A stretch of DNA of 64,000 nucleotides from Candidatus Poribacteria bacterium (GTDB taxonomy: Bacteria; Poribacteria; WGA-4E; PCPOR2b). The position numbers were made by a program, and so were the translations under genes. The notes below the pieces were generated by a model. It had not been told where the DNA came from, did no database searches, and was given only the letters and a program-made list of their open reading frames with translations. Shown piece after piece: positions 1 to 64,000 of this stretch; the stretch's first letter is position 1, and the number at the start of each line of letters is the position of its first letter. The stretch lies in NCBI GenBank assembly GCA_965204355.1, contig OZ241983.1:291913-355912 (forward strand), read 5' to 3'.

Positions 1-24
1 GTTGAAGATCAACCCTAAAGTATA

Positions 25-576
25 TTATACATTTTGCTCTTCAAAGTTGAAGGTTTCGCGTTCACCACGACCACGCAGTGGGTAATCCTTACAAAGCGGG
101 TGTCCTTCATAATCATCGGGCATCAGGATTCGGCGGAGGTCTGGATGATTCTCAAAGGTGATTCCGAACATGTCGTATGTTTCCCGTTCCAGCCAATTTG
201 CTACCTTCCAGATAGCCGCCATTGATGGGATGCTAAGTTCTTTTTCATGGACTGGAACTTTAACACGAAGACGTTCTTTCTTTTCTGTCGACAGCAGATG
301 ATAAACCACCATGAACCGCGCATAGTGGTATTTCATCAGGACATCTTCCATCAAGGAATAATCAACCGCTGTGACATCAGCAAGAAAGTTGTATGCGAGT
401 TCTGAATCACTTTTCAAGAACCCCATTAACTCATAGATGACATCTTTACGCACTGTGATTGTCAGTTCGCCCTGTGCATCGGAGACATCAAGAATTGCAT
501 CAGCGTATTGTTCTTGAACTTTCTGAATCACAAGCGGTTGTTGCGCTTCAGTGGTTGCCTCGTGCTCTTCGCTCAT
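25..576 (-). CDS. nuoC: NADH-quinone oxidoreductase subunit C
   Basis: Motifs ANWLERETYDMFGITFENHPDLRRILMP and GHPLCKDYPL; follows nuoA-nuoB. Confidence 0.95.
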   Translation of the reverse strand: MSEEHEATTEAQQPLVIQKVQEQYADAILDVSDAQGELTITVRKDVIYELMGFLKSDSELAYNFLADVTAVDYSLMEDVLMKYHYARFMVVYHLLSTEKKERLRVKVPVHEKELSIPSMAAIWKVANWLERETYDMFGITFENHPDLRRILMPDDYEGHPLCKDYPLRGRGERETFNFEEQNV

Positions 577-617
577 TGGGTTTAGTCCTCTGGGTCGGGT
601 GTCGAGTGCGGCTCCTA

Positions 618-1118
618 CTAGCTAGCGATTGCTCCGCGCTGCCTTTTGGGGGAGACACTCTCTTGCTCCACGATGCGTTGGATTTGGATTACGGCATCGA
701 TGAGGTCTTCAGGGCGCGGTGGGCATCCAGGGATATAAATGTCGACAGGGATGAATCCATCTACGCCTTGTACTAAGGTATAGGTATCAAAAACGCCGCC
801 TGTCGAGGCGCATGCTCCCATTGAGATGACCCATTTCGGGTCAGGCATCTGGTCATAAATTTTCTTTAGGACCGGCATCATTTTAAGCGAGACACGCCCC
901 GACACAATTAGCAGGTCGGATTGGCGTGGTGAGAATCGAATTGCTTCTGCGCCAAAGCGTGAGAGATCGAACTTTGATGCTAGGGTTGCCATCATTTCAA
1001 TGGCACAACAGGCAGTGCCGAATGGCATTGGCCAGAGGGAGTTTTTTCGACCCCAGTTTACAAATTTATCAACGGTAGTGGTAAGTATACTATCTCCAAG
1101 TTGACTTTCTAATCCCAC
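618..1118 (-). CDS. nuoB: NADH-quinone oxidoreductase subunit B
   Basis: Motifs [27 protein letters not shown] and IPGCPPRP; likely GTG start at 1118 overlapping the nuoA stop. Confidence 0.95.
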
Positions 1119-1477
1119 GATAGACCGCCTTTCTTCCAAGCGTAAATATAACCTAAAAAGAGAATACCGATAAAGACCAGCATTTCGACGAGGATGAAAT
1201 AGCCGCTATTCTCTGTGAATTTCTTAAAGACAATTGCCCATGGATAGAGGAAAACGACCTCAATATCGAAGATGATAAAAAGCATCGCGATGAGGCCAAA
1301 GCGGATAGAAATCCTTTGCCGGGTGTCTCCGACCGGTTGAACACCAGATTCGTACACGGAGAGCTTGGCTTGCGTTGATTTCTTTGGTCCGACCAGGTGG
1401 GTCAGGGCGAGGTTTACTGCCGCAAAACCGATGGCAAAAACGAGTAACAACAGTATGGGTAAATAATCGGTCAACAT
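1109..1477 (-). CDS. nuoA: NADH-quinone oxidoreductase subunit A
   Basis: Motifs [19 protein letters not shown] and [10 protein letters not shown]; three hydrophobic segments. Confidence 0.95.
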
Positions 1478-1622
1478 TTTTTAAGCTGCGTAGTGTTTTT
1501 AGCCGAAAATAGGGTTATTGAATGTGGGTTGTGAAATGTTTCACATACTCAAACCAAAAAAGAATGGGCTCATTTTCAGCCCACTTTGCTTTATCCGGCA
1601 GGTTCTAATTTTCCAAAGGGGT

Positions 1623-1651
1623 ATTATTTCATATTTTGAGAAAAGTGTCAA
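1623..1651 (-). promoter_or_regulatory. sigma70-type promoter of the nuo operon
   Basis: Minus strand TTGACA-N17-AATAAT upstream of nuoA. Confidence 0.6.
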
Positions 1652-1682
1652 GTTTTTTTTCGGGGAAAATGAATATTCTTGG

Positions 1683-2090
1683 TTAATCATCCAATATAAG
1701 CATCGGACGGTTATACCGTGCTCGAATCCGATTTATCATAGATAGCACGCGTGGACGCGTAATAATCTTGCGTTCTACCCTTCGCTTACCGGGGAAATCG
1801 CAAAGGATAACGCCGACAAGCAGGTTCAGAATACCTGGTCCCGGCGTAAATAACATAATAAATCCAGCAATCAAAAAGACTGTACCGCACACATTTTTCA
1901 GGACACGCAGCAATAGACGTAAAACGGGGTTCTTTATACGGCTCACCTGTTTCTTCCGAATGAAATAGTCCGACGGCAACGAAATGAGCAGCATCGAAAT
2001 ACTCACAAAAGTCGTAAGAGTCGTAACGATGATGATTATGGGTAGAATTAGGAAAAACAACACCCAGTGAGCTTTAATAAATTCGATCAC
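1683..2090 (-). CDS. PGPGW-type membrane protein
   Basis: GFIMLFTPGPGILNLLVGVILCDFPGKRR; start estimated at GTG 2090. Confidence 0.75.
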   Translation of the reverse strand: MIEFIKAHWVLFFLILPIIIIVTTLTTFVSISMLLISLPSDYFIRKKQVSRIKNPVLRLLLRVLKNVCGTVFLIAGFIMLFTPGPGILNLLVGVILCDFPGKRRVERKIITRPRVLSMINRIRARYNRPMLILDD

Positions 2091-2142
2091 AGATAATGCT
2101 TCTTCTTTCCTTCTGAGTTTTCGCCCGTCACCTAGCCGCCGC

Positions 2143-2919
2143 TCATCGACGGGCGACCGCACCGCCATCGATTGTCATGATATCACCACTTATATAAGCT
2201 GCCTCATCGGAGGCGAGGAATAGCACTGCCCCGATATAGTCCCATACTGTTGCACGCCGATCCAGCGGCGGTGCATCGACTGGAGCGGGAAGGAGATCTG
2301 GCAAAGAATCATCCTGCTGTGGCAGATTCTGTGGGGAATTGATCCCTGTGGGTGCACCGCCGCCGGGGGCAATTGCATTGACGGTGATCCCATAGGGTCG
2401 CAGTTCAAGGGCGAGGCTACGGGTTAGTCGATTCAACGCTGCTTTGCTAACGCAGTAACTGAGGACGCCTTCGTGTGATTCTTCCGCGTAGATCGACGAG
2501 TTATTGATAATGCGCCCACGGATCCCCTGATCGCGCATTACCTTTGCCGCTGCCTGAGCACACAACAGACACCCTTTAACGTTGACAGCCATGACGCGAT
2601 CAAAAGTTTCAGCGGTTAATTCAAACAGCTGACTTCTACCAAGGATGCCCGCGTTATTGAACAGAATGTCCAATCGCCCAAATGTTTCAACGGTGGTGTC
2701 GACAGCCGCTTGCACCTGTTCAGGGACGGTCACATCCAACGGTATAGCGATAGCCCGGCCGCCTTCGTTTTGCACCTCAGCGGCGACCGCATCTGCGTTC
2801 CGTCCACCTGCAACGACAACGGCGGCACCTTCGCGTGCAAATGCCAGACATGATGCCCTGCCAATCCCAAGCGGACCGCCGCCGCCTGTTACAAAAGCGA
2901 CCCGATTTTCAAAGCGCAT
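2143..2919 (-). CDS. Short-chain dehydrogenase/reductase (SDR)
   Basis: TGGGGPLGIG, NNAG, YCVSK (YxxxK) and VNAIAPG. Confidence 0.92.
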   Translation of the reverse strand: MRFENRVAFVTGGGGPLGIGRASCLAFAREGAAVVVAGGRNADAVAAEVQNEGGRAIAIPLDVTVPEQVQAAVDTTVETFGRLDILFNNAGILGRSQLFELTAETFDRVMAVNVKGCLLCAQAAAKVMRDQGIRGRIINNSSIYAEESHEGVLSYCVSKAALNRLTRSLALELRPYGITVNAIAPGGGAPTGINSPQNLPQQDDSLPDLLPAPVDAPPLDRRATVWDYIGAVLFLASDEAAYISGDIMTIDGGAVARR

Positions 2920-3003
2920 CTTTCCCTCCATTTTTTGTCACCAGACCATCGTTATGATACCACGTATGACAGTCTGCGTGCAATCAAAAATGGTGGTAAT
3001 TCG

Positions 3004-3032
3004 TTGACGTTTCGGAAGTAGTATGATAGGAT
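3004..3032 (+). promoter_or_regulatory. sigma70-type promoter
   Basis: TTGACG-N17-TAGGAT upstream of the TPP enzyme gene. Confidence 0.55.
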
Positions 3033-3058
3033 AAGAAAAAAGGATGAAGGGAAGGAGA

Positions 3059-4696
3059 TTGACAGCGTTGAAAGCATTCGCGGAAGTATTCATCCAGATG
3101 TTGGATGATTTCGGTATCCGATACATTTTTGGCATCCCAAGCGGTCCTTGGACACCGTTTATGGAGGCGATGCGTCGGAGCAATGTGGAGTTTGTGTTGG
3201 TTAGCAATGAGGCGTCTGCGGGATTTATGGCTGATGTTTGTGCACGACTGACAGGTAAGCCGGGGGTCTGCTACGGTACTTTCGGTCCCGGTGCTACGAA
3301 TCTGAGTACAGGAATCGCAAACGCGCTGTTGGACCGCTCTCCGGTGCTCGCCTTGACATCACAGGTCCCAACCGCGATGCGGACGCGGGTGACTCAGATG
3401 AAAATAGATCATCAGGCGCTGTTTGAACCGCTCTCGAAGTGGACTGCGGAGCTTTCTGTGGATAATCTGTCCGAAACGGTAGTCAAAGCCGTTGATATTG
3501 CCTGTCAGGAGGTTCCGGGGCCTGTCCATCTTGGCATCCCGTCGGAACTTGGAGAGATGCCTGTTCCAGATTATGAGAGCGTTGTCAGCGATACAACCGG
3601 TCATCGACGCCAAGCCGTTACGCCTACTACTGAATCAATACAGCAGGTAGAGCAGTTGATGAGATCAGCGAGAAAACCGATTCTCGCGTTGGGTTTGAGT
3701 GTGACGCGTGTTGAAGCCGCAACAATCGTGAATCAATTTGTGGAGAAGCAGGGTATCCCTGTCATCCTCACACCGATGGCGAAGGGGCTGATCTCTGAGG
3801 AAAGCCCGTACTACGCAGGTGTCCTGTTCCACGCGCTCTCGGATCAGGTAGCGCAGACACATAGTGAAGCTGATTTGGTCATTGCTATTGGTTATGATGT
3901 TGTGGAATTCAATTACGAGGAGTGGCTGCCAGACGCCCCGATTGTCCATATTGACACTGTTCCTGCTGATATTGATCCCAGTTACGAAGTCTACGAAGTC
4001 ATCGGTGATATCCGCCAAACGCTTGAGGCGATGCTGCGTTTCCCAAAATTTGACTACGACTGGTGCCCTGAGGAACTCCAGAAGCGAAAAGATAAGTTGT
4101 TCGCCGACCTCTCACCCGATACCCCAAATTTCTCGCCGCACCATGCCTTGAACATCTTGCGGGAGGTACTCCCTGATGACGGGATTATGACGTGCGATGT
4201 TGGGGCACACACCCACCTCATCGGGCAGCTGTGGAAGACATATCGTTGGGGCAATCAGATCATGACAAATGGAGGATCGTCAATGGGGTTTGGGATTCCG
4301 GCGGCGATTGCCGCCAAGCTGTGCTGTCCGGATCGGCAGGTTGCCTGTGTGACCGGCGATGGCGGGTTTTTGATGATGGCAGGCGAGATGGCAACCGCTA
4401 TCAATTTAGGGACTCCCGTCGTTTTTGTGGTGTTGACAGATCAGAATCTCCAGTTGATCAAGATTAAGCAGGAACGGAAAGGATTCCCTCAATACGGCAC
4501 GCGCCTTTTCGGAGATGCCTATAACCCCGCCCACACCTATTTTGGTGTCCCGGTCCTTGTTGCAGAGGATGAAGAGACGTATCGGGCCGCGTTGATTAAA
4601 GCGTTCGGGATGAACGCACCTGTGATTGTGGAAGCGTTTGTTGATCCAACGGAATACGATGATTTGATCCTCAAACCGCATCGAGTGGAAAAATAA
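3059..4696 (+). CDS. Thiamine pyrophosphate-binding enzyme, acetolactate synthase large-subunit family
   Basis: FGIPS, NEASAGFMA, GPGATN, SMGFGIPAAIAA and GDGGF TPP motif; TTG start after AAGGAG. Confidence 0.88.
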   Translation: MTALKAFAEVFIQMLDDFGIRYIFGIPSGPWTPFMEAMRRSNVEFVLVSNEASAGFMADVCARLTGKPGVCYGTFGPGATNLSTGIANALLDRSPVLALTSQVPTAMRTRVTQMKIDHQALFEPLSKWTAELSVDNLSETVVKAVDIACQEVPGPVHLGIPSELGEMPVPDYESVVSDTTGHRRQAVTPTTESIQQVEQLMRSARKPILALGLSVTRVEAATIVNQFVEKQGIPVILTPMAKGLISEESPYYAGVLFHALSDQVAQTHSEADLVIAIGYDVVEFNYEEWLPDAPIVHIDTVPADIDPSYEVYEVIGDIRQTLEAMLRFPKFDYDWCPEELQKRKDKLFADLSPDTPNFSPHHALNILREVLPDDGIMTCDVGAHTHLIGQLWKTYRWGNQIMTNGGSSMGFGIPAAIAAKLCCPDRQVACVTGDGGFLMMAGEMATAINLGTPVVFVVLTDQNLQLIKIKQERKGFPQYGTRLFGDAYNPAHTYFGVPVLVAEDEETYRAALIKAFGMNAPVIVEAFVDPTEYDDLILKPHRVEK

Positions 4697-4747
4697 TACC
4701 TAACGAGTAATGCGTCAGATTGTCGCTATATCTGGAAAGGGATAACT

Positions 4748-4981
4748 ATGGTTGCGTTGGTCTTTGGGTTCGTTGTGGCAGTGATGATTGGGGCGGGTGT
4801 GCTCATTTCGAGGTTGGCAGAGATTGCTAAAACGGACAAGGGCAAGAAGACGTGGATCTGGGGGATTCTGATACTGATTGCGCTTATTGCGGTGCCGCTC
4901 GTTTTGTTGGGGGTCATCGTCAAGTTCGCGCAGTATTCATCGGTGGCGAGCGTTTTTAGCAATTTTGGCAACTCTGAATAA
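4748..4981 (+). CDS. Small two-TM membrane protein, hypothetical
   Basis: 77 aa with two hydrophobic stretches; SD-like AAGGGA. Confidence 0.55.
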   Translation: MVALVFGFVVAVMIGAGVLISRLAEIAKTDKGKKTWIWGILILIALIAVPLVLLGVIVKFAQYSSVASVFSNFGNSE

Positions 4982-4982
4982 T

Positions 4983-5148
4983 TAGGTTCTGTTGACATTT
5001 CATCGTAACCAGATAATAGGGAGGCACAAATCGGTTCACTGAAGTAGAATCCCCAGAAAAGAAACCGAGTTTTGAAGAAAAAACTCGGTTTCTGGCATCT
5101 TTTCCAGTGACTTGAGCGTTTGTTGCGACAGCAAAAGCAAAATGTCAA
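4983..5148. mobile_element. MITE-like remnant with internal hairpin
   Basis: Left end TAGGTTCTGTTGACATTT, partial inverted end AAATGTCAA (5140-5148), hairpin AGAAACCGAGTTTT..AAAACTCGGTTTCT (5060-5093). Confidence 0.5.
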
Positions 5149-5254
5149 ATGGTAAACGGCAGGAATTAGGAAGGGTAGACAGAATAAAGCCGAGCAAGAC
5201 GGTTGGTAGATTCCTATATCTTTGATAACATCCATTTTATCATTGCTGTTTTTT

Positions 5255-6682
5255 TTACTGATTCAATTTTGCCCGCAGCTCCGCCACTGTCCCTATCCCC
5301 TTCGCCGAATTACACGCCCCACACAACAGCCATAAGTTATCGAAGTGGTCAGTCCCTCCTTTACTGCGCGGAATCTTGTGATCGATGGTCAAATTCCGAA
5401 ATGGGAAGAAAATTCCACAGCCCCCACACAACCCCTCCTGTAATCCAAACAGCGTGTGCTTATGTGTCCGTGCTGGTGGTGTGTCACCCATATCGGTGCG
5501 CTTTGGGTAGTCATCTCTGTGGATGACCTCCGGGAATAAGCCTTGATCCGCTTTAATCCGTTCTACCACCAACTCCGCTGCTTTCGGTGAAATATCAATC
5601 CCTACCCATGACCGCTGCAACCGGTCCGCCGCTACCAGCGTCGTGGCGCACCCACAGAAGGGATCAAACACGACATCACCGGGGTTGCTGCTTGCCTTGA
5701 TGATACGCTCCAACAAGGCGATAGGCTTCTGTGTGGGATAGCCGGTGCGTTCCTTAGCATGTGCGCCAAGCTGATTGATGTCAACGATTATATCTTGCAG
5801 CAGCCGGCCCGGACTAGCGGTCAGATAGCGCTTAAGTCTTGGGATTGCCCCTCTATCGGGCCAATGGATTAGCCCAACCTTATCAAGGGCGTTTAGCCGA
5901 TCATGCACACTCGATATTTGTTTGTAGTTTGGGATGAAATGTGTTTCGATATATTCGGAATACGCGCCGGTAAGTGGTACAGACCAACATCGCCCGATGT
6001 CTGTGGGGTCAACGTTACGCCACGGTTGTCCAGACTCCCCTTGAGTAGTGCCGGGACCGGTAAGATCTCCAACACTATACCGTCCACGAGCATCCTTATA
6101 ACGGTAATTTTTCTCAACATAGTTTGGATCATGCGATTCATGTTCTGTATTCCACGTCGCGTCTTCTCCCTTGACATAATAAAGAAGAGTATCGTGGATG
6201 CGCCCGAATCTACTAGGGTCGTTGTGTGCTGATGTCCGCTTCCAAATCACCTCATTCCGAAAGTTATCCTTTCCAAACACCGTATCCATCACTAACTTCA
6301 GATAATGGCTCGCTGTCGAATCACAGTGGAGATAGATGCTGCCGGTATCTTTCAGGATGCGTTCCATTTCCAACAGGCGGGTAGACATCATAATCAGGTA
6401 GCTCTGCATCCCCTTTCCGTGTATTTCTCGCGCCGCTTGTATCATCGTGTGCAGGGGTGGGGATTGCTCGGCAAGTTCACCATGTTCGGCTTGGTCAACG
6501 TCGGAAAGTGTCCACGTGTCTTTGAAGGCGGCACCCGCAGCTTTGCTGCCGATGGGGGCGGCATAGTTGCGGTTAGAATTGAACGGCGGATCAAGGTAGA
6601 TGAGGTCTACACTATCGCTATTCATCCCCCGCATGATGTGAAGGTTATCCCCAATGAAAATTGTCTTGTCTTTCCAGTTCAT
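5255..6682 (-). CDS. Amino-(N4C/N6A) DNA methyltransferase (beta order) fused to a C-terminal HNH nuclease domain
   Basis: DLIYLDPPF, YPTQKP, DPFCGCATT; C-terminal CGGC...IDHKIPRSKGGTDHFDNLWLLCGACNSAKG. Confidence 0.9.
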   Translation of the reverse strand: MNWKDKTIFIGDNLHIMRGMNSDSVDLIYLDPPFNSNRNYAAPIGSKAAGAAFKDTWTLSDVDQAEHGELAEQSPPLHTMIQAAREIHGKGMQSYLIMMSTRLLEMERILKDTGSIYLHCDSTASHYLKLVMDTVFGKDNFRNEVIWKRTSAHNDPSRFGRIHDTLLYYVKGEDATWNTEHESHDPNYVEKNYRYKDARGRYSVGDLTGPGTTQGESGQPWRNVDPTDIGRCWSVPLTGAYSEYIETHFIPNYKQISSVHDRLNALDKVGLIHWPDRGAIPRLKRYLTASPGRLLQDIIVDINQLGAHAKERTGYPTQKPIALLERIIKASSNPGDVVFDPFCGCATTLVAADRLQRSWVGIDISPKAAELVVERIKADQGLFPEVIHRDDYPKRTDMGDTPPARTHKHTLFGLQEGLCGGCGIFFPFRNLTIDHKIPRSKGGTDHFDNLWLLCGACNSAKGIGTVAELRAKLNQ

Positions 6683-6715
6683 TCTTCCCCAGTAATGTTT
6701 GTGTTATGTGGGATT

Positions 6716-7174
6716 TTAGCACTTTTTGGTTATTATGGCTGCTATCATCGCTGCGATTATGGCACCCATGACTGAGCTTATTGTTATGATTGCTGTTTTA
6801 TAGGTGTCAAACCATGATTTTATCGCTTGTTTTCTTTTTACTTTCCTTATACACTTTTTGCATTTTTTTACGTTTGCTCTTTCAAGTATTGACATTTTGG
6901 ATTGGCCTTTGTGGTATGCGACTACATAGTGTATTCCCTCTTCTGTGCTTAGTTTTTTGGCTAAAGATTCGCCTCGGTCTTCGTTACCGTATTCTTGGAT
7001 GTCTACTATAGTGTGACCTTCAATTTCATAAACCTCAGTGTAACCGTCGATTCCAAAAGGCCTGAGATTGGTTCTGGTGAGTTTTTCTTCGAGGTCTGCG
7101 ACTGTGTATATCTTCAGCCCTTCTATATCGCCTACGTCGAGTTTCTTGCCTTTTATCACTTTTACTCTTAGCAT
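6716..7174 (-). CDS. Hypothetical protein with C-terminal membrane anchor
   Basis: 152-aa AT-rich ORF, SD AAGGGG, hydrophobic tail AIITISSVMGAIIAAMIAAII. Confidence 0.65.
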   Translation of the reverse strand: MLRVKVIKGKKLDVGDIEGLKIYTVADLEEKLTRTNLRPFGIDGYTEVYEIEGHTIVDIQEYGNEDRGESLAKKLSTEEGIHYVVAYHKGQSKMSILERANVKKCKKCIRKVKRKQAIKSWFDTYKTAIITISSVMGAIIAAMIAAIITKKC

Positions 7175-7397
7175 TTGTCAGTTCCCCTTTGATATAGTAA
7201 GGTTCCCTACTTATCCGAAAAGTGCAGAAATAACATCATAATCGCAATCCCAATGTAACCGGCCATACAAAATACCGCATAATTCACGGTAAGCAGGTAA
7301 AGCATGACCCAACCGACACAGCCTGCAAGTCCCACCCTCAGCGATACATAAATAATTTTTTCATTGCGCGTTCTTTCTGATAGTTTACTTTTCAGGG

Positions 7398-8408
7398 TTA
7401 CAATAGACGATAAGTACCACGTCTTACCCAGGAATAATAGCTATACTTGCCAGAATAATGATGATTTGACGGGTGATTGGGGCAATCCGCCATAAGCTGA
7501 GACCTCGCTGAATCTACGTTAAAGTCAGGATACTTCTTCAAGATGTGCGTGTAGACATCTTTGGGTGCAAAGTCCACGTTTGTATTTCCTTCTGTTAATT
7601 CCTGCACTGCTTCCAACACCACTTCCCTTACCGATTTACCCGACCTCTGCTCTTTAAGTGAGACAGTGTCTTCATCTCCACCCTTTGCTTCCGTATTGGT
7701 AAGCACTTCTTCCGAATGTTCAGATAGAAATTGTTTCGCGCTATCCTCAGTGGGTTCGTTCCCATTTGGGTATAACTCTTTGACCTTACTCACAAGCCGA
7801 TCTACGATTAAATTATCGGGCTCACTTAATAGCTGATTCCATGCCTCTGAATATATTTTTTTCTCGGCTTCACTCCGTTTGTTTTCGTATTCGTGAACAA
7901 CTTGTAACGCCCTCCCACCTTGGTTACTAAGAAATTCGATCACCATCTGCTCGGCAAACCCTTCATCAGTCCCATCTTCCCTGTTTAGGAAGCATTGAAT
8001 CAGGGGAAGAAATTGATCAAACGAATCGGGGTAAACTTGGAGTTGACCAAGCAACTGAAAAGCTACCTTGTTCCTTTCGTCTGGATTGTCTAATTTTGAC
8101 AGGAGGTAGGCGCAAAATTTATCGTTGAGCCGCTTTAACTGTTCGGCAGTTTGCTCATCAGATAGAATCGTTGTAAGATTGGTACTTTCTTCTTTCCCCC
8201 TCAAAGCCGTGTGGTGGTTTCCACAGAGTGTGATGCCATTGTCGGGTTCGATAGCAAAGTCAGGATATGTGTCTAATGGTCTAATGTGATGTATATGGAG
8301 GTTAAGCTTTACCCCGCAGACACGACAGGCATTTTCATCGCGCTGTTTGACCTGGCGTTTCCACTGTTGATATTCTGTTGATTTACGGATCTCTTGAGTA
8401 TTCTTCAT
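7398..8408 (-). CDS. HNH endonuclease with helical middle and putative C-terminal winged-helix-like domain
   Basis: WKRQVKQRDENACRVCG..HIHHIRP..DNGITLCGNHH; C-terminus ..CPNHPS.HHY..WVRRGTYRL. Confidence 0.8.
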   Translation of the reverse strand: MKNTQEIRKSTEYQQWKRQVKQRDENACRVCGVKLNLHIHHIRPLDTYPDFAIEPDNGITLCGNHHTALRGKEESTNLTTILSDEQTAEQLKRLNDKFCAYLLSKLDNPDERNKVAFQLLGQLQVYPDSFDQFLPLIQCFLNREDGTDEGFAEQMVIEFLSNQGGRALQVVHEYENKRSEAEKKIYSEAWNQLLSEPDNLIVDRLVSKVKELYPNGNEPTEDSAKQFLSEHSEEVLTNTEAKGGDEDTVSLKEQRSGKSVREVVLEAVQELTEGNTNVDFAPKDVYTHILKKYPDFNVDSARSQLMADCPNHPSNHHYSGKYSYYSWVRRGTYRLL

Positions 8409-8504
8409 AAAGACTCTCCATTTCGCAGGGGATAATAATCGTTACCCTCGACTTGCCTCTGGCTGGATAATTTTTTTAATTTCACGTAGGTTCGATGAGC
8501 CAAT

Positions 8505-8620
8505 CATCTCCGTTCGAGTTGTCCTGCTTGTCAAAGTTTGCACCAGTGTATTCTTTATCGCCTTGAATCAAGTAAACCAAACCGCGCAAGTGGTGAGCTA
8601 GGGAGTCGGTTGGCTTGTAT
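8505..8620 (-). pseudogene. Possible TPR-repeat gene remnant
   Basis: LAHHLRGLVYLIQGDKEYTGANFDK resembles one TPR unit; no convincing start. Confidence 0.3.
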
Positions 8621-8686
8621 TGTTTAGGCGTATTTGGAAATGGAACTGTGATATATAATCCAAATATTCTTGACTCAATAGTTCCC

Positions 8687-9954
8687 TCATTCGCCCATCT
8701 GCCGGATTGCTTCTTCATAAATCTCCCTGAGCGGGACACCATGTTGTTCCGCAAGCTGCTTGCAATCTTCATATTCGGGAACTGTTTTAATTAACTGTCC
8801 CTCCAAATATCCGCACTTCGCACGAACAGCTCCCCATCGCGTTTGGATATCAACAAAATCACGGGTGAGTTTTAATCGTTCAACGGTGTAGGATCTGACG
8901 CCAAACGTCGTGGTTTCTACAAGCAGCATTTCACTGAGGGTATTGCGGAGGGGAGGTGTACAAAGGACACTCAGCTTTGTCGCCGGACGACCTTTCTTCA
9001 TGAATATGGGGGTCATGAAGACATCAAGGGCACCTCGCTCGAAGAGTTGCTCCATCAGGTAGCCCGCGATCTCTGGCGACATATCGTCGAGGTTCGTTTC
9101 AATTACGCAGACGTGATCACCCTCGATAGTTTTTTTTTACCGACACATAGCCGTAGGAGGTTCGGTTGCTCTTCAAGGTTACGAGTGCCAGCGCCGTAGC
9201 CGATTTGGTCAATCGTCATCTCTGGCATTGTGCCGAATCCATCTGCGAGCGTCGTGATAATGGCTGCGCCGGTGGGGGTCACTAGCTCTTTTCGGATTTC
9301 GGTCTGTCGGACGGGGACACCACACAGTAGCTCCATTGTTCCCGGTGCAGGGACAGGCATGAGTCCGTGGGCGCACCGAACAAAGCCACCTCCGAGCGAT
9401 AGCGGAGAGGCGTGAATCTCATCAATTTCTAGAAGGTGTAGTCCAGCGACGGCACCAACGATGTCCACAATCGCATCAATACCGCTGACTTCGTGCAGGT
9501 GTACCTGATCTTTGGAGGTGTTGTGGACTTTCGCTTCCGCCGCTGCCAGTCGATCAAAGATCTGCTTTGCGTGATTAATGATTACTTCCTCAAGATCGCT
9601 ATTGTCCAGAATAGTGAAAATATCGGAGAGGTGGCGACTCGGTCCATGCGTGTGCGAGTGGTCATGATGCTCGTGATCGTGGTCATGACCATGATCGTGG
9701 GTGTGATGGTGGTCTGCCTCCGGGGAATCGTTGTGGTCGTGTGAATCTCCAGTCGGATCATCTGTTTCCACAACTGCCCGCGTGCCGCTGATGCTGTGTT
9801 TCGTGGTTCTCTCGAAACGGAGAGTAAATTCGTCAAGTTTCAACTTTGCCAACTCTGTGCTCAGTGCGTCAGGATCGACACCAACATTGACCAATGCACC
9901 AAGTACCATGTCTCCACTAATACCTGAAAAACAATCGAAATATGCGATCTTCAA
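8687..9954 (-). CDS. larC: Nickel pincer cofactor biosynthesis protein LarC, two frames joined by a -1 frameshift at A9 (9130-9138)
   Basis: MKIAYFDCFSGISGDM, His-rich linker, HLHEVSGIDAIVD, ELVTPTGAA; the -1 frame continues KTIEGDHVCVIETNLDDMSPE..MKKGRP..ETTTFGVR..PEYEDC. Confidence 0.92.
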
Positions 9955-10028
9955 TTTACTCTCCTTCTAGTTGACAAACTTGAATACAGTTTTGACGCAC
10001 TGACTCACGCAAAAAAGAGGGAGTTCGC

Positions 10029-10150
10029 TAGGGCTATTCAGTTTTAGGCTTATTACCCATTTTGCTTGAAAAATCGGAGTTGGAAAGTCGCTCATAGAGC
10101 GAAGTGTCGGGATTGGGAAATCCCTCCTACAGAAGAATTAAATGACCCTA
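10029..10150. mobile_element. 122-bp MITE with imperfect TIRs and a 9-bp target-site duplication
   Basis: TAGGGCTATTCAGTT...AATTAAATGACCCTA flanked by GGAGTTCGC at 10020-10028 and 10151-10159; contains a GTAG-type palindrome. Confidence 0.75.
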
Positions 10151-10300
10151 GGAGTTCGCTAGAGCGTGTTGACACTTTGGTATCGCCAAGTTGGTAAGCG
10201 CGGGAATTATTGAGCGATTCATCAAAGATCAAGGCGACTGTCCGAAGCCATCTCAAGACGTATCAAATGGGGTTAATTTGTCAAAATGGCACACAAAATC

Positions 10301-10327
10301 TAACAGAATTTAACAGAATTTAACACT
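10301..10327. repeat. Short tandem repeat (TAACAGAATT) x2.5
   Basis: taacagaatt taacagaatt taacact. Confidence 0.6.
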
Positions 10328-10489
10328 TTTTACAAAAATTCTATAGAATCTCTGTTGTGAGTTGATCGGTCAACTAGATCCGTAGATTGAGATTTATATC
10401 TCAACCCACGAATGCTGATTGCCAGGGTACAAGGCACAAACAATTCTTTAATATGAATTACGCGACTCTTTCAGTGTGAGCGTCTGGTG

Positions 10490-11416
10490 TTAGTACCCCA
10501 ATAACTCAATTCCTTCCCGATACGTCTGAGCCGATGTTTGCAACGCTTGAATTTCATCGTCGGTCAATTCGACTTCAATAATCCCCTCTACGCCGTCTGC
10601 TCCCAGCTTAATTGGAACGCCGATATAGAGGTCGTTGATACCGAACTGTCCAGTTAGGTGTGCCGCGCAGGGGATGAGCCGTTTTTTGTCACGGATAATT
10701 GCATCCGCCATCTGGGCAAGTGAGGCACCCGCTGCGTAGTAACCACTTGTCTTCAATAGGTCAACCACTTCTGCGCCGCCATCTCGTGTGCGCTGTGCCA
10801 TTTCCTCAATTCGCTCCGCAGATATGAGTTGCGTAATTGGGATTCCGCCGACAGTTGTGTAACGTGGTAGGGGCACCATCGTATCTCCATGTCCTCCCAT
10901 CACAAGGGCGCTGATGTCTTCAACAGACACACCCAGTTCAAGGGAGATGAAATAACGGAAGCGCGCTGAATCGAGTATACCCGCCTGGCCGACCACACGG
11001 TTGGACGGGAATCCAGAAACCTTCCACGCGTGGTAGGTCATGATGTCCAACGGGTTGGTCAACATCACGATAATACAGTCTGGCGAGTGTTTTACAACAT
11101 TTTCGGTAACGCTGCCAACGATGTTCGCGTTTGTTTGCAACAGGTCTTCGCGGGTCATTCCGGGCTTACGAGGCGATCCAGAAGTGATAATCACCACGTC
11201 GGATCCCGCTGTTTCTTCGTAACCTGTTGAGCCTGTGACACTTGCATCGAACATTTCAACGGGTGATGCCTGTGCCATATCCAAACTTTTGCCTTGTGGG
11301 ACGCCATCAATGATATCGACCATCACGATGTCGCCGAGCTGTTTTTGTGCGATGAATAGTGCGGCGGTTGCGCCGACGTTCCCAGCACCAATTACACTAA
11401 TTTTTTTTCGAGCCAT
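10490..11416 (-). CDS. mdh: Malate dehydrogenase (LDH-like)
   Basis: GAGNVG, PRKPGMTREDL, TNPLD, LDSARFR, GGHGD. Confidence 0.95.
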   Translation of the reverse strand: MARKKISVIGAGNVGATAALFIAQKQLGDIVMVDIIDGVPQGKSLDMAQASPVEMFDASVTGSTGYEETAGSDVVIITSGSPRKPGMTREDLLQTNANIVGSVTENVVKHSPDCIIVMLTNPLDIMTYHAWKVSGFPSNRVVGQAGILDSARFRYFISLELGVSVEDISALVMGGHGDTMVPLPRYTTVGGIPITQLISAERIEEMAQRTRDGGAEVVDLLKTSGYYAAGASLAQMADAIIRDKKRLIPCAAHLTGQFGINDLYIGVPIKLGADGVEGIIEVELTDDEIQALQTSAQTYREGIELLGY

Positions 11417-11492
11417 TCGTTTTTCCTATGGTAGTACAGATAAAACACTGTGGTAATAAGTTGCTACTGATTGCTATGCGCTCTCCAAGAAA

Positions 11493-11559
11493 TAATGCGT
11501 AATGCGTAAAAAACTGTCTACGAAATAACAGTGGTTGTGTAGATAATCTTTTACGCATT
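11493..11559. repeat. TAATGCG heptamer / inverted repeat element
   Basis: AATGCGTAAAA (11501-11511) and TTTTACGCATT (11549-11559); related heptamer runs near 39485 and 48893. Confidence 0.5.
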
Positions 11560-11565
11560 GCCAAA

Positions 11566-12774
11566 TCATGCTTCTGCGTTCACATATTCTTCCCACCGCG
11601 CCTCAACACTGGCATCCTCGACGGTCTCCATGATGTAGTCCCCGAATACCTCACTGGTCGCCCCTGTGTTACGTCCGGTCATAACGACCTTGCGCTCATA
11701 CTGTCCGCAGATGTCGAGGGCTTTATGCAGTTTTTGGCCGAGTTCATCGAATCCGATATGTTCAAGCATCATGGCACCTGCACGGATAAGAGAACTTGGA
11801 TCGGCGTACTGTGCCCTTCCCTCTTGCACCATTCGTGGGGCACTCCCGTGGATCGCCTCAAACATGGCAGCCTGTTTACCGATGTTCGCGCTCCCAGCGG
11901 TCCCAACACCGCCCTGAATTTGGGCTGCCTCATCAGTCAAGATATCACCGTAGAGGTTGGGTAGCACAAGCACCTGAAAATCCTGTTGACGCGCTGGATT
12001 GATCAGTGCTGCGGTCATAATATCGATGTACCAACTATCCCACTCAATATCCGGATACCGTTGCGCAATCTGGCGGCCAAAGTCGAGAAATTTGCCGTCG
12101 GTCGTTTTGACGATATTTGCCTTTGTGACAACCGTTACTTTAGTCCTGCCGGTACGTTTTGCGTGGGCAAAGGCTGCCTCGATAATCCGTTCAGACCCTT
12201 GGCTGGTGATAACGCGAAAATCTATGCCCAAGTCATCGGTGACGTTGATACCTTGGCTCCCAAGCGCGTACATATCTTCGGTGTTTTCGCGGAAGAAGGT
12301 CCAGTCAATGTTCTCAGCAGGGACGCGCACCGGACGGACATTGGCGAATAGGTCGAGTGCTTTACGCATAGAGACGTTTGCACTTTCAATATTGGGCCAT
12401 CCATCCCCTTGTTCGGGTGTGTGCGTCGGTCCCTTTAGCGTTACGTGGCATTCCTTGATCTCCTCAAGTACATCGTCCGGTATTGACTGCATCTTTGCGG
12501 CACGGTTTTCAATAGTGAGACCCTCTATTACTCGAAACTCAACTTTCCCACTGTCGACCGCGTCGCGTAGGAGATATTCAAGTACACGCTGGGTTTCAGC
12601 GCTGATTGTTGGTCCGATGCCGTCACCGCCGAGCATGCCGACAATGATGGGCGAAATAGTACTATAATCCGTCCAATCGGGTGCTTGTTTGAGTCTCTCG
12701 ACCCTCTCAAGTTGTTGCTGCAAGACGTTTCCGAAATGTTCTTTTGCGGTCTCAATTGCTTCTGAGTTGACCAA
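11566..12774 (-). CDS. icd: Isocitrate dehydrogenase (isocitrate/isopropylmalate dehydrogenase family)
   Basis: GDGIGP, LKGP, SANVSMRKALDLFANVRP, RENTED, PNLYGDILTD, FEAIHGSAP; TTG start after AGGAG; located between citrate synthase-like gene and mdh. Confidence 0.8.
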   Translation of the reverse strand: MVNSEAIETAKEHFGNVLQQQLERVERLKQAPDWTDYSTISPIIVGMLGGDGIGPTISAETQRVLEYLLRDAVDSGKVEFRVIEGLTIENRAAKMQSIPDDVLEEIKECHVTLKGPTHTPEQGDGWPNIESANVSMRKALDLFANVRPVRVPAENIDWTFFRENTEDMYALGSQGINVTDDLGIDFRVITSQGSERIIEAAFAHAKRTGRTKVTVVTKANIVKTTDGKFLDFGRQIAQRYPDIEWDSWYIDIMTAALINPARQQDFQVLVLPNLYGDILTDEAAQIQGGVGTAGSANIGKQAAMFEAIHGSAPRMVQEGRAQYADPSSLIRAGAMMLEHIGFDELGQKLHKALDICGQYERKVVMTGRNTGATSEVFGDYIMETVEDASVEARWEEYVNAEA

Positions 12775-12929
12775 TCTGGACTCCTTTCTAAAAAAATAAC
12801 GGCTCAAATCTCGTAATGAGACTATAATACCGAACGGCTCCACTGCGAAGCTGGGATAAGCCGGATCACTAAGTGAACTCTTGGGCTTAGGTTTCAGGAA
12901 ATCGAGCGTAAACGCCCACCTATCGTCGT

Positions 12930-14492
12930 TCAATGTGGCGAGAACGCTTCCTCCTGAACCAGTCGATTGTGGGTCGAAACAACCAGATTCGGGATCGTTT
13001 GGTCGCTGCTGTCTGTGGGAATAATCTGGGGGTCGGGGGGAATGACCGGGCGAATAATGTGACGGTCTTGCAACTGTTCCCGTGCATCCATTATCCAACC
13101 AAATCCTCTAAAAATATAGGTAAGCAGCGTTCGATCCAATTCATCGATACCCAACGCTTCTTGAGCCGCCCAACCGCCAAAATCTGTGTTTGGTGTCAAA
13201 CGAAGCGGCGGATCGTTTTCTCGCCCCGGCTTAATCACACCTTCGACAAACGCGATCTGATAGATCCGTTGAATTATACCGAGTCGCTGCTTTTGCTTAT
13301 CGTCAAGGATGAGATCGCCACTATCTATTGCCTGCAAAACGGGTTCGATGTAAATTGCGGGTCTCGGATCTTGCTGAATTTCGTCGACTCTGCCAGCGGC
13401 AGCGATTTCCGGATGACCAAACGTCGGTATCCCTCCCCCTATCACTTCGTTTCGGATGGCTGCTTCACGCTTTTCTGGGGCGAGCTGCTCGAGTGTATTG
13501 ATAAAATGTGTTATGTCATGAATCGCACCGAAATGCCGATCGCCGTCAAGGTTCATGTGAGCAGCGGTCAAGAAGTCGGAAACAGAAGGGGTATGTAACG
13601 TTGCCATATATCGGGCAACCATGTTGGATCCTGCCGATCCGTGGTGGGTTTGTATGATTCCCATGCGTTCTAAGGCCTTGTTCTCGACTTCACTGGCACG
13701 ATGGCCTAGGAGAAGACTGTAGCAGGTCTGAAACGCCGTTTTTCCCGCGTTCTCCTCTTCGGTGATAAGTGCATCCGTTTGGCGGACAAGCTGCTCTATA
13801 GTTAAATTTGCACTCGTTTCTAGCAGACCGCGCATGTAAACTGACATCGCCCCCACAGCGACATTCTCCATATGTGTTCCAATCATTTGGAGTAGAAGGC
13901 GCCCCTCACGCCTTTTGTCGTTCAACCCACGTTCTGGGCTGCGATTTTTCGCTCGATTTGCTTTTCTCAGCGCCGAAAAGTGCTGCATCGTAAGTTCTGG
14001 TCCTGATTCTGGGAATGTCTGAACAAAATTGGCAACCTGCTCGATTAATCTCTTGCTCCCGGCAGCATTTTTTCTGATAACCCTTCTGACTCGATAAAAC
14101 TTACGATTAATCAGTTCCCTAAGCACTGCCACTTCATCGAAACCGTTTTGAGCTTTTTCGGGTCTTCTACCGAACAGACCAACAAAGATTACATACGCAG
14201 GGGCGGGTCCACTGGCAACAATTTCGCTCTCTTGAAGCACACCGCGGAGTCCGAAACTACGGATGTGCAGTGTTATATCTGCGCCATCGCAATCAACTTT
14301 TGCATGATGTAAAACTGGATTCGCAAAGACGTTTGTTGACTGCGGCATGGTGCTAAACGCTGTGAGAGCATTTGTGATGTCCTGTTGATCCAATTGCCCC
14401 GCGCTTTGCAATGCGTTTGTCACCGGGCTGTAGGTTGAGGTTTCAGGGAGCGCTGAAAACATCTTTCTCATGGCTCCTATCTTCTGTGCCAT
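12930..14492 (-). CDS. Divergent citrate synthase-family protein
   Basis: THHGSAGS..AR, GDRHFGA, PTFGH, DPR and PNTDF correspond to the canonical DH, GPLHGGA, GFGH, DPR and PNVDF motifs; upstream of icd-mdh. Confidence 0.75.
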   Translation of the reverse strand: MAQKIGAMRKMFSALPETSTYSPVTNALQSAGQLDQQDITNALTAFSTMPQSTNVFANPVLHHAKVDCDGADITLHIRSFGLRGVLQESEIVASGPAPAYVIFVGLFGRRPEKAQNGFDEVAVLRELINRKFYRVRRVIRKNAAGSKRLIEQVANFVQTFPESGPELTMQHFSALRKANRAKNRSPERGLNDKRREGRLLLQMIGTHMENVAVGAMSVYMRGLLETSANLTIEQLVRQTDALITEEENAGKTAFQTCYSLLLGHRASEVENKALERMGIIQTHHGSAGSNMVARYMATLHTPSVSDFLTAAHMNLDGDRHFGAIHDITHFINTLEQLAPEKREAAIRNEVIGGGIPTFGHPEIAAAGRVDEIQQDPRPAIYIEPVLQAIDSGDLILDDKQKQRLGIIQRIYQIAFVEGVIKPGRENDPPLRLTPNTDFGGWAAQEALGIDELDRTLLTYIFRGFGWIMDAREQLQDRHIIRPVIPPDPQIIPTDSSDQTIPNLVVSTHNRLVQEEAFSPH

Positions 14493-14872
14493 TAAAATCT
14501 CCTTCGTTGAGGGCTGATCAGAACTGGGAGTGTGGGGTGCTGTGGCAGGAATGACTCTTTGCTCAAATTGCTCGTTTGGATAATATACGGTGCTGTAGTT
14601 CTATTGTTGTATGTCTGCGGGTCGTTCATTTCTATTATGAAGGAAAGGGTTCCTCAACGCTTAACTGGCAGATGCTATGTTTGATTAGTAGGTGTTGCGA
14701 TTACAACTCATCAAGAAAAAAGGACTTAGCCAAAAAATGAGGGAGGCACCAATAATTAATACATTGTGAGGAATTCTCAGACCGCTCGATTGGACGAAGC
14801 TAAGTGGTGTATTTGCGGCATACCTATCATCTCAAGTGGCAAGGACAACTGATCGTTCGTTCAATCTACGCT

Positions 14873-14902
14873 ATTGTAGCAAAGGCGTCCCTATAAAGTC
14901 AA
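14873..14902 (-). promoter_or_regulatory. sigma70-type promoter of the citrate synthase-icd-mdh cluster
   Basis: Minus strand TTGACT-N18-TACAAT with TGn extension. Confidence 0.6.
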
Positions 14903-15100
14903 GACAAAACAGGGGAACAGTACAGTAGTAGATGACGATGTAAGTTGTCCTGGGATGTATCAGAAGGAAAGAGAGAATACCGCCGCCAATAGTGCACTAC
15001 TGTGCTAAAAACAGATTAACGGAACAGCGACTTAAACCTTTATCAAGGGTAGTGGAAAAAAGGGGCGAAAGACGGTATACTTTAGTTACCTCTCTTTTGG

Positions 15101-15958
15101 ATGGATACACGAATGGTTAAACAATATTTGTTTGTTGACGAATTGGCTTTCATCTCAGATCGATTGCGTGTTGTTTTTAGTAGTTGTGCAGAGAATGTGG
15201 CATCTCAAGTTTCTTTTAGGGCTGTCCAACAATTCCAGAAGCAGCTCTGTACATGGGAGAATGGCTTCATCAAGCCGCCTACGTCGCTGGTTGCTAATTG
15301 TCATTTGGAGATGTTAAGCGATTTCTACCGACACAGGTTAGACTTCTCTGTCTTTCAAGGGTTTGATATGACCGATCAGGAACTGATTCGGATCGAGATT
15401 GCTGCGTACGCTGCCCGCGAAGCACTTGATGCCCTCATAGGGTATCGGTTACGAAACTGGGCATCAATCGGTTTACAGTCTCCCAAATGGGAACTTTATC
15501 AGAACCTCGTTCAAGATTACTACGAACAGACTGTTTCTCAAGAAAGACGTGAACGGATCGAAGGTGTTGAAGATACACTCACCCAAACGACTGATTGGAC
15601 ATCAACGGAGATTCATGCCAGATGTGTTGGAGAACTGTTTTTTGAGGTGGATGAGATTCGGTTGATGTCTAAGGTTCGGCTAGATAAGTATTTGGAAGGG
15701 ATTTGTCAGCAAAGCGGTGAGCAGAGAGATGAAGGTGGAAGGAGACATCGGCTATTAAGCATGTCTGATGCACTGCAAGACAGTTTTCGGTTCTTCGACT
15801 TGACCTATCCGACTGATCTGAATGAATTGAGGGAACGGTATCGTCAACTTGCGTTGAGCTATCATCCGGATAAAGGCGGGAACCTTGAGCTAATGCAGCG
15901 GCTTAACACTGCGTATCGACAGATTTCAGATTATTTGCGTCAGGTGGAGATGGGCTAG
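15101..15958 (+). CDS. C-terminal DnaJ (J-domain) protein
   Basis: ELRERYRQLALSYHPDKGGNLELMQRLNTAY. Confidence 0.82.
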   Translation: MDTRMVKQYLFVDELAFISDRLRVVFSSCAENVASQVSFRAVQQFQKQLCTWENGFIKPPTSLVANCHLEMLSDFYRHRLDFSVFQGFDMTDQELIRIEIAAYAAREALDALIGYRLRNWASIGLQSPKWELYQNLVQDYYEQTVSQERRERIEGVEDTLTQTTDWTSTEIHARCVGELFFEVDEIRLMSKVRLDKYLEGICQQSGEQRDEGGRRHRLLSMSDALQDSFRFFDLTYPTDLNELRERYRQLALSYHPDKGGNLELMQRLNTAYRQISDYLRQVEMG

Positions 15959-15970
15959 CTCTCATGAGTA

Positions 15971-16623
15971 TCAACCAAATATTGCATCCACGCCCATTTG
16001 GAAATCTATAAGTGTTTCGCTACGGACGGTCTCGCCGAGACCATAGAGACCGCTCGCTCGGATTTCTTCGCTGATAGGCGCAAGACTTCAACCGAGCGGG
16101 TTTCCCGACTGACCAGCCAACACTCTTTGACACCGATCCGTTGGTAATCTATCAATTTTCCGGTTAGCACCTTTTTTGTGTCTGAGGGTGAGAGCACTTC
16201 GATGACTAAATCCGGGGTAATCTCAAGAAGTTGCAGTTCTTCAAGGTCATCAAGACTGGTACCGGGCAGTTTGTCTTTATGGATAAACAACACATCAGGT
16301 TGGCGCGTTCGTAACGGGTCACGTTGGAGGATAATATCAACCGGTGCGAAAAGAACTACGCCCAATTCTTTTGCCCTTACATACTGGTTTAGTGAGGTAA
16401 AAACATTCGCACCTATTATTTGATGGGCCGGTATTGGAGCCGGACTAGGCATCATTTCTCCATCAATGATTTCATACGGGTGATTGAGTTCGGGCATCAG
16501 CAGATAGTCCGCAAGGGTAATTTTCCTTTCTTTCAGTTCTGCCCAAGTAGTCGGTGTTGCTTGCATCGGTTTTCCTCCAATGAGAGGACCAGCAGTCATA
16601 GTTGAGTCACCTTGCTCGTTCAC
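15971..16623 (-). pseudogene. Uma2-family endonuclease with a frameshift near 16050
   Basis: EIIDGEM..PAP..HQ, QPDVLF, PDLVIEVLSPS, YQRIGVKECWLV; the typical C-terminus GLYGLGETVRSETLIDFQMGVDAIFG* lies in another frame. Confidence 0.78.
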
Positions 16624-16666
16624 CTTGATAGATCAATCCATATTTGTCCGGTTTGGATAGGGAATC

Positions 16667-18163
16667 TCACGGCAAATCTGTTGTTCCCATCAGGTATCGA
16701 TCTGTTTCGCGGGCGGCCCCACGTCCTTCTTTGAACGCCCAGACAACCAAGCTCTGCCCACGCCGCATGTCGCCAGCAGCAAATACACCGGGGATACTGG
16801 TCGCATATTTATCCTCTTCCGCTTTGACGTTAGAACGTTCATCGCGCTCGACGTTCAGTTCTTCCAAAATAGTGTCTTCGGGACCAAGGAAGCCCATGGC
16901 TAGTAACACTAGATCAGCGGGCCAAACTTTCTCGGTGCCTTCGATCGGTTTGGGAAAGGGGCGTCCACCGTCCCCCGGAACCCATTCTACCTCGGCGGTA
17001 TGAAGTTCTTTTACATTCCCCTTTTCATCGCCGACGAATTTCATGGTATTGATGAGGTAAATACGCGGATCCTCGCCAAATTTGGCGGCGGCTTCTTCCT
17101 GTCCGTAGTCGAGTTCGTAAACGCGTGGATACTCGGGCCATGGGTTATTAGGCGCACGTTCATCGGGGGGGCGTTCGAGAATTTCAAATTGTGTAAGGCT
17201 TTTGCACCCGTGGCGCATGGAGGTTCCCACACAGTCGGTGCCCGTATCCCCACCGCCGATGACGATGACGTGTTTGTCTTTGGCAGAGATATAGTTTCTA
17301 TCTTCGTGATTAGAATCGAGGAGGCTTTTAGTATTCGCGTGAAGGAATGGCACGGCAAAATGGATGCCTTTGAGATCTCGACCTTCGATAGGGAGATCTC
17401 GCGGCTTGGTGGCGCCACCGCAGAGGACGACTGCATCGAACTTATCAACTAATTCTTTCGCCGAGATATCTTTACCGATTTCTGTGTTGGTGGTGAAAGT
17501 AACCCCTTCTGCTTCCATCAAATCGACGCGGCGTTGAACGACTCTTTCTTTATCCAATTTCATGTTGGGGATGCCATACATCAATAGTCCCCCGATACGA
17601 TCCGCGCGCTCGTAGACCGTGACGAAGTGCCCCGCCCTGTTTAGTTGTGCAGCGCATGAGAGACCCGCCGGACCAGACCCCACGACCGCAACACGTTTAC
17701 CCGTACGTTTGGCGGGCGGTTCAGGAACGATCCAGCCTTCCTCCCAGCCCTTATCGATGATTGAAACTTCGATATTCTTGATTGTCACTGGCGGCTCAAT
17801 CATGCCCAAGACGCAGGCACCCTCGCAAGGTGCCGGGCACACTCGACCTGTGAACTCAGGAAAGTTATTGGTTTTATGCAGCCGCTCCAGTGCCTCTTTC
17901 CACAGACCGCGATAGACGAGGTCATTCCACTCCGGTATCAGATTGTTGATTGGACACCCCGATGCAGCGGGGCTGGTCTCCGGCAATCGCATCCCCGTAT
18001 GACAGAACGGGATGCCACAATCCATGCAACGTGCCCCTTGCGTCTGAAGTTTTTCTACAGTAAAATGTTCGTGAAATTCGTTCCAGTCTTTGATACGTTC
18101 TAGTGGTGAACGATCGGGCGGAAGTTCTCTATCATACTCCATAAATCCGGTTGGTTTTGCCAT
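16667..18163 (-). CDS. gltD: Glutamate synthase small subunit
   Basis: [56 protein letters not shown]. Confidence 0.96.
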
Positions 18164-18221
18164 ACTGTCTCCTCGAATCCTATCTTTCCAAGCCTGCTGC
18201 CTTAGCTACGCGGATAGTCTC

Positions 18222-18434
18222 CTAATCAATCCTAAGCGATCGTGTCATGATACAGTCACGATATTCTATGAATTCTTCTTTTTCTTGGGCAGTCAATTCC
18301 TTAATCAGTTTGTCTTTGAAGCGCAACGTCGCGTTTTCCCAGAAGCCAGCACCTAGCTCGGAAATGTCTCTAGTATCAATTTCTTCGTCAGGAATTGATG
18401 CAATTTCACGTAGCCGTTCTTGCGAGATGGTCAT
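18222..18434 (-). CDS. BrnA-antitoxin-like N-terminal fragment (orphan or truncated)
   Basis: MTISQERLREIASIPDEEIDTRDISEL..FWENA and SLRID; SD GAGGAA; lacks the GYQT RHH segment. Confidence 0.5.
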   Translation of the reverse strand: MTISQERLREIASIPDEEIDTRDISELGAGFWENATLRFKDKLIKELTAQEKEEFIEYRDCIMTRSLRID

Positions 18435-18459
18435 TATACTTCCTCATGTCGTTATTGAC

Positions 18460-21400
18460 TCAAGCTGCCTCTTCAGCAGCAACGCCGCGCCGAAACGCTT
18501 CTAGCCAAGCGTCATCTCCCTCAAATCCTTCCGTTTGTGCTTCTTCTAGTGCGTCAAGAATCCGTTTGTAGTCTTGCGGCATGACCTTGACGAATTGGGG
18601 GAGCGTATTCTCCCAGTCCTCCAAAATTTCTAATGCAAGTTCACTACCAGTATACTCAGCGTGCCGCTGAATCATACCCTTGACCTCCGAAACCTCTACC
18701 GGGTCCTCCAAGCGTTCAAGGTCGCACTGTTCCTGATTACAGCGGATATGGAAATCACCATCACGATCAAGTACATAGGCGATTCCACCGGACATCCCAC
18801 CAGCGAAGTTTCGTCCTGTTTTACCGAGAACGACGACTCTGCCACCTGTCATATACTCGCATCCGTGGTCACCTACGGCTTCGACAACAGCGCGGACACC
18901 GCTATTCCGCACACAGAACCGCTCGCCAGCCATGCCACGGATGTAGGCTTCGCCGTTGGTTGCACCATAGAAGGCAACGTTGCCGATAATGATGTTTTCC
19001 TCAGCCTTGAATGTGGATTCTTTGGGAGGATAAACAATCAACTTGCTGCCGCAAAGACCTTTGCCGAAATAGTCATTTGCGTCGCCTTCAAGGCGGAACG
19101 TGACCCCAGGAGGTGTAAATGCACCAAAGGATTGGCCCGCAGATCCTTCAAAACGAATATCAACGGTATCATCGGGCAGCCCCTCGGGACCATGACGCCG
19201 GGTAAGTTCACTGCCCAAAATTGTACCGACAACCCGATTGGTATTCTTGATTGGGAAGGATCCCGCAACCTTTGTCCCATCCCGTAAAGTAGGTTCGCAA
19301 AAATCCAAAAGGACTTCGTTATCTAGTGCCTTGTCCAAACCGTGGTCTTGATCAATTTGGCAGTAGCGACCAATTTCGGGTCCGACTTGAGGTTGGTAGA
19401 GGATTGGTGCAAGATCGATTCCTTTCGCCTTCCAGTGGTCAACCGCCTTTGTCGGCTCAAGTAGGTCGGTGCGACCGATTAGTTCGTTAACCGTTCGAAC
19501 TCCTAACTCCGCCATGATTTCACGCATATCCTGTGCGATGAAATGCATGAAATTCACGACGTGTGATGGGTCTCCCATGAATTTCTCGCGCAGCTCTGGA
19601 TTTTGCGTCGCTACGCCGACCGGACAGGTATCCAGATGGCATACACGCATCATAATACAACCGAGCGTGACCAATGCCGTGGTTGCAAAACCGAACTCTT
19701 CGGCACCCAACAGTGCAGCGACAATAACATCTCGACCGGTTTTAAGTTGCCCATCCGTTTCCACGATAATGCGAGAACGTAGGTTATTTAACACTAAGGT
19801 CTGATGGGTTTCTGCTACGCCGAGCTCCCAAGGCAAGCCAGCGTGTTTAATACTAGTCTGTGGAGAGGCTCCGGTGCCGCCATCAAGTCCGCTGATCAGC
19901 ACGACATCTGCGTGTCCTTTTGCCACACCCGCTGCGATAGTGCCGACACCGACCTCGGATACTAACTTAACGTTGATCCGTGCATGATGGTTCGAGTTTT
20001 TCAGATCATGGATGAGTTGGGCAAGGTCTTCAATCGAATAGATGTCGTGGTGCGGTGGCGGCGAAATTAGCTCAACCCCCGGTGTCGAGTGACGCACCGT
20101 GGCGATCCACGGATAGACTTTTCTACCGGGTAACTCACCACCTTCACCGGGCTTGGCACCTTGTGCCATTTTAATCTGAAGTTCTTGGGCATTTACCAAA
20201 TAGTTGCTCGTGACACCGAATCTACCAGAGGCAACCTGTTTAATCGCGCTGTTTTTAGAATCGCCGTTGGGTTCGAGGAAATACCGCGCTGGGTCCTCTC
20301 CCCCTTCACCGGTATTGCTCTTTCCGCCAATCCGGTTCATCGCAATTGCCAGTGCTTCGTGCGCCTCCTTACTGATGGAACCGTAGGACATCGCACCGCT
20401 CTTGAAACGCCTACAGATTTCTTCAACCGGTTCTACCTCGTCGATTGGAATCGGTTCATTCGGGAACTTCAGTTCCAAAAGCCCACGTAGCGTTGCCATA
20501 TTCTGAGCGTAATCATTAATCAACTTCGCATAGTCTTTATAGACATCATAGTTATTGGTGCGGGCTGCCAATTGCAGTTTATGAATCGTGGCTGGGTTAA
20601 ACAGGTGATATTCGCCATCTTGTCTCCACTGAAAATGACCACCAACATCCAAGGTGCGATTATCAACCGGAATATCTGGAAAGGCGGCGCGGTGACGCAT
20701 CAACGCTTCACGAGCGATAACATCAAGTCCAACCCCTTCTACGCGAGTCTCTGTCCAAGTAAAGTAACGGTCAACAACCTCTTGCTTGATGCCAATCGCT
20801 TCAAAGATTTGCGCCCCTCGATACGACTTGATGGTTGAAATTCCCATCTTCGCCATGACCTTGACCACGCCTTTGGTCGCTGATTTGATGTATCCCTTGA
20901 CGGCATCTTTATATCCAATATCTGTCAGTTGTCCTTCGGCGATCATGTCTGCTAGGCTCTCAAACGCCATGTACGGATTAACCGCTTGGACGCCATACCC
21001 GGTGAGCAGGCAGAAATGATGCACTTCCCGCGGTTCACCCGATTCAAGTGCAATACCGACTTTCGTGCGTGTGCCACGCCGGATCAGATGGTGGTGGAGA
21101 CCCGAAACAGCCAACAGTGCCGGGATAGGTGCAGACTTTTCATTGACGCCCCGGTCAGACAAGATGATAATGGTATATCCCTCGTCGATCGCACGGTCAG
21201 CAGCTTCAAAGAGATCGTCCATCGCTGTTTCAAGACCGCCTTCTCCATCGGCAACATTAAACAGGATGGGAAGCGTCGTAGATTTGAATCCCGGTTGATC
21301 GACCTGGCGCAGCTGCTCTAGCTCCTCATCCGAAATAACTGGGGTATCGAGGCGAATCTGACGACAACTCTCCGGCTCCGGCACGAGCAGGTTACGTTCA

Positions 21401-23055
21401 GTACCTATTGTCGTTTCAGATGAAGTGATAATCTCCTCTTTCAGCGGATCTAGCGGGGGATTGGTCACTTGTGCGAATAGCTGCTTGAAATAGTTGTAAA
21501 GCAGTTGTGGCCGGTTAGAGAGTACCGCCAAAGAGGCATCGTTCCCCATCGATCCGACGGGGTCACGACCGATTTTCGACATGGGGCCAAGGAAGATACG
21601 CTGATCTTCAAATGTATACCCGAATGCCTGTTGGCGTTGCAAAATCTTATCGTGATCTTTCGGAGGTTCCTTCGGTTCAACTGCTGGCAGATCTTTCAAT
21701 GCAACGAGGTGTTCGTCTAACCACTGACCATACGGATGCTCAGAAGCGATTTCATCCTTAGCTTCATCATCGCTGATGATGCGTCCCTCCTCCGTATCAA
21801 TCAGAAGGATCCGACCCGGTTGGAGACGCCCTTTAGAGACAACCCGTTCAGGTGGGATGTCCAATACTCCAGTTTCCGAAGCGAGTACGAGCATGTCCTC
21901 ATTTGTGATGTAATAGCGGGACGGACGGAAACCGTTACGGTCTAAAGACGCTCCAACAACCGTGCCATCAGTAAAAGCGATAGAAGCGGGACCATCCCAC
22001 GGCTCCATTAAACAGCTATGATATTCATAAAATGCGCGTCTCTCTGCGCTCATGCTCTCATGGTTTTCCCACGGTTCAGGAATCATCATCATCACGGAGT
22101 GGGGCAGCGATCTACCAGAGAGCGCAAGGAATTCTAGACAGTTATCGAAAATAGCGGTATCACTCCCGTCTTCGTCGAGGATGGGGAAAAGTTTCGGGAG
22201 GTCATCACCGAACAGCTCAGATGCTAACATCGCCTGCCGCGTCTTCATCCAGTTCTGGTTCCCGCGCACGGTATTGATTTCGCCGTTATGAATCATGTAT
22301 CGGTACGGGTGTGACCGCGCCCAACTTGGGAAAGTGTTCGTCGAAAATCGAGAGTGAAGCAGGACAATTGACGCGTCCATCCGAGGGTCTTTCAGTTCGG
22401 GATAGAATTCGGGGACCTGCATCGGTGTAAGCATGCCCTTATAGACGATAGTCCGGCTAGATAGGCTCGGAATGTAGAAATCTTCATCTATCCCGCCATA
22501 TCGGATGATATTAGAGGCACGCTTCCGAATCACATACAACTTGCGCTCAAAGGCGAGATCATCTTCGATATTGCGGTTTCTACCGATAAAGATTTGCCAT
22601 ACAGCAGGTTCAGAAGAGCGGGAAATCGGTCCCAGATGGAAGTTATCGGTGGGAACTTCTCGCCAACCCAAAACCGTCTGCCCCTCTTCGATAACAAGTT
22701 CCTCAAGTTTTTGCTGACAGCGTTGAAGGAGCTCACCGTTCTCGGTCTTGGTGAAAAACACCATACCAACGCCGTACTGTTTGGAATCGGGCAGACTAAT
22801 TCCTACATCTCCGCAGGCGTGTTGAAGAAAGTTGTGCGGGACCTGCATCAGAACGCCCGCTCCGTCGCCGGTGTTTTCTTCGGCACCGCGAGCACCCCGA
22901 TGGTCAAGACAAACCAGCGCATCCAGCGCCTGACGCACGAGCGTATTCGATTTTTCACCCTTGATGTTGACGATAAAACCGATACCACAGGCATCATGTT
23001 CGTAGGCGGGGTTATAAAGTCCTTGCTTTTTGGGAATCCTCATCTTTCCTCTCAT
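18460..23055 (-). CDS. gltB: Glutamate synthase large subunit
   Basis: [56 protein letters not shown]. Confidence 0.97.
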
Positions 23056-23506
23056 GTTGTCCTTTCCTATTCTACTGCGTTCCGAGAATCCGTATCTCTT
23101 TGTTACTCGTGCTGCGATTTTTGTTTACTTTATCTCTAGCTTTCTTCTACCCTGATAGCGCCCCAATCATATTCCCTGAATCAATGACAAACACTTTTCT
23201 CAGAATGGATCGGCAGACACAGGAGAATACCCTCCCAATAGTCCAAAACCTAATGATTACTTGCTGAAACATTTCGATGAGATGAAGGTTCAGGAAGGAG
23301 AATCATTTGGTGGGAATCTGTTACGCTCACTTCGAGGACACTACATTTGATGAAAAATTGTGACAAATAGACTTGTTATAATACATCACATAAGTGTTCG
23401 TGTCAAGTAAATTTCCTTGACATCTGTCCAAACAATTTTGGTTGACAATCCCACCCCAAACTTGCATAATAAAAATCCTAAAACATTGAGGTGGAGGGAG
23501 AAAACA

Positions 23507-24232
23507 ATGATCAACTTGAGTGTGAATGTCAATAAGGTTGCGACGTTAAGAAATTCTAGAGGTGAAGATGTCCCAAATGTCATCCAAGCGGTACAAACCT
23601 GCATCAATACCGGCGTACAGGGGATTACGGTGCACCCGCGAGAGGATCAGCGACACATCAAACCCCACGATGTTTACGAAATTGCCGAGATGGTTACTGT
23701 CGAATATAACATTGAGGGCGACCCCCGGCCCGACTTGTTAGATATGGTGATCGAGGTGCAGCCCGATCAGTGCACGCTTGTTCCCGTCACACCGGGTGAG
23801 GTGACAAGCGACCACGGTTGGGATCTGATGGCGGAAGGTGAAGGGCTCAAGCCGGTCATTCAACGGCTCAAGGATGCCGGCATCCGTGTCAGTCTATTCA
23901 GCGGCACAGACCTGCATCAGGTCGAATTGGCGAAGGAAGTGGGGGCAGATCGGGTTGAATTCTATACCGCGCCTTATGCGTGGGCAAAAACGGAGCGGGA
24001 GATTGGACACGAGTTTGGCTTACTTGTCACAGCTGCAGAGAAAGCGGTCAGCTTAGATCTCGGCATCAATGCAGGACACGATCTCAATTTAGAAAATCTG
24101 CCGCACATGAGGAATCTCCCCGGTCTACTTGAGGTTTCAATCGGTCATCACCTGATGGCACACGCCCTTTATGTCGGACTTGAGCAATCGGTGAAGGACT
24201 ACCGGGCTGCGTTGGGTCAAGATGTAGCGTGA
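23507..24232 (+). CDS. pdxJ: Pyridoxine 5'-phosphate synthase
   Basis: LSVNVNKVATLRNSRG, GITVHPREDQRHI, NAGHDL, EVSIGH. Confidence 0.95.
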   Translation: MINLSVNVNKVATLRNSRGEDVPNVIQAVQTCINTGVQGITVHPREDQRHIKPHDVYEIAEMVTVEYNIEGDPRPDLLDMVIEVQPDQCTLVPVTPGEVTSDHGWDLMAEGEGLKPVIQRLKDAGIRVSLFSGTDLHQVELAKEVGADRVEFYTAPYAWAKTEREIGHEFGLLVTAAEKAVSLDLGINAGHDLNLENLPHMRNLPGLLEVSIGHHLMAHALYVGLEQSVKDYRAALGQDVA

Positions 24233-24373
24233 CCATTTTTCTTGTCAAATGATACAATTTAATCAGTGATTCAGACAATGGCACCGTTTCGAGTTTAGCA
24301 GTAATCTATCTTGTAGAAGCGTGAATAGTGATCTTCCATTTACAATTTGTCAGTTGTCGCTTACAATCGGGCT

Positions 24374-24706
24374 ATGGACATAGAAATATATCGAAACCAG
24401 AATGGGAATGAACCTTTTATTGAATGGCTTTCTGCTATTAGGGATAAAGTGACGGTTGCTAGAATCCGAAGTCGCTTGAGGCGAATTGAGGAAACCGAAA
24501 ATTTAGGTGATTATCGATCAGTGGGCGGGGGTGTGTTTGAATTTCGGTTGCAGTTTGGTGCAGGCTACCGGATCTACTTTGGCAAAATCGGAGATGATGC
24601 TATTTTGCTATTGCGAGGAGGGGATAAATCTTCGCAAAGTCGAGACATAGAACGAGCAAAAGGGGATTGGAGAGAACATAATTCAAGGGAGCTAGAAAAT
24701 GAGTAA
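24374..24706 (+). CDS. RelE/ParE-type addiction-module toxin (HI1419-like)
   Basis: PFIEWLSAIRD..RLRR..NLGD..VGGGVFEFRL.FGAGYRIYF..LLLRGGDKSSQSRDIERA. Confidence 0.88.
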   Translation: MDIEIYRNQNGNEPFIEWLSAIRDKVTVARIRSRLRRIEETENLGDYRSVGGGVFEFRLQFGAGYRIYFGKIGDDAILLLRGGDKSSQSRDIERAKGDWREHNSRELENE

Positions 24707-25007
24707 CTATAGAAACTTCAAAGACTATCATATTGAGCAACTACGCGATCCAGAAGACGCAAAGATATATCTTTCTGTTGCACTTGAGGATTATGAGAAA
24801 AACGAGGATATAGAGGCATTTTTGCTTGCAGTGAGAGATGTCGCAGAGGCACAAGGCGGCATGTCTAAATTAGCCAAACGTGTCAACCTAACCCATGAAG
24901 GACTTTATAAAGCCCTTTCGGAAAATGGCAATCCACGACTAAATACGATGGGCAAAATACTGCATGGATTAGGATTCAAATTTTCGATTGAAGCACGAGG
25001 GAACTGA
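24699..25007 (+). CDS. Addiction-module antidote, HTH (HI1420-like)
   Basis: FLLAVRDVAEAQGGMSKLAK..LYKALSENGNPRL; overlaps the toxin stop. Confidence 0.88.
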   Translation: MSNYRNFKDYHIEQLRDPEDAKIYLSVALEDYEKNEDIEAFLLAVRDVAEAQGGMSKLAKRVNLTHEGLYKALSENGNPRLNTMGKILHGLGFKFSIEARGN

Positions 25008-25097
25008 TTGCATTTGAATCCATGTAATCCTTTAATCCGCTTAATCAATAATTCAGACAATCAACGCAGTCTATCAACTCGAATCAAGGAGAACTCG

Positions 25098-26378
25098 ATG
25101 AGAATTTTAGTTGTTGGGAGTGGTGCTAGAGAGCACACGTTTGTCTGGAAGATTGTGCAAAGTCCGCTTGTCGAAAAGGTGTACTGTGTGCCGGGGAATC
25201 CGGGTATCGCCCAAATCGCCGAATGTCGATCCATTCCTCTGGAAGACGACTTCTCGGCAATCGCGGACTTTGCGGAGAAGGAAAAAATTGACCTGACTGT
25301 CGTTGGTCCCGAAGATCCGTTGGCACAGGGCATCGTTGATGTTTTTCAGGCGCGAGGGCTCCGAGCATTTGGACCAGATCGGAAAGCCGCGATTCTTGAA
25401 GCGAGCAAAGATTTTGCGAAACGCTTGATGGCACAAAATGGCATCCCCACCGCCGCACATCGCACATTTGAGGACGCGGATGCAGCAGTCGCTTATCTTG
25501 AGGAGATTAACGCGCCGGTCTTTGTCAAAGCGGATGGATTGGCAGCAGGAAAAGGCGTTATTCCAGGACTAACGCTTGATGCAGCCGTTAAAGCGGTTCA
25601 GGAAGTCATGGTCGATCGAAACTTCGGAAGCGCCGGGGATAAGGTGGTGATCGAGGAAGCGTTATTCGGCGAAGAAGCTAGCTTCACCGTCTTAACGGAT
25701 GGGGCGCACACTCTCCCCTTTGTAAGTTCGCAGGATCACAAGATGTCCTTAGATGGCGACAAAGGTAAAAACACCGGGGGTATGGGCGCGTATTCACCAG
25801 CACCGGTCATGACGCCTGAACTCAGCGAGCAGGTGATGGGTACGATTGTGCGTCCATCTATCAGCGCAATGGCGTCCGAGGGCCGTACCTTCAAGGGCAT
25901 TTTGTATGTCGGATTGATGATTACTAAAGCGGGTCCGAAAGTGATAGAGTTTAACTGCCGGCTTGGCGATCCCGAAGCACAGGTGTTGCTGACCCGTATG
26001 GAGAGCGATCTTGTGCCGATGCTAAATGCCTGCATTGATGGAACGTTGGACAAGGTCGAATGTAGGTGGAAATCCGAAGCGGCGACATGTGTAGTAATGG
26101 CATCTGGTGGGTATCCGGACCCTTACGAAACGGGCAAGGTAATTACCGGGCTAGACCGAGCCAACGCGCTGGAGAACGTGACAGTCTTTCATGCAGGAAC
26201 TCAGATGCAAAACGGGGACATCGCTACGGGAGGTGGTAGGGTACTCGGCGTCACCGCGCTTGGTTGTGACATCAGATCTGCGATTGAAGGTGCATATCGC
26301 GGGGTGAAGGAAATCCACTTTGATCAAGCCCACTTTCGGACTGACATTGGATACCGGGCGTTAGACCGCACTTCATAA
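25098..26378 (+). CDS. purD: Phosphoribosylamine--glycine ligase
   Basis: MRILVVGSGAREH, VVGPEDPL, KADGLAAGKGV, QDHK, NTGGMGAYSP, EFNCRLGDPE. Confidence 0.96.
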   Translation: MRILVVGSGAREHTFVWKIVQSPLVEKVYCVPGNPGIAQIAECRSIPLEDDFSAIADFAEKEKIDLTVVGPEDPLAQGIVDVFQARGLRAFGPDRKAAILEASKDFAKRLMAQNGIPTAAHRTFEDADAAVAYLEEINAPVFVKADGLAAGKGVIPGLTLDAAVKAVQEVMVDRNFGSAGDKVVIEEALFGEEASFTVLTDGAHTLPFVSSQDHKMSLDGDKGKNTGGMGAYSPAPVMTPELSEQVMGTIVRPSISAMASEGRTFKGILYVGLMITKAGPKVIEFNCRLGDPEAQVLLTRMESDLVPMLNACIDGTLDKVECRWKSEAATCVVMASGGYPDPYETGKVITGLDRANALENVTVFHAGTQMQNGDIATGGGRVLGVTALGCDIRSAIEGAYRGVKEIHFDQAHFRTDIGYRALDRTS

Positions 26379-26379
26379 A

Positions 26380-26469
26380 TAAGACTTATGCAGCCAACCG
26401 TAGGTCCTGGCATCCCGATTTATCGGAGATTCTCTCGGACTTGCCCTGCGCTGAAATGCGTAAGTCCTG
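26380..26469. mobile_element. GGACTTACGCA-TIR MITE
   Basis: TAAGACTTATGCA...TGCGTAAGTCCTG. Confidence 0.65.
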
Positions 26470-26485
26470 CGGGAGATGAGCAGCT

Positions 26486-27211
26486 GTGCCGACCTCCGAA
26501 TTTCAATTTCTTGGCGTTTCTCATATCGTCGTGTTAGCCCTAACAATCACGCTGCCCATTGCACTATCGGTGCTGGTGAGGAAAGCGGATTCATCGGCAG
26601 TGACGAATACGGTTTGCTACCTTTTGAGTGCGATATTAATCGTCAATGAAGTTGGGCTTTGGGGTTACCGCATGTCAACGGTGCAATCGTTCAGCGTATT
26701 CTTGCAGAGGTACCTGCCCCTCCACATCTGCGGTGTTGTAGTCTTTGTTGTGGTGTTCGTGTTGTTGCGCCGGAATCAGACCCTTTATGAAATCGGTTAT
26801 TTCTGGGGGCTCGTCGGTACATTAAACGCTATTATCACGCCTCAACTTTGGGTCGATTTTCCGAACTATCGTTTTTTTCAATATTTTATTGCACATGGTG
26901 GCATCGTCGTCAGTGTGCTGTTTGTGACGTGGGGGTTGAAGATGCGCCCCACTCTCAAAGGCTTATTGCGTTCATTCCTACTTGTCAATTTTTATATGGT
27001 AGTCATCGCAGGCGTTAATCTGTCCCTGAAATCTAACTACATGTTCATTTGTGAACCACCGGATACGAAATCTCCCTTCTTCTTCGCGCCTTGGCCCTGG
27101 TATATACCCATTTTAGATGGCGTGGCTCTCGTCTTTTTCTTCGTCGTCTACTCCCCCTTCTTAATTGGCGATTGGCTGAGATCTCTTTCTCCAAAAAACA
27201 ATCACATATAA
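26486..27211 (+). CDS. YwaF/TIGR02206-like integral membrane protein
   Basis: LPLHICG, YFWGLVGTLNAIITP, FFQYFIAH, NYMFI..PP, PWPWYI. Confidence 0.75.
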   Translation: MPTSEFQFLGVSHIVVLALTITLPIALSVLVRKADSSAVTNTVCYLLSAILIVNEVGLWGYRMSTVQSFSVFLQRYLPLHICGVVVFVVVFVLLRRNQTLYEIGYFWGLVGTLNAIITPQLWVDFPNYRFFQYFIAHGGIVVSVLFVTWGLKMRPTLKGLLRSFLLVNFYMVVIAGVNLSLKSNYMFICEPPDTKSPFFFAPWPWYIPILDGVALVFFFVVYSPFLIGDWLRSLSPKNNHI

Positions 27212-27224
27212 AAGGAACTAACGG

Positions 27225-28571
27225 ATGACACAGATGGAACAGAAAAATCCGGACAATGCCTCAGGCGGTCCTCAAATTTTCGGTTGGTGCATGTATGACT
27301 GGGCAAATTCTGCCTATGTAACCACAGTGGTGGCAGGGGTATTGCCAATCTATTTCGCCACAGGGATTGTGGGCAAAGAGGGTGTCCAGATCGGGAATAC
27401 CGTTGTCAGCGCAGACGCGCTCTGGGGTTATCTAATCAGTGCTTCGGCGATGTTCGTATTTCTGTTTGCTCCGGTTCTCGGTGCCATATCGGACTTCTCT
27501 GCATCTAAGAAAAAGTTTCTGATCACATTTGCTTACATGGGCAGCATCAGCGCAACGCTCCTCTATTTTTGCCATTCTGGAGATGTATGGCGAACCGCTA
27601 CCCTATTTCTGGTCGCACAGATTGGATATGTGGCGGCGAATGTCTTCTATGATGCCTTTCTGCCTCAAATCGCTTCCGAGGATAAAATAGACTGGGTATC
27701 CAGCAAAGGGTTTTCCTATGGCTACATCGGCGGCGGATTGCAATTTGCCATTACGTTGGGATTGGTCGCTGGCGGCGGAAGCATCGGGATTGGTCAAGGG
27801 CTCGCAGCCCGCATTGGACTAGGAATGGCAGGCTTATGGTGGGCGGGTTTTACACTTTTTACAGTCAAAAAGCTGAAAGAGGCGGGGGCGATAGAGGCGA
27901 TGCCAGAAAAGTACCAATCGCAACCGAAGATTGTCGCCTATACCGCCATTGGGATAACGCGAACGCTCGCAACGATTAGAAAGGTTCGACGTTTCAAACA
28001 TCTGCTGCTGTTCTTAATTGCTTTCATGATCTATAACGACGGCGTTCAGACCGTTATCAGTATGGCAACGATTTATGGGACTGAAGAATTAAAATTTTCT
28101 GCAACGGTCCTGATGGTTACGTTGCTGATGATTCAGATTATCGCTGCCGGCGGTGCCTTACTATTCGGCAGGATCGCTGGTAAGATCGGGGCGAAACGAG
28201 CTTTGATGTTAGCGTTACTCCTCTGGAGCGGGGTTGTCACCTATGCTTATTTTCTCCATACTGTTACGGAATTTTTCATCTTAGGCGTCGTTGTAGGAAT
28301 CGTACTCGGCGGTTCGCAAGCGCTCAGTCGTTCTTTTTACGGGGCGATGATTCCCGAAGAAGCCTCCGCTGAGTTTTACGGATTTTATTCTGTCTTTAGC
28401 AAGTTTTCAGCGATTTGGGGACCATTGGTGTTTGCCATTATACGGCAAGTTACCGGAACGCCACGATTAGCTATCATTTCATTGATGGTCTTCTTTATTG
28501 TGGGGCTAATTCTGCTCGCCTTTGTGGATGAAGAGAAAGCGAAGGAAGCCAAACATTCCGGGGCATTCTAA
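27225..28571 (+). CDS. MFS transporter, UMF1/Atg22-like
   Basis: WCMYDWANSAY, NVFYDAFLP, GYIGGGL, YNDGVQT, GGSQALSRS. Confidence 0.88.
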   Translation: MTQMEQKNPDNASGGPQIFGWCMYDWANSAYVTTVVAGVLPIYFATGIVGKEGVQIGNTVVSADALWGYLISASAMFVFLFAPVLGAISDFSASKKKFLITFAYMGSISATLLYFCHSGDVWRTATLFLVAQIGYVAANVFYDAFLPQIASEDKIDWVSSKGFSYGYIGGGLQFAITLGLVAGGGSIGIGQGLAARIGLGMAGLWWAGFTLFTVKKLKEAGAIEAMPEKYQSQPKIVAYTAIGITRTLATIRKVRRFKHLLLFLIAFMIYNDGVQTVISMATIYGTEELKFSATVLMVTLLMIQIIAAGGALLFGRIAGKIGAKRALMLALLLWSGVVTYAYFLHTVTEFFILGVVVGIVLGGSQALSRSFYGAMIPEEASAEFYGFYSVFSKFSAIWGPLVFAIIRQVTGTPRLAIISLMVFFIVGLILLAFVDEEKAKEAKHSGAF

Positions 28572-28589
28572 AATCTACTATAAAAATAA

Positions 28590-28753
28590 CAGGACTTACG
28601 CAAAATCCCTTCCTTTGCTGGGGCGATTGGAAGGCGGGAAGAATGGGAGTGAAATTCCAACCAGCCTTCCCACCTTTATGCCTTCCATCCTTCCGTCCAA
28701 CCTGGTCTCGGAACGGACAACGCGCCGATTGGTCAGCGGGTGCGTAAGTCCTA
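28590..28753. mobile_element. GGACTTACGCA-TIR MITE with 5-bp TSD
   Basis: CAGGACTTACGCA...TGCGTAAGTCCTA flanked by AATAA on both sides. Confidence 0.75.
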
Positions 28754-28770
28754 AATAAGAAGGATACCGT

Positions 28771-29946
28771 ATGAATTCCATAAGGAAAATCACGTTTTTT
28801 GCTATCGCAGTGCTTCTGATTGCGGGGCTTTCTGCCTGTGATGAACTGGTTACGATACTCTCTGATGACGAGATGTCAGCGCAGCTACCTGACGAGATTG
28901 AGATAGGGATTGTTCTGCCCTTTTCAGGCAAGTATGTCACAGGACCGGACGATCCAACTATACAACGCTACCTCAACGGATTTTTGATGGCGCGAGATGA
29001 AATCAACGCGGCACAACTTGCGCCGCCCCGTCTTCGATTCATCATTGAGGACGACCAAAGCACCATAGAAGGCGCCCTTGCAGCCTACAACAAGCTGATT
29101 CATGAAGATGGGGTCGCTGCTATCCTGGGTCCCTCCAGTTCGACCCAAGTGGAAATGGCGTTCCCCGTAGCCGAAGCAAACCGACTGGTGGCAATAGGTC
29201 CATCGTCCGCGGCGCAGGGGTTGAGCGGGATAGGGGATTATGTTTTCCGCGTTAACCAGCCGGTGGATAAGATAATCCCCCGCGGCGTCAGGCTCACTCA
29301 TGAACGGTTGGGGTATCAGCGCGTTGCCAAGCTTGTCACGAGCGATGATGTTTACTCGACAAGTGCTGACTCACTCTTTGCCGAATCGCTTGATGCAACC
29401 GGTGTCGAGGTCTTGAGCACGGAAACGGCCCTGCTCCGCGCTGGCGATTACACTGAGCAGCTCACACGCATCAAAGCGTTAAACCCTGATGCTATCTTCG
29501 TCTCGGCACAACCGTTGGATATGCCGGACATTATGATTCAAGCGCGTCAGATCGGCATCGGCACAGACATTCCCATAATTGCACCATTGCTCAGTTCGAC
29601 TGAGGTGCAGGAGGCAGGCGATGCCGCCAAAGGCACAATTACGTTTACCTCATGGTCAATCAAAGCAGAAACACCTAGGAACAAGGCGTTTGTCCGCAAC
29701 TTCCGCGCAAAATACGAATTGGAGCCGAACCTGTTCAGCGCATTGGCTTACACCTCGGTCTATCTCTTGACCAATGCCATCTCCAATGCCGGGTCAATCG
29801 AATCGGACGCGGTTCGTGATGCGCTGGCGGAGACGGAGGATTTTGATACGGTATTGGGGAGTTTCTCCTTCGATGCGGTAGGCGATCCGGTGTATGACCC
29901 GATCATGTTGATTGTGCGAGATGGCGGGCTGGAGGCGTTTGAATAA
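28771..29946 (+). CDS. LivJ/K-type ABC substrate-binding lipoprotein (orphan)
   Basis: Lipobox LSAC; IGIVLPFSG, AILGPSSS, DYVFR, DYTEQLTRIKALNPDAIF. Confidence 0.85.
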   Translation: MNSIRKITFFAIAVLLIAGLSACDELVTILSDDEMSAQLPDEIEIGIVLPFSGKYVTGPDDPTIQRYLNGFLMARDEINAAQLAPPRLRFIIEDDQSTIEGALAAYNKLIHEDGVAAILGPSSSTQVEMAFPVAEANRLVAIGPSSAAQGLSGIGDYVFRVNQPVDKIIPRGVRLTHERLGYQRVAKLVTSDDVYSTSADSLFAESLDATGVEVLSTETALLRAGDYTEQLTRIKALNPDAIFVSAQPLDMPDIMIQARQIGIGTDIPIIAPLLSSTEVQEAGDAAKGTITFTSWSIKAETPRNKAFVRNFRAKYELEPNLFSALAYTSVYLLTNAISNAGSIESDAVRDALAETEDFDTVLGSFSFDAVGDPVYDPIMLIVRDGGLEAFE

Positions 29947-30035
29947 GTGACATTCCCCTACGTGATCGAGCAGAGAGATTTGTTATGGCGCAGCACCCAA
30001 CGGGTTGGGGACACAACACCTACGGATTGAGCCGT

Positions 30036-30155
30036 TGGAGCGGGGGTGTCACCTATGTCTATTTTCTACACACCGTTACGGAGTTTTTCATCTTGGGTAT
30101 CGTTGTGGGGATTGTGCTCGGCGGTTCGCAGGCGCTCAGTCGTTCCTTTTACGGG
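30036..30155 (+). pseudogene. 120-bp diverged fragment of the upstream MFS gene
   Basis: Aligns without gaps to 28224-28343 with 16 mismatches, mostly synonymous. Confidence 0.85.
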
Positions 30156-30326
30156 GTGCCGGGCATCAAATAAACAGATGCAATGCCCCGAATTCACGCT
30201 ACCGTCAAGCAATTTTTTATATGCGATTGCCCTATCCAGACCCTCAAGTTTACCACACCGGCCTCCAAACTCATCCCACTGAAATAGAAAAATCACTCTA
30301 GAACCGAAAAAATAAGCAAAAAAGTA

Positions 30327-30355
30327 TTGACAGCCTTTTGGACATAGTATAGGAT
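30327..30355 (+). promoter_or_regulatory. sigma70-type promoter of the candidate ncRNA
   Basis: A-rich UP region, then TTGACA-N17-TAGGAT. Confidence 0.7.
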
Positions 30356-30360
30356 AGATG

Positions 30361-30551
30361 ATTGTGTGGGCTCCGAGTTGTCGGCTCGAAGCCCACTGAA
30401 GCAAAACGAGATAGGAGCTCGAATCGCTTCGTGATTGTTAGACTGGAATCTAACAATCTTCTATAGTATAACCTTTTACGCTGTTAGTTTCCATCTAAAT
30501 AAAAGGGGCTGCACGATTCGGGATAATCCGACCATGCAGCCCCTTTTTTTT
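30361..30551 (+). ncRNA. Candidate structured ncRNA or cis-regulatory leader, family not recognised
   Basis: Three adjacent hairpins (30366-30396, 30398-30430, 30433-30458) lie between a promoter and an intrinsic terminator. Confidence 0.65.
30501..30551 (+). terminator. Rho-independent terminator
   Basis: AAAAGGGGCTGCA...TGCAGCCCC followed by T8. Confidence 0.85.
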
Positions 30552-30793
30552 AGGTCAACCAACAGCAATAAGGGGTAGGTTTGCACTAAAGTGTGGAGTA
30601 GTGAAATCGGTACTCAGGCTTGCAAAATCGTTCATACAGCAACAAGGCATACATCAGAGAAATCCTCAATGAACACAGGGTTTCGAGGCGTATTACCGAT
30701 GTATGACGTTTTTGGGTGTGCCTTAGATTTCGCCCATAATTTCAGACATTTGATGCTTGCCACACTTAACTGCAGTACTACCAAGGTAGCAAC

Positions 30794-32446
30794 TTGAACA
30801 TAAAAACAACAGATAGGATTTATCACCCAGAGCACGATTCCAAACTCACGCGAAGACAATTTATAGAACGATTTTCGGCCGCGGGATTAGCTCTCAGCGG
30901 TTTAGGGCTTTTAGGTTGTGATGTTGCAGATATAGTTTCGCCGGTTCGTACGCCTACAGAGACTGTCCACGACGTGCCTGCTCTCATTATTGGCAGCGGG
31001 TTTGGCGGTGCGGTAACAGCCTTGAGATTGGGTCAAGCCGGGATTCGCACGATGGTTATTGAACAAGGCAAACGGTGGCCAATTACACCGAATACATTTA
31101 GCCCCTCTTTTCCACCAGATGGACGCTCAACGTGGTTGCGAACACGAACCATTTTGCCTTTCGGTCCCTCGTTGCCGATCAGCAGACACACCGGCGTGTT
31201 AGATCGCATTGATTATGAAAATATACAGGTATACCGGGGGACAGCAGTAGGGGGAGGATCGATTGTATACAGCGGCATTACCGTGCAACCGCCCGAAGAC
31301 CTTTTCTATGAGATTTTCCCTCGTGGTCTCTCCTATCAGGAGTTAGAACCTTACTATGATCGGGTCCGACATATGCTCCGTATTACAACGGTGCCGGCGG
31401 ACATTGAGGCACAGCCATACTACGATTACGCCCGTGTCTTTGCTGAGCATGGGGCTAACGCCGGATTAGAAGTCCAGTCTGTGGGACAAGCGACCAACTG
31501 GGATGTTATCCGATCCGAAATTGCTGGCACTGTAAGACCCTCTACCATCATCGGAGAGGCGTATTATGGCAATAACAGCGGTAGCAAAAACAGTCTGGAT
31601 CAAAATTATCTGCCGATGGCTGAAGCCACAGGTTATGTGACTATCCATCCCTTGCACCGTGTGATTGACATCGCTCAAAAAAGCAGTGAGAATTATAGGG
31701 TAACGGTTGAAGAAATAGACGAGACAGGTAGGGTTCTGGAAACGAAGGAAATCACCACGACCTACCTGTTTTTAGCCGCAGGCTCTGTGGGCACAACGGA
31801 GTTGTTGGTTAAAGCTCACGAGTTAGGAAATTTGCCGAATCTCAATGAAGAAGTTGGACAGGGATGGGGAACAAATGGGAGCTCCATGTTCATACGTTCT
31901 GTGAACGAATTAACTGGGAGGATGCAGGGCGGTCCCGTAATCAAAATGATTTTAGATTACAATAATGCTGCAAGTCCATCGAGCGTCGAATCAGTCTTCT
32001 TTCCCCTCGGGCAGGAATGCGGGTGTCTGTTACACTTTTTGCTCTCTTTAGACACCGAGCGCGGGCAATTTTCGTATAATTCAGCTACCAACAAAACGGA
32101 GTTGATGTGGCCTGTATCAGGCAGCGATCAAGCGGTAAGAGCGGCAATGGATTTTGTTAAGCGTATGAACGCAGCCAACGGCGGTCTCCTTGGTCCACCC
32201 GCAGGACTGCCTTTTCAATTGCCTGATGTGCTAAAAGATTTTACGTATCACCCGTTGGGTGGGATGGTAATGGACAAAGCGTGTGATTTGAACGGGCGGG
32301 TTCACGGCTATCCCAAAATGTATGTAATGGACGGTTCTGCGTTACCCGGTTCGTGTGCCACTGCCAATCCGTCGTTGACGATTGCGGCTTTGGCCGAGCG
32401 TAACATAGAAACCATTCTCGCAGAAGATTTTGTCACCGCAGGTTAG
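30794..32446 (+). CDS. Cholesterol oxidase-like GMC oxidoreductase, Tat lipoprotein
   Basis: TRRQFI..LLGC; IIGSGFGGAVTALRLG, YGNNSGSKNSLDQNYL, GWGTNG, YHPLGG, ANPSLTIAALAERN. Confidence 0.85.
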   Translation: MNIKTTDRIYHPEHDSKLTRRQFIERFSAAGLALSGLGLLGCDVADIVSPVRTPTETVHDVPALIIGSGFGGAVTALRLGQAGIRTMVIEQGKRWPITPNTFSPSFPPDGRSTWLRTRTILPFGPSLPISRHTGVLDRIDYENIQVYRGTAVGGGSIVYSGITVQPPEDLFYEIFPRGLSYQELEPYYDRVRHMLRITTVPADIEAQPYYDYARVFAEHGANAGLEVQSVGQATNWDVIRSEIAGTVRPSTIIGEAYYGNNSGSKNSLDQNYLPMAEATGYVTIHPLHRVIDIAQKSSENYRVTVEEIDETGRVLETKEITTTYLFLAAGSVGTTELLVKAHELGNLPNLNEEVGQGWGTNGSSMFIRSVNELTGRMQGGPVIKMILDYNNAASPSSVESVFFPLGQECGCLLHFLLSLDTERGQFSYNSATNKTELMWPVSGSDQAVRAAMDFVKRMNAANGGLLGPPAGLPFQLPDVLKDFTYHPLGGMVMDKACDLNGRVHGYPKMYVMDGSALPGSCATANPSLTIAALAERNIETILAEDFVTAG

Positions 32447-32623
32447 AACTTAATTTCCACGCCCCCTTGATGATATTTCGTCTTGCTCTCCAAATTTGAT
32501 GTGTGTTGACATACTACGGAGCAGCCAATAGCATAGCTTTGTGTCCAGATAACCTTAACTGAAACGAACTGATTTGGTCATCAGACATAATATGGTCGAT
32601 CATTGATTGAATAGGTGGGTAAA

Positions 32624-33502
32624 TTACTCCCCGTTCACTAGTTCGGCTGCCTCGTAAACTGCGGGCCTCGCTTCATCAACGGTGCAGCTGGCAGAAGCCC
32701 TCGCACTATCAGCCGTCTCCCTTTTGACTTCCGTGACAATCATCCCTTCGTCTGGGAGGTACTCATCAATCAGTTCTCCACTTGGATCTATCGCCAAGCA
32801 TAGACCGGGAAACCAAGCGTTGCCGCTGTGCCCCGACTGATTCGCATAGAAGATATGAAGGGCATTATCAACCGCACGCCCCGGTAGCAGTTGCATTGCT
32901 AATTCCTTGTGAAACTCGGCTTGCTCATGCTGATCTCCGTTGTTGGAAATTTTCTCGTTTGCTCCACTGCCGCCGACGGGGATGAAAAAGAGTTCCGCCC
33001 CCTTCTGCGCGGCACTCCGAAAAAGTTCGGGGAAACGCAAATCGTAACAGATGCCCACACCAAACGTCCATCCTTGCGAGGCGACCACTGGAAACGTATC
33101 GCCGGGCACAAACCACTCCCGTTCATTCGGGTTGGGTAGATGGAGCTTTGAAAACGTTGCCAGATACCCTTCAGGTCCCACGATTAGGGCACTGTTACGG
33201 AGTTGCTCACCAAACGGCTCAATCGTACCAACCACCAACGTCATCTGTAGTTTGTGACAGAGAGACTCCAGAAATGGCACCGACTCCTCTGCTGCTGCCT
33301 CCGCGATCTTCCGCGCCTCCTCAAACGTCAGGTCGGATTTATTCATTGATCCGGTGATGCACTCTTCCGGGAAAATCCCAAAGTCCGCTCCTTGTGCGTG
33401 CGCTTTGTGCGCCCATTCTGCTACGCGCCCCAAGTTAGCGGACGGATCACCCATAACGCTGTGCATTGCGATAGATGCGACTCGGATTGTATCATTGTCC
33501 AT
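32624..33502 (-). CDS. Carbon-nitrogen hydrolase (nitrilase superfamily)
   Basis: FPE, FSKLHL and ICYDLRFPE (E-K-C triad). Confidence 0.9.
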   Translation of the reverse strand: MDNDTIRVASIAMHSVMGDPSANLGRVAEWAHKAHAQGADFGIFPEECITGSMNKSDLTFEEARKIAEAAAEESVPFLESLCHKLQMTLVVGTIEPFGEQLRNSALIVGPEGYLATFSKLHLPNPNEREWFVPGDTFPVVASQGWTFGVGICYDLRFPELFRSAAQKGAELFFIPVGGSGANEKISNNGDQHEQAEFHKELAMQLLPGRAVDNALHIFYANQSGHSGNAWFPGLCLAIDPSGELIDEYLPDEGMIVTEVKRETADSARASASCTVDEARPAVYEAAELVNGE

Positions 33503-33537
33503 ACTATTTCCTCATTGTGGTCCTTAATCCGGTGTTG

Positions 33538-33735
33538 TGTAGGGGCATCCAATTCTCCTGTAGGTTGAAAACTCTCGGAACGGAGAGGGATCTCCAAATC
33601 CCGACACTTCATTATGGTAACCCCTAAAAATATAATGTATGGTAGGCGCTGTTTCTCCCGACTTGTCGGGATCCCGTGAATACGGGACGCGCCAATGCGG
33701 TGCGGTTAGAAACCGCACCTACCGGTCCTGGGGGC
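33538..33735. repeat. REP/MITE mosaic with two inserted TCCCG-N6-CGGGA palindromes
   Basis: TATGGTAA end at 33613; GGTAGGCGCTGTTTCT[cccgacttgtcgggatcccgtgaatacgggac]GCGCC..GAAACCGCACCTACC. Confidence 0.7.
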
Positions 33736-33813
33736 AATGCAGTTCGGTTTGGAGTGTCTCATTCGAGAGCGTGATGATTTGTATCTCCAGACCGCTCATA
33801 CGGCACCTTACTG

Positions 33814-34908
33814 CTACTTGATCCAAGTCATCGACTCACCACGTACCAAGAAAGAGCGCTCATCCCATTGACCGGGACGTTCAACCGGAATAACGCCGGT
33901 TTCCACCGCTACATCCAGTGGATTGGCGCGCGTCTCTAACGGCAAGCGAACCCGCTCGTGCATACGGGCTGATTCATACACCGCCATCATAAGCTCTAGC
34001 GCAGCCTTCCCGTACTTTGCCTGTCCCGGATAGTCATCAATCTTACCCTCGATCCAGTCGCAAACTGCATACGCCTGACTTGTGAAGGCGCTGCCGTAAC
34101 CAGTCCGATTTTTTTCGGTCGGCTCGAACACCTGCCAGCCAGCCTTTTTAGGGGTCATATATTTCAGACTGTTATCGTTAACATCCATCATACCGTCGCT
34201 GCCATATATCGTAGCACCGACTTGATAGAGTCCACCACTGATCGGGACCTCATTCTCAATAACACCTTCCACATCGTTGGGATATCCAATCAACCCGCAG
34301 CAGCGGTCTTCGACCCGATGCCCGAAGAGGTAGTGATCGGTTTTGCGCTCCACAGACCCCATAACCCACTCCGCCTGTGGGTCACCGAGGACGAAGAGTT
34401 GGAAATCGACACAGTGGGTCCCTGTGTTTAGCATTCCCGCTCTCACGGAGGACCAGAGTCGGCGCGGCTCGCCGATAGCACCGTCCGCAAGGAGTCGCCT
34501 CGCTTCCTGCCATGACGAATAGAAACGACGTTGATGACCGATGGCAAATTTGACATCATTGCGCTCACAGGCAATCATCATCGCTTCGGCTTCTCCCAGT
34601 GAACAAGCCATTGGTTTCTCACAGAGTATGGCTTGGGGTTTGTGAACTGCTGCCGCTATCGTCATCTCAGCATGTTGTGGATTCCATGAGCAGACGCTGA
34701 CGATGTCCAGATCCTCCTTTTCCATCATCTCCCGATAGTCGAGATACTGGCTTTTAACATTAAAATCGTGCGCGTAACTTGCTAGTGCTTCGGGATGCGA
34801 ATCAGCGATCGCAACGATTTCGGTGCGATTACATTCGGTCCAACCTTGACCGTGTGCACGCGCAATACGACCACTTGCAATAATACCAACTCTAAATTTT
34901 TTAGCCAA
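33814..34908 (-). CDS. Gfo/Idh/MocA oxidoreductase
   Basis: VGIIASGRIA, DIVSVCSWNPQH, LCEKPMA, GHQRRF. Confidence 0.9.
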   Translation of the reverse strand: MAKKFRVGIIASGRIARAHGQGWTECNRTEIVAIADSHPEALASYAHDFNVKSQYLDYREMMEKEDLDIVSVCSWNPQHAEMTIAAAVHKPQAILCEKPMACSLGEAEAMMIACERNDVKFAIGHQRRFYSSWQEARRLLADGAIGEPRRLWSSVRAGMLNTGTHCVDFQLFVLGDPQAEWVMGSVERKTDHYLFGHRVEDRCCGLIGYPNDVEGVIENEVPISGGLYQVGATIYGSDGMMDVNDNSLKYMTPKKAGWQVFEPTEKNRTGYGSAFTSQAYAVCDWIEGKIDDYPGQAKYGKAALELMMAVYESARMHERVRLPLETRANPLDVAVETGVIPVERPGQWDERSFLVRGESMTWIK

Positions 34909-35164
34909 AATGGAATCCTCCCTGTTATCTAATGATTTGCTGAACTTGAATGAGATGGAAGCTAATCAAAATCAGTGCGCTGCGTATCCTAGCACGACAT
35001 GAACTACCAGGTCAAGCGGTTTTGCACACGTTCCACCCACGGAAAGACAATCCTAAATCTGATTGATTGCGGCGAGGATACATGCTATAGTTATGGCGTA
35101 AACCGACCGGGAACACGTGGGCATCCCGCACGAAAACTATGAAAGTGCACTTTGAACACCAATC

Positions 35165-35426
35165 TATGGTAGATTTTAGAATTATGGTGAACCTTAGAAT
35201 TACTTGGACACGCTGTACCGGAGATGGGAAAATCTGGGCTATCACCTCGGTAGGTGCGGTTTCTAACCGCACTGCATCGGCGCAGTTAGAAACAGCGCCT
35301 ACCAAACATCGGGAGCGAAAGTGTCTACATATTTTGATAATTCACCATAATTAGACCCTGCCAACCGACGAGTCGGGATAGGACACGGAGAGCGAAAGTG
35401 TCTATTTATTTTTGTGATTAACTATA
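35165..35426. mobile_element. Nested TATGGTGAA-family MITEs (inner copy 35183-35349) carrying a REP doublet
   Basis: Inner TATGGTGAA..TTCACCATA inside an outer TATGGTAGA..TTAACTATA with a similar subterminal GAGCGAAAGTGTCTA. Confidence 0.75.
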
Positions 35427-35467
35427 AATCTAACATAATTAACACTATTCTAAGGAGACTCTGAATT

Positions 35468-36517
35468 ATGGTTATAAAGACAACTGCTGAACTTGACAAA
35501 TTCATCCGCGAGGCGCTATTAGCTGCGGGAGCTGATGAGCGTAACGCGAACCGTGTTGCGGAAGCATTGGTTTTATCAACTTTGCGTGGTGTTGATACGC
35601 ACGGCATCCTGCATCTGCCGAGTTACGTCGAGAAGATTCAAGATGGTGAAATTGTTCCCACCGCTTGGCCCGAAATCCGTCAGGAAGACGCGACAAGTGC
35701 ACTCATAGCGGGAAACTGGACCTTTGGGCATGTGACTGCGAAATATGCGATGGAGGTCGCAATAGAGAAAGCTAAAAGCCACAACGTAGCGGTCGTAAGT
35801 GCTGTTCAGATAAACCATATCGGGCGTCTGGGCGAATACGCTGAAATCGCAGCCGCCAACGGAATGCTATCGATTATCTGGGCTGGAGGGTTTGGGGCAG
35901 AAAAGCCGGTCGCTGTCCCCTTCGGTGGGCGGCAGCCGGTGCTGAGCACGAACCCAATTGGCATGGGCTTCCCCGTCGACGATGGTCCGCCGATAATCAT
36001 CGACTATGCCACGACAGTCGTTGCGGGTAGTAAAGTTCTCACTGCGAGAGACAGGAATGCACAACTGCCACCCGGCAGCATCGTCGACAAAGATGGCAAT
36101 CCTTCCACGAATCCGATGGATTATCTGGAGGGCGGTTCGTTACTACCCTTTGGTGAGCACAAAGGCTACGCCTTGATGTTAGCGGTGGAGTTCTTTGGGC
36201 GGATCCTATCCGGAGCGGACGCGTTTTCGGACGAAGAGAAGCGGGGTGGCACCATCTTCCGCCACTCCGGCGTTACCATGATGGTCATGAAGGCGGATCT
36301 ATTTCAATCGTTGACGGATTACTCGACACGAATAGGGGATTTAGGGGATCAGATTAGATCCGTGCCGCCGGCACCCGGTTTCGACGAGGTAATACTCCCG
36401 GGCGATCTCGAAGCACGGGCGGAAGCGACCCGCGGGCGCGATGGAATTCCGATCGCTGATGCACTCTGGGAAAGACTGGAGGCACTCGCCGAGTCGTTGG
36501 GTGTGGATATAGACTAA
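35468..36517 (+). CDS. Ldh2-family (malate/L-lactate/ureidoglycolate) dehydrogenase
   Basis: LRGVDTHG, HIGRLGEYA, LSTNPI, LLPFGEHKGYAL. Confidence 0.9.
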   Translation: MVIKTTAELDKFIREALLAAGADERNANRVAEALVLSTLRGVDTHGILHLPSYVEKIQDGEIVPTAWPEIRQEDATSALIAGNWTFGHVTAKYAMEVAIEKAKSHNVAVVSAVQINHIGRLGEYAEIAAANGMLSIIWAGGFGAEKPVAVPFGGRQPVLSTNPIGMGFPVDDGPPIIIDYATTVVAGSKVLTARDRNAQLPPGSIVDKDGNPSTNPMDYLEGGSLLPFGEHKGYALMLAVEFFGRILSGADAFSDEEKRGGTIFRHSGVTMMVMKADLFQSLTDYSTRIGDLGDQIRSVPPAPGFDEVILPGDLEARAEATRGRDGIPIADALWERLEALAESLGVDID

Positions 36518-36562
36518 CCCAAGTTACCACCTTACCTTTGGGATTAATGTAGGTCGCCTTGT

Positions 36563-36590
36563 GTAGGGAACGCAGATCTGCGTTCCCTAT
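36563..36590. repeat. GTAG-type REP palindrome
   Basis: Perfect 26-bp palindrome TAGGGAACGCAGATCTGCGTTCCCTA. Confidence 0.7.
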
Positions 36591-36680
36591 TGTGACGGTT
36601 CACATTAAAGCAGCTCCAAGCCTCTGAATCGATCTTTCGTATAGAACATTCATGGCCGGAGAGGTAGTTGATCTACAAAT

Positions 36681-36815
36681 TATGGTGAACTTTAGAATTA
36701 CTTGGACACGCTGTACCGGCGAGGTTTCCTAATCGCACCGCATCGGCGCAGTTAGAAACAGCGCCTACCAAACATCGGGAGCGAAAGTGTCTACATATTT
36801 TGATAATTCACTATA
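36681..36815. mobile_element. TATGGTGAA-family MITE
   Basis: Near-identical to 35183-35349 with an internal deletion. Confidence 0.8.
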
Positions 36816-36816
36816 A

Positions 36817-37722
36817 TTATTCCGCGCCGAAAGGGTAAGATTCAATATCGTTTTCGATTGCCTTCAGTAGGATGGAGATTTCACGCTTATCTTCTGCATC
36901 TAATTCATGCGGCGCTGGTGCCCGTTCCACCATGGAGGTCAGAACACCTCGACGTTTGAGAATATAACGGACAAATTGATGGTTTTCCAGATTAATCAGG
37001 GGCAGCAGACGGGTATGTAGTTCTCGGGCACCGGTTTCATCGCCCCCCCACCAGAGTTCCATAATTTTTGCCAACAGATCGCCAAATTCGCAAGCAGGCA
37101 TACAACCGTCTGCCCCGCGTGTCATCTCTGCTGGCAATACCTTACCGGCAGCGCCTCCGAAGATGGTTTTGATCCGATCTCCAGCCAATTGCTTGACTTC
37201 ACCAATATGCTGCGGTCCCGGTTGCCTCTCTTCTTTGACATACTCAATTTGTGGGACATCTTCTGCGAGTTGAACAATCTGCTCCCCGGTCAGCGGTGCG
37301 TAGCTATCAGCGTTCTGCACCATAATCGGCCCATCGAAAACCTCTCCAAGCCGCTTGAACATATCTATCGCCGTTGCTGCGTTGGTTCGCGCTGGCGCCA
37401 TTGCTATAATCGAGTCCACACCTGCTTGCTGTGCGGCTCTTGCGTAGAGCAACGTCTGCGGCACAGAGATACCAGAGCATCCAAAAACTAGTGGCAACCT
37501 ACCATTAATTGTTTCGAGGACAGCATCCAAATTACGGACGCGTTCCTCCTCGCCGAGGAAATAGAATTCCCCCACCATGACGGGCCAAACAATTCCGTGT
37601 TGTCCTGACTCACAGCAGAAATTGGCGGCAGCCTGTAGATCTGTGGTATGGATTTCTAAGTCCTCTGTGTAGGGTGTGGGAAGCAGACCAAAAACGCCTT
37701 TCATCGGATCAAATTTTGTCAT
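36817..37722 (-). CDS. Dihydrodipicolinate synthase-family aldolase
   Basis: GVFGLLPTPY, VGEFYFLGEEER, PIMVQN, YVKEE. Confidence 0.85.
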   Translation of the reverse strand: MTKFDPMKGVFGLLPTPYTEDLEIHTTDLQAAANFCCESGQHGIVWPVMVGEFYFLGEEERVRNLDAVLETINGRLPLVFGCSGISVPQTLLYARAAQQAGVDSIIAMAPARTNAATAIDMFKRLGEVFDGPIMVQNADSYAPLTGEQIVQLAEDVPQIEYVKEERQPGPQHIGEVKQLAGDRIKTIFGGAAGKVLPAEMTRGADGCMPACEFGDLLAKIMELWWGGDETGARELHTRLLPLINLENHQFVRYILKRRGVLTSMVERAPAPHELDAEDKREISILLKAIENDIESYPFGAE

Positions 37723-37838
37723 GTGCGAATTTCTCCGTTTGTTATTTTTCCAATTTATGATTGATGGAAATCGGGCATCTGTTTAGGTAATGATTGCAAC
37801 ATAATTTCACACAGGTTCCGGGCCTATGGGTGGATCTG

Positions 37839-38336
37839 TTATTCTGAGTTGATTTCTTTTGGACGCCACAAATTTAATAACTCCCCTTGTACCTCATAAT
37901 CCAATTCAGTCCACCGTTCAATGGGAAGCTCAATATGGGCAAGCGCCGCTGTCGGCATCGTTTCCATTCTACTCGTCAAGTGGGCTACCAATGCCTCCAT
38001 CCCAGGATTGTGTCCAACCACCATCACCCGTTGGTCATCGTCCGGCACGTTTTGCAGAACAGCGAGGTATGCCCCTGGTCCCGCATGATAAAACTCCGAT
38101 GTCCATTCGACCTTATCCTGACGATGACACGCTTTGGCGACTGCCGTGGCGGTTTTCCGCGCCCGCTTGGCAGTTGAACTAATTATCCTGTCAGGTATCA
38201 AGTCTTGCTGCAGTAAAAGCTTTCCCATTCGTGGCGCGTCCTGTTTGCCACGTTTGTTGAGCGGGCGATCATGATCCGCTAGCGAGGAATCTTTCCAACT
38301 TGACTTTGCATGACGTAGAATTAGTAATGTCTTCAT
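37839..38336 (-). CDS. sixA: SixA-like histidine phosphatase
   Basis: LILRHAKS, DHDRPLNKRG, SSTAKRARKT, VVGHNP. Confidence 0.85.
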   Translation of the reverse strand: MKTLLILRHAKSSWKDSSLADHDRPLNKRGKQDAPRMGKLLLQQDLIPDRIISSTAKRARKTATAVAKACHRQDKVEWTSEFYHAGPGAYLAVLQNVPDDDQRVMVVGHNPGMEALVAHLTSRMETMPTAALAHIELPIERWTELDYEVQGELLNLWRPKEINSE

Positions 38337-38624
38337 ATTTATCCTGTGCCTTGTGGGAATTTTTTATCTTAAAGGGTTGCTTTGAGATTTATGTTATCAC
38401 ATACTCAAAGGCGCATCCATACAAAAACTATCCACTCCCCAAAAACCTCTTGTCGAAAAGTGAGAGTTTGGCTATAATGAGCAGACGGCACGCTATTGGA
38501 TTAAGGCTTTTCCAACGTCCTTGTATAGACTCATGTGCACCCATGAAGGTTGCTTGGATAACCCGAAAGGTATGAGCTAAATCCTGAAGACAGAGAACTA
38601 TCCCCAAAATTAGGAGGTACATGT

Positions 38625-39434
38625 ATGCCTATACCCACGACAAATGCCGACGACAAACCGGCGGTAGAATTCACCGAAGATCAGAAATTCATCTTCGACA
38701 CACGGGGTTGGATAGCTATCCCCGGCGTATTAACCGACGACGAAGTTGCTGAGATGCGGGATTTCTGTTACCGTTTGAAAAACGAGCCGGAGTCCATTCC
38801 TGAACATCATCGATCCTCCGTTGGCGGCCCTCTCGAAAAATTGACTGACCATCCGCTCGTCCTCGGCTTCATGAATGAATTTGTTGCAACAGGTTATTTT
38901 GACGAAGAGTGCTACGGCTTTCGTATGGAAGGTACATTTCTGACGATTCGACCCAAGGGGCATGATAATTTCAGTCCCCACGGTGGACGGGGCATGTTGA
39001 ATTTTCCGGGCAACTCGCATACCTATCACATGCACCACGATAAGGCACATAGTGGATTAACACGGGTTGTATGGGAACTGAATCCGGTCGAGAAACGTAG
39101 CGGCGGCACCCTATTCTTGACGGGAAGCCATAAAGGGGCGTTTCCTCCGCCAAAATCGACACAGGATCGGGATTGTCCGCTATGGGAGGATTACTCGTGT
39201 CCAGCGGGATCGGTGCTGTTTTTCACGGAGGCAATTACCCATACCGGCGCGCGGTGGGAGAACGATACGGTGGATCGGGTTGCTATTTTCAACTGCTACA
39301 ATGTTGTGGGCAACAAATGGCATAAGTGGGAACCTCATCCGAAACACCTCGCCGAAATGCCGTTCAAACGTTCCACACTCTTCCGTCCTGTTTACTGTCA
39401 GGATAATGTGCCTTCACCAGCGGACGATGTGTAA
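38625..39434 (+). CDS. PhyH-like (phytanoyl-CoA dioxygenase family) protein
   Basis: FDTRGWIAIPGVLT, GGTLFLTGSHK, PAGSVLFFTEAITHTG..W....DR. Confidence 0.75.
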   Translation: MPIPTTNADDKPAVEFTEDQKFIFDTRGWIAIPGVLTDDEVAEMRDFCYRLKNEPESIPEHHRSSVGGPLEKLTDHPLVLGFMNEFVATGYFDEECYGFRMEGTFLTIRPKGHDNFSPHGGRGMLNFPGNSHTYHMHHDKAHSGLTRVVWELNPVEKRSGGTLFLTGSHKGAFPPPKSTQDRDCPLWEDYSCPAGSVLFFTEAITHTGARWENDTVDRVAIFNCYNVVGNKWHKWEPHPKHLAEMPFKRSTLFRPVYCQDNVPSPADDV

Positions 39435-39749
39435 TACTCATGGTCCTAGTTTGCAACTGTTGATACGCTCGCTCGGACAGAGCGTGAAACGTGATGCGTA
39501 AAACGTGAAAAACCATATCGATTTGCCAATAATATGGGGTTTACGCAGTTGAACACTCAGATACCTGTAGTTCGGCGATTTATCGCCGCAAGCACTCAGT
39601 GAAGTCAATCTCATCAGAATTTAAAGATTTACATGCGACTGATAAAGGGGGTTGAACACAGATTTCTATTTTTTCATCTGCGACAATCAGCGAAATCTGC
39701 GTCCCTATCTGTTCTTAGAACTGAAATAGTACTTAACTGGAGGGAGTAC

Positions 39750-40887
39750 ATGAAGATTACGGCGGTCAAACCGTTGATTGCATCAACCGGGAATTTTTTT
39801 GTGAAGGTTGAGACGGACGAGGGGGATCTACGGGGTTGGCGAGGGAGGCTTACGACGACGAGGAGGCGCAATGGCAGAAGTTATCCGTTCGTCGGAACCC
39901 ACCCTGATCGGTCAAGATCCATTTCGTATTGAGTATTTGTGGCAACGAATGTTTCGCGGCGGTTTTTTCCCCGGCGGTGTGATACAGTCCGCGGCGGTGA
40001 GTGCGGTGGACATTGCGCTATGGGATATTAAAGGTAAGGCGTTGGGGGTGCCTGTATACGAATTGTTGGGAGGAAGGACACGCGATAAGGTAGTCTGCTA
40101 TCCCCACAACGGCGACCCGAACAGTATTGAATCGCTCGTCCAGAGTTGCCAGCAGACCTATGACGCAGGCTGGAAGTTTGTTCGATGGGGGTTGTGTGAC
40201 CCGGAGGGCGACGGTCGGTTTGAGCCAACGCGCGCAGTACGATTCGGGATTGAGCAAGTGAAAGCGGTCAGAGAGGCACTCGGCGATGATGTAGAGATTT
40301 GTGTGGATGTCCACACGCGATTAGATCCACCTGCCAGTATCGAATTCTGTAAAGCGGTTGAGCAGTACCGTCCCTTCTTCATTGAAGACCCGCTCCGCAG
40401 CGAAAATCCTGCGAGTCTGAAGTTGGTTCGGCAGAACACATCGGTCCCACTGGCGGTGGGGGAACAGTTTGACAGCAAATGGAGTTTTCGGGAGGTGATT
40501 GAGGAGGACTTAATGGATTATTGTCGGGTAGACCTCTGCATCGCTGGGGGCTTAACTGAGGCGCGGAAGATCGCAGGTTGGTGTGAGACGCACTACATCC
40601 ACATCGTTCCACACAATCCGCTCGGTCCTGTTTCAACAGCAGCCTGTCTCCACCTCTGTCTTGCGTCTGCTCTGGTTGGGGTACAGGAACTACCCCGTGC
40701 ACCGATGACGAGCCTTACTGATGTCTTTCCGGTTCAGATGCCGTTTGCTGATGGCTATCTGCTTCCACCTGAAGGTCCTGGACTTGGTATTGAGTTCAAT
40801 GAAGATGCGGTCACCAGCGGCACACCACCGCCTCTGGGTCCGCCTTCCGGTTACCAAAGGGACGATGGGGCGTATACTAACTGGTAA
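39750..40887 (+). pseudogene. Mandelate racemase/galactonate dehydratase-family enolase, frameshifted at G5 (39821-39825)
   Basis: MKITAVK..FVKVETDEG is in one frame and IYGVGE..DIALWDIKGKALG..DVHTR..FIEDP..GE..PHNP in the next. Confidence 0.82.
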
Positions 40888-41080
40888 ATTGATTCTCTAA
40901 CTTGAGACGGCTTGCATACACATTAGCAATCAAAATTTTCGATCTGCATAACGAGTTGGGTGATGATAACGTAAAATTTACTTGGAAAGCTGGTAAAATT
41001 CTGGTAAAATTACGTGCGACGTTGGTTTCTGACAGAGACAACAGGGGCTACACCCATCCAAAAACAGGAATAATAACGTA

Positions 41081-42070
41081 TTGCAGAATCAAGAATCCTT
41101 AAAAATACCGATACAAAGCACCACAGAAGCCCAGGTGCTCTTTGGGCAATCTGATGTCTTTCTGAACATTGTTGAAGCGCGTTTTAACGTCAAGGTGCTA
41201 TTAAAGAGCGAAGGCTTGGAAATCACCGGCAAAAACTTCGATGACGTTAATCGTGTCACCAAGACTTTTGAGTCTTTACTTCAGATCATTCGGAATGGTC
41301 AACCTATCAATGCGAATGATGTCAAATACGCGATTCGTACTTCCAAAGGGAACACACCCGTCCAGTTGGAAAAAGCAGCTACCGAAACTATCTCTGTCTT
41401 TTCCAAGCGTGGTGTTGTGCGGCCGAAGACGCCCACCCAGAGACGCTATGTGGCCGCCATCAAATCGCACGATCTCGTCTTTGGCATCGGTCCTGCCGGA
41501 ACCGGAAAAACTTATATCGCTATGGCGATGGCAGTTTCTGCCTTAAAAAGTGGAGAAGTTAGCCGAATCATTCTCACCAGACCTGCGGTGGAGGCTGGGG
41601 AAAGGCTCGGTTTTTTGCCCGGGGATATTGAAGCGAAAATTAACCCCTATCTACGTCCTCTATACGATGCACTTTACGATATGGTGCCTCCCGAAGCCCT
41701 TGAGCGTTATGTTGAGCGTAACGTGATTGAGGTGGCTCCGATTGCCTTCATGCGCGGACGGACGCTGAATAACTCGTTTGTCGTTCTTGATGAGGCGCAA
41801 AACGCAACCATCGAACAGATGAAGATGTTTCTCACACGACTCGGGTTTGATTCTAGAGCTGTTGTCACCGGAGACATAACGCAAACTGACCTGCCGACCG
41901 GTACAAAGTCGGGACTTATTGATGCCCAGTCGGTGTTGTCAGATGTTGATGGCATCGCATTCATCCATTTTTCAAAAGAGGATGTTGTACGACACGAACT
42001 GGTGCAGCAGATTGTAGAAGCGTACGAAGACCGCGATGCCCAAAGGTTGAGAAAAACTAATAGCATCTAA
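41081..42070 (+). CDS. phoH: PhoH-family ATPase
   Basis: GPAGTGKT, LTRPAVEAGERLGFLPGD, FMRGRTL, LDEAQN. Confidence 0.93.
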   Translation: MQNQESLKIPIQSTTEAQVLFGQSDVFLNIVEARFNVKVLLKSEGLEITGKNFDDVNRVTKTFESLLQIIRNGQPINANDVKYAIRTSKGNTPVQLEKAATETISVFSKRGVVRPKTPTQRRYVAAIKSHDLVFGIGPAGTGKTYIAMAMAVSALKSGEVSRIILTRPAVEAGERLGFLPGDIEAKINPYLRPLYDALYDMVPPEALERYVERNVIEVAPIAFMRGRTLNNSFVVLDEAQNATIEQMKMFLTRLGFDSRAVVTGDITQTDLPTGTKSGLIDAQSVLSDVDGIAFIHFSKEDVVRHELVQQIVEAYEDRDAQRLRKTNSI

Positions 42071-42118
42071 CTTTGACCTGCATGTAGAGTCAACCGGTTG
42101 TTGTAACGGCGCCTGTCA

Positions 42119-42550
42119 ATGGTATTCATTAACAACAAGTGTCAAAATATTGACTTTGATGAAGCAATCCTTTATAATGCAACGTTGACCACGCTAAAGG
42201 CTCACGATTCTGCAAATAATGAAGTGAGCATTCTTCTAACGGATGATGCCGAGATTCGGGTACTTAACCACCAATATCGCCACATTGATGAGACCACTGA
42301 TGTGCTTGCCTTTGCAATGCGAGAAGGTGTCGGTGCGGATTTGAATCCTCAACTGCTTGGCGATTTGGTCATATCCGTTCCAACAGCTCAGCGCCAATCA
42401 ATTATGCATGGGCATTCACTCGATATTGAGCTTGCCGTATTGAGTGTACACGGTACGCTTCATCTTCTCGGTTACGATCACCAAACCCCAGAGGAAGCGG
42501 AAATCATGTTTGAGAAACAAGAGACGCTGCTTCGTTTGATTAGCACCTAA
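42119..42550 (+). CDS. ybeY: rRNA maturation endoribonuclease YbeY
   Basis: LNHQYR..TDVLAF, LGDLVIS, HGTLHLLGYDH. Confidence 0.93.
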   Translation: MVFINNKCQNIDFDEAILYNATLTTLKAHDSANNEVSILLTDDAEIRVLNHQYRHIDETTDVLAFAMREGVGADLNPQLLGDLVISVPTAQRQSIMHGHSLDIELAVLSVHGTLHLLGYDHQTPEEAEIMFEKQETLLRLIST

Positions 42551-42580
42551 TTCTTCATTCTTAATAAAGTACAGGATGAA

Positions 42581-43918
42581 TTGGGTTATGATTTTTCGCA
42601 GACTCTGGTTGACAAGTTGTACCCTGGGGGTGTAATCCCACGTTTGGACGATATAGACATAATTAAGCTGGTTAGCTTGGTTGCTTTGTCAATCTTCGCG
42701 GTGTTGTTCTCTGCCGTAGAGGTACTTATCAACAGGCTCAGCCGGAACGAAATACTGAATATTGCAGAAACTGGGGGCGCGCAGCATGAAATTTTAACCT
42801 CTCTACTGCGCCACCCACAGAGATATTCTGCAACGATTATCGTCGCCAAGAGTGTATTAATTGTTTGTATTGTCATTTTGCTGCTCTCCTTGCTCGGTTT
42901 CGATGCTCTGAAAGACTGGATAATTGGTGCCCTCCTTGCGATCCTCCTCATTGTTGTTGTGACGGAGCTCATCCCGAAAAACTATGTACAAGGCAGCTCT
43001 GAAAATTCAACAATCTCTGCCCTCCGTTTTGTGCACGTTGTTTATTGGATCCTATATCCTCTCATTAAGCCGATGACTCTGTTGAGCTATCTTGGCGTTC
43101 GGATTTTAGGCGGCAAAGCCCGGACCGAACAGGATAGTAGTGTCTCGCCGGAAGACCTTGAAGCATTGGAAAATGTTGGTAATAGTCAAGAAATCTTAGA
43201 GGAGGAGGAACGAGAGATGATCTCGCGCATCCTTGACCTCCCCGATAAGGTTGCCCGCGAGATTATGGTTCCTCGAACAGATGTGACGTGTCTCGATGTC
43301 TCCTCCCCAAAGGAGGTCGTGCTTCAAACTGCAATCGAATCTCGGCATTCGCGTATTCCTGTGTATGAGGATCAGATTGACAACATTATTGGTCTCCTCC
43401 ATGTCAAGGATCTGTTAGACGGTTGGGCAAAAGACCAACCGCTCGACTTGAAATCTATTGCCACAGATCGCCCTCCCCTTTTCACACCAGAGAGCAAGAA
43501 AATATCGGATCTGTTCCAAGAGCTACGGGCAAACATGCAGCACATGGCGATCGTGGTTGATGAATACGGGGGTACGGCGGGAATTGTGACGCTTGAGGAC
43601 ATTATTGAGGAGATTGTTGGAGAAATCCAAGATGAGTACGATTTTGATGAGCAAGAGGAGTTCATTGTCCTTGCCAAAAACACCTATTCGGTTGATGCAC
43701 GGATGAGTCTTATTGACCTGAATGAGCAGCTAGAGGCGCAGTTCGAATCGGAAAGCGCAGACACGATTGGAGGATTCATTTTCGATCATCTGGGAAGAGT
43801 TCCCGAACAGGGTAGCCAATTCTCTTATCAAGGGCTGGCATTCACGATATTAGAATCGGATGAACGGCGTATCCATCGGATCCGGATTCAGCGGTTGGCG
43901 GATACGGCGGAAAAATAG
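42581..43918 (+). CDS. CorC/HlyC (CNNM-CBS-CorC) family membrane protein
   Basis: [47 protein letters not shown]. Confidence 0.9.
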
Positions 43919-43928
43919 AAAAGCAGGC

Positions 43929-43957
43929 TTGACAGATGATAGCGTGTATGATAAAAT
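43929..43957 (+). promoter_or_regulatory. tRNA promoter
   Basis: TTGACA-N17-TAAAAT with TGn extension. Confidence 0.75.
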
Positions 43958-43978
43958 CACACGCCGTTTTGTCATAAT

Positions 43979-44053
<75 letters not shown>

Positions 44054-44094
44054 TATTTATCGGAAGTATACCACTTCCATGGGACAATGGAACG

Positions 44095-44126
44095 GTCAAC
44101 TACCCAACCCTAAAAGATTGGGCTTG
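44095..44126 (+). mobile_element. IS200/IS605 (IscB/HEARO-type) end-hairpin remnant
   Basis: GTCAACTACCCAACCCTAAAAGATTGGGCTTG. Confidence 0.55.
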
Positions 44127-44165
44127 TTGTCCGCGCTATTGTCCCATTTTATTATGGAGAGGGAA

Positions 44166-44915
44166 ATGCCAGTTCAAAAAACGCAGGCGATTGTCATTCG
44201 CTCACATCCACTCGGTGAAGTGCACAAGATTATCCGATTCTATACCGTTGAGTTTGGCAAGGTCAGCGCAGTGGCACACGGTAGTAGGAGAGCAAAGAGC
44301 CGCTTCGGCGGCAGCCTTGAACTCCTCAACCGTGGTAACCTTGTGTTTTTTGAATACCCGAATAAGGACCTTCATAGAATCGATGACTTTGACCTGATTG
44401 ATGCTTTTGACTTAATCAAAGCGGACTTTGATCGGACCACATACGGCTGTTATTTAGCAGAATTGGTTGATGCCACGGAGCTAGCAGGGCAATTAGCAGA
44501 CCAAAGCGTCTTTCATTTGCTGCAGGATGCTTTGGAAGGGTTGACGCAGGTTGAAGATATCCCGTTGCTGGCGCGTGCCTTTGAACTCCAATTTTTGGGA
44601 TTGGCAGGCTACGCGCCTCAACTTTCGCGGTGCGTCGCTTGTGCGGAGATGTGCGACGGTGCGACGTTGCATTTCAGTCCAAGTCTTGGTGGTTTGCTCT
44701 GTACCAATTGTGAGGGGAAGGATACAACAGCGAGACCGATCTCACGCGGGAGTTGTGAACTGATGAAGCAGTTACAAAAATTCGACTTTTCTTATCTACA
44801 CCGCTTTCGTGCTTCCAATCTCAACCATAGGGAACTCAAGTTTGTGCTTTCAAATTTTATCTCCTATCATACTGAGCGCACCTTGAAAAGCCGCGATTTT
44901 ATTGATAATTTATAA
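44166..44915 (+). CDS. recO: DNA repair protein RecO
   Basis: GKVSAVAHGSRRAKSRFGG, GYAPQLSRCVAC..GGLLCTNC. Confidence 0.92.
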   Translation: MPVQKTQAIVIRSHPLGEVHKIIRFYTVEFGKVSAVAHGSRRAKSRFGGSLELLNRGNLVFFEYPNKDLHRIDDFDLIDAFDLIKADFDRTTYGCYLAELVDATELAGQLADQSVFHLLQDALEGLTQVEDIPLLARAFELQFLGLAGYAPQLSRCVACAEMCDGATLHFSPSLGGLLCTNCEGKDTTARPISRGSCELMKQLQKFDFSYLHRFRASNLNHRELKFVLSNFISYHTERTLKSRDFIDNL

Positions 44916-44953
44916 AGTATGAGGTGTAGAAAGATGTTTTGTGGGGACTCCCT

Positions 44954-45379
44954 ATGAGCGGTCAAGACAGCCGCTGGATTCAGAGATCCAATAGTTTTGA
45001 CAAGGCTTTTTCTCAATTCAAAGAGGCTGTCGAACTAGCACAGCAACGCCAACTCTCAAAGTTAGAGGCACAAGGGTTAATACAGGGTTTTGAGTACACC
45101 CACGAATTGGCATGGAATGTGCTCAAGGATTTTCTGGAGACGCAGGGTGTGGGGAATCTATACGGGTCAAGGGACACGACTCGCGCCGCTTTCAGAACGG
45201 GTTTAATCGAAAATGGTGAAACATGGATGGAGATGATCCAAAGCCGTAACTTAACTACGCACACCTATAATGAATCTACAGCCGCTCGGATTGTTGAGGC
45301 GATTCTTGACACATACTTTGTGGAGTTTCAGGCACTACAGATCAAGTTGGAGGGGATGAAACAGGAGGAATCAACATGA
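44954..45379 (+). CDS. HEPN protein (HI0074-like nucleotidyltransferase substrate-binding family)
   Basis: GLIQGFEYTHELAWNVLKD and RNLTTH (Rx4H). Confidence 0.88.
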   Translation: MSGQDSRWIQRSNSFDKAFSQFKEAVELAQQRQLSKLEAQGLIQGFEYTHELAWNVLKDFLETQGVGNLYGSRDTTRAAFRTGLIENGETWMEMIQSRNLTTHTYNESTAARIVEAILDTYFVEFQALQIKLEGMKQEEST

Positions 45380-45708
45380 AATCTTATCCTCAACCGGAAT
45401 CGAAGAACGGCTTACCAGAACCCGTCCTCCAAAAGATACGCGCTGTCTTCGCCCGTTATCCACAGGTAGAAAAAGCGGTTTTGTACGGTTCACGCGCCAA
45501 GGGCACATACAAAAATGGTTCCGATATTGACCTGACCCTCCACGGCGGAGCTGACTTGACGCTGAATGTGCTCTGCAAAATCGCCAATGACCTAGATGAC
45601 CTGTTTCTGCCCTACATGATTGATTTATCTATCTTTCACGACATCAGTGACCCTGACGTGGTTGAGCGTATTCAGCGGGTTGGGGTGACGGTATATGAGC
45701 GGAATTAA
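45376..45708 (+). CDS. Minimal nucleotidyltransferase (MNT)
   Basis: LYGSRAKGTYKNGSDIDL; 4-bp overlap with the HEPN gene. Confidence 0.88.
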   Translation: MKSYPQPESKNGLPEPVLQKIRAVFARYPQVEKAVLYGSRAKGTYKNGSDIDLTLHGGADLTLNVLCKIANDLDDLFLPYMIDLSIFHDISDPDVVERIQRVGVTVYERN

Positions 45709-45819
45709 CAGGTTGCGTCTAAGCGAAATCCCAATGAAATCGGTGGCGGGACACAACGATTTGTAGTATTTAGTAAAGAAAATAAGATGTAAATAACAGT
45801 TTTATAAGGAATCATAAGG

Positions 45820-48800
45820 ATGACTTTTCAAGAAATAATACTTGCATTAGAGAGGTTTTGGGCGGATTACGGATGCACCATTCAGCAACCGACTGATGTT
45901 GAGGTTGGTGCAGGAACGTTTAATCCTGCCACCTTCTTGCGCTGCCTCGGACCGGAGCCGTGGCAGGTCGCTTATGTCGAACCCTCACGCCGCCCCGCCG
46001 ACGGTCGGTACGGCGAAAATCCGTTTCGGCTTGGCGCATACTATCAATATCAGGTGATTCTGAAACCTGCGCCGACAGATGTGCTTCCACTCTACCTTGA
46101 GAGTTTACAGCATCTGGGAATTGACTCCCGGCGAAATGACTTCAGATTTGTTGAGGACGATTGGGAAGCGCCGACATTAGGAGGTTCTGGACTCGGTTGG
46201 GAGGTCTGGTGGAACGGTGCAGAAGTGACACAATTCACCTACTTCCAGCAGATGGGCAGCATCGAGTTAGATCCGATCTGTGCCGAATTGACGTACGGAC
46301 TGGAACGTATCGCCCTCTATCTGCAAGATGTGGGCAGCTTTTTCGATCTCAAATGGAATGAGCAGGTTCTTTATGGAGATGTGCATCACCAAAGCGAAGT
46401 AGAGTACTCCAAATACCAGTTTGAGAGTGCGGACGTTGAGACGTTATTTAGCCTCTTTGACGCTTACGAAAAGGAAGCGTTAGCCTGTGTAGAATCCGGT
46501 TTAGTATTGCCAGCGACGGACTATGTCCTAAAATGTTCGCATACGTTCAACGTTCTCGATGCCCGGGGTGTTATCAGTGTAACGGAGCGTGTCGGTTACA
46601 TTGAGCGCGTCCGCCGTCTCGCACAACGGACCGCACGTGCTTATGTTGTGCAACGTGAGGAGATGGGACATCCACTGTTGAATCGTTGGAAACCCAAGGC
46701 GGAGGAAGGGGTGGATGAAGAGAAGGTTTTAGACGCTCGATCAGAAACTGAGGAGCAGATTGAAACAGAAACTGGAAGCGAAGCATCTGTGGATTTCCTC
46801 TTAGAGATTGGAACGGAGGAGATCCCCGCGGGCTATATTACACCAGCTTTGGACCAGCTCCGCACGGTTGTTACCCAATCTCTTGCGAATGCTCGGGTCC
46901 CGTTTGAAGATATCCAGACGTTGGCAACCCCCCGCCGTCTAACTTTATGGATTAAGGGGCTAGCAACCTTGCAACCGGATCAGGTCACTGAGGTGGTTGG
47001 TCCTCCGAAACGTGTTGCGTACGATGCAGACGGGAATCCTACCAAAGCGGCAATCGGTTTCGCAAAGACGCAGGGGGTCAACGTTGAAGATCTGAAAATC
47101 GTTGAGACACAACGTGGGGAATATGTTGCCGCAGATAAACTCGAAACGGGTCAATCGGCTCACGACCTACTAAAAACAGAGATCCCTGGATGGATTCAAT
47201 CCTTAAGTTTCCCCAAAACGATGCGCTGGGATAATCTGAGGTTTGCACGTCCCATACGGTGGCTGGTCGCCTTGCTGGGGGATAAGGTGGTTGATTTTGA
47301 ACTGGATACTTTGCGTTCGGGCAGGCGGACATACGGACATCGTTCATTGAATCCAGAACCGGTTGAACTTTCCTCTGCTTCGTTTGAAGGCTATATTGAA
47401 GGGCTACAAAGAGTCAACGTGCTTGTCGATCCGGAGGTCCGACGAAAGGAGATCGAAAACCAAGTTACGGAGATTCTTAAAGCCGAGGGATGTTTAACTG
47501 TGATTGATCCAGAATTGTTGGATACCGTCAATTTCCTTGTTGAGAATCCCCAAGCAATTGTGGGTAGTTTTAGTGAATCTCATCTTGCGCTGCCGACCGA
47601 AGTATTGATCACCCCCATGAAGACGCAGCAACGCTACTTTCCGATGTGGCAGTCTGATGAAAAACTGGCGGCGCAATTCATAGCGGTTTCCAACGGGACA
47701 GATGGCAACTTTGACGGTGTGCGTCACGGCAACGAGCGGGTCTTACATGCCCGACTCAACGACGCAGCGTTTTTCTATAACGAGGATCAGAAAACGTCGC
47801 TTGCAGATAAAGTGGACCGACTGCGTAACGTTGTTTTTCAGGTGAAGCTCGGCTCACTGCACGACAAAATCGCTCGATTGAAGGAGCTTGCTACGTTTAT
47901 CGCGGACCAAGTTGGCGTTGACGAAAGTGTCAAAGATCACGTCATTAGAGTGGCATCGCTTTGTAAAGCGGATCTGACGACGCAGATGGTGATTGAATTT
48001 CCTTCCCTGCAAGGGATTATGGGAAAATATTACGCCAAAAATTCCGGTGAACCCGACGCAGTAGCGTCGGCAATTGAGGAACACTATCAACCTATCGCTG
48101 CTGACGCGCCTATCCCGCGCACTGATGTAGGAACAATCGTTGCGCTTGCGGACAAAATCGACACCATTGTTGGATATTTCGGTATTAATGAGCGCCCCAC
48201 GGGCTCTCAAGATCCGTATTCACTCAGGCGGCATGCAATCGGAACAATACGCATCCTTCACGAACGCAATCACCGGCTTGCATTGACTGCTGTTATTGAG
48301 AAGGCTATTGAACTATATCAGGTCAATTTCGTCGAAGATACACAGACTGCCGTACTTGATTTTATCAAGGGACGCATGGAAGTGCTCCTCAGTGGAAAGA
48401 GTTACATGCCAGATCTTACCTACGCACCCGATCTTATTGATGCAATCCTCGCAACAGACGAGGTGGATGTAATTGATATTTTAGAGCGAGCGGCGGTCCT
48501 CAAAACTTTCCGTGGGGGACCGGACTTTGACAAGATATATCCAGCACTGAATCGTGTGCTGAGAATTTTGCCAGACCAGCCTCCGACGGAGATTCGCCCC
48601 GATCTTTTTCAGGACGAGGCTGAAAAGCAGTTAGGGAAAATTGTGGACGCCGCAGATGTAGAGTTAAGCAGATGCGTTCAGAAACGTGACTATGAAGAAC
48701 TTCTTACTCGGCTTGGCGAGCTCCAGCCTGCAATCGACCAGTTTTTCGATGATGTAATGGTTATGGCGGAAGATGCTACCGTCCGATCTAATCGACTCGC

Positions 48801-48873
48801 ACTGCTGAACGCTATCGCACAAAAGGTATACCCGCTTGCCGATCTGACGAAGTTAGTCATTGCGGGGAATTAA
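45820..48873 (+). CDS. glyQS: Glycine--tRNA ligase, fused alpha and beta subunits
   Basis: Alpha [23 protein letters not shown]; acidic linker; beta [43 protein letters not shown]. Confidence 0.95.
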
Positions 48874-48948
48874 ATTAATCAAACACCCAGAACTTACGCT
48901 TTATGTCTTACGTTTTTCGCATTACACATTAAAAGAGGGAGATAAAAA

Positions 48949-51900
48949 ATGAAGCAAAAATTAGTTCTATTTATCGGTTTTGTGCTGGCAATCAGCATCC
49001 TCACTGGCTGTGCCGAAAAGGAAGATAAAAACATCCTTGAAGCGCGAGCGGCAATTGCAAAAGCGGATTACGCTGCCGCTCGGAGTGCGTTAGAAACTGC
49101 ACCTGATCTTCCGGAAACGCGATCGTTACGAGCGTTACTTCGGTTGCACACTGCTTCGGGGTGGAGTACTGACGTGACTGCTTGGCACGACACCATGCAA
49201 AAGGTCGTTGAATATTTACAACCACTGAACAAGGATATAAAGGCATTGGAGACACAGGAAGATCCGGACTCCGATGATCTCGATCGCTTGGAGCGACTCA
49301 TCCGGTCCAGAAATTCGATTGCCGGACTCCTTGCAAATTCACTTGCTGCATCCACTGAAAAGAGTGCCAATCTCCCTTCGGAACTGATTAATCAATCCGA
49401 CTCCGCTGCTATCATAGGCCTCTTGGAAGCTGAGAAGTGCTTCGACCCGCAGGCTAGTGGTGCGGCGATGACCCTAATTCAAAACCTCGGCAATACACCA
49501 ACGGTTTCTGATCTACTGATCAAGGCGACGCAACACCCGGATGCTGATATTAGAAAGGGAGCTGTCAAACATTTGGGGGATTTGGAAGACCCCAAACTCA
49601 TTCCTACATTTGAATTGATCCTGAAAAACAAGAACGAATCTCCTTACGTGCTCTACAACGTAATCGTTGCACTGGAGAGGCTTAGGGAGGAACCAATCGT
49701 GCCCGCCCTCCAACTAGCGACGCAGACCAATGCCGGACAGGTGCGGATGCACGCAGCAAAATTAATTGGTCAACTCAACGCAGAGGAGGCACTCCCCTCA
49801 CTGATTTACCTGTTGGCAGACTTGGATGCAAACGTCAGAATTGCATCGATTAATGCGCTGACGGAGATTGGTAATCCGTCTATCGAGCTCTTACTTGAGG
49901 TGCTCGATTCCGGTGCCCAAAATGTCTTGCCAGATGAGAATTCAACTGAGTTCCTCCGATTGACGTCGGAGTACCAATACCTTGCAAACGCATATATCGA
50001 CACAACTCGACGTAAAAATCATCGTATTAACACGCAAGCTGCTGCAGCACAAGCGCTGGGTGCGTTGAAAGCCGAAGAAGCGATTTCCCGACTAATTAGT
50101 CTGCTTGATAACGACGATCTCCGTGGGAGTGCAGGTGCTGCGCTGCAAGCAATGAAAGGAGTAGCTGTGCCGGGGCTCGTCACTGCTTTGAAAGATCCAA
50201 GGGATGATGTCAGGATTCGAAGCGCGGAGGTGCTTGCCGGTATCGCTGACTTGCGCTCGGTGGATGGTCTCAGCGAGGCACTAATGACTGACCTTCGAAA
50301 AGATGTGAGAGCGGCGTCGGCCAAAACGCTTAGTGTCTTGAGGGGGCGTGGTACAGATAACAGCGCCCGTGATGCACTGATTCAGGGGTTGAAGCTGGAT
50401 GACACGACCGCTGCCAACGCTGCCACGGCGCTGGGTGAAATCCAGATTAGTACTGATGAGGCGATTCAGGAACTGATTACAATGGCGATGGATAAGCGGG
50501 GGCGTGAAACCGTGCGGAGTGCTGCGCTATCTGCTTTGACGAAACTTGCAGCGGCCCAAGCGGTGCAACCGATGCTGCTCTTAATGTTAAGCGACGAGAC
50601 TAGTCCTGTCCTCCGTAAGGGTGCTGTAGCCGCGTTGGGAGAGATTAAGTCACCAGAGTCAATTCCAGCCCTCGTGTGGGTTTTGGGGACACGGTATGAA
50701 GATATTAAGGACTTTCAAAGACACCTGAAAAGGGAGTACAACACCCTTGCGCGATTGAAGGAAGCGATTGCCGACTTGGGGGTTGAGTGGACGGGGGAAT
50801 ACGCTCCACCTGATTATCGAACATGGGGTGAGCTTAAGCCAATTCCGAGCCTTGTTCGTAGCGAAGTTGCCCTTTCACTTGGCAAGATTAAAGGAGACGC
50901 AGTTGTGCAGCCATTAATTGACGCACTCAAAGAGGATGAGCGCGCTGCTGTACGTAAGAGTGCAGCTTTTGCTTTAGGAGACGTTGGTGGTCAACTTGTA
51001 GTCGATCCCTTAATCCAAGCGCTCAAGGATGATAAACAAGGGATTGTACGTCAGGAGGCTGCGGTTGCTCTGGGTAAAATCAAAGGGGACAAAGTGGTAG
51101 ATCCTTTGCTCACAACACTCAAGAAGGATAAATTTGAGGGGGCGCGCAAACAGGCAGCCATCGCGCTACGTGAGTTACCGGCTGAACTCGCCGATGAGGG
51201 GCTCGTTGATGTCCTGAAAAAGGGTTGGGGGACGTTTGAAGAAAAGCAGGAAGTCTTATCTGTGCAAACTGAAGTAATCACGTCCTTAACCAAACTCGGC
51301 AAAGCGGTGACAGCGGAATCTATAATAAATGCGCTCAAATCCGTGGAGGACGACTGGACACGATGGAAACTGGTATTTGCGCTCGGAAGGCTTGAGGAAA
51401 ACGACAATTCACCTGTGGATGCAATGACTGCTGAATTGGACCATCCAAACTATGTCGTTCGCAAAGAGGCGGTGCTTGGGCTTGGACTCAGCAAAGATCG
51501 GAAATCTCTTGAAGTATTGACCGGTATTCTTGAGGATAAAAACGAGTACAAATCGATCCGGGCGAGTGCGGCAACAGCGTTAGGTACGCTGCTTGATGAA
51601 CGCGCAGCCTCATCGCTCCTTACTGCTTTGGATGATAAACATATTGAAGTCCGTACACAAGCTGTTGCTGCATTAGGCGCCATCAGAGAAGCTAGGGCGG
51701 TCGATAAACTGATTGAGATGTTTTACGCACCTCTGGAGGATAAAACAGTAAAGGCGGCTTGCGTAACCGCGCTTGCATTGATTGGGGGCGAAAAAGCGGA
51801 GACGGTGCTACTGGATATTTTGGCAACGGATACGGAAAAAGGAGCTATTTTCACGAATGCAGTTACGGGATTAGGGGAGCTGAAAAGCACCAAAGCGGTG

Positions 51901-52788
51901 CCGGCACTAATTGAGATCCTCGAAGATCAGAGTTTGGAAATGGATGTCCGTACCGATGCGCTTGTGAAACTCTCTGCTCGCACAAAAGCCGCCATAGCAC
52001 TTGCTAACATTAAAGATCAACGCGCCGCCGAAGCGTTTGGAAGACGGCTCGTTGACGAATCGGAATATGGCATCGCAATAGTGGACAAAGATGGCAAAAA
52101 AATTCCAAAACACAATTGGGGTTGGGAAAACTTTGTCATAGCTACAAAACCGTTCCGGTTACCCGCGTTTGTTGCACCCAAGATGATTCAGCGAATTGAA
52201 GACCCGCTGGAGGAGTGGCCCGTAAAGGCATACGCCGCCAATGCCCTCGCAAAATCCGATGCTCCAGGGATTATACCGAGAATCAGGGAACTGCTCGCCG
52301 ATCCAATTGTGCAGATACGTCAACACACGGCACTCGGTGTCGGTGAAGGCAAGCTCAGCGAATTCAAGGACGATCTTGTAAAAAAGATGCTGGGTGATGG
52401 CGAAGCCAACGCTGACGTGCGACGCTGGGCGACACAAGGATTGGGAGATCTGGGTGACCCCTCTGTTGTACCAGCCATTGCAGAAACACTCAACAATGAT
52501 GCTAATGTTATTGCACTCCGTCAGGATGCAGCACTCGCCCTTGGCAAGATAGGGGACGACGCAGCTGTGGTTGCGCTGTCTGAAAAGCTGAAAACCCTGC
52601 AAGCGAGTCAGTCGGAGAAGAAGTTGCAGATAGACATCCTCAAAGCGCTTGGGGAAGCGAAGAGCCAAAAAGCTGTACCGGTTCTCAAGATAGCCTTGGA
52701 GGATTCGGATGGGGATATCCACTTCTGGGCGGCGGATGCTTTATATAAAGTCACGGGTGATGGGCACGGGTATCACCGCGTGAAGTAA
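48949..52788 (+). CDS. Large HEAT-repeat lipoprotein
   Basis: Lipobox LTGC; many VRxxAAxALG repeats. Confidence 0.88.
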   Translation: MKQKLVLFIGFVLAISILTGCAEKEDKNILEARAAIAKADYAAARSALETAPDLPETRSLRALLRLHTASGWSTDVTAWHDTMQKVVEYLQPLNKDIKALETQEDPDSDDLDRLERLIRSRNSIAGLLANSLAASTEKSANLPSELINQSDSAAIIGLLEAEKCFDPQASGAAMTLIQNLGNTPTVSDLLIKATQHPDADIRKGAVKHLGDLEDPKLIPTFELILKNKNESPYVLYNVIVALERLREEPIVPALQLATQTNAGQVRMHAAKLIGQLNAEEALPSLIYLLADLDANVRIASINALTEIGNPSIELLLEVLDSGAQNVLPDENSTEFLRLTSEYQYLANAYIDTTRRKNHRINTQAAAAQALGALKAEEAISRLISLLDNDDLRGSAGAALQAMKGVAVPGLVTALKDPRDDVRIRSAEVLAGIADLRSVDGLSEALMTDLRKDVRAASAKTLSVLRGRGTDNSARDALIQGLKLDDTTAANAATALGEIQISTDEAIQELITMAMDKRGRETVRSAALSALTKLAAAQAVQPMLLLMLSDETSPVLRKGAVAALGEIKSPESIPALVWVLGTRYEDIKDFQRHLKREYNTLARLKEAIADLGVEWTGEYAPPDYRTWGELKPIPSLVRSEVALSLGKIKGDAVVQPLIDALKEDERAAVRKSAAFALGDVGGQLVVDPLIQALKDDKQGIVRQEAAVALGKIKGDKVVDPLLTTLKKDKFEGARKQAAIALRELPAELADEGLVDVLKKGWGTFEEKQEVLSVQTEVITSLTKLGKAVTAESIINALKSVEDDWTRWKLVFALGRLEENDNSPVDAMTAELDHPNYVVRKEAVLGLGLSKDRKSLEVLTGILEDKNEYKSIRASAATALGTLLDERAASSLLTALDDKHIEVRTQAVAALGAIREARAVDKLIEMFYAPLEDKTVKAACVTALALIGGEKAETVLLDILATDTEKGAIFTNAVTGLGELKSTKAVPALIEILEDQSLEMDVRTDALVKLSARTKAAIALANIKDQRAAEAFGRRLVDESEYGIAIVDKDGKKIPKHNWGWENFVIATKPFRLPAFVAPKMIQRIEDPLEEWPVKAYAANALAKSDAPGIIPRIRELLADPIVQIRQHTALGVGEGKLSEFKDDLVKKMLGDGEANADVRRWATQGLGDLGDPSVVPAIAETLNNDANVIALRQDAALALGKIGDDAAVVALSEKLKTLQASQSEKKLQIDILKALGEAKSQKAVPVLKIALEDSDGDIHFWAADALYKVTGDGHGYHRVK

Positions 52789-52809
52789 ATCCCGTTTCGC
52801 TTAAATAGG

Positions 52810-52996
52810 TAGGACTTACGCAGTTGAATGCTCAAATTCTCATAATTTGGTGATTTATTACCGAATAACACGATCCGTGATGACCGATGAATTGCGCTAC
52901 TACAGTAAATCCGTAGGTTCGTAGTAGTCCCGATAAATCGGGACGTCCGGACGCGCAATGAATTGCGCTACTACAAACTGAAGTGCGTAACTCCTA
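52810..52996. mobile_element. GGACTTACGCA-TIR MITE with 5-bp TSD and REP cargo
   Basis: TAGGACTTACGCA...TGCGTAACTCCTA flanked by ATAGG on both sides; internal GTAGTAG..GCGCAATGAATTGCGCTACTAC. Confidence 0.8.
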
Positions 52997-53014
52997 ATAG
53001 GAAAGAACGAATGG

Positions 53015-53199
53015 GTGAATGTACATGACAATCCTCTCATTGAGGAACTGCTAAGATCCAAAAAGGGTCCATATTCCGAGAATTTCCGCGTGAATGGATG
53101 CATCGTCGTTGGAGCGAATTGGCGTATGCCGCTCGTACAGGAGACAAAAGAGCTAGGAAAGCCAGAAAGCTCTTAACAGATCGGCGCTTCGCCAAATAA
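53015..53199 (+). pseudogene. Small basic toxin-tip-like protein, split by a frameshift at A5G3 (53060-53067)
   Basis: MNVHDNPLIEELLRSKKG followed, in the -1 frame, by SIFREFPREWMHRRWSELAYAARTGDKRARKARKLLTDRRFAK*. Confidence 0.55.
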
Positions 53200-53213
53200 A
53201 TGGAAAGTTAGAC

Positions 53214-53783
53214 ATGTCCCATCCAAATCTGAAAGAAAAAGACATTCCTATCACGGAGCTTGTCCATATATGGAAACACCGCGATTCTATCGCAATGATG
53301 CCGCCAGAGGAGTGGGAAACCGTGATCTCGATTATTCAAAAGTTGCTTCCTGAATACGCTGTGCGAGATTTTACGAACCTAGAAAACGATCACTGTTACG
53401 TGGTTGAGGTGTTGTTGCATCAAGGACAAACAGATTTTCTGGATGACGGCTTAGACCTTTTAACTCAAACCGGCGGGAAAACGCGTGTCCTACAAACCTT
53501 TGTCAGCCAAATCGCACCCTACTATTATTACTATGTGTGGGAAATGTTCACGAATGGCATTGATGAAGAACTGATGTTCACATATCCCAAAAAATCACAG
53601 TTATCGCAGAGAGAGAGACAGATTGCATTCCTCATTGAACGGCTACTCAACAGTTTTGGCTATAAACTGCTTTCTTCACGCACAGCAACGACGATTGTTC
53701 CAGAGATCGAAACGGAATGCCTCGAAAAAGGTGAGGTGGCAGTTTTTCATCTGCTATTTAGTGAGCTGTTTTCTGTGCGATAA
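53214..53783 (+). CDS. Hypothetical acidic protein, possible immunity protein
   Basis: 189-aa ORF starting 14 bp after the toxin-like ORF. Confidence 0.6.
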   Translation: MSHPNLKEKDIPITELVHIWKHRDSIAMMPPEEWETVISIIQKLLPEYAVRDFTNLENDHCYVVEVLLHQGQTDFLDDGLDLLTQTGGKTRVLQTFVSQIAPYYYYYVWEMFTNGIDEELMFTYPKKSQLSQRERQIAFLIERLLNSFGYKLLSSRTATTIVPEIETECLEKGEVAVFHLLFSELFSVR

Positions 53784-53915
53784 GCTATCTTGATTTTAGA
53801 AGGCGAAACCCCAAAGATTGATATTTCGCTTTGCTGAACTGGCATTCCAATCAGACTGTTACACTCACGCTATACTGTTACAGTCGGCTTAAATCAGTGA
53901 AAGGAGGAGAAACAG

Positions 53916-54431
53916 GTGAAGTCAAACCCGAACAGACTCATTGATCATTTCTTTCAAATGCAGGAAGAGATTGACCGTCTTTTCGATGATTTTATGGAAC
54001 CGTCCCAGGATTTAACAACTGAGACGGCGCATTGGAGACCGCCGATGGACATTTATGAGACGGTCGATAGTTTTGTTGTTAAGATCGAAATCGCAGGTAT
54101 AGAACCGAGCGAAGACCTCAAAATCCAGCTGAATCGAAATGTCTTGACCCTCAAAGGGTACCGACAAGATCGAACTGCTCTGAAAAAAGAACACTACCAT
54201 CAAGCTGAATTAAACTACGGTCCCTTTGAGCGGTCGATTGTTCTACCGAATATCTTGGCGGAGGATGTGGAGCCAGCTGCAAATTACGCAAATGGCTTTC
54301 TTGAGATCCATATTCCCAAGGCGCAGGTCAATAAGCCGAAGGAGATTGTTGTCCAAGCCAAGAAAGAGTTAGAGATCGGTGTCCCTGAAAATCTGGAACG
54401 AAAGGAGCTTGATGATGGCGTCGAAAGATAA
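53916..54431 (+). CDS. Hsp20/alpha-crystallin protein
   Basis: WRPPMDIYET, YGPFERSIVLP, ANYANGFLEIHIPK. Confidence 0.92.
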   Translation: MKSNPNRLIDHFFQMQEEIDRLFDDFMEPSQDLTTETAHWRPPMDIYETVDSFVVKIEIAGIEPSEDLKIQLNRNVLTLKGYRQDRTALKKEHYHQAELNYGPFERSIVLPNILAEDVEPAANYANGFLEIHIPKAQVNKPKEIVVQAKKELEIGVPENLERKELDDGVER

Positions 54432-56796
54432 GGATAAACAGGAAAATAACGTTGAAGAACCGAAGGAGCTACCAATTATTCCTGTTCCGGGTGATCTGGT
54501 TATCTTTCCGTATATGCCGCCCGTCCCCCCGTTCCCACCGCATCACGTTGTGTTATCGGGGGAGAGCATTACATCGGCTGTCGATGAAGCTCTAATTGAT
54601 GGTTCACGGCTGCTCTGTATCTTTAAGCTTCAGCCGGATGAGGACGCAGGGGATCCCACGGTTGAAGATTTCAACACGGTTGGAACGCAAATTTATATTA
54701 TTAAGTGTCGCAAAGAAGATGAGAACGTTTTGTTCCTCGCACAGGGACGCGCAAGGGTTCAGATTGAAGAGATTACACAGACTGATCCGTTTATCAAAGG
54801 GCGGGTGCGGATCATTGAAGAGAAAGAAGAAGAAACAACTGTTGAAGTGGAAGCCTTGATGCGCAGTGCTACCTCGCTGTTTCAGAAAATTGTTGAGTTA
54901 TCATCACGATATCAGGAAGAGTTCAGCATTATCGCAGACAATATCGAAGAGCCGGGGCGACTTGCAGATTATATCGCTGCAACACTCGATCTCAAGCCTG
55001 AAGATAAACAGGTACTCTTAGAAACCATCTCCCCCACGGATCGATTGACTCAATTAATCGTTTCACTCACTAAAGAGTTGGATCTGCTTGAATTGGAAAG
55101 CAAGATACAGTCCGATGCCCAAGGTGTGATTAACCAAGGTCAGCGTGAATACTTTCTCCGCGAACAGATGAAAGCCATCCAAAAAGAGCTTGGTGAGACC
55201 GACGATCTGTTGCTGGAGATTGAGGAGATGCGAGAGCACATCGAAAAAGCAAACATGCCTGAAAAAGTACACGCCGTTGCAGAAAAAGAACTTAATCGTC
55301 TCTCCAAAATGCACTCAGCTTCGCCAGAGTCAACCGTTTCACGAAATTACCTCGATTGGCTTATCAACCTGCCTTGGGATGTCAGCACAGAGGATCTGCT
55401 CGATATCGCTCATGCGAAGCAGATCTTGGATGAGGATCACTATGACCTCGAAAAAGTCAAAGACCGGATTCTGGAATACCTTGCGGTACGGATGCTGAAG
55501 GAAGATATGAAGGGGCCCATCCTCTGTTTTGTGGGACCGCCGGGGGTCGGGAAAACCTCGTTGGGCGCTTCAATCGCGAGAGCGATGGAGCGAAAATTTG
55601 TACGGATTTCGCTGGGTGGTGTTCACGATGAAGCAGAAATTCGGGGACACCGGCGCACTTACATCGGTTCGATGCCGGGGCGTATTGTAAAGAGTTTACG
55701 TCAGGTGGAATCCAATAACCCGATTTTTATGTTAGACGAAATTGATAAGCTCGGTTCGGATTTTCGTGGCGATCCCGCTGCTGCCCTGCTTGAGGTGCTC
55801 GATCCAGAACAGAATTTTGACTTCGTGGACAACTACCTTGAGGTTTCCTTTGATCTCTCGAAGGTTATGTTTATTACTACGGCTAATCAGCTTCATACCA
55901 TTCCCCCGGCTTTACTTGACCGCCTCGAAATTCTTGAACTCCCTGGCTATACAGCCAACGAGAAACTGATGATTGCTAAACAGTATCTCATCCCGCGCCA
56001 ACTTGAATCGCACGGAATTGAGGAGGATACGCTCTCAATTGCGGATGACGCGGTTCATCAGGTAATCGACAAATACACTCGTGAGGCGGGTGTTCGAAAC
56101 CTTGAACGTGAGATGGGAACAATCTGCCGGAAGGTGGCTCGCCAGATTGCCGAAGGGAGCGAAAAGTCAACGCATGTAACAATTGATGATGTGTCGGGTT
56201 ATTTGGGACCAATCAAATTCTTCTCTGAAATTGCTGACCGGAAGGAAGAGATTGGTGTTGTAACCGGCATGTCAGCCACCGCTTATGGGGGTGAAATTCT
56301 ATTTATCGAAGCAACAAGCATGGCTGGGGAAGGGAAGCTACTTCTCACAGGTCAGCTTGGCGATGTAATGCAGGAATCTGCTCAAGCGGCGCTGAGCTAT
56401 GTCAAGTCTCAATCGGAGGCGTTACATTTTGATCCCGACTTCTTCCAAAGACATGACATCCACGTCCATGTGCCAGCCGGGGCAAGTCCGAAAGATGGAC
56501 CTTCTGCCGGTATTACAATCGCCACAGCGCTTGCTTCTTTAGCGACGAAGCATAGCGTCATCCCTGAAGTTGCGATGACCGGAGAAATTACGTTGCGAGG
56601 ACGTGTGCTACCGATTGGTGGTTTGAAGGAGAAAACCCTCGCCGCCAAGCAAGCGGGAATTAAGACTGTTATCCTGCCTGAACGCAACCAGAAAGATCTC
56701 GTCGAAGTGCCCGATGACGCTAAAGAGGGACTTGAGTTCATATTTGTTGATCATGTGGATGAAGTCCTTGATCAGGCACTTAAATCGGGACATTAG
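54415..56796 (+). CDS. lon: Lon (endopeptidase La) protease
   Basis: GPPGVGKTS, GHRRTYIG, LDEIDK, PKDGPSAG, LPIGGLKEK. Confidence 0.96.
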   Translation: MASKDKDKQENNVEEPKELPIIPVPGDLVIFPYMPPVPPFPPHHVVLSGESITSAVDEALIDGSRLLCIFKLQPDEDAGDPTVEDFNTVGTQIYIIKCRKEDENVLFLAQGRARVQIEEITQTDPFIKGRVRIIEEKEEETTVEVEALMRSATSLFQKIVELSSRYQEEFSIIADNIEEPGRLADYIAATLDLKPEDKQVLLETISPTDRLTQLIVSLTKELDLLELESKIQSDAQGVINQGQREYFLREQMKAIQKELGETDDLLLEIEEMREHIEKANMPEKVHAVAEKELNRLSKMHSASPESTVSRNYLDWLINLPWDVSTEDLLDIAHAKQILDEDHYDLEKVKDRILEYLAVRMLKEDMKGPILCFVGPPGVGKTSLGASIARAMERKFVRISLGGVHDEAEIRGHRRTYIGSMPGRIVKSLRQVESNNPIFMLDEIDKLGSDFRGDPAAALLEVLDPEQNFDFVDNYLEVSFDLSKVMFITTANQLHTIPPALLDRLEILELPGYTANEKLMIAKQYLIPRQLESHGIEEDTLSIADDAVHQVIDKYTREAGVRNLEREMGTICRKVARQIAEGSEKSTHVTIDDVSGYLGPIKFFSEIADRKEEIGVVTGMSATAYGGEILFIEATSMAGEGKLLLTGQLGDVMQESAQAALSYVKSQSEALHFDPDFFQRHDIHVHVPAGASPKDGPSAGITIATALASLATKHSVIPEVAMTGEITLRGRVLPIGGLKEKTLAAKQAGIKTVILPERNQKDLVEVPDDAKEGLEFIFVDHVDEVLDQALKSGH

Positions 56797-56845
56797 CGAA
56801 CCACATTGATTCTTAGTTTCCAGATATTTCAAGAAATTTTTCAAC

Positions 56846-56953
56846 TATGGTGAACTTTAGAATTACTTGGACACTCTGTACCGGCGCAGTTACAAACAGC
56901 GCCTACCAAACAGGGGGAGCGAAAGTGTCTACATATTTTGATAATTCACTATA
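56846..56953. mobile_element. TATGGTGAA-family MITE (shortest copy)
   Basis: TATGGTGAACTTTAGAATTACTTGGACA...TTTTGATAATTCACTATA. Confidence 0.8.
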
Positions 56954-56971
56954 AACGAAGGAGAATTCTTT

Positions 56972-57628
56972 ATGGCAGTTAAGATAGAAAAGATGTTTGA
57001 CTTTCCGGGACCACAGCCAAATGGCATGCAAGCCACAGAGGACGGAATCTGGTTTCTGGATCAGGTCTCAAATCAAGCCCTTCTCGTTTCCTATGAAGGG
57101 GAAACTTTGAAGGCTATCGACACAGACTCCGAACACGGGAGCGGTGTTACGGTGGACGGTACAAACCTTTGGCTCGCATCAACTTTCGTGCCGACCCGCA
57201 TAGAAGCCGATGGTCCGGTAATCCTAAAAGTCGATCCAGAAACTGGAAAGACCCGTGCGTCCTATCCGACAGCAGGTGCCCAGAAGTCAGGGGCGCACGG
57301 ATTGGAGTGGCGCGACGGTAAGCTGTGGATGGCGGTGCCGCCTTCAGCGACGGTTTATCAGTTAGACCCAGAAAACGATCTCGCTGTCCTGCATTCTTTC
57401 CCAGCCCCCGGCGTCCGTCCACACGGTATCGCGTGGGAGGGAGATGATCTCTGGTGTGTTGAAACAAATCACCGCGCTTTCTATCGCATGAGCCTGAAAG
57501 ATGGCTCAACTATTGATAAGATCGAAATTCCTGAACCGCATCCCGAGCCGCACGGTATGACCCGCTGGGATGGGGCCTTCTGGTACTGTGATGCCGGTTC
57601 CGGGGCTGTTTGTCGAGTGTCCCAATAG
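56972..57628 (+). CDS. Beta-propeller protein (glutamine cyclotransferase/Vgb-like repeats)
   Basis: Repeated PG..PHG(I/L/M)xW.G..LW motifs. Confidence 0.65.
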   Translation: MAVKIEKMFDFPGPQPNGMQATEDGIWFLDQVSNQALLVSYEGETLKAIDTDSEHGSGVTVDGTNLWLASTFVPTRIEADGPVILKVDPETGKTRASYPTAGAQKSGAHGLEWRDGKLWMAVPPSATVYQLDPENDLAVLHSFPAPGVRPHGIAWEGDDLWCVETNHRAFYRMSLKDGSTIDKIEIPEPHPEPHGMTRWDGAFWYCDAGSGAVCRVSQ

Positions 57629-57649
57629 TTCGACATCTCAAATCACACA

Positions 57650-59764
57650 ATGGTTCTGCATGGGAGTAACAAGGTGAAACGCCCTGACCCCCTATTGCGT
57701 GTTGACAACCTTAAGACCTACTTTCGTACTGCGGAAGGTTCTGATTCCCGGAATCCCGACGCGTCGGGACTTGCTCGTGCTGTGGACGGTGTGTCCTTTG
57801 AGATTCAACATAACGAGATTTTTGCGATTGTGGGAGAATCCGGCTGCGGCAAGAGCGTGACAGCATTGTCGATAAGTCAACTCGTGCCGCAACCAACAGG
57901 ATTTATTGCTGGTGGAGAGATCCATTATAAAGGCAGAGAGATCACCCAATTGCCAGAGGTAGAGAAGCGAAAGATCCGCGGTAATGAGATTGCGATGATC
58001 TTTCAGGAGCCGATGACCAGTCTCAATCCTGTGTTTACCGTTGGGAATCAAATACTTGAGGCAATTCAGCAGCATCAAAAGATAGCCGGGAAAGCTGCGA
58101 AGGATGCTGCTATTGAGATGTTGGACTTGGTCGGCATTCCTGAACCCGCGCGGCGTTTTGAAGAATACCCCCACCAACTGTCGGGCGGCATGAGGCAGCG
58201 TGTCATGATAGCGATTGCGCTGTCATGTCGGCCCGGCTTGCTGATTGCAGATGAACCGACAACCGCGTTAGACGTTACAATTCAGGCGCAGATCCTTGAT
58301 CTGATTAAGGACCTCCAACGCGAGTTTGGCATGGCGGTGCTGCTGATCACCCATGACCTTGGCGTTGTCTCCGAGATGGCGGATCGTGTCGCCGTCATGT
58401 ACGCAGGAAAAATTGTCGAAACCGGCGATTGGAATACACTTTACCATAATCCTCATCACCCCTACACGACCAAATTGCTTGACTCGCTCCCCTCGCGTCA
58501 AAAGCGCGGCGATACTTTGCAGACCATCCACGGACGTGTGCCACAAGCGACGCGATACCCCGATGGGTGTCGTTTTGCTGATCGGTGTCCGCAAGTCATG
58601 ACCGGTTGTGATGCCATCTTGCCGCCATCTATTGAAATCAAAGCGGAGCATCACACTGCCTGCCATCTTTACAACCCTGATTTTAATCGTTCAGAAGATG
58701 CGACGGAGATTGCTGCTGCCCCAACTTCAGCCGGTGTAGGACCGTCTATACCGCCCAAACCTGACATCACCGGTGAACCATTCATTCAGGTGGCTGATCT
58801 GCGCGTCCATTTTCCGATTGTAAAGGGCATACTTAAGCGGACGGTCGGCTATGTTTATGCAGTGGATGGGGTCAACCTTGCCATTCCTAAAGGGAAAACC
58901 CTTGCGCTCGTTGGGGAGTCTGGGTGTGGGAAAACTACACTCGGCAAGGCGGTTCTTCGACTCGGCGTTCCGATTGAAGGAGAAATCCGTTACGATGATA
59001 TTAATCTTGCACAGTTGAGTAGATCTGAACTGCATCCGTATCGACGGAAACTTCAGATTATCTTCCAAGACCCTTATTCATCGTTGAATCCGCGTGCGAT
59101 GATTGGGGGGGCAATTCAGGAAGGGATGATAACCCACGGCATTGGAGCAAATCGGTCTGAGCGGGAGGCCCGTGTGCGCGAGCTGATGCAGCGTGTTGGA
59201 TTGTCTCCTGATATGGTCCATCGCTATCCTCATGAATTCTCCGGTGGACAGCGCCAACGAATCGGCATCGCGCGGTGCTTGGCTGTTGAACCCGAATTTA
59301 TCGTTTGCGACGAGGCGACGAGCGCGCTGGATGTCTCCGTGCAAGCGCAGATTTTGAACCTGCTTAAGGAACTTCAGGACGACTTGGATTTGACTTACCT
59401 GTTTATCACTCACAACCTTTCGGTGGTGGAGTATCTCGCGGACGAAGTTGCGGTGATGTATCTTGGTAGAATCGTTGAACGGGGAACCACCGAAGAGATT
59501 TTTGACCAACCCAAGCATCCTTACACCCGTGCGCTGCTATCGGCTGTACCCAAGGTCGATCCAGAAACAGGGATCGAAAAGATTCAGCTTGAAGGGGATG
59601 TGCCTTCTCCGATTAACCCACCGAAAGGCTGTCATTTCCATCCACGTTGCCCTGAAGCGATGCCGCATTGCAGTGAAGTATATCCTGACGAAATCGCGTT
59701 CACGGAAACCCATTCGTGCCGATGCTATCTTTACGATGCGAAACGTACAACTGAGATGGAATGA
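57650..59764 (+). CDS. Fused DppD-DppF dipeptide/oligopeptide ABC ATPase
   Basis: Two GESGCGK motifs, LSGGMRQR and FSGGQRQR, two Cys-rich C-terminal domains. Confidence 0.92.
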   Translation: MVLHGSNKVKRPDPLLRVDNLKTYFRTAEGSDSRNPDASGLARAVDGVSFEIQHNEIFAIVGESGCGKSVTALSISQLVPQPTGFIAGGEIHYKGREITQLPEVEKRKIRGNEIAMIFQEPMTSLNPVFTVGNQILEAIQQHQKIAGKAAKDAAIEMLDLVGIPEPARRFEEYPHQLSGGMRQRVMIAIALSCRPGLLIADEPTTALDVTIQAQILDLIKDLQREFGMAVLLITHDLGVVSEMADRVAVMYAGKIVETGDWNTLYHNPHHPYTTKLLDSLPSRQKRGDTLQTIHGRVPQATRYPDGCRFADRCPQVMTGCDAILPPSIEIKAEHHTACHLYNPDFNRSEDATEIAAAPTSAGVGPSIPPKPDITGEPFIQVADLRVHFPIVKGILKRTVGYVYAVDGVNLAIPKGKTLALVGESGCGKTTLGKAVLRLGVPIEGEIRYDDINLAQLSRSELHPYRRKLQIIFQDPYSSLNPRAMIGGAIQEGMITHGIGANRSEREARVRELMQRVGLSPDMVHRYPHEFSGGQRQRIGIARCLAVEPEFIVCDEATSALDVSVQAQILNLLKELQDDLDLTYLFITHNLSVVEYLADEVAVMYLGRIVERGTTEEIFDQPKHPYTRALLSAVPKVDPETGIEKIQLEGDVPSPINPPKGCHFHPRCPEAMPHCSEVYPDEIAFTETHSCRCYLYDAKRTTEME

Positions 59765-59781
59765 ACAGGTAGTGTATAGTT

Positions 59782-59821
59782 AAAAAAAGAGGAGACGAAT
59801 TCTTACGAATCCATCTCCTCT
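59782..59821 (-). terminator. Intrinsic terminator after degP
   Basis: AGAGGAGA/TCTCCTCT stem with T7 on the minus strand. Confidence 0.65.
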
Positions 59822-59853
59822 CTGGTCTGTGAAACAGGTTTCAGTTACTTCTT

Positions 59854-61422
59854 TTAGTTCGACGAATTGTCCAATGTGACGAATGCGGCACCCCTATCAT
59901 TTGGTTGCCTGACATATAGCAAAATCTTTGCTTTATCCTTAACCGCTTTAATCTGCTCACGGTAGTCCTTCAGGTTTGTGATTTCCGCCCCTTCAATTTC
60001 CTGAATTAAGGTCCCGACACCAATCCCTGCCCTTGCAGCGGGGCTGCGTCGTTCAACCGCAGCGACAATTACGCCGGTCTCGCCTGCATACCCATATCGT
60101 GTTGCCAGTTCGCTGGTCAATGCCTGCACATAAATATTTGCAAACACTCCGACGTCCTCTTCATCGGGGACAAAAGGTTCGCCCCTACTCCTGAATTTTG
60201 CAAGCACTTCTTGAGTGCGCTTTTCGAGCTTGACCTTCAAGATTTTTTCTGTTCCTTTGCGGATTACTTTCACTTCAGTCATTTCGCCGACGCTTGCTGC
60301 AGCAACAACGTGCCTGAGATGATTCATATCACGAATTGCCACCTTATCAAACTCAACGATCACGTCCCCACGACGGATGCCGGCTTTGTGCGCTGGAGTT
60401 CCTTTGTACACTTGTGTAATCAAGGCACCACGCGGGTCTTCAAGCTTTAACTTCTCTGCCAAGTCGTAATCAATAGGCTGAGGCTGAAGCGAAACACCTA
60501 ACCAGCCTCGCTCAACTTCTCCTTTGTCAATCAACTGGGTCATGATCCGTTTTGCGAGGTTAGTCGGGATGGCGAATCCTACACCGACATTGCCGTATGA
60601 GAGTCCACCGCCGGTGGCGATTGCTGTATTGATACCAATTAATTCACCACGGATGTTAATGAGGGCACCGCCACTGTTACCGCGATTAATTGCGGCATCG
60701 GTTTGTATGAAGTCCGTATACGCGATGTCAATACCAGGAGACATGCGTCCTTTTGCACTGACCATCCCGCGTGTTACTGTTTGTGCAAGTCCGAATGGGC
60801 TCCCGATGGCGATTACCCACTCTCCAATCTGAAGTTCCTCCGAGTTACCAAGAGGCAGCGTAGGTAAATCATTCCCATCAATCTTGAGCACAGCGAGATC
60901 CGTTCCTTGGCGTCCTGCATCTTTTCCAACAACGGTTGCCTTATATTCACGCCCGTTTGGCAAGACTACCGCAATATCCTCTGCGCGTTCAATAACGTGA
61001 TTGTTCGTCAAGATGTAGCCCTCTTTGCTGACAATAACGCCGGATCCAAGCCCGCGCACCTCTTCCTGCTCTTCCGGTTCAGCACGGTCCTGTTGTTCAC
61101 GACGCTCCCGGGGACCGAACCAAAATTCGAAAAAATCGTCCTCACCGAAAAAATCAAAAGAACGCTGTGAACGAGATGTTGGAACTGACCGGGTGGTTGT
61201 AATTTGCACAACAGCGGGTTTTGCACGATTTACCACTTCGATGAATGCACGGTTTGCCCGTTCTAAGTATTCAAAGTCCTGATTGAAATTCTCACTGGTT
61301 TGACCAATTGCAGTTTGAGGGGTAAACGTCGGATTATCTGTGTTTATTGTTACACCCACTGCGATTATTAATGCTATCACTACGAGTGAAATTGTCCATT
61401 TGATTAAATTTGGCTTAAACAT
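59854..61422 (-). CDS. degP: DegP/HtrA (Do) serine protease with two PDZ domains
   Basis: LTNNHV, DLAVLK, IQTDAAINRGNSGG. Confidence 0.92.
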   Translation of the reverse strand: MFKPNLIKWTISLVVIALIIAVGVTINTDNPTFTPQTAIGQTSENFNQDFEYLERANRAFIEVVNRAKPAVVQITTTRSVPTSRSQRSFDFFGEDDFFEFWFGPRERREQQDRAEPEEQEEVRGLGSGVIVSKEGYILTNNHVIERAEDIAVVLPNGREYKATVVGKDAGRQGTDLAVLKIDGNDLPTLPLGNSEELQIGEWVIAIGSPFGLAQTVTRGMVSAKGRMSPGIDIAYTDFIQTDAAINRGNSGGALINIRGELIGINTAIATGGGLSYGNVGVGFAIPTNLAKRIMTQLIDKGEVERGWLGVSLQPQPIDYDLAEKLKLEDPRGALITQVYKGTPAHKAGIRRGDVIVEFDKVAIRDMNHLRHVVAAASVGEMTEVKVIRKGTEKILKVKLEKRTQEVLAKFRSRGEPFVPDEEDVGVFANIYVQALTSELATRYGYAGETGVIVAAVERRSPAARAGIGVGTLIQEIEGAEITNLKDYREQIKAVKDKAKILLYVRQPNDRGAAFVTLDNSSN

Positions 61423-61500
61423 TTTAGACCCTCCTTTTCTGGTTCAAAACACACCGCTATCTAAATGAAAGTTTCAAAAAAGCACGGCACTTTAGACATA

Positions 61501-61538
61501 AAAAAAGCGTCCTACGTTTAGACACAGGACGCTTTTTT
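61501..61538. terminator. Bidirectional-type intrinsic terminator
   Basis: AAAAAAGCGTCCT...AGGACGCTTTTTT. Confidence 0.8.
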
Positions 61539-61551
61539 GCAAACCGAGTGA

Positions 61552-61998
61552 TTATTCAATGTTGATCTGAATCTCTTTGGGTTGAACCTCTTTTGCTTTT
61601 GGAATGGATACGATCAACACACCGTTAGTGAATTTGGCTTTGATATCTTCAGGATCCAAGTTCGCTGGCAATGTGAAAGACCGTTGGAATCGACCATAAC
61701 TCCGTTCAACACGATGATACTTCTGGTCGTTTTCGTCGCTTTCCTGCGTTTTTTCGCCTTTGAGTGTGAGGACATCATCCGTCACAGAGACTTGGACATC
61801 CTTCTCAGAGAGTCCCGGAATTTCGGCACGGATTTCGACGTGCTCATTCGCTTCTAAAATATCAACAACCGGCCTCCAATCCAAACTCTCACCCTCTGCA
61901 CGATAGCGCACAGGTCTATGCCAGTTATCAAACAATCGACTCATCTCATTGTGAATGCTAAAAAGGTCTTGTATCGGTCTCGTAGCTAGGCTTCTCAT
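61552..61998 (-). CDS. Hsp20/alpha-crystallin protein
   Basis: WRPVVDI, ERSYGRFQRSFTLP, AKFTNGVLIVSIPK. Confidence 0.94.
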   Translation of the reverse strand: MRSLATRPIQDLFSIHNEMSRLFDNWHRPVRYRAEGESLDWRPVVDILEANEHVEIRAEIPGLSEKDVQVSVTDDVLTLKGEKTQESDENDQKYHRVERSYGRFQRSFTLPANLDPEDIKAKFTNGVLIVSIPKAKEVQPKEIQINIE

Positions 61999-62069
61999 TT
62001 TTCTGTTCCTCCAATTTTTCGATTTGTGATTAGTTTTATAAGTGTTGTTGCTTAGACAATCGAATACAG

Positions 62070-62086
62070 AGCAAGTGTCATGCCAA
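62070..62086 (-). promoter_or_regulatory. sigma54 promoter of hsp20
   Basis: Minus strand TTGGCATGACACTTGCT (GG-N10-GC). Confidence 0.75.
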
Positions 62087-62298
62087 ACCCTGCTTCTGTT
62101 ATAAATCAGAAGGGAGGGACATCGCCCAAACCCTGTTAGGAAGCGGATTCCAGCAGAATTTGAGCGATAAGATATATTATAAATCTGAAGGACTCGCGGG
62201 CAATTTTACCCTTTACTGTCTAGTTACAGTATGTCATTATGGCATGGTTTATGGTCGAATCATTGCACTACAACGATATGTCATTTTGACCTATTTCT

Positions 62299-62314
62299 CG
62301 GCACGATTGTTGCT
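62299..62314 (+). promoter_or_regulatory. sigma54 promoter, divergent
   Basis: CGGCACGATTGTTGCT (GG-N10-GC). Confidence 0.6.
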
Positions 62315-62521
62315 CCTGCATCATACCAATCCTGCATCCCTGCGTTGTTAACCTTATGCAGGCTTGAAACTTTTGCAGATGTCCCCGATGGGGTAGGGTG
62401 CAACGTGAGCGAGGAGATAATCTGGCGGCGAGGAGATATGCACGAAAATGTTTTCAATCCATTCCGTTTTGTGCGAAAATAGCTTCTCTATCAAGGCACA
62501 GGGTCGAAGGAGACAGTTCCA

Positions 62522-64000
62522 ATGAAACCGGTATTGTCACGGTTCCTGTTGATTGGACTTTTACTTTTCTGCGAAGTATGGGCGGCAGCTGCCCAATCGC
62601 AGGGGGATTCAATTAACATCGTCGGCACCCTCTTTATGCCGGCTCCTGATCACACAACCCCGCATGGCGCGGTGCTTGTCCAAGCTATTAGGGATGGGGA
62701 ATTGGTCAACACAACATTGAGTGATGAAATGGGTAGGTTCTCGTTCACCAACCTGAAAATGGGACAGTACCGGGTGCGATGTCAAACGCCAATGGGGTAT
62801 GTCTATCCAGTAGAAGGAGAAACGCATCAGATTACCGCAGGAGAAAGGCTTGAAGTTCATTTCCACATAAGTCCTTTCAAAAAAGGTACGTGGAAACACT
62901 ATGATACCCTTGATGGTTTGGCGGATAACAACGTCACCGCCCTCTACCGAACCTCCGATGGTGTGATGTGGTTTGGGACCGATGGCGGCGGTGTTTCTGT
63001 ATACGATGGCGAACGGTTCAACACCTTCACAACTCAAGACGGATTGGTTAGCAATTTCGTCCGTTCCATCTATAGCAGAGACGATACCACTATCTGGTTT
63101 GCAACCCGAGGCGGTGTATCTCGCTATGACGGTGTCCGTGGGGACGATGGGATGACATTCACTAATCTAACAGAAAAAGAGGGGTTGGCTCATAACGATG
63201 TCTACGCGATTCATCAGGCGCCTGATGGTGTCATGTGGTTGGGAACAGCAGGCGGTGTCTCTCAATACAACGGCAAAGAATTTGTCAATTTAACGAAAGC
63301 GGAGGGATTGGCACATAATCATGTCTATGCCATCTGTCAAGCTTCAGATGGTGTGCTGTGGTTTGGGACACGCGGGAGCGGTGTGTTTGGGTATGATGGA
63401 AAGGGAATTATCAAACGGTTGACGACGGAAAATGGCTTGGTGGAGAACCGTGTTCATGCCATCTATACCACTCCTGATGACACATTGTGGTTTGGCACTG
63501 ACGGGGGTGTCTCTGTATACGATGGAAGCAGATTCGTCAAGCATCTCACAGAGAAGGAGGGGTTGATGCACAACCGTGTGCGTGCCATTTGGCAGAACTC
63601 AGATGGCATGATGTGGTTCGGTACGCCGGCGGGTGCTTCTCGGTACGACGGAGAGATAATGGTCAACTTCACTACAGGGGATGGCCTGAGACATAACGCA
63701 ATTACCGCAATCCTCTCCACGCCTGATGGGACCGTATGGTTCGGGACCGATGGCAGCGGCATTTCTACTTACGATGGGCACGGATTTACCAACTTCACTG
63801 AGGCAGATGGACTGGCAGGTAACTGGATTTATGATATCCATCAGGTGTCGGAAGGGGCAATATGGTTTGGGACATCAGGTGGAGTTTCTCGGTACGACCT
63901 TCAGCCGGTGCTCGGGACAGATGGACGCAGATTTGTTAACCTTACGACTCAGGAGGGTTTGGCAAATAACAGTGTACGAACTATCCATCACGATGCGGAT
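62522..64000 (+). CDS. Secreted or sensor protein with two-component regulator propeller (Reg_prop) repeats; runs off the window
   Basis: SD AAGGAG, MKPVLSRFLLIGLLL signal peptide, then repeated DGL..N.V.AI....DG.MWFGT.GGVS.YDG; absent from the ORF track because there is no stop in the window. Confidence 0.88.
   Translation, partial: MKPVLSRFLLIGLLLFCEVWAAAAQSQGDSINIVGTLFMPAPDHTTPHGAVLVQAIRDGELVNTTLSDEMGRFSFTNLKMGQYRVRCQTPMGYVYPVEGETHQITAGERLEVHFHISPFKKGTWKHYDTLDGLADNNVTALYRTSDGVMWFGTDGGGVSVYDGERFNTFTTQDGLVSNFVRSIYSRDDTTIWFATRGGVSRYDGVRGDDGMTFTNLTEKEGLAHNDVYAIHQAPDGVMWLGTAGGVSQYNGKEFVNLTKAEGLAHNHVYAICQASDGVLWFGTRGSGVFGYDGKGIIKRLTTENGLVENRVHAIYTTPDDTLWFGTDGGVSVYDGSRFVKHLTEKEGLMHNRVRAIWQNSDGMMWFGTPAGASRYDGEIMVNFTTGDGLRHNAITAILSTPDGTVWFGTDGSGISTYDGHGFTNFTEADGLAGNWIYDIHQVSEGAIWFGTSGGVSRYDLQPVLGTDGRRFVNLTTQEGLANNSVRTIHHDAD

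Follow-up and report, generated by a model that had tools for sequence, protein, structure and literature searches.

In the pyr leaders of Bacillus that are controlled by PyrR, an anti-antiterminator, an antiterminator and a terminator are encoded in succession. The pbuE/ydhL adenine riboswitch is a transcriptional ON riboswitch, and the targets of ANTAR proteins of the EutV, NasR and AmiR type consist of two hairpins with conserved hexaloops, the second of which overlaps a terminator. The regulons of c-di-GMP riboswitches include many copies per genome, located before genes for surface or secreted proteins. To our knowledge, almost nothing is known about gene regulation in Poribacteria, which are uncultivated and abundant symbionts of sponges, and the part of the literature covered by our search yielded no paper on Poribacteria non-coding RNAs.

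Here, we describe an RNA element from a 64,000-nucleotide stretch of a Candidatus Poribacteria genome (the window), which is probably a new, lineage-specific cis-acting 5' leader that functions as a transcription attenuator through a hairpin (H2), an antiterminator and a terminator. As in the PyrR-controlled leaders, each leader would adopt three mutually exclusive structures and regulate by premature termination, with a stabilized upstream hairpin freeing the terminator and the antiterminator representing the stabler nascent fold. Unlike those leaders, to which it has no sequence or Rfam relation, the Poribacteria RNA contains twin hairpins with variable loops and precedes genes for exported proteins rather than for pyrimidine synthesis. 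It resembles pbuE/ydhL in a putative three-way junction whose closing helix shares its 3' strand with the 5' half of the terminator, in its proposed kinetic control, and in a conserved joiner between variable hairpins; it differs in that the peripheral hairpin H3 can be missing, two more hairpins, H1 and the competing H2, lie upstream, and the genes provide no metabolic clue. Two adjacent hairpins of similar sequence upstream of a terminator are also a feature of ANTAR leaders, but here some 85 nt separate H2 from the terminator, the two being complementary and not overlapping, and the loops of H1 and H2 are 6-7 nt long and hypervariable. The presence of a multi-copy leader before exported-protein genes recalls the c-di-GMP riboswitch regulons, in contrast to which we found neither an Rfam match nor a GGDEF gene in the genome.

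Results

Architecture of the element

The sequence-only reading of this locus had listed a promoter, three hairpins, a small fourth hairpin and a terminator with a T8 run, and each of these elements was found in its place on the + strand. The sigma-70-type promoter (30327-30355) comprises TTGACA (30327-30332) and TAGGAT (30350-30355), separated by 17 nt and preceded by an A-rich stretch. H1 (30366-30396) has stems of 7 and 4 bp and the hypervariable 7-nt loop TTGTCGG, and H2 (30398-30430), the proposed anti-antiterminator, has 5 bp, a 4x4 internal loop and 4 bp beneath the hypervariable 7-nt loop ATAGGAG. H1 and H2 share their upper stem, and similar stem sequences are common to H1, H2 and the upper terminator. 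They are followed by H3 (30433-30458; 10 bp with a variable apex), a conserved single-stranded joiner (30459-30483; …ATAGTATAACC…TTTAC…; entropy 0.65 bits) and the small hairpin H4 (30484-30498; 4 bp with a conserved loop). The intrinsic terminator (30504-30551) consists of a G+C-rich stem (30504-30544) and the T8 run (30544-30551). Within it lies one strand of the proposed antiterminator (30514-30522), whose partner is 30418-30426 in the 3' strand of H2 (30418-30430), the proposed switching strand; a possible extension of 4 bp would pair 30505-30508 with 30427-30430.

Beyond the terminator, a conserved spacer (30552-30575) ends in the Shine-Dalgarno (SD)-like sequence AAGGGG, where relatives have AAGGAG and then a start codon. 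In the window, an insertion of ~215 nt (30576-30790), present as a single copy in this genome, parts the leader from the downstream gene (30794-32446, + strand), which encodes a GMC-family oxidoreductase of 550 aa whose N-terminus is of the twin-arginine, lipoprotein-like type. The insertion is shared with genomes G006 and G007 and absent from G018, G005 and G015, placing the ORF at +231 with the insertion versus +22 without it.

For the + strand, the folding energy is -73.3 kcal/mol (z = -5.86), a value equaled by 0 of 200 shuffles; the - strand folds better still (z = -11.98), and the strand therefore cannot be told from energy by itself. In a promoter scan, the window promoter matched the consensus at 10 of 12 positions, a match that by itself is within chance, with 4 promoter-like sites seen in 2 kb versus 2.7 +/- 1.8 expected. 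The pattern TTGACW-N16-18-TAnnnT nevertheless precedes 41 of 72 related copies, and the promoter region is alignable among 9 copies; 13 copies in arrays have another conserved sequence upstream instead of a TTGACA promoter. In the assembled contigs of a single RNA run, one contig of 519 nt, which comes from a close relative and shows 19 differences, covers 30250-30700, from the promoter through the terminator. Its origin is ambiguous because it includes DNA upstream of the promoter, and it may reflect contaminating DNA or read-through from elsewhere, showing neither a start nor an end.

Distribution and conservation

A covariance model recovered the RNA from 27 of 151 Poribacteria genomes; in the genus of the window (g1) 17 of 19 genomes carry it, in genus g11 4 of 9 and in genus g14 3 of 57. 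The window's genome carries 3 copies and its congeners up to about 11; these copies are kin, not independent samples. In searches for a wider distribution, non-Poribacteria genome contigs gave 14 pattern matches, all limited to the 28-nt pattern and scoring 20.4 bits or less, a second pattern gave 1 match in JGI metagenomes that the covariance model did not recognize, and viral contigs gave 0 matches.

The absence of an Rfam match, which the sequence-only reading had named as an outcome that would support novelty, was borne out: no family reached threshold for the RNA, and the only match in the window, located elsewhere, was a tRNA. A search of 30200-30800 at E up to 10 returned nothing credible, the highest-scoring entry at the locus being an animal microRNA model on the opposite strand, with 22.9 bits where the threshold is 86. 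Eight related loci (about 51 kb, with at least 14 copies) gave 0 matches at E up to 0.05. A candidate structured RNA from Poribacteria called 'Poribacteria-1' reportedly appears in the 2017 list of Weinberg et al.; if it is included in Rfam 15, it does not match the leader RNA, because no Rfam family did.

The structure itself is real and kept across copies, as had been proposed. In a covariation test of the stems, 92.6% of cells in H1-H4 and the terminator were paired versus 34-52% when the strands were slid, and 19 of 43 pairs had changed on both sides, a score reached by 0 of 500 shuffles. The two helices of H1 are 86-96% paired with both-side changes in 7 of 11 pairs, and its loop is more variable than its stem (entropy 1.33 versus 0.48 bits). 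H2 is 97% paired with near-invariant stems (0.16 bits) and 39 loop alleles in 71 copies; the loops of the twin hairpins, at 6-7 nt, are hypervariable, with 39 and 33 alleles. H3 is 90% paired, with 6 of 10 pairs changed on both sides, although it carries insertions in some copies and is missing from some subfamilies; H4 is 83.8% paired, with 2 of 4 pairs changed on both sides. The terminator stem is 99.1% paired and is followed by a U-run.

Downstream genes

The RNA had been described as stand-alone, a description that the gene context did not sustain. An SD-preceded ORF follows 52 of 72 copies at a distance of 17 to 97 nt, and in 47 cases of no more than 40 nt, from a counting point that lies 11 to 22 nt past the T-run; measured from the T-run itself, the ORFs start mostly about 20-45 nt downstream, a gap too short to leave room for a separate promoter. 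The element and the downstream ORF are always co-oriented. In the lineage of the window, linkage to the same gene was confirmed in 6 genomes, which keep an orthologous GMC oxidoreductase; in G018, G005 and G015 this ORF lies 22 nt past the conserved spacer. Its product carries a TAT signal and the domains GMC_oxred_N/C, and among NCBIfam models cholesterol oxidase scores best, at 142.9 bits versus a cut-off of 850, indicating that the window protein is a distant relative rather than an equivalog.

An N-terminal hydrophobic segment (signal peptide or membrane anchor) was found in 46 of 52 downstream ORFs versus 1000 of 4037 control ORFs (25%), and the mature parts of the proteins fall into 28 unrelated clusters. 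The products of the putatively regulated genes are thus exported or membrane-bound and belong to many unrelated families, suggesting that the leader marks a secretome regulon. We considered whether the H2 loop serves as a gene-specific address and rejected this, as the same allele occurs before 6-7 different protein clusters.

These observations bear on the alternative that the copies are stand-alone, trans-acting sibling small RNAs of ~190 nt, made by a constitutive terminator, with neighboring genes incidental or reached by leak-through only. Both the promoter and the terminator are strong and conserved, there are several copies per genome, 7 of 72 copies lack a nearby SD-preceded ORF and a further 5 of 72, including that of the window, have one more than 120 nt away, so that copies without a close ORF could be free RNAs; moreover, terminated riboswitch leaders act in trans in other bacteria. 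However, the 52 copies that directly precede a conserved RBS and a co-oriented ORF leave no promoter room, and the bias toward exported proteins needs a link in cis. The loops are the most variable part of the RNA, whereas conservation would be expected of a seed that acts in trans, and the invariant sequence in the terminator loop is accounted for by an internal partner. We therefore regard sibling small RNAs as unlikely and the cis-acting leader as the better reading.

Some copies occur in tandem arrays with a unit that repeats every 2.4 kb. The arrays encode fast-diversifying, cysteine-rich small secreted proteins, which belong to no Pfam or NCBIfam family and gave no usable Atlas matches. 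Two arrays contain IS4/5-type transposase genes, and two adjoin a PAS/sigma-54 activator. A search for a conserved regulator adjoining the copies revealed none; only array synteny recurred, namely an ABC permease and the second gene of the previous unit.

The sequence-only reading had itself named a high-copy MITE among the outcomes that would overturn it, and a multi-copy element in arrays between gene cassettes, in two cases with transposase genes, invites the idea of an element that moves or recombines as DNA, such as a MITE or an integron attC-like site. Multiplicity did hold, yet it amounts to only 3 copies in the window's genome, and the traits of a MITE did not: orientation is always that of the downstream ORF, and the ends of the homology block are, by inspection, not mutual inverted repeats. 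The lack of matches in viral contigs likewise speaks against mobility, as does a long-range helix that needs G-U pairs, nonexistent in DNA or on the other strand. Such an element is very improbable.

A proposed long-range antiterminator helix

The 3' strand of H2 and the interior of the terminator are 99.2% paired across all 71 aligned copies, versus at most 50.5% when slid, and 97.0% paired when the 4-bp extension is included. Among 91 distinct sequences, divergent ones included, the antiterminator remains 93.7% paired (1056/1127 cells). Where the fourth antiterminator position is A, it faces U in 6 of 6 cases in the 71-copy alignment and in 8 of 12 among the 91 sequences. In the divergent copy L195, a shared G has changed to A and both of its partners to U, a three-way compensated change. 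The helix contains G-U in 204 of 923 cells versus 26 A-C, a richness which indicates that it exists only in the + strand RNA. Covariation within the antiterminator is thin, with double changes in 1 of 9 pairs and a score reached by 12 of 500 shuffles, and the complementarity may be left over from the duplication of a hairpin.

An intrinsic terminator between the promoter and the ORF is thereby combined with a conserved pairing that excludes it. When transcripts were folded to end just past the inner stretch of the terminator, 52 of 71 copies had the antiterminator in their minimum free energy structure and 17 of 71 had H2; at full length, 66 of 71 formed the terminator and 53 of 71 formed H2. 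In the nascent RNA, the antiterminator state averages 2.6 kcal/mol below the H2 state; once the transcript is complete, the terminated state is favored over it by 10.9 kcal/mol. As modeled, this energy balance is the pattern of a kinetic switch. In window-type copies the terminator loop is long, and a pseudoknot compatible with an intact terminator stem may form instead.

We also weighed a constitutive expression cassette, consisting of a strong promoter, a stabilizing 5' structure, a leaky terminator and an RBS, that was copied along with duplicating secreted-protein genes and whose complementarity is non-regulatory and stems from hairpin duplication. The like stem sequences of H1, H2 and the upper terminator, the weak antiterminator covariation, the arrays with their 2.4 kb period and a homology that spans promoter to RBS, and in many copies extends into the signal peptide, are all in keeping with this view. 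Against it, copies with short terminator loops retain a conserved 9-nt stretch that has no local partner yet is invariant (0.31 bits), the energies of H2 and the antiterminator are close across the 71 copies, a balance that chance or descent alone would not keep, and L195 has compensated its change in three strands. We consider the cassette improbable and retain the attenuator.

A C/U run in the joiner could pair with an A/G run at the base of the terminator stem (-8.0 versus -3.5 kcal/mol for shuffles). As a second antiterminator helix this pairing was rejected, since it lacks register specificity, with 86.9% of cells paired in register and 91.1% at slide +1, and its score was equaled or exceeded in 267 of 500 shuffles; we keep it as a possible contact. 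The conserved joiner and a possible three-way junction are present, and the genes give no clue to a ligand.

Candidate regulators and earlier models

Three pseudoknots between hairpin loops and downstream sequence had been proposed from the window copy. The complementarities exist there, but they are not conserved: across 71 copies, 50.3% of the loop cells are paired versus 38-52% in slid controls. A CsrA sponge, suggested by GGA in the loops, fares no better, as the 99.6%-complete genome of the window (G000) has no CsrA gene (0 matches, with control genomes positive) and GGA is not conserved in the loops, being missing from the commonest H2-loop alleles with the exception of one type. The proposed leader peptide MIVRLESNNLL has a start codon in 49 of 71 copies, runs for 3-14 codons, occurs as 30 distinct peptides and is preceded by an SD sequence in 0 of 49. 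Hence, although three complementarities, GGA loops and a short ORF are all present in the window copy, comparative data on pseudoknot pairing, loops, CsrA and the peptide contradict a three-contact pseudoknotted stand-alone ncRNA, a CsrA sponge and ribosome-mediated attenuation through MIVRLESNNLL, and we find these scarcely credible. The alternative offered in the same reading, an attenuator or riboswitch-like leader of the oxidase gene, is the one that the evidence favors.

Among further candidates, a leader ORF over H1 was rejected, with a start in 14 of 71 copies, and RAT antitermination of the BglG/SacY type was rejected on 0 CAT_RBD matches in G000, controls being positive. We found no GGDEF-domain gene in this 99.6%-complete genome, making c-di-GMP an unlikely ligand. 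ANTAR control was likewise set aside, as the distribution of the gene opposes that of the RNA: the window's genome has one ANTAR gene, and 6 of 19 other genomes of genus g1 have one versus RNA in 17 of 19, while in g14 the gene is present in 53 of 57 genomes versus RNA in 3 of 57. The loops and the position of H2 are also unlike those of ANTAR targets; the gap between H2 and the terminator is filled by H3, the joiner and H4, and the ANTAR-type overlap is absent.

Discussion

We propose the following model for the leader, which builds on the conserved structure and complementarity, the energy balance and the gene linkage shown above, and in which a real alternation of termination and read-through is inferred. 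Transcription from the strong sigma-70-type promoter would start a few bases upstream of H1, and H1, H2 and H3 would fold co-transcriptionally as they emerge from the polymerase. Once the 5' half of the terminator has been made, 30514-30522 may invade H2, pushing out its 5' strand and pairing with 30418-30426 to form the antiterminator, which could extend to 30430 through 30505-30508. The terminator stem could then no longer close, and the polymerase would read on into the RBS and the gene ~20-45 nt downstream. If H2 instead holds, acting as an anti-antiterminator, the terminator would form and an RNA of ~190 nt would be released.

As to what would decide between termination and read-through, we lean tentatively toward a trans-acting factor, the likeliest being a dimeric RNA-binding protein that would recognize the twin hairpins H1 and H2 and, by stabilizing H2, cause termination. 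Next most likely is a small ligand that would stabilize a three-way junction in which the antiterminator helix meets H3 and H4. A broader reading, which we regard as possible but doubtful, is that a new class of riboswitch or factor-dependent attenuator serves as a common secretome 'tag' in this sponge symbiont, placing at least 28 unrelated exported families under one signal. That signal might be host-derived or report the state of the envelope or of secretion, and the hairpin loops, which evolve fast, could superimpose a further level of control that is particular to each copy.

If the model is true, Poribacteria would possess an RNA family restricted to their lineage, in which the architecture of the switch is readable, and a single regulon that unites dozens of exported proteins that otherwise cannot be annotated. 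For RNA biology, it would represent an orphan attenuator with an unusual gene context, secretion rather than metabolism. The leader offers an experimental handle, as in vitro transcription or E. coli reporters are possible without culturing the symbiont, and it could be used as bait for the signal or protein that the symbiont senses. The small cysteine-rich secreted proteins encoded in the arrays are plausible factors in host interaction or competition.

Structure and distribution of the family

Every element listed in the sequence-only reading was found in the window sequence. On the + strand, a TTGACA hexamer (30327-30332) is followed after 17 nt by TAGGAT (30350-30355), the hairpins H1 (30366-30396), H2 (30398-30430), H3 (30433-30458) and the 4-bp H4 (30484-30498), and a G+C-rich terminator hairpin (30504-30544) running into T8 (to 30551). 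The + strand of the locus folds with -73.3 kcal/mol (z = -5.86); the opposite strand folds even better, so that folding energy alone cannot assign the strand. The promoter scored 10 of 12 in our scan, and with 4 such sites per 2 kb against 2.7 expected, its assignment in the window needs comparative support.

Three full-length copies of a 241-nt stretch are present in the 6.15-Mb genome itself and many in related genomes. We gathered 72 distinct copies from 20-odd genomes, aligned 71 of them (the truncated copy L079 was omitted), and built a covariance model from this alignment. The model matched 27 of 151 genomes of the phylum Poribacteria, including 17 of 19 in g1, the genus to which the window belongs, 4 of 9 in genus g11, 3 of 57 in g14 and 2 of 4, both weak, in g5; the 18 further genera sampled gave no match. 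Counted as forward matches scoring over 90 bits, the related genomes G017, G018 and G009 hold 11, 10 and 9 copies. A pattern scan of the genomes of 185,579 species returned 77 loci, 63 of them in records titled Candidatus or uncultured Poribacteria; in the 14 from other taxa, the likeness was confined to the 28-nt pattern itself. Viral contigs gave no match to the element, and a second, differently anchored pattern gave one match in JGI metagenomes, which was judged to be chance. One g14 copy (L158, G098:C47:29964-30151) reached 202 bits, equal to the window's own copy, and may have been acquired by recent transfer or lie on a misbinned contig. Several variant forms were also observed (L187-L192; L028 and L074; L059, L062, L063 and L065): an orthologous form of ~146 nt without H3 and with another terminator loop, a pair of copies lacking H3, and a group with an extra hairpin before H1, mostly without an adjacent ORF.

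Pairing in H1-H4 and the terminator was retained in 92.6% of 3023 alignment cells, compared with 34-52% when the partners were slid, and 19 of the 43 pairs showed changes on both sides, values that none of 500 shuffles reached. The loops, by contrast, are the fastest-changing parts of the element: those of H1 and H2 have an entropy of 1.33-1.42 bits, the stems of H2 one of 0.16 bits, and the 71 copies carry 39 H2-loop alleles. In four of five orthologous copies, 4-5 of the 7 H2-loop bases (30411-30417; alignment columns 52-58) differ from the window, as against 4-9 of the remaining ~180; the G015 copy, the fifth, differs at 1 of 7 loop bases and 19 of 182 others. Gene conversion between copies or diversifying selection is possible. 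The three pseudoknots proposed earlier between the loops and downstream segments were rejected, as they paired in 50.3% of cases across the family against 38-52% in slid controls. A role of the H2 loop as a gene-specific address was likewise discarded because one identical allele precedes 6-7 different downstream protein clusters.

Comparison with Rfam 15 recovered only a tRNA (43979-44053) in the whole window, only noise far below threshold at the locus with E up to 10, and no match at eight related loci with E up to 0.05, in agreement with the initial reading, which did not recognize it as tRNA, tmRNA, 6S, SRP, RNase P or a known riboswitch. No publication on Poribacteria non-coding RNAs came up in the literature searched. 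A 2017 list of 224 motifs reportedly included a candidate motif named 'Poribacteria-1'. The word 'Poribacteria' does not occur in the main text of PMC5737381. Identity with that motif is excluded only to the extent that Rfam 15 contains it.

Leader position and downstream genes

The homology shared by the copies starts in an A-rich stretch ahead of the -35 hexamer, spans the terminator and a conserved spacer, and ends with AAGGAG. A co-oriented ORF preceded by a Shine-Dalgarno sequence directly follows 52 of the 72 copies, starting 17 to 97 nt (47 of the 52 within 40 nt) past a counting point 11 to 22 nt beyond the T-run, and mostly 20-45 nt after the T-run itself. Seven copies lack such an ORF, five have one more than 120 nt away, and eight were left uncounted because the start assigned by the ORF picker fell within the terminator tail; the translations of these eight likewise have hydrophobic N-termini. 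Judged by this position, the element is a leader and not a free-standing gene, contrary to the stand-alone RNA first proposed.

An N-terminal hydrophobic segment was present in 46 of the 52 downstream ORFs versus 1000 of 4037 control ORFs (Shine-Dalgarno-preceded, at least 150 aa, same genome), and several of the six misses are twin-arginine signal proteins that score just below the threshold. The mature parts fell into 28 BLAST clusters, which include small secreted proteins rich in cysteine (90-135 aa), lipoproteins, proteins with a membrane anchor and the GMC oxidoreductase.

The last of these is the gene at the window locus. In the orthologous copies of G018, G005 and G015, the conserved spacer is followed after 22 nt by the ORF of a TAT-signal GMC oxidoreductase. 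The window, G006 and G007 share an insertion of ~215 nt (about 30576-30790), which is absent from the former three and single-copy in the window's genome; it sits between the leader ribosome-binding site and this ORF and shifts the latter to +231. Both borders carry similar short sequences (AAGG..GTAG), which suggests an insertion event. The proposed attenuator upstream of a cholesterol oxidase gene was upheld in its linkage to a GMC oxidoreductase and not in the identity of the enzyme: the protein has GMC_oxred domains, and its best NCBIfam model, cholesterol oxidase, scores 142.9 bits against a cut-off of 850, marking the protein as a distant relative. Upstream, a 62-aa ORF (29985-30173) matching only positions 382-411 of an ATG22/MFS transporter profile is probably what remains of a transporter gene similar to the one preserved intact at 27225-28571.

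Tandem arrays, with copies ~2.4 kb apart, were observed in G009, G017, G015, G004 and G010. In each unit, a leader copy is followed by a small secreted protein and by a membrane-anchored one of ~380 aa whose C-terminus is conserved; the array proteins had no Pfam or NCBIfam family and no usable Atlas neighbour. The small protein is cysteine-rich; its signal peptide is conserved and its mature part variable (array loci L038, 4600-12000, and L039-L044). The array site is syntenic, with a TonB_C/TPR/ABC-permease group on one side and a xylose-isomerase-like/GFO-IDH-MocA pair on the other, and the G017 arrays adjoin a PAS/sigma-54 activator. IS4/IS5-type DDE transposase genes are inserted within two arrays (L039, 8932-9579; L044, 6932-7822). 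The TTGACA promoter is missing from 13 of the 72 copies, most of them in arrays; these share another conserved upstream sequence, which ends in a 17-nt palindrome directly before H1 (L024, L038:4604, L039, L041, L042:4621, L044:6409, L071 and L073) and may be an operator, a processing site or the previous unit's terminator.

A predicted alternative pairing between H2 and the terminator

The 3' strand of H2 (30418-30426) hardly varies and is complementary, in reverse orientation, to an equally invariant stretch within the terminator (30514-30522). In the 71-copy alignment, the nine long-range pairs can form in 99.2% of 639 cells, compared with at most 50.5% when slid, and in 97.0% when four further pairs (30427-30430 with 30505-30508) are included. 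In a model-made alignment of 91 sequences (103 matches, less five reverse-strand terminator artefacts and identical rows), the long-range helix was paired in 93.7% of 1127 cells and H2 itself in 96.5%. Covariation in the helix is thin, with one pair showing double changes and a score reached by 12 of 500 shuffles, because both strands hardly vary. The variation that exists appears consistent with pairing. An A at the fourth position faces U in 6 of 6 cases in the 71-copy alignment and in 8 of 12 among the 91 sequences, which include divergent ones; in the divergent copy L195, the G common to H2 and the long-range helix is replaced by A and both of its partners by U. The helix contains 204 G-U cells versus 26 A-C, indicating that it exists only in the + strand RNA and not as an inverted repeat in DNA. 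Where the terminator loop is short, the conserved stretch makes up the loop itself and has no other partner.

We folded the 71 transcripts cut just after the inner terminator stretch, as nascent RNA. In 52 of them the minimum-energy fold contained the long-range helix, and in 17 it contained H2; with forced states the antiterminator lay on average 2.6 kcal/mol lower (lower in 52, equal in 4, higher in 15). At full length, 66 of the 71 formed the terminator and 53 formed H2, and the antiterminator state lay 10.9 kcal/mol above the optimum. This predicted pattern looks like that of a kinetically controlled attenuator, in which the long-range helix would act as antiterminator and H2 as anti-antiterminator, and the terminator would prevail given time. 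A C/U run in the joiner and an A/G run at the terminator foot offer an energetically plausible contact that is not register-specific, possibly a second antiterminator contact.

As to what decides between the states, the upper stem is common to H1 and H2, which stand one base apart, and H1 plays no part in the alternative pairing; we therefore lean towards a dimeric RNA-binding factor that would clamp H1 and H2, thereby favouring termination. Alternatively, a ligand might stabilize the junction at which the antiterminator helix meets H3 and H4 and which contains the conserved joiner. No regulator recurring beside the copies was found. The window's genome yielded no CsrA, CAT_RBD or GGDEF gene, which speaks against the suggested CsrA sponge, and the leader peptide suggested alongside it had no counterpart in a conserved leader ORF. 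An ANTAR link was rejected: the genome holds one ANTAR gene, and such genes occur in 6 of 19 g1 and 53 of 57 g14 genomes, opposite to the distribution of the RNA. In one RNA run, available as assembled contigs, a 519-nt contig of a close relative covers 30250-30700 and could be DNA; because it crosses both promoter and terminator, no transcript start or end can be read from it.

PyrR-type attenuators use a three-hairpin logic, and transcriptional riboswitches are comparable; the Poribacteria element resembles both in its proposed logic. By contrast, it differs from ANTAR targets, CsrA sponges, leader-peptide attenuators and MITEs in the defining features tested. Collectively, the element represents a real leader RNA family, new and lineage-specific, that most likely acts as a transcription attenuator of exported-protein genes; its tandem arrays look like a fast-diversifying system of secreted-protein cassettes.
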